From contig JAWQFM010000032.1 of assembly GCA_033442325.1 (NCBI GenBank), forward strand, positions 384,112 through 448,111: DNA of 64,000 nucleotides. The letters run 5' to 3'. Below are positions 1-64,000 of the stretch, in pieces. Each line of letters starts with the position of its first letter. Positions within the stretch are counted from its first letter, which is position 1. Both the position numbers and the translations under genes were made by a program. The notes beneath the pieces are model-generated. The model ran no database searches and was not told the origin of the DNA. It saw only the letters and a program-made list of their open reading frames with translations. The DNA is from Salpingoeca rosetta. Taxonomy: Eukaryota > Protista > Choanoflagellata.

Positions 1-111
<111 letters not shown>

Positions 112-235
112 ACAAACACGCCACAATGCCACTGAACCACTGGCCGATGCATCACAGGAAAATCCAAACATGCACAGGCACAGGAGGCATCCAAGCTATT
201 CACTCGAACAGCAGCACATGCCAAGTGTCACCGAC

Positions 236-309
236 CTAAACTCTCCCAACTTTCTCAGCGATCCTTCCTTGTAGACGGTCACCCGCCTATCAGACAACGG
301 GCGCTGCAT
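236..309 (-). CDS. First exon of a probable PH-domain protein; gene runs off the left edge
   Basis: ATG at 309 gives MQRPLSDRRVTVYKEGSLRKLGEFR, resembling PH strand beta-1 (VxKEGxLxKxG). It is followed by a GT donor (ag|gtcggt) at 235. Divergent from the gene at 587. Confidence 0.45.
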
Positions 310-586
310 GATGGCGGTGGAGTGTGATGAATTGAGGCGGAGGCGACGTGCACAGCAAGTTGAAGTTGGTTGGTAGCTGCAACAAGTTGTTGTTTTTTTT
401 TTTTGTTGTTGTTGTGTGGTTTGTTGTTGTGTTGTTTGTTGTTGTTTGGCCCCGCCTCGCTGGCTGGCTGAGGACTCGAAGTATGGACAATTACCCAAAG
501 ATTTCCACTTAATTTCGTAACTTACTGCACTTTGTGGTGTCGTGTGCGTTTGCTGACTCACCGACCGATCGTATCGTTGGTTGGAT
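310..586. promoter_or_regulatory. Probable bidirectional promoter (PH-domain gene / spartin-like)
   Basis: 277 bp between divergent ATGs, with an AT-rich core at about 485-525. Confidence 0.4.
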
Positions 587-5695
<5,109 letters not shown>

Positions 5696-6322
5696 TCGCA
5701 CTTGCCACAGACAGGGTGGGTTTGCTGTCATGTGCATCAGCCCCTCTCTCCCTTCTTCGTTGCGGTTTCCCTCCCTCCCTCGCTTCCCTCTCTGTTTTCA
5801 TGTTAGACAGCGGTGTATGGGATGTGTTACATCGCAATGTCACCATGGGAATTGCTGTCCTTGTTTCCACCCCTCCCCGAATACTTTGAACATATGTGAC
5901 CATGACGGTTGTGGCTGCGGCTGTGGTTGGAGTTGTTGTACAGAAGTGGTTACAGTAATAGTAGTTGTGGTGGCGGTTGTCGTTGTAGTTGTTGCAGTTG
6001 GAACAAACGAAGAATGAGCACCCAACAGGACAGCGGAATGCTTCGCAACACAAACAAACAAGCGGGAATATGGGATTACAAGCGTGTGGGGCACAGTGAC
6101 GCTGAAGGTGACGACACACACACAGACATGTGGATGACACGAAGCAACAGACTACACAGCAACATACAAACACGCGTATCACTCTCGAGAGCGCGTGCGC
6201 GTGCGTGTGGGCGGAATCAGGGAGGGCAATGACACTGGGCGGGGAAGAACGTGGTAAATGTGGTGTTGTGTTGTGTCGTGTGGAGGAAGGGCCGGTGGGG
6301 GGGGGAGCGTAAGGAGGGGCCC

Positions 6323-8958
<2,636 letters not shown>

Positions 8959-9184
8959 GGTCGTGGTTGTTGTTGTTTTGGTTGTTGTTGAGGTCGGAAA
9001 GAAGGGCAAAATAAGTCATTTGTGCACAATTCTCTGATTCGATGCTGAATGGAGAATTTTAGCAATACTGCTTTCACTTTTCGCCATTGCCTGGGTTTTC
9101 CTGTGCCAAGAACTGCAACGCGGACGAACAAGACAAACAGAAGACAGAGCACCACCAACCAGCCAGCGTCACCACGCCGCCGCG
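8959..9184. promoter_or_regulatory. Probable bidirectional promoter (prosaposin-like / SPT5)
   Basis: Only 226 bp between divergent ATGs; AT-enriched and free of dinucleotide microsatellites. Confidence 0.55.
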
Positions 9185-9700
9185 ATGAGTGATCCACGCG
9201 CGGTGCTGTCGAGCGACGAGGAGGATGAGGTGCCAGAGACGCAGGCTCCCATGAGCAACGGGTCGAAGAACAAGAAGGCAGGAGAAGGAGGTGGCAGCCT
9301 CTTGGCAGATTACCGCGACGATGACTATGGCGATGACGAGGACGAGGATGAGGACGCGGACATGGACGAGGACGATGAGGACGAAGACGACTATGACGAC
9401 GACGAGGATGACTACGCCTCGGCCAAGCGCCGCAAGGTGTGTGGGTGTGGGTATGTTTGTAGTTGGGTGAGGGTGGAGCAACGGAAGTTGTCGCTGGCTG
9501 CTGCTTTATTGCTTATTGGCTGCTGCTTTGCTGCTTATTGGCTGCTGCGTGTTCTTGCTTTCTGACTGTCACTTGCTGCGCATGCGTCATGGCGCTCATC
9601 GTGTGTGTTTCCTCATGCAGAACACTGGCGGCCGGCGCCCACGCAAGCGCAAGAAGGCGAGCGGCCGTGACTTTATCGACGAAGCTGGTGTGTGTCTGCA

Positions 9701-9768
<68 letters not shown>

Positions 9769-10305
9769 CGTGCGTCTCTGTGTGCGTCTCTGTGTGCGTC
9801 TCTGTGTCTGCAAGTATTCCATGTGAGCAGCGTCTAAGAATCGGACATGCCGTGGCTGCGTTCAACATGCATTCACTCGTACACTGCTTTCTTCCAACCG
9901 CATGCGACTCTGCAGAGGTTGGCGACGAAGAAGAAGAAGTGGATGATGATGAGGCTGAGCTGCACATGCCGGAAACGGCATACGACCGCATGGCCGAGAA
10001 ACACTGGGCCACCACGCAGCAGAAGCGCCAACAGCGCGGCGGTACGCTGTGTGTGTGTGTGATTGCAGTGTGTCGCGTTACCGCATAAGCTGCGAGCTGG
10101 CATTCACTTGGCTTGCGTGGAATTCACTGTGGCATGTGGTGCACTGTGGCTGCGCAGATGTCCTGGCGGAAATGGAGAAGCGATACAGAGAACAGGCGCA
10201 GAGGTAATGCTACTATCGTCCACGAACACTGCACCCGCCACCACGCTCGCATCCACCAACCACTGGATTTTTTCGAGTCGCCAACAACGCGCACTTGCCT
10301 GTGCT

Positions 10306-10396
<91 letters not shown>

Positions 10397-10633
10397 GCAC
10401 ACACACACACATTCACACACACACACACACATTAACATGCGCTCACGTGCACATGCCGCCACGCCTGCGCCGCGCCAGGTACGAGGAGGCGTCTGCCGTG
10501 TCGCAGGGGGCGGGCGCCGCCATGGCCGAGGACCTCGACGACTTTATCGAGCGCGACGAAGAGTCAGTGGATCACACGCACGCACATGATGGCCATTGCA
10601 TACGCGTCTGTGCCAGCGTAGCTGTGTGCATGC

Positions 10634-10699
<66 letters not shown>

Positions 10700-13600
10700 T
10701 CGAGTGAACATGTTGAGGTGCTCACGCACTATCTGAAGCGTTCGTGATCTCAAGAATGTCAACAATATACGCCGTGAACCCCCCCCCCGCCCATACCCTC
10801 GCTCATCACAACCGCTGCTGCTGCTGCTCGTGCTTGTGCTCGTGCTTGATGTGTTCAGGCCTGGCGCAATGATGGGCGAGGAGGAGGCCGGCATCTCCCT
10901 TGCAGAGCCCGAGATTCAGCCTACAAAGGAGTGCGTTTGCGTCTGCTAGGCACCCACATGTGTCTTTTGTTGTCTGGTTGCGTGTTGGGGTGGTTGAGCG
11001 ATTGGTGGCGGTTGCCCCTTGCATGCAGGCATGTGGTTGCCTGCTGTCTCTAGTGAGGGCTTTGGACTTGTTTTGGTTCACCGCCCACCTTCTTACGCCA
11101 TCACTCACACCCAATCACACACAATCACGCACGATCACGCACAATCACACACAACACACACACACCCAATCACACACAATCACGCACAATCACACACAAT
11201 CACACACACGCTCACACTCACACCCAATCACACACACGCACGCACACGCACGCAATGTCAACGCCACGCCTGGGGGGGGGCATGGGAATGTGCAGTGACC
11301 CGATTGTGTGGGCGGTGCGGTGCAAACCCGGCGGTGAGCAGGAAGCGGCGATCAAGCTGATGCGCAAGGCAATGCAGGCCGCCATGAAGGGCGAACCCCT
11401 CGCTATCAAGAGCGTCATCGGATACAGGCAGCAGCGGGTACGCACGCGTTGGGCGGGGGGGGGGTGCAGGTAGTGGTGGTGTGATTGCTGTTGCTGTTGT
11501 TGTCGGCGGCAACGGTGATGGTGGTGATGATGGCTTGCATGCTGATCGAGAGAAACAGTGAGTGAGACTGACAAGCCAGCACAGAGAGAGAGAGGGGGGG
11601 GGAGTCAAGAGAGAGCGGGCACAACTGGGTGCAGTTAGGTTTTTGTTCACCGTTTACATGTGATGGCGCCTGTGCTGCTCGTCTCACTCCTCGTGTCCAC
11701 CTTCATTTCCAACATGTACTGCAGGTTGTTGGTGGGCGGTCGTACATCTACGTGGAGGCGTACAGCAGAGAACACGTCAAGCACGTGCGTGCTCCTGCAG
11801 TCGCCACTGCTGTCGATGTTGTGCTGGTGTTGTGTGGAGGGGGGGGGAGGAGATGCACCGCTTCTTAAAGCGCTGCTTTGGGTTCACAGCAAAAACAACA
11901 CACACGCACACGCACGCACATGCATGCATGTTGACATGCACACATGCATGTTGGCATGCACACTTGCATGTTGACACACACACCCATATACACTCAAACA
12001 CACGCGTGCCTTGGTAAATCTTTTTGTCTTGCCTGCAGGCAATTGCTGGCATTGAGGAGCTTGTGTATGGGCAGTGGACGCAGGAGCTGGTGGAGATGGA
12101 GGCACGCCCCGCCCTCCTGCGCGTCAAGAAGAGGAAAATCAACGGTGTGTATGTGTGTGTGTGTGCGTGTGTGTGTGCGTGTGTGTGTGCGTGTGTGCGT
12201 GTGCGTGCGTGTGTGTGTGCGTACGTGCACATTGTGACTTCTGGAAATGATTGGTGTTGCTCATCTTCGTGCAACTCTGGCGTGCTCACCAAATCCAAAC
12301 GCGTGCAGTGAAACCGAACCAGTGGGTGCGGATTAAGCGCGGCATCTACGCCAACGACCTCGCAAAGGTATCTTGCACTGCGCACACCCATTTACACACA
12401 CAAGAACACACACATGCATGCATGCACACACACAGGAACACACACACACACACAGGAACACACACACACACAGGAACACACATGCACGCATGCACACACA
12501 ATGTCATTCATGCACGCATGCACCACGACACATGCACACGTACTTCCGCTCACGCACCTCTGCCAATCACCCCTGCCCATATGTGTGTGAAGGTTGTGCG
12601 GGTGAATGCGACGGTTGACCCGCCGCGCGTTGAGGTGCACCTCGTCCCGCGCATCGACCTCACCCCGCAGCGCCGCAAGAAGTGAGCAACCTGTCATCCA
12701 CTTGGCCCGTTTTCCGTATTTGTGTGTTGTGTGTGTGCCTGTGTCTGAGTGTGTAATGCTGCTGTGCTGCGTGCTGGCCGTTGCTGACCTGAGCAACACC
12801 ATGATCACCACCGCCATACCACCACGATGCTTTGCAGGAATGCGCGCAAGTTCCGCCCGCCCCAGCGCCTCTTCAACCGCGATGAGATTGACCAGGCCAT
12901 CCCAGACGCGGTGCCCACCCCTTGCACATGACACGCACGTGCACACACACACACACGCGCATTGGCATGTTGTGACTTGGACCACCCGGACGCAGTGGAC
13001 GCACTCTTCCACGCGCAGAGAAACCTGTGCCTGAGAACTCACCCCATCTGTCCATCTGCCGTGTATCTGTGTGTGTGTGTGTGTGTGTGTGTTCTCATAG
13101 GAGGTGATGTGGGACAGCTTGCGTGACGAGTACCGGTTTGAGAACAACGCGTACACGGAGTCTGGATTCCTCATCAAGCGCATCCCCATTTCGGGCGTGC
13201 TCACCTCGGCTATCAAGGTGCGCGGCCTGCCACACATGCACTTGTTTGTGCACGTGCACTTTGCACGTATCAGCACTGCCATCGACGGAGTTTGTGGTTG
13301 AGGTGGCTGATCGTGTCTCGTTGGTGGTGTGATGTGCCCCTGACTCCGGGCATCCAGACCTTTTCACCACCACCATTCTCGCCATTCTTACCATGCACCA
13401 CCACCACCATTCTCGCCATTCTTACCACCCTCTCACCGTCTCTCGCTGCAGCCGACGCTTGAAGAGCTGTCGATGTTTGAGATGACGGAGGATGCGCACG
13501 TGGAGATGGAGCTGCCTGACGAGCCCTCGCTCCAGCCCGCATTCGCTGTTGGCGATCGCGTCGAGGTCGTCGGCGGTGACCTCAAGAACCTCACAGGTAC

Positions 13601-15081
13601 GCGCACATGCTCGCGTGCTTGCGCCCACGCACACGCAATGGCAATCGCACGGTGGAGGGGAATGGTGCACAACATGCGCACATGATTACGGAAATGAAGA
13701 GAGACTGTGCACAACGTGCGCACATGAATACGCATATGAAGAGGGGCGATGAGCAAGTGCGCCCCTCTCCTGTCTTGACTGCATGCCCCTCCCTACCATG
13801 CACCCACGATGCACCATCCACCACCATCCACCACAGGTGAGATTCTGTCCATCAACGCGAGTTCGCAGCAGGTGGAAATCCGGCCCGACAGCGACGAGCT
13901 CAAGAAGACGGTCAGTGCACCGGCACTGGAACGCTTTGTTTGTTTGGTCACTTGCTTTGGTTGGCTTGGCTGCTTTCTTCGTTGTTTGTTTGCTTGTTCA
14001 GCTGGTTGGTTGTGTGTTACAGAAGGGTGAGGAGGGGCACGCGGTGTTGCATCATTGGCAGCGGTTGTGGTTTAGAGCGCGTGTTGTGGGCGTCGTTGTG
14101 ACGGCTTGATGCCTCTGCTGCTTTCTTGTCGCCTCTCAACTCAGCTCTACGCATCGATTCCTCCTCGCCATCAACTCATCTGCTCATCGCCACAAACCGC
14201 CACCACCAACAACCAACACCAACAACAACACCATTGCGTGCGTCCGCTGCAATCAGGGCATTACGCGGATCCCGTTGCCCATCTCGGAGGTGCGCAAGGC
14301 GTTCCACATGGGCGACCAGGTCAAGGTCAACCACGGCAGATACAAGGGCGAGACCGGCCTTGGTACGCACCCGCATCGTGACGGTGGTGGTGGTGGTGGT
14401 TTGTTTGTTCGTTTGTGTGTGTGTGTGTGTGTGTCTGTGTGTCTGTGTGTCTGTGTGTCTGTGTGTCTGTGTGTCTGTGTGTGCGTAAGTTGTTATCTGC
14501 TTACCTTCTGCCGCCCTGCCCCGCCTCTTTTGAAAACAGTTCTTCGTGTGACGGATGACTTCGTCAGCGTGCTCTCCGATCTCTCCCTCAAGGTCAAGAC
14601 ACACAACCTTGCACGCACGTGCACATGCGTGCGTGCAATCATCATAATTACTGCATCTACTCTTCCATCTCATCTTACCCTAGCGTCTCCTCTCTTCACG
14701 TGTGTGTGTGTGTGCAGGAGATTCGCGTGCTTGCAAGCGATCTTGAGATGACGACGACGGTGGCGTCTGGCCGCGACGTGCTCGGTGCGTTCATGCTGGT
14801 GATGGTGGTGGTAGTGGTGCTGATGGCAGTGGTGCTGGTGGTGACGTATGGCGCTCGCTTGCGTTGCCATTATGATGCGCCTGTGCCGTCTTCAGGTTGA
14901 TGCAGTCATGGGAACATGATATGAGTGCTCACACTCACTCGTGCCTACTGCATCCACGTCTTCACACATACACACACATGCGTGTTCACTGCAACAGGGC
15001 AATTCCGGCTGCACGATCTGGTGCAGTTCAACAACGCCAACGTCGTCGGCTGCATCATCCGCATCGAGAACGAACAGCTCA

Positions 15082-15126
<45 letters not shown>

Positions 15127-15184
15127 CCACGCACTCGCTTGCGCGCAGCAATCATCATCATCATCATCATCACCATCGTCGTCG

Positions 15185-15220
<36 letters not shown>

Positions 15221-15996
15221 CCATCACCACAACACCCCTTCCCTTTCCGCTTTCCTCAGATCCTTGACCAGCGCGGGCAGGAGCGTGATGTGCGCCCGCA
15301 AGAGGTGCGGCCGCGCCAGCGCCGCGGATCACCACAGGCGCTCGACAAGCACCAGAACGTCATTGGCACGGGCCTCAGCGTCAAGGCCGTCGACGGGCCA
15401 AACAAGGTGCAGCCGTGGCGGTGGCGGTGGTGATGGTGGCAGTAGTGGAGGTGCGGAGGAGGAGGAGGAGGAGGAGGAGGAGGAGGAGGAGGAGGAGGAG
15501 GAGGAGGAGGAGGAGGAGGGGGACAGGTGGTGGTTGCATGGGGGTGATGACAACCGCTCAGCGATTGAAGAGGCAGTAGTGGTGTTGGTTTTGGTGGCGT
15601 CTGAGCGTGGCAGTGGGGATGACATCACGCCACACCACACACGAGATGCGTTAAGTTTCTAACAGGCTGCTTTGAGTCCCCTCGCTCACCTTGACCACAC
15701 CCCACTCATTTTCAGGGCCGTGAGGGGAAAGTGCTGCACATCCACCGACGGTTTGTGTTTGTGCGGCAGCCGTCCATCCTTGATCGCGGCGGCATCTTCG
15801 TCGCAAATGCAAACCACCTTCAGGTACGCACTCCACATGCACGCACGCGCGTGGACGCGCGTGGACGGGGAGAGAAGCGGGGGTGAGAGCCGGAGACAGA
15901 CAGAGAGGGAAGAGGGAGGGCATACGCACGAGGGCATAGGCACGAAGGCACATTACACGCGAGCGTCCCCATTCAATCTGTCACACACACACACGC

Positions 15997-16062
<66 letters not shown>

Positions 16063-16934
16063 TGCAACTCACCCTGACATAATTTCACCGTCCCTTCCCC
16101 TTCCCCTTTTCGCCATTCCAGGTTGTTGGCGCGTCGACCCGCCCCGCTGCAAACATGACGGGTGCAGAGTCGCCGCGTGCCGTGCTCAGCCGGTCGACGG
16201 GCGGCGCTGCCCCTCGCGGTGGCGGCGGTCGTGGTCGCGGGGGCCGTCCGCGCAGGGACCCGCTCTTCCACAAGCTCGTCATCGTCACCAGCGGGCCGCA
16301 CAAGGGTGAGCTGTTGTGATGGTGTGGCAAGCAGTAGTCGTGGGGGTGACAGTGGTTGTGGGTGATAGTGGATGGTTGTTGGACTTGTCTCTGTCTGTGT
16401 TGGTCGCTCGCGTGCATTGTTTGTTCATCTGCGGTTGTGATGGCGGCCATGCAAGCAATTTGTTGTCGACTCATTCTTTCAATGTGCTGTGTCCTTCGTT
16501 TGTTGTTGGCGGTGTGCCTGCAGGCAAGCAGGGCATTGTGAAGGATGCGACACCAACAAATGCGCGAATCGAGCTGCAGAGCCTTTGCCGGACAATCACC
16601 GTCGATCGGCAAGCCATCAAGGTGCGCACACATGCACCACACACGTGCATTACAGTTGATGTTGATTGACGAGCTGTGCCTGTGGCTTACCACCGCGAAG
16701 CCCCAGCTGCCAATCGCAGTCATTCAATACGAGAATCACCGCCATTCCTAGTCATCATCCTCATCCCCTTTTTGTCATCCCTCATCCTCTTCATCGTCAT
16801 TGTTGATGGCTGTCGGTGTTCAGGAGGCTTCCACGCTCAACCGCGCCACCACCTCCCTCTCAACCCCGTTTGGCGGACCTCAGGTACACTGTACCAAGGG
16901 CGTGAACTGTGTGTGTGTGCGCGCGCGCGTGCGC

Positions 16935-16974
<40 letters not shown>

Positions 16975-19497
16975 ATGTGGGTGTGGGTGTGGGTGTGGGT
17001 GTGCGTATGTGTGTGGGTGTGTGTATGTGTGTGGGTGTGGTTTTGGGTGTGGTTTTGGGTGTGGGTGTGGGTGTGGGTGGGGGGAGGTGTTGTGAGCGTG
17101 TTGTGGGTGTTGTGGGTGTCTGTGTCTGTGTGTCTGCCTGTGTCATGTGTGTGGCCGTGTCAGTGTTTGTGGCTGTGCGTGTCTTTGCTGCTTGTTTGCA
17201 CCCCCTCTCCCCAAGCCAGGCACCCATGGCCACTCACATGCACCCATGGCCACTCACACGCACCCGTCGCCCAACGGTGACTCGTCCAACACTAGATGGG
17301 CGGTGTTCAGCACGGTGCACAGACGCCGCTGTACGGCGCACAGACACCGAGCTATGGCGGATCCCGCACGCCACACTACACGGGATCAGAGACGCCGCGC
17401 CTTGGCGGTCAGTTGCAGCCCCCTCCGATCGCACATGCTGTGGCGCGTGTGTCTGTCTGTCTGTGTCTGTCTGTCTGTGTCTGTCTGTCTGTTTGTCTGC
17501 CCACCTACTTGCCTGTGTCTGTGTCTGTCTGTCTGTCTGTCTGCCCACCTACTTGCCTGTGTCTGTGTCTGTCTGTTTGTGTGTGTCTGTGTATATCTGT
17601 GTGACTTGTGCTTCGCTGTTGGGGCTTCCAACTGCAACAATGGCAAACTGCATCCAACCGCTCGCTCACGAGCCCATGTGCGCTCGCCACTCCCCGCTTC
17701 ACCACCATATGCCACTTGACATGACGACAGCGGAGACGCCTGGCAGCCGCACACCCGGGTACGACTACAACGACTCTGCGTGGAACCCCAACGTGCCCAA
17801 CACCCCTGCCCCGGACACACCCGCCGGGAGAAGGTATTCGACGCGTGGTATTGCCCTGTCGTGATGTGATGTGTTGCGCTGGTGTCATGCTGTGGTGTGG
17901 AGTGTGTGCTGTGACATCACGTGTTCGGTGATGTCTGCTTCCTCGAACATCCATGCCATGCAAGCCTTCACACAATGAAACACGCTCACGTTCGTGTTCG
18001 GGTATCGTTTTTCGTTGGTAGCCCTGCCTTCCAGCAGACGGCCGAGTGGGACGTGTCCGATGTCACCAGCGAACCGGTGGGGCAGCCCTCGCGTGTATCT
18101 GTCTGCATCTGTGTGTGTGTGTTGCGTGTGTGTGTGTGTGTGTGTTGCGTGTGTGTGTGCGTGTTTCTGTCTGTCTGTCTGGTTCTGTCTGGTTCTGTTT
18201 TGTGCATGTTTGTGTCTTTGTCTTTTCATCTGCGTACATGCTTGATGCCGACATCAACCTATGATCCACTGCTATCGGCGTGATCTTCACGCCCCTTAAC
18301 GTGACATGCTATTGTGTTGCTTCTCACCGCCGCCACCGCCACCGTCACCACCACTCCCTAGGCGAGCGTGCGTGCGGAGACACCCCACGCTGGGCCTGCC
18401 ACCCCTGGGCAGCCGAACACCCCGGGAGACAGGAGCTACAACGCAGGTCTCCCACTCTCTGCCTTTTGTGTCTGTCTGTCTGTGTGTGTATCTGTGTGTC
18501 TGTCTGTCTGGCTGGGTGTAACAAGAGCCCGTTGTTACCGTCTCCTTTTATGTGTGTGTGTGTTTGCCTCTCACATTTTCTTGCTTGCGTACGTCCTGGG
18601 TTTGGTGCAGCCTTCACCCCGGCATGGGAGTCAGGATACAGTGGATCCACGCCAACCGCAGGAACGCCAGGTCGGCACACACAGTCACGCCCATGCCAGC
18701 GAATGCACACACTTTGCACAACACACGCACGCACTCACGCACACAAAACACATACACAACACAAGACAACACATACACATACACAACACACACACACGCA
18801 CACCCTAATGATCCCTCTCCCGCCTCTTCAATGTGCACTCATCAGGCTTTGGTGCGCCAGCAACACCTGGCACGGGCTCCACCCCTGGCATGCCACCCGC
18901 CACCCCCGGCACACACATGCCTGCAACGCCCGGGGAGGCAGTCGGCACGAGCGGTGCTGGCGGTGCGCCGTGGCTCGTGCCAACCGTCTCCGTCCGCGTC
19001 GTCTCGTCCGGGCAGCAGGTACCGCGCTTCGTGATGATGATGATGATGATGATCATGGCCATGATGATGATGAGGACCACAATTGTGGTGGTTGTGGATG
19101 TGCACATGCGCGCTTGCTTGGCAGGGCACACGTTTTGTTGTTTTGCTCGGTTTTTTTTTTTTCCTGGTTCGGTACTTGTGACTGTGATGTCTTCTTTCCC
19201 CTCGAGCAATGAATGACTCAGTTTCGTGTGCATTCCCACGACCACCCCTACTTGTCGCTCACCGCCTCCACCATGACCACCATCATTGCTGTGCACACCG
19301 CTGCTTCCACGCATGAGCAGGGCACGATTTCAAATGTTGACGGCGGCAGCGTCTCTGTTGCGCTGGATGATGGCAGCGCCACCACCGCCCCCGCCGAGGA
19401 CCTTACGCCCATCGACCCCGTCAAGAACGACCGGGTAAGCTCGCACACACGCGCACACTCGGATGTGGGGATGCGGGGAGGAGGAGGAAGGGGGCAC

Positions 19498-19547
<50 letters not shown>

Positions 19548-20293
19548 TGTCTCTTTCTCTCTCTCTCTGTGCCTCTGTGCGCGTGTGTATGTCTCTGTGT
19601 GCCTCTGTGTGTGTGTGTGTGTGTGTGTGTGTCTGTCTGTGTCTGTGTGCCTCTGTGTCTGTGTCTGTACGTTGACATGAACGTGCCCATATGCAACGCT
19701 TCTTCGTGTGCACGTGGCTGTCTTTCGATGAAGAGTTGGCGTTCTCACGCTACACCCCACTCCGCTCATCCACTTAACCCCCACTCCACTCATGCAATGA
19801 ATCCCCGTACCCGTTTCCTTCCCCCCCCCCCCACACACATTCTGGCGTCGCACGTGTGTGCAGGTGTATGTGATGGAAGGCGACCAGCAGGGCATGCGTG
19901 GCATGCTCGTCAGCATCGACGGCGTGGAGGGCGTCGTCAAGGTGTGTTGCGCGCACCTGGTCCGCTGTTTTGTTCTTCTTGCCGAGAACGCTGCCCCACG
20001 CGTGCTTTGTCGATGCACTACGCGGCTTGCACATGCACAGATGAACGCACAACACACACGCACACGCACACACACAAAAATACTCACTCACATCACATCA
20101 CTCACTCACTCACTCACTCACTCACTCACATCACATCACATCACACACACACACACTCACTCACTCACTCACTCACTCACTCACTCACTCACTCACTCAC
20201 TCGCACTACCGACAGTTCTTTGATCCACCTTCGCTGAAGATTATCCCCATGGCCCAGCTGACGCGCTGCGCTGCCGACGCTGCCGCCGCTTAA
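9185..20293 (+). CDS. SPT5: Transcription elongation factor SPT5 (more than 20 exons)
   Basis: Acidic N-terminus with FIDEAEV. NGN domain ([22 protein letters not shown]). KOW motifs ([73 protein letters not shown]). CTR repeats ([22 protein letters not shown]). C-terminal KOW ([26 protein letters not shown]). Stop TAA at 20291-20293. Confidence 0.95.
15455..15518. repeat. (GAG)n microsatellite in an SPT5 intron
   Basis: Directly visible, between the exons encoding DGPNK and GREGK. Confidence 0.9.
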
Positions 20294-20528
20294 CGAGCAC
20301 CTCCCCTATCTCCTTCACCCCTCATGCTTGTTTGTTGCTGATGGCGCTATTGTTTGCTGTGTTGTGTGATGTGTGCGTGTGATGTGTGCGTGTGTGCGTA
20401 GTGTGTGTGTGTCATGTGTGTGTGTGTGTGCTATGCGTCACCGCCATACACACAAGCAAGCAAGCGAACGGCGTTCACTCTTGTCGAGAGCAAGCAGAGA
20501 AGATCATGCCCACACACAGAGGAAGGGA

Positions 20529-20605
<77 letters not shown>

Positions 20606-21147
20606 GCACGCACAAACACACAGGAAAAATCCGAACCGGCGAAAATTAGAGTAAATTTTGAACCAATTTTCTTATTCCACCCTAAAGTTAGCTTCTTGTG
20701 CGAAACCAGGCGAAAGCAGGCAAGACATTCTCATTCGCACAAACACACGAAGCAGACGAACAAGGACGACCGAGCAAGAAGCGAAACCGACACATCCACA
20801 GCACCACAGCAGTGAGGGACTTCGACAGCTCTGCTCTGAGGCCTCCTCCCTCTTCTTCTCCGTCTTCGTCTCCCTCCCCCATCTTTGGCATCACTCCCGT
20901 AGTCGTGACATCGATCGTCCTTGCTTCGCCCTTGCTGTTCACGTCAGGCAGGAAGCAGCCGCTCGCCCAGTGTTCAACGGTTCCATTGTTGCTGTTGAAT
21001 GTGAATGCAGCCCGTCACTGGTAACAACCCACCACAACCACAGCCACCACCCCGTCGCCGCCCACACCTTTCACCTCCGACCTTTCTCCTCCAGTGCACC
21101 ACCATCCCACCGCCAACGCCACACTGGTCCTCACCACACCATTGGGG

Positions 21148-22389
21148 ATGAGCAGGCGTCCGCCGATACAGACGGCGCCATCACGCAAGATGGTGTGTTT
21201 GCGTGTCCATGGATTTGCATGGTGTTCTGGGGTTTGCTTTGGGAGTGCACTCTGTGTGTTTTCGTTGCTGCCGTTTATTCGCTCGGGTGCACACCCGCTG
21301 CGTACGTGTGTGGTGCTTCCTCATCGGCCTCCACCCCTTGACCGCTGTCTCACCACTTTGCCCGACCTGTCAACAACACGCATCTGTCTTCTGCTGCTTC
21401 TTCTCGCTCTCTTTTGCTTTTTTTCCTATCCACTACGTTCCTTGCCTTGCATCTTTGTGCCTCAGGGACAAATCGTCAAATCCAGGCCACCACACGAGGC
21501 AGAAAGGCAGAAGCCAACATGGCGTGGCCTCGACCTCGAACGTGAGTGCTCACCGCGCCTGTGCTCTTTGTTGCTTGTCGTTTTTGACAGCACAGCGGTG
21601 GCGTGTTGTTGTGCGTGTGCACTGGTCGCATGGCGTCTGTTTATCCATATCACCTGTACTCTTCCTCACGCCGTTCATGCTCATGCCACAACCCTCACGC
21701 CACGGTTCACAGAAGCCGGGATCGTGGCCATCTCGCCGGCCCTGTTTCAGATGCAGCACCTGACCCACCTGTACTTGGCCCGCAACAGACTCACAACCAT
21801 CAGCCCGGAGATTCGACACCTGCGGGCGCTGAGGATTGTTGACCTCTCCTACAACCGCCTGCGGTCCATCCCGCCGGCCTTTGGCGACCTCACAGAGGTT
21901 GGTGTGGGTCTGTGTGCATGGTTGTTGTTTTTTTGTGTGTGTGCATGTGTGTGTGTGCGTTTGTTTATTTGTTTGTGTGCATGTGTGTGTGTGTGTGACG
22001 CATGCCATTGCCCCCGCGTGAAGCACGTCATGCCCACCTCTGTGTGTCAATCGAGCGAGCGCATGCATACCCTGTCGACAGTCCATGCTAACTCGAGAGC
22101 GTTTGCTGCGGTGGTTGTTTGCTTTGGCTCTTGCTGCTGTGTCTGTGTCGTCGTGATCGACGCTACGCCTGTGCACTTGCTTCTTTTGACGCCGCAGTTG
22201 AACGAGTGCATGCTGTCTGGCAACGAGCTGTCCACACTTCCCTTTGAGTTTGGCAAGCTGTACCAGATCAAGTTCCTTGCGCTGGACAACAACCCCTGGA
22301 CAGAACCCATTGCCTCGCACGTGGCAACCGGCACGGAGGCGCTCATGCAGTGGCTTCTCGACCAGGCTCCAAGTGCGTCACGTGTGTGC

Positions 22390-22426
<37 letters not shown>

Positions 22427-23849
22427 GTGTGCTCACATGCGTGTGCATTTATCCCCCCCCCCCACCACTTCAAGCCTTGTGCTCACATGTGTGTGTGTGT
22501 GTTTAGCTGGGCCGAGCCCGCCTGATCGGGAGTGGATTCAGCCAAAGGCCATTTCCCGGGCCGCACTCCAGCCCTACGAGAGAGGTGCAGCGGCATGCCT
22601 GCAACTGTGTGTCTGCATGTCGGCTTGTCTGCGTGGGTGTGCACGTGAGAGTGCGCATGGCTGACTCACGATGACGGCAGTTGTACTCCCTGGTTCGTCG
22701 CTCACTCTCTCGTTTTTCTTGCTCCTTGCCTGTCTTGTCTCACCTCTTTTTGCCTCTTGTCGAATGGGGGGGGGGCGCAGCCAAACGCGACAAAGTCAGC
22801 GTGTTTTGCTACAACATCCTCTGCGACAAATACGCGTCGCGCAACATGTTCAAGTGCGTAGCTTTCGGTCATTGTGATGTGTGCCTGTGTTGGGAGGGGA
22901 CAACGAGGTGGCCATGGTGACACGAACGCTGAGAGAAAGAAGGGGTTCATGCCTCGACCCTCTTTGCGCACACACGCCCACACCATTTTCGGCGACGAAG
23001 TGCCTCACAAGTCTGCTGCTGCCGATGTTGCATGTGTTGCCGTTGTTGCATGTGCCGCAGGTACTGTCCGTCGTGGGCGCTTGCGTGGGAGTACCGGAAA
23101 GGAAAGATCCTCACCGAGCTCGCAAACTCCAAATGCGGTGGGACATTGGAAGAAGGGGAAAGGAGTGTGCGTGCGTGTGTGTGTGTGTGTGTGAGGGTGT
23201 GTGTGTGTGTGTGTGTGTGTGAGGGTGTGTGTGTGTGTGTTGTGTGTGTGTGTGTGTGTGTGAGAGAGTGAGAGAGGATGTGCGTGTGCGTGTGCGTGTG
23301 TTAAATGCAACGAGGAGAAGTGGATATGTGCGGTGACGAGGTTTGTCGAGTGCAACATTGCCGAATGCCAAACCGATACGGGTCACCGCACAGCCACCAC
23401 ACTGTGCACAGTGATGCTTGCTTCACATGCCACTCACCTTCTCAACACATGTCTTTCTCTCTTTGTTCATTTGCTTGCTTGTTTGTTTGTTTGGTTGTTT
23501 GTTTGTTTGTTCGTTTATTTATTTGTTTGTTTGTTTGTTTGTTTTCTCGGCGCCCCTTGCTTGCCTCAGACATTCTGTGCCTGCAAGAGGTGTCCAAGTC
23601 TGAGTTTTACCAGTACTTTCTCGGGCAGCTGCAGAAGGAGGGCTACCACGGCGCCTTCAAGTCAGTCTCATGCTGATGTGCTCACACACTCGCATTCACT
23701 CTTGCACACAAACACACACATGCATATTCATAGATATACACACATGCACACACACACACACATGTGCATCATCATCTGTGGCACCCACCACCGTGATTCT
23801 TTGTTGGCTCATCGTTGTGTCTTGTCACATCTGCGTACGTTTGCACGTC

Positions 23850-23887
<38 letters not shown>

Positions 23888-24150
23888 TGTCTGTGTGTGT
23901 GTGTGCGGCGGTTTAGGGTGAAGACGCGGGCCGCGTATCAAGCTGACGAGACAATTGACGGCTGCGCAACCTTCTACTCAACGTGAGTTCAACCAAGATA
24001 CACGCACGTGTGAATGGACATGCTTGTGGTCGAGGTTGAAGTCTTTGGGCAACCAACCATCCCTGTGCTTCACGCTGCAACTCTGCTCACTCATTTGGTG
24101 TGTCACCTGCTCTACACGCGCGTTCACACATACACACATGCACACACACA

Positions 24151-24182
<32 letters not shown>

Positions 24183-24705
24183 CACGCATGTGCACCTGCA
24201 CGCCCACCCGTGATTGCGGACAGCAAAACGTACAAGATGCTGTATGAGCACGGCATTGATCTGCAACAGCTCTCCGTGGCCAACAGCAACGGCTGCAACA
24301 CCGTCATTGACAGATGCATGCCAAAGGTGTGCGCACTCGTGACGGTGGCGGTTGTGAATGGTGGTCGCTGATCTTTACTTTTCCCTTGTTTCTCTCTTGG
24401 TTCTCTCTCGGCTCTTCATTTGTTCTCTCTTGTTGCGGCTTACACCCACTCACTCACGCACGGACTTCCACTACCCTTGTCCTGGCCTTTTTTTTTTTTT
24501 TTTCTTCTGTAGGACAACGTGGCGCTGTTTACGGTGTTTGAGCACGCTGTGACGAAGAAGCGCGTGTTTGTGGCCAATCTGCATTTGACGTGGGACCCCC
24601 ACTTCAGCGACGTGAAAGTGGTGCAGATTGTGCTCGCCCTCAAGGCAATCAGGGAGTTTCTCCAGGAGAACAAGCTGCTCGAGTGAGTCAGCGAAGGGAG
24701 AGCGG

Positions 24706-24746
<41 letters not shown>

Positions 24747-25107
24747 TCTGTGTCTCTGTGTCTCTGTGTCTGTGACTGTGTCTGTGACTGTGTGTGCGTG
24801 TTAATTTGTGTGTAGAGGGCTGTGGAAATGCCGGAGGAGGGTTGCTTGACGACCGCCTTCACTCACTGTGGCACACCTCGCCCGTTGGCGAATGCAGCGT
24901 GCCTGTGATGCTGATGGGCGACTTTAACTCCATGCCAGACAGCGGCGTGTACGAGTTCCTGGCCACGGGCAAGGTGCGGTACCATCCACATCACACACAA
25001 ACGCAAACATGCTGTCTGTCTTGAACGCCGCGTTGATGTGTTCGTGGCGGTGACACTGCTGCTGCTGGGCAATGTGCTATTGTCGGTTGACACACCGAAG
25101 AAACACC

Positions 25108-25148
<41 letters not shown>

Positions 25149-25453
25149 CGAGCTGAAGCTGCACACCGTGCAGTCAGGCGTGTGATGTACCTCGTGAACT
25201 CACCACATTCCCCAACTCTTTCCCCTCTCCCTTCTCTTCCTTGTCTTGCTCCTCAATGGCGTCAACCAACACCACAGATCAACCCGAACCACCCGGATAT
25301 GCAAGGCTACGACTACAAGGCGTTTTTCGACAGCGTGGGCACAACGCACCCGTTCAAGCTGCGGTCCGCGTACACAACAGAGATGCAGTACACAAACAAG
25401 ACGGCAGGCTTTGTCGGCATCATCGACTACATCTGGTCAGTGTTGCGTGTGTG

Positions 25454-25515
<62 letters not shown>

Positions 25516-25790
25516 CTTTGTGTCGTCGCGGTGATGAACGCTGTGTGCGTGACGCGTTTGCTGCAACTCGCCTACATGCTGGTTGACCTGTTACTTGTCG
25601 TCCCTTTGTACCTTGTTGATGTGCGTGACAGGTACACGGAGGGGTCGCTGCTGCCGCAAGCTGTGTGGGGACCCGTCGACGAGGTGAGGGCCATGCCACG
25701 CAATGATGATGGTGGTGGTGGTTCGTGCCGTGTCGCTTCAATCGTTATGGGGAGACTTGTGCGCAAAAGTGGTGTTGTTGTCACGATGTT

Positions 25791-25822
<32 letters not shown>

Positions 25823-25987
25823 CTCTGCTGACGCCAACTTGCTTCTTCCCCCCCCCCCCTTTGCTTTGTGCCTTCCCTCTCCCATTGCTTCGTTCAGTCA
25901 TACATGGACCGGGTGTCTGGCTGCCCGAACCCCCATTTCTCCTCCGACCATCTTGCGCTCGGAGCCAAACTTTACTTGAAGTCCTGA
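21148..25987 (+). CDS. CNOT6: CCR4/CNOT6 deadenylase (LRR + EEP nuclease), multi-exon
   Basis: LRRs: LFQMQHLTHLYLARNRL and LSGNELSTLPFEFGKLYQIKFLALDNNP. EEP motifs: CYNILCDKYA, YCPSWALAWEYRK, DILCLQEV, DGCATFY, HLTWDP..DVK, GDFNSMPDSGVYEFL, GIIDYIWY, GCPNPHFSSDH. Confidence 0.95.
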
Positions 25988-26112
25988 ACACACGCACACA
26001 CACCACACGCACACGCACACGCACTCACGGGCGTGAATGCACACCTTGTGTGTCTGCTGCGTGCTGGCAATACCTGTGGTTGTGAAGGAGGGACGTGGAT
26101 ACGCGAACCGGA

Positions 26113-26114
26113 AG

Positions 26115-26187
<73 letters not shown>
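26113..26187. repeat. (GTT)n microsatellite downstream of the CNOT6 stop
   Basis: Directly visible. Confidence 0.95.
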
Positions 26188-27253
26188 GCTCGTTGTTTGA
26201 TGTGACCTGGTTGTGTTGTTTAATGTCGTCCATCGTTGTTTGGGACAATCCGTGCTCTGTGTTGAGTGTCGCTGTTCGCTGTTGCTTGCTGCACTTTCCC
26301 TGCTTTCGTTTCTTGCTTGTTTTATGTCTGATCCGTCGCCTTTAACCGACCAGACCCGCTCGTGCACATATCCTCCTTGTTCGCTTTCCTTCCTCTTCCT
26401 CTTCCCCGCTTTGTGTGTATCTGGTTGTTTATGGTGACCCATTGTGTGAGGGACGCGATTGTGGTTGTTGTCCTGTGCGACTGCGGCTTGCACTCATGAC
26501 GCATCAGACAGACCCACGTACCGTACCGTCGTTGTCCCCCCCCCCCCTCTCATTGTCGTGTCGCCTCTCTGTGTCACATCTTTGTTTTGCTGGGCTCGCG
26601 AGCCCTTCTTTACCGTGCTGCTCGTCTCCCAGCCCGAGTGCCGTGTGCTTTTGCTTGTGCACTCGTTTATTTGCTGCCAACCCCCCCCCCCCTCCCTTGT
26701 CGCATCTCACCTCATCCCTCTATCTTCCTTGCCATTTGTCCTTCCTTCCTTCCTTGGCCTTCCTTCCCCCTTTCTTCCATTGTTCTTGCCATCCATCTTT
26801 CCTCCCTCGCTCATCAACTCCCTCATCCCCTCTCATTCCTCTACGCCTTTCACCTTGCCCTTGTTTTCTCTTTCTTGCCTGTCTCCATGTTGCTTGTCTT
26901 CCCTCCTCTTCCTCCTCCTCTTCTTTGTGTGTGCGTTGTGTGTGCCTGTTGCCCTCACGCCACACGTCGGTGTAAACCGCCCCAGCCAAGCCCGAGACAC
27001 CGAGACACACAGGCGCGCCCACCACAGAGAGACAGGAAGGGGGAGGATCGTGTCTCACACATCAACGTCAAGAGGCATCCATCATTGGTTGGGAGGAAAG
27101 AAGCAAGCAACAAGCAAGAGGGGAACTTTCGTCAATTCACACACAAAACACAGAGGCAAAAGCAACGCTGCTGCAAACAACGCTGCTGACCATCACACAC
27201 ATCCACCAACCACAGACCCGCCAACCAGGACGCACACGCACACGCACACGCAG

Positions 27254-28255
27254 ATGGACCGTGGCGGGAGAAGACGGTGCGTGAGCGAGGGCACGGCTGT
27301 GCCCCACGCGTACCGGATTGACAATGGAACAACAACAAACCACCATGATCTCCATCACCCACAGCCGCCAACCAGCACCGTCGGGACCGAAGGCGTCGCA
27401 GACCCGGGCAGCCCAAGCACCTTCGTCGTCCCCGTCAGTACGTCGGCTTCGACCACCACCACCACCACCCCATATGGCTCTGCAACGACGTCACAATCAA
27501 GCACCACGCCGCACCACCACCACCAACAACAACAGACATACCAACAGCAACAGCAACAACAACAGCAACACCAGGCTGGTGTGCCCGAGCGTGAACGCCA
27601 AGGGTCCGCGTACAAGCTGCTGCAGCACCTGTTTGACGTGTGGAGGCCACGAGGCAGCCAAACCCCACCTCCGTCCTCTTCACCGTCGTCGTCCACAACA
27701 GCGAGTCCCGCATCTGCTGCCGACCAACGCAATGGCAGCAGTGGCAGCGGTGCTGACGACCACGCCAATGACGCCGCCGATGATGACGACGACACGGGAT
27801 ACGGTAGCCGGTCAGGCCGCACGCGGTCGTACACCATTGGTCCCTCCAACCCTGCGAGGACATCGTCGACACCCGTGCTGTCTCGGCAAGAGCTGCTCGA
27901 CCTGCTCTCTCCCACGAAGAAGCCGCCGCCGCCATCATCCACACAGGCCACCCGGTCATCGTCGTCGCCAGTCATACAGCCTCCGTCGCACCCAGGAGGA
28001 ACAACGGCACAAACACCGCCCTCAGCCACCAGTGGCTCTGGTTCGCTGCCCACAACACCCCATGCTGTCCCACATGCCGATACAACCACTGCAGCAACCA
28101 CGGCTGCAGCGACAGGCAAGATGGAGGCTGGCCCGCCCCAGTCGACGTCGGCGCCAGCAACGACCCCGACCACACCCGCCCGCGGGAAGAAGCGCAATGT
28201 TGTGGAGGAGGATGCGAGAACCGTGCTCTCTTGGTCAGGCCTTGACCTCGGCTAA
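27254..28255 (+). CDS. Hypothetical low-complexity S/T/P/Q-rich protein (about 333 aa)
   Basis: 1-kb open frame with coding-like composition, flanked by microsatellite DNA. No recognisable domain. Start and end uncertain. Confidence 0.5.
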   Translation: MDRGGRRRCVSEGTAVPHAYRIDNGTTTNHHDLHHPQPPTSTVGTEGVADPGSPSTFVVPVSTSASTTTTTTPYGSATTSQSSTTPHHHHQQQQTYQQQQQQQQQHQAGVPERERQGSAYKLLQHLFDVWRPRGSQTPPPSSSPSSSTTASPASAADQRNGSSGSGADDHANDAADDDDDTGYGSRSGRTRSYTIGPSNPARTSSTPVLSRQELLDLLSPTKKPPPPSSTQATRSSSSPVIQPPSHPGGTTAQTPPSATSGSGSLPTTPHAVPHADTTTAATTAAATGKMEAGPPQSTSAPATTPTTPARGKKRNVVEEDARTVLSWSGLDLG

Positions 28256-28266
28256 CGCCAACAATG

Positions 28267-28308
<42 letters not shown>

Positions 28309-29770
28309 TGTGTCTGTGTCTGTGTCTGTGTGTGTGTGTGTCTGTGTGTCTGTGTCTGTGTGTGTCTGTGTGTGTGTGTGTGTGCGTCTGTGTGTGTGTG
28401 TGTCTGTGTGGGCAGGTGTCTGTGTGTGTGTGTGTGTGTGTCTCTTTCTCTCTGTCTCTCTGTCTCTCTGTGTCCCTTTCTCTCTGTCTCTCTGTCTCTC
28501 TGTCTCTCTTCTGTCTCTCTGTCTCTCTGACCAATTCTTTGACCACCTCTGCCCACCCGTCTCTCCTCAGCCTCTGTCTTTGTCAATTTACCTCCTCTGC
28601 GTCACTTTGCTGTGCCGCAACTCACCCTACCCCTTTGCTGGACAGTTGATTCTGTTGCCCTCTTCTCCCTCCCCCCCCCCCCAAATGCACGCACTTTGAC
28701 CTCCTCCATCTCCTTCGTTTACCCACCCCCTGTGTGTCCTCTTTCCTTTCCATCGCTTCTTGCGTGGTGAATGCCTGACTCCACAACCGCATTGAATATG
28801 CGATGAGTACTGATTCTATTTGTTGTGCCCCATCCTTGCGTGCTTGTGTTACTATTGCCGTCGAATGTGCCTGCCCCTGTGCTTGGGCGTGCGCTTGTGT
28901 GCACCCTCCTCCTCCTCCTCCTCCTCCTCCTCCTCCTTCTCTTCCTCCTTCTTATTCTTCTTCCTGCATATGCCCATGCCCTTCCGTGTCTTGTTGTGCA
29001 AGCGTGATTCCCTGTCTTCCCCCCCCCTACACGCACACACACACGCACACACACACACGCACACACACTCACACGTACCTTTGCTGTTGTGATGTTGTGA
29101 CTCTCCCTACCCCCTGCCCCTTGACCCACCCCCCCCCCTCCTCTCGCAAACACCATCAGCGCCCATTGCGCATTGCAACCCCCCCCCCAACTTGACCCCA
29201 AATACAACGTGTCCATATCACTCAATTCTTATGAGCATTGTCGGTGGCGCTTGCCCCAAACAGCACTCGCACCCCATCACACATGCACGTGCACCCCATC
29301 ACACATGCACGTGCACCCCATCACACAGCACTCGCACCCCATCACACATGCACGTGCTACCAACAGCACATCGTGCCAGTGCCGCTTCACGGTTTACATT
29401 CATGTGTACGCTCATGTACTGTTTCGAGTAAGAGGAAACAAACAAGATGCTTATGACAGGGGAAGAACAGGAGAAAGAGGTATGCCATGACCATAAAGTC
29501 GCAGACTGTCACGTACCGTGGTGGCACATTACATAACACAAGCAAGGAAGCAAAGAAGCATCATAACAGACATGTAACACAACAACAACACCAGAGTTGA
29601 GGCTCCAAAACACATACAGACTTACAGACAGAATGCAACAGAATGCACGATCCTGTGACTGCTTCTGAGTTCCATCACAACCAACACGCAGGACGATAGG
29701 CGAAGGGGGTGTCCCGCACAATCATCATGATGCCACCACACTCAAGAGCGCGACGCAAACCCGTCTCAAC

Positions 29771-32440
29771 TCATCCAGGCATCCTGCAACGAGGAGGGCA
29801 GTTGGTCAGGGTGACATGGTCGTCGGCGCAAACGCACGAGCCAAGGTGCTGGCAGTCGATGTGGGTGAGCGGCCCAGCGTTATCGAGCTCAATGCGACCT
29901 GCAATGCTGGCGATGCGACCGAAGGTGATGGTGTGCAGGTTGTTGTTGCGCAGCACCAGGTCACCGTCAATGGCCACCAACCCGCCAAAGTCGATTCGCG
30001 TGATGGCGTTGTTGGAGAGGTCGAGCGTGCCGGCGATCGTGGAGGGCGCGGGTGTGCTGAAGGTGACGCTGGTGATGGCATTGTCGGTGGCATGCACACT
30101 GCCACGCACGTCTGTGAGCTGTGCAAAGTGCAGCTGCGTCAGCCTGTTGTCGGCAAGAAACATGCTGCCGTCAACACGACGCAGGCCGTCAAAGTCAATG
30201 CTGGTGAGGTTGTTGCTGAACAGGTACACACTACCGCCAATGGAGGTGATGGGTGCAAAGCTGATGGTGGAGAGCGCCGTGTCATATATGTCAAGATAGC
30301 CACCAATGCGCTCGAGCTGCCCAAAGTCAATGCCGGTCAACTTGACGCCTGGGAGGTGCAGCCCACCCGAGATACTCAGCAGGGACGCAAAGTCAATGCG
30401 CTGGAGGTTGCTGTTCCCTTGCAGGTTGACGTATCCGCTCACATGCGTGACCGCGCCAAACGTGATGCTGGCAAGGTCGTTGTTCACCAGATCCACGCTC
30501 CTCTTCACGTACTTGATGCGCGTGCCAAAGTCAACTGCGCGCATGCTGCCTGAGGTCAGGTCAAGCCCGCCCAACATGCCGTCGTTGAGAGTGGTGGCCG
30601 CTGCGTCCGTGATGTGGATGTGCGCCCCCACGTCTGCGAGTTCGCCAAACGCGAGCGCCTGCAGTGGATTGCCGGTCAGGTCAACCTCGCCCCCGATCAT
30701 GGAGAGGGACTGAAAGTCGACGGTGGTGATGCTGTTGCTGCTGATGCTCAGCCACTGCCCGACGTGTGCGAGGGACCCAAAGTCCACTGCCGTTAGCATG
30801 GCGTTGCTGCCCACCTCAACACAGCCCAGGACCGTGCTCACGTTGCGAAAGCTCAATGACGGTAGCGACGTGCCACGAACAACGACGCTGCCAGCCACGG
30901 TGTGCAGGGCGCCAACGTCCACCTCTGCCAGCGCGTTGGCACAGCAGATGACAATGTCACCGCCAACCATGGTGACCTGGTTGAACGTGAGCGACACCAA
31001 CGCACTCGTGCCAGTGCCGGGGACAGAGGTGCTGGTAGCAGAGGGACGTCGTGTCTTGTGGATGCCATCATGTGCTGATGCCGTTGTTGGTGTTGGTGGT
31101 GTTGGTGTTGGTGTTGTTGGTGTTGGTGGTGTTGGTGTTAGTGTTGTTGTGGTTGGTGTGGGTGTTGTTGTGGTTGGTGTGGGTGCGAGTCGTGGAAGGG
31201 CACGCGTGCTGGCTGTGGTAGGGTTGTGATTATCGCCATCATCTGGATCCCAGGACGTATCGACCGTGTTATCATCGTCAATACCATTGTCTGTGCCTGC
31301 GTCTGCGCTATTGTCCTCACCCGCATCAGCAGCGGTGTTGGTGTTGAAGCTGTCGCTGAGGGTGTTATCGTTGTCCAAGCTGCCGCTACCGTGAAAGCCG
31401 GGAACGTGCGCAAGCCATGCCCCACCGTGGCCGTGGCTGTGGCCTTGATCAGCCCCACCACCCCCACCATGCCCATCGTCGCCGCCGCCACCGCCTTCGC
31501 TGGCACCTTGAGTGTCAAACTGACGATAGGCGTCAAGCGCAGCGCCCGTCACAACGACGCTCCCGCCAATAGAGGTGATGGACCCAAAGTCCACCGCTGT
31601 CACACTGCTGTCGACGTACACATCCCCAAGCACACGCTGCAGGTGCGCAAACTCCGGACACGCAGCGTTGAGGAACACGGACGAGGCTTCCACCACGCCT
31701 TGCGACGCGAACAGGGCACGGCTCTGCTGGCACGCGCAGTCAAGGACAGGGGGTGTGCGCGCGCTTTGCGAGGTGGCAACATGCACGCCAACGCCAATGC
31801 TGCCAGCAACGACAACCATTGTGATGACCACCGCTGCCAGGACGCACGGGCGGGTGGCAGCCCACGTCGGAGACTTCTGGCGCGACGAGAACTGCGACGG
31901 GAACAGCGATGATGGTGGTGACGATGATGGTGGTGGTGGTGGTGGTGGTGGTGTTTCTGCTGCTGATAATGGTGTCGCTGCTGTTGTCGATGCTGACGCT
32001 CGGTGTGGTGATGGCTGTGGTATTGCTGCTGTTGTCGATGCACGTGCTTGTGCTGGGGAGTGACGTGATCGCTGGGACTGTGCTGACAGCATTGTTGGTG
32101 GCGATGACGGGGAGCGAGTAGTACGTGAGGAGGTCAGAATCGACCACAGGCGAAACGACGTCCGTGCTGTGCGCGTGGTGCTCACACTTCTACGCGTGGT
32201 GGACGCTGTTGCTGCTGTTGCTGAGGCTGTTGCTGTTGATGGTGATGATGACGTCGGTGCATCCTGTTGAAAGATGCTTGCGGGCAAGTCTGATCCGTAA
32301 GCAGCAAACACGCCCAGATCGCTCTCAGACATGCCTGTGGAAAAGTCCAGCTGTGCAATGTACGTGTCGTATGACTCCTTTGGTGCTGCGTCAACATCCG
32401 TCTCGCCAAACCCTTCCAGCTCAACCATGTTGCCCAGCTA

Positions 32441-32515
<75 letters not shown>

Positions 32516-34309
32516 AAGAGGGAGTTGGTGAGGGTGCTCTGGATGGATCCACAAGAAGAGAGCGCAGCTGCAAGCAATCCGGCGTGTGCAAACTGTCAAG
32601 ATAGACGTACAAATGCGCACACACGCACACATACACACCACAAACAACAGCACGCACATACAAGGAAACACACTCACACGCACACAACGCGCAAGCCTGT
32701 TTGCGTTTGCTTGAAAGTGCACGCATAGTCATTCGCACCTCACAGGACATGGTTTCGCTGTGTTCTTGCAAGTGTGCAATAACGCCGAGAAGCGTGGTGC
32801 ACGGCTGTGAGAGCCGCTGTCCATCCATCATGTACAGGCCCCGCGGGTCGCGGTGGAGGGTGTGGTGCTCGATGCGATGAGGTGTCACCGCCTGATTCGC
32901 ACAACACCATGCGTGTGTTTGTGTTTGTGTATGTGTGGGTGTGTGAGTGATATCAGGACGGTGTCGACGCAAGCTGAGGTGTCTTCTTGCCGCCACATGA
33001 CAGACACACACATACAGAAACACACACACATACACACACGCATACACACGCATACACACGCGCATACACATGCATGCACATACACATGCAAGTACACATA
33101 CACATGCAAGTACACATGCCAGCACACTTACATACACAAGCAACTGACCAGGGTGATGATGGGCTCTTCACTGCTTGGGTGCTCGCGAATGATAAAGGCG
33201 CCGGGTTGTGGTCGAATCGTTATGAGTCGCAGCTCTGCTTCATCGCACGACATGGAGGGAAGCAGGGGTAGGGAGAAGGGGCCCGGTACATACGCGGGTT
33301 CGCTTTGCACACACGCTGCCGCTGCTGCGCGTGGCGCGACAATTTGCTCCTGCCGATGTTTCAAGTGCTGCTGGTGTTGTTGTTGCTCCGGCTGGGCACG
33401 AGGAAGCTGCAGTTGCGAGTGCCCATGTGCCTCTTGTGGCAGACACTGCTGTTGACGTTGTAGATGTGGTTGACGGTGGTGGCGCTCCTCTTGCGTTCCT
33501 TGTTGCGTTCCTTGTTGCGTTCCTTGTTGTGTTCCTTGTTGCGTTCCTTGTTGTGTTCCTTGTTGTGTTCCTTGTTGTGTTCCTTGTTGTGTTCCTTGTT
33601 GCTGTGCTTCGTTCACCAACAGGCCATGTTCCGCCAGCCCACCAACTGCCAGCCCTTCATCGTCCTCGCCTTGATCCTGCAGCAAGCGCTGCTGCTGCTG
33701 TTGCTGGTCTTGCAGTAGGTACTTTTGTTGCTGTTGCTGTTGGTGGTGTGTGTGGACCACACCGTATCCGACGTCACTCACGTTGCTCAGGCCGCTCACG
33801 CCGCTTTCAGCACTGCTTCCAAGAGGGTAGAAGAAGTGGTTGCGGGGAGGGTAGTTGAAGTAGTGGTTGGCATCCACATGCTGCTGTTGGGCCTGACCAA
33901 TGGCAAGGTGCGGTTGGGCATGGGAAGGGGGTGGCTGTTGATTGCCATCTCTGGCACGCGCGCTGCCTGAGTGCTGTGACTTGAAGGCAGCACCAACTTG
34001 CACGCATCCGCTCTGCTGCTGCTTCAGCTCCAAGAACTCCATCGTGCTGGGATTTGCGTGCTTGCTCGTGTCAGGTGGTGTGTCCACCTCTGCCTGTCCG
34101 ATCGCGGTGTCCTCGATGTCGCCTGTACCAGCGTGCAGAGCGTGCCTTGCTTCGTCGCATCCGAGAGCCTCGACGTAGGTTTCGAGGGTCTGCGGAAGCG
34201 GGTGGTTGGTGTCGTTGTTGCCGTTCCCATATGCTTCTATTGCCAAGAGTCGTTCAGCAGCAAGTGGTGACTTGCAAGCCGCAAAGCCATCCAAGCTCTC
34301 GCCTGACAT
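29771..34309 (-). CDS. Predicted type II membrane protein: Q-rich N-terminus - SH2 - S/T-rich linker - TM - extracellular receptor-L-domain/Ecm33-like repeats (exons 34309-33149, 32891-32739, 32437-29771)
   Basis: SH2 motifs MSCDEAELRL..PGAFIIREH..PIITL|AVTPHRIEHHTLH..GLYMMDG..TTLLGVIAHL, joined by phase-0 GT-AG introns to the 885-aa ORF. TM CVLAAVVITMVVVAGSIGVGVHV at about 31780-31845. About 22-aa repeats of type xDFxxLxxIGGxLxLxxNxLxx. The exon 2-3 junction is inferred. Confidence 0.7.
33490..33602 (-). repeat. 12-bp coding minisatellite encoding about 9 copies of QQGT
   Basis: Repeated ccttgttgcgtt/ccttgttgtgtt on the + strand. Confidence 0.9.
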
Positions 34310-34525
34310 CTAGGCCCGATTGTCTGTGTATGTATGAAATGCTCTGGTTGCGCTGTACCAAGAGCTAAAGGAGAACGGGCTTTCGAAAGACTCAAAGAGG
34401 ACAATGTAGGTCAAATCAAACGCCCAGCAAGAAAGAGTGTGTGTGAGTGTGTGCGAGTGTGTGTTGGATATGAAAGTGCTGTGCTGACACGGTGTTGAAT
34501 GAGAGTGAATGAGCACCCTGTGTGA

Positions 34526-34562
<37 letters not shown>

Positions 34563-34868
34563 CTTGGAAGCGAGAATGGGTGCAGGTTATCGCACGCCCT
34601 GCGCGCTGCATCTGCATTATGACCACGGCAGCAACCAACCAAGCAACTAACCCAATCCTGCTCGTTTTCCTTGCGTGACTGTCTGGCCGGTCTGACTTGT
34701 TCCAAGGTCTGAAAGCTGACGATGATGTCATCCGTGTGTGATTTTTCGTGGGAGAAGTTGCAAATTGTCGTCTCATCGTGCGGGTTCGCTGGTAGGCTGG
34801 CTTATTGTGCAAATGACACTTTCGCGCAGACCTGCATCATACCCTCGAGAAGGAGAGACCTCACAGGG

Positions 34869-64000: not shown

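What the first reader, a model, noticed from the sequence alone, without database searches (positions are those of the whole stretch)
29771..34309. Inverted (type II) receptor with a cytosolic SH2 domain and an extracellular L-domain-like solenoid
Seen: three ORF pieces that the track lists separately join through two phase-0 GT-AG introns. The result is one protein with no signal peptide, an SH2 domain that keeps the beta-B Arg (FIIREH for FLVRES), a single TM preceded by basic residues, and about 15 repeats of roughly 22 aa at the C-terminus. Known: the beta-B5 Arg binds phosphotyrosine, and L-domain solenoids are ligand-binding modules in EGFR/insulin receptors and fungal Ecm33. Kinase-less TM+SH2 proteins have been reported in choanoflagellates, but I do not recognise this N-in SH2 / C-out L-domain layout. 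Inference: a non-catalytic receptor that reads pTyr inside the cell and binds ligand outside.
Basis: partly seen in the sequence, partly recalled or inferred. Interest (0 to 1): 0.8.

Follow-up and report, generated by a model that had tools for sequence, protein, structure and literature searches.

The report
SH2-bearing type II LRR receptor gene
A choanoflagellate gene that public protein sets lack is transcribed as one spliced mRNA for a single-pass membrane protein with a phosphotyrosine-reading SH2 domain inside the cell and a leucine-rich-repeat rod outside. It is a TIR-less member of a small, undescribed family of "inverted" receptors in close relatives of animals.

Summary
The result is one 1,326-residue protein.

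- **SH2 domain:** the domain split over exons 1 and 2 is real but divergent. It scores 21.8 bits in Pfam against a cut-off of 21. A family profile hits ZAP-70/SYK SH2 at 2e-10. The AlphaFold model matches only SH2 structures. The beta-B5 Arg is present, but alpha-A2 is Cys.
- **Membrane topology:** there is one hydrophobic segment (636-658), no signal peptide, and more basic residues on the N-side.
- **C-terminal part:** a confidently predicted Cys-capped solenoid (pLDDT 91) of about 17 repeats of 22 residues. It is LRR-type by fold and Recep_L_domain by Pfam. The same module sits behind signal peptides in secreted relatives.

The gene is not unique. Salpingoeca rosetta PTSG_03080 and PTSG_02597 are TIR-SH2-TM-solenoid, and a Microstomoeca roanoka protein is SH2-TM-solenoid. 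This copy lacks the TIR, has a Q-rich N-terminus and is absent from public protein sets. Earlier notes of this scan report TIR-bearing paralogues on other pieces of the same genome.

pTyr binding, ligand binding and the proposed phospho-dependent oligomerisation are inferred, not shown.

The parts
34310..34517 (-). 5' UTR (approximate transcript start)
   Evidence: Contigs reach 34471 (X4) and 34517 (X5). X20 depth is zero in 34532-34725. An in-frame stop lies just before the ATG.
33149..34309 (-). Exon 1 CDS, residues 1-387: Q-rich disordered N-terminus (1-340) and the N-half of the SH2
   Evidence: ORF and splice donor CTG|GTCAGT. Pfam finds no domain in 1-340, there is no usable Atlas hit for 1-110, and there is no similarity to the TIR of PTSG_02597.
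33491..33602 (-). 12-nt tandem repeat coding (QQGT)x9
   Evidence: TRF reports 9.3 copies with 96% matches.
33185..33187 (-). Codon CGC for Arg375, the beta-B5 Arg of the SH2 (GAFIIRE)
   Evidence: It aligns with the FLIR/FLLR Arg of PLC-gamma2 and ZAP-70 SH2. The register is G+5, as in GTFLVRES.
32892..33148 (-). Intron 1, 257 nt, GT..AG, phase 0, inside the SH2 after strand beta-C
   Evidence: The joint is seen in X20 raw reads and in contigs of X4, X5 and X12. PTSG_03080 has an intron at the same place.
32739..32891 (-). Exon 2, residues 388-438: C-half of the SH2
   Evidence: Atlas hits for this piece alone are SH2 clusters (score 0.91; 33 of 40 hits in the top hit's family set). The joined domain scores 21.8 bits in Pfam SH2.
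32438..32738 (-). Intron 2, 301 nt, GT..AG, phase 0; contains (CA)37
   Evidence: Three contigs have exactly 4 letters between 32739 and 32433. The relatives read ...MSC-x-L continuously across this junction.
29771..32437 (-). Exon 3 CDS, residues 439-1326 plus the stop codon
   Evidence: Open frame, with collinear contigs 31906 -> 29328.
32360..32371 (-). Acidic tyrosine motif YDTY (residues 461-464), 23 residues after the SH2
   Evidence: It aligns with EVIYDY of PTSG_03080 and EVVYDV of PTSG_02597. Phosphorylation is not shown.
31778..31846 (-). Single transmembrane segment, residues 636-658
   Evidence: This is the only Kyte-Doolittle 19-residue window at or above 1.6 in the protein (peak 2.62). 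Flank charges are +3/0 on the N-side and +1/-1 on the C-side.
31517..31777 (-). Extracellular N-cap (LDC...SRA..AS...C.EF) and first repeat
   Evidence: It aligns with the cap of PTSG_02597, PTSG_03080, the M. roanoka protein and the secreted B. monosierra P0001.
31007..31516 (-). 170-residue low-complexity insert (Gly/Asp/His, then Pro-Thr repeats) within the ectodomain
   Evidence: It is absent from all aligned relatives. It is retained in the mRNA, as X4 rec8 is collinear across it.
29855..31006 (-). Main beta-solenoid, about 16-17 repeats of 22-23 residues
   Evidence: AF2 gives pLDDT 91.4 and pTM 0.89. VIA Z is 26.4 to LIC11098 and 20.2 to 4fs7 at rmsd 4.0 A over 346 residues. Recep_L_domain scores 29.4 bits against a cut-off of 21.8.
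29774..29854 (-). C-terminal Cys-knot cap (C..LGSCVC....TNCPPRC)
   Evidence: The same cap ends P0001, P0005, P0006, P0010, P0011, P0032 and others.
29328..29770 (-). 3' UTR (end between 29328 and 29460)
   Evidence: Contigs end at 29328, and X20 molecules begin at 29460.

Best explanation
This is a real, expressed three-exon gene, most likely of Salpingoeca rosetta. It encodes a 1,326-residue single-pass type II membrane protein.

**Inside the cell:**
- a 340-residue Gln-rich disordered N-terminus;
- a divergent SH2 domain (about 349-434);
- a conserved acidic Tyr motif (YDTY, 461-464);
- a Ser/Thr/Pro-rich linker.

**Outside the cell:**
- a Cys-capped LRR/L-domain-type beta-solenoid of about 17 repeats of 22 residues;
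- a 170-residue acidic and Pro-Thr-rich insert that interrupts the solenoid.

The gene is a TIR-less paralogue of the choanoflagellate TIR-SH2-TM-solenoid proteins.

**Shown here:** the transcript, the domain identities, and the family relationship. The topology follows from those.

**Inferred:** it acts as a non-catalytic receptor or membrane adaptor. The solenoid binds an extracellular ligand. The SH2 docks onto phosphotyrosine, most plausibly the conserved YD motif of a neighbouring copy or of a TIR-bearing paralogue, in the way a STAT dimerises through its SH2 and a tyrosine just behind it. It could also dock onto a phosphorylated kinase. Tyrosine phosphorylation would then stabilise or remodel receptor clusters.
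For: - **One spliced mRNA:** exon-exon contigs from three studies and stranded reads from a fourth. Both junctions are phase-0 GT-AG.
- **SH2, by sequence:** the joined domain scores 21.8 bits in Pfam PF00017 against a cut-off of 21, E 2e-4, profile positions 6-68 of 77. Each half alone draws SH2 clusters in the Atlas. A profile of the four family SH2s hits ZAP-70/SYK at 1.9e-10, and all 60 listed PDB hits are SH2 proteins.
- **SH2, by fold:** the AF2 model has pLDDT 84.5 with the alpha-beta-beta-beta-alpha order. The 50 best Foldseek hits are all SH2, with TM 0.59-0.74.
- **Key SH2 residues:** Arg375 is in the beta-B5 register and His at beta-D4.
- **Topology:** one TM segment, no N-terminal hydrophobic stretch, positive-inside flanks. 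The same capped solenoid follows signal peptides in P0001, P0006, P0010, P0022 and P0032. Cys caps and a Pro-Thr-rich stretch suit an extracellular location.
- **Solenoid:**
- **Family:** PTSG_03080, PTSG_02597 and M. roanoka P017059 share SH2, TM, N-cap, solenoid and C-cap. The intron position inside the SH2 is shared with PTSG_03080.
- **Tyr motif:** a YD motif is conserved 16-30 residues after the SH2 in three of the four proteins.
Against: - No experiment shows pTyr binding, phosphorylation of the YD motif, surface location or any ligand.
- The SH2 is barely over Pfam's cut-off and lacks the alpha-A2 Arg (Cys357).
- Two relatives (PTSG_03080 with GDFLLWRR, M. roanoka with GSFFLHYQR) lack an Arg in the beta-B5 register. 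The family's SH2 may therefore not always read pTyr.
- The M. roanoka protein has no aligned YD motif.
- The neighbouring receptor kinase has a Ser/Thr-type catalytic loop (HRDLKSGN). It is barely covered in the one raw RNA run, so it is a poor candidate for a dedicated pTyr writer.
- The long low-complexity N-terminus and the ectodomain insert could mean relaxed constraint.
- Plasma-membrane versus internal-membrane residence is not determined.
Confidence: 0.72

Rival explanations
1. The architecture is as described, but the SH2 is a degenerate, phosphotyrosine-independent interaction or scaffold module. The protein would then not read pTyr at all.
For: Alpha-A2 Arg is Cys. The Pfam score is only 0.8 bits over the cut-off. 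Two of three relatives lack an Arg in the beta-B5 register. The best Foldseek hit is the RasGAP C-SH2, which from my own recollection binds pTyr atypically.
Against: This copy and PTSG_02597 keep the beta-B5 Arg and the beta-D4 His. An acidic YD motif, the usual look of a tyrosine-kinase site, is conserved just after the SH2. From my own knowledge, many working SH2 domains lack the alpha-A2 Arg.
Confidence: 0.2
2. It is mainly a surface adhesion or coat protein. The LRR rod with its mucin-like insert would mediate cell-cell, cell-bacterium or cell-substrate contact. The cytosolic part would only anchor or sort it, and it would not transmit a signal.
For: Many relatives of the ectodomain are secreted or surface proteins with no cytosolic domain. 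The Pro-Thr-rich and acidic insert resembles a stalk.
Against: The SH2, and in the paralogues the TIR plus SH2, are signalling domains. They are kept together with the ectodomain in at least two genera.
Confidence: 0.12
3. Two separate products: a soluble SH2 protein ending after exon 2 (alternative acceptor near 32567) and a separately transcribed TM-solenoid protein starting at Met 32428.
For: An ATG lies 9 nt into exon 3. Low-depth contigs over intron 2 (depth 3.6 and 2.3, against 42.5 and 493 for the spliced form) show a few unspliced molecules.
Against: Three independent contigs join exon 2 to 32437. No joint to 32567 was reported. Contig depths of the junction contig and the exon 3 contigs are alike. 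The relatives carry the same parts in one uninterrupted protein.
Confidence: 0.03

Closest known systems
Salpingoeca rosetta PTSG_03080 (XP_004995670, UniProt F2U468) and PTSG_02597 (XP_004996095, F2U2R8)
   Same: Same order of SH2, acidic YD motif, single TM, LDC...C.EF N-cap, 22-residue repeat solenoid and C-terminal Cys knot. The SH2 is 31-32% identical, with phmmer E 4e-11 and 6e-10. PTSG_03080 has an intron at the same place in the SH2.
   Different: Both carry an N-terminal TIR domain (TIR_2 at 26.6 and 24.6 bits, just below Pfam's cut-off of 28; the PTSG_02597 TIR model scores 21.5 against 21.3). This gene has a Q-rich region with no TIR. It also has a 170-residue ectodomain insert and is missing from public protein sets.
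Microstomoeca roanoka EP00043_P017059 (transcriptome protein, 670 aa)
   Same: SH2-TM-capped solenoid without a TIR, which is the same layout as here.
   Different: It has a short N-terminus, no Arg in the beta-B5 register, no aligned YD motif and no ectodomain insert.
Choanoeca perplexa protocadherin-TM-SH2 protein (Richter et al. 2018, PMC6040629)
   Same: [quoted passage not shown]
   Different: By the order given in the paper the SH2 follows the TM, which is the opposite orientation. The ectodomain is also different. That paper lists TIR+SH2 combinations only among proteins without a TM.
Toll-like receptors and other LRR single-pass receptors (LRIG1, LINGO-1, LGR4, plant receptor-like proteins)
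   Same: An extracellular LRR-type solenoid on a single-pass membrane protein. Structural Z is 19.6-21.6 to Toll5A, LGR4, LINGO-1 and LRIG1 ectodomains.
   Different: Those are type I (N-out), with TIR, kinase or no cytosolic domain. Here the order is reversed and the cytosolic module is an SH2.
Receptor L domain (PF01030; EGFR and insulin receptor L1/L2, fungal Ecm33/Sps2)
   Same: The repeat pattern L..I.F..L..IGG.L.L..N passes the Pfam cut-off (29.4 against 21.8 bits, summed over weak stretches). UniProt names S. rosetta paralogues 'Receptor L-domain domain-containing protein'.
   Different: No single stretch is significant on its own. The rod has about 17 turns; from my own recollection an L domain has far fewer. 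No EGFR or insulin receptor chain is among the 50 best structural matches.
STAT proteins (SH2 followed closely by the phosphorylated tyrosine)
   Same: An SH2 with a conserved tyrosine a few tens of residues downstream. From established knowledge, this geometry in STATs drives reciprocal SH2-pTyr dimerisation.
   Different: There is no homology beyond the SH2 fold. The protein is membrane-bound, has no DNA-binding domain, and its phosphorylation is untested. This is an analogy for mechanism only.

Membership tests
SH2 domain (PF00017) | Sequence match above the curated threshold across the domain | tested here: met
   The joined 89-residue domain scores 21.8 bits against a cut-off of 21, E 2e-4, profile positions 6-68 of 77. 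The family profile hits ZAP-70/SYK at 1.9e-10. The margin is narrow for the single sequence.
SH2 domain (PF00017) | SH2 fold (alpha-A, central beta-sheet B-C-D, alpha-B) | tested here: met
   The AF2 model has pLDDT 84.5 with H11-20, E28-32, E39-46, E49-57, E63-65 and H77-87. The 50 best Foldseek PDB hits are all SH2, with TM 0.59-0.74 and rmsd 2.2-4.1 A.
SH2 domain (PF00017) | Beta-B5 Arg of the FLVR motif | tested here: met
   GAFIIRE places Arg375 at G+5. It aligns with the Arg of PLC-gamma2 and ZAP-70.
SH2 domain (PF00017) | Alpha-A2 Arg (second phosphate ligand in most SH2 domains) | tested here: not met
   MSCDEAE aligns with LSRGEAE of PLC-gamma2, so Cys357 stands in place of the Arg. 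This residue is not universal among working SH2 domains (from my own knowledge).
SH2 domain (PF00017) | Binding of phosphotyrosine peptides | not testable with these tools
   This needs recombinant protein.
Type II (N-in, C-out) single-pass membrane protein | One TM segment, no cleavable signal peptide, positive-inside flanks | tested here: met
   Only residues 636-658 exceed the hydropathy threshold. The highest 9-residue-window hydropathy within the first 40 residues is only 1.48. Flanks are +3/0 (N-side) against +1/-1 (C-side). No dedicated predictor such as DeepTMHMM or SignalP was available.
Type II (N-in, C-out) single-pass membrane protein | C-terminal domain of an extracellular kind, N-terminal domain of a cytosolic kind | tested here: met
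   The capped solenoid follows signal peptides in secreted relatives. SH2, and TIR in the paralogues, are cytosolic domains (established knowledge).
LRR clan solenoid / Receptor L domain (PF01030) | Pfam threshold | tested here: met
   Recep_L_domain scores 29.4 bits against 21.8 for residues 905-1326, but no single stretch is significant. LRR_5, LRR_8, LRR_4 and LRR_1 are all below their cut-offs.
LRR clan solenoid / Receptor L domain (PF01030) | Right-handed beta-solenoid of short repeats | tested here: met
   pLDDT is 91.4 and pTM 0.89. Z is 26.4 to LIC11098, 23.8 to InlJ and 20.2 to BspA-type 4fs7 at rmsd 4.0 A over 346 residues.
Choanoflagellate TIR-SH2-TM-solenoid ('inverted Toll-like') proteins | N-terminal TIR domain | tested here: not met
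   Pfam finds no family in exon 1 at E up to 1. BLASTP against the PTSG_02597 N-terminus finds nothing. The Atlas gives no usable hit.
Choanoflagellate TIR-SH2-TM-solenoid ('inverted Toll-like') proteins | Homologous SH2, TM, N-cap, solenoid and C-cap in the same order | tested here: met
   plus the shared intron position.

The most novel reading that the evidence does not exclude
Choanoflagellates have a lineage-specific class of reversed-topology LRR receptors. Their cytosolic SH2 plus adjacent YD tyrosine would form a STAT-like, phosphorylation-driven self-association module at the membrane. This TIR-less copy would heteromerise with the TIR-bearing paralogues through SH2-pTyr contacts. It would act as a co-receptor or a decoy that tunes their output. 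That would be a coupling of pTyr and TIR signalling with no counterpart in animals.
Probability: 0.2. Interest if true: 0.8.

Novelty: new variant of a known kind. Interest (0 to 1): 0.6.

Why it matters
Phosphotyrosine signalling expanded before animals arose. How its readers were wired to the cell surface in unicellular relatives is largely unknown.

In this family an SH2 domain is built directly into a kinase-less receptor, in the opposite orientation to animal LRR receptors. In sister genes it sits next to a TIR domain. That offers a way to test how pTyr signalling and innate-immunity-type signalling were combined in the closest relatives of animals.

This copy is useful in two ways. It is expressed yet absent from public protein sets. 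It is also a natural TIR-less variant that separates the SH2 function from the TIR function. S. rosetta is genetically tractable (from my own knowledge), so knockouts and R375K alleles should be feasible.

Tried and rejected
- **Pfam on the separate exon pieces.** The SH2 was not called (N-half 11.9 bits, E 0.25; C-half nothing), and PDB phmmer on the halves gave nothing useful. The full spliced protein was never sent to a tool and was handled only inside scripts.
- **Word searches.** The search with all of exon 3 found nothing because low-complexity words filled the candidate list. Restricting it to the solenoid gave four hits. The search with exon 1 gave only chance hits.
- **TIR remnant or other domain in residues 1-340.** None found.
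- **The neighbouring LRR kinase as a dedicated pTyr writer.** Its catalytic loop is Ser/Thr/TKL-type and it has almost no reads in X20. I do not rely on it.
- **Odd 'joints' in read laying.** The joints 32227-33366 and 33387-33725 carry foreign letters and lie in CAG/Gln repeats. I read them as cross-mapping from other Gln-rich genes, not as splicing.
- **Exact look-up of a window ORF to name the assembly.** It failed. The species assignment therefore rests on four indirect points:
  - composition (4-mer correlation 0.94-0.95, same (CA)n density);
  - an LRR-kinase paralogue 80% identical at nucleotide level;
  - the identity of the nearest relatives;
  - earlier notes of this scan.
- **Manning et al. 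2008 (PMC2453073).** The paper is not held, so I could not check whether it reports TM+SH2 proteins.


Full report
**1. Observation**

On the minus strand three open pieces lie in series: 34309-33149, 32891-32739 and 32437-29771. Each is a multiple of three. The two gaps start with GT and end with AG, so the join is phase 0 and gives one ORF of 1,326 residues. An in-frame stop lies directly before the ATG at 34309.

RNA data settle the splicing.
- A stranded raw RNA-seq run (X20) covers the locus continuously from about 29460 to about 34400. Its first mates lie on the plus strand, which for the usual stranded libraries means a minus-strand RNA.
- X20 shows the 257-nt skip with CT..AC ends, which is GT..AG on the minus strand.
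- Logan contigs from three other studies (X4 rec9, X5 rec15, X12 rec5) each run from exon 1 into exon 2, and from exon 2 into exon 3.
- Between 32739 and 32433 these contigs hold exactly four letters. These are 32437-32434, which the tool hid because they touch the masked (CA)37 repeat. Only the acceptor at 32437 fits. The alternative acceptor near 32567 would add about 130 letters, and no such joint was reported.
- A 2.6-kb contig (X4 rec8) runs collinearly from 31906 to 29328. Exon 3 therefore has no further intron, and its odd low-complexity insert is part of the mRNA.
- Contig depths on either side of the short masked repeats are alike. A few unspliced molecules exist over intron 2 (depth 2-4 against 42-493).

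**2. The SH2 domain**

The domain is split by intron 1, so the pieces alone gave only a weak Pfam hit for the N-half (11.9 bits, profile positions 5-32) and nothing in the PDB. Each half alone did draw SH2 clusters in the ESM Atlas (0.88 and 0.91).

- It passes Pfam's SH2 threshold narrowly: 21.8 against 21 bits, E 2e-4, profile positions 6-68 of 77, running across the exon junction.
- All eight weak PDB hits are SH2-carrying proteins: PLC-gamma2 (aligned to its C-SH2), ZAP-70 and FRK.
- A profile of this domain with its three relatives hits ZAP-70 and SYK at about 2e-10. All 60 listed PDB hits are SH2 proteins.
- The AlphaFold model (pLDDT 84.5) has the SH2 order of helices and strands. Its 50 best Foldseek matches are all SH2 domains, with TM 0.59-0.74.
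- Arg375 (FIIRE) sits in the beta-B5 register and His at beta-D4. The alpha-A2 Arg is replaced by Cys.

**3. Membrane topology**

One segment (636-658) is the only hydrophobic stretch in the protein, and the N-terminus has none. The flanks carry +3/0 charges on the N-side and +1/-1 on the C-side.

The strongest argument comes from the relatives. The same C-terminal module, with its N-cap (LDC...SRA..AS...C.EF) and its terminal Cys knot, follows ordinary signal peptides in secreted proteins of Barroeca monosierra and in metagenomic proteins. The module therefore belongs outside the cell, and the SH2 inside.

**4. The ectodomain**

Residues 905-1326 fold with high confidence (pLDDT 91.4, pTM 0.89) into a beta-solenoid of 22-23-residue repeats.
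- *Structural matches:* these are LRR proteins. Z is 26.4 to Leptospira LIC11098, 23.8 to InlJ, and 19.6-21.6 to LRIG1, LGR4, LINGO-1 and Toll5A. The tightest fit is the BspA-type protein 4fs7, at rmsd 4.0 A over 346 residues.
- *Pfam:* it gives Recep_L_domain over threshold as a sum of weak stretches (29.4 against 21.8 bits), with LRR_5 and the other LRR models below threshold.
- *Reading:* 'L-domain-like' is a fair label, and 'LRR-type rod' is the safer one.
- *Insert:* a 170-residue Gly/Asp/His and Pro-Thr-rich stretch (746-915) splits the N-cap and first repeat from the rest. No aligned relative has it.

**5. Relatives**

The exhaustive search with the solenoid found 1,984 proteins at E up to 0.001. 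None was more than 43% identical. Together this means the gene's product is not in the public protein sets searched.

Among the hits listed by that search, three share the cytosolic part as well:
- S. rosetta PTSG_03080, which is TIR-SH2-TM-solenoid;
- S. rosetta PTSG_02597, which is TIR-SH2-TM-solenoid;
- Microstomoeca roanoka P017059, which is SH2-TM-solenoid.

PTSG_03080 has an intron at the same point of the SH2 as intron 1 here. Three of the four proteins share an acidic tyrosine motif 16-30 residues after the SH2: KESYDTY here, EVIYDY and EVVYDV in the two S. rosetta proteins.

Only this gene and PTSG_02597 keep an Arg in the beta-B5 register. This gene has no TIR.

**6. Organism**

The nearest relatives are S. 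rosetta and its close kin. Base composition and (CA)n density match S. rosetta loci. A second LRR-kinase gene in the window is 80% identical in nucleotides, apparently across intron sequence as well, to the one beside PTSG_02597.

Earlier notes of this scan call the genome S. rosetta. They report TIR-SH2-TM-solenoid genes on other pieces. I confirmed that architecture only for the two annotated proteins above.

**7. Mechanism**

*Shown:* one mRNA, a cytosolic SH2, a TM segment, and an extracellular capped LRR-type rod.

*Inferred:* the protein is a non-catalytic receptor or membrane adaptor. The rod binds something outside the cell. The SH2 binds phosphotyrosine inside, most plausibly the conserved YD tyrosine of another copy or of a TIR-bearing paralogue. 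An SH2 closely followed by its own tyrosine is the STAT arrangement, which drives reciprocal dimerisation.

The head-to-head neighbour (34722-39382) is an LRR receptor kinase. Its catalytic loop reads HRDLKSGN, which is Ser/Thr/TKL-type, and its first exon is almost silent in X20. I do not lean on it as the writer.

**8. Literature**

Richter et al. 2018 (PMC6040629) report a protocadherin-TM-SH2 protein in Choanoeca perplexa as unique. They list TIR+SH2 combinations among proteins lacking a TM.

Five full-text searches found no description of an SH2-TM-LRR or TIR-SH2-TM-LRR receptor. Manning et al. 2008 could not be read.

**9. Verdict**

The function is inferred. The gene is an unannotated, TIR-less member of a small, undescribed choanoflagellate family, so I class it as a new variant built from known parts.

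Noticed in passing
window 34722-39382 (+): The head-to-head neighbour, 413 bp from the ATG, is an LRR_8 ectodomain-TM-kinase receptor. Its catalytic loop reads HVH|RDLKSGN across an intron, which is the Ser/Thr/TKL type rather than the Tyr-kinase type. It has no TIR. X20 has almost no reads on its first 175 nt.
   Followed up: partly
window 47619-52355 (+); L002 18316-19885: A second LRR-TM-kinase gene is 80% identical in nucleotides over 1.5 kb, apparently with intron sequence included, to the S. rosetta LRR-kinase gene that lies 2.5 kb downstream of PTSG_02597. The two are recent paralogues, and in both cases a receptor kinase sits beside an SH2-solenoid gene.
   Followed up: partly
window 21094-22506 (+), 44141-46576 (-), 58298-60745 (+): The window also holds a third LRR ORF, a three-domain multicopper oxidase, and a long TPR array ending in a PH domain. 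It is rich in receptor-like genes.
   Followed up: no
window 33491-33602 (-): A 12-nt tandem repeat codes (QQGT)x9 at 96% identity. RNA reads carry C>T differences at 33506 and 33518. This is probably repeat-unit or allele variation, or cross-mapping.
   Followed up: no
P0015 (S. rosetta PTSG_11196, 1445 aa): Another relative of the solenoid has an N-terminal hydrophobic stretch that looks like a signal peptide, a VWA domain, a hydrophobic segment near residue 837, and then the solenoid. The ectodomain module is combined with several different partners in S. rosetta.
   Followed up: no
window 29100-29487 (+): Reads of the opposite orientation (first mate on minus) cover 29100-29487. A convergent neighbour transcript therefore ends close to, or overlaps, the 3' end of this gene.
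   Followed up: no
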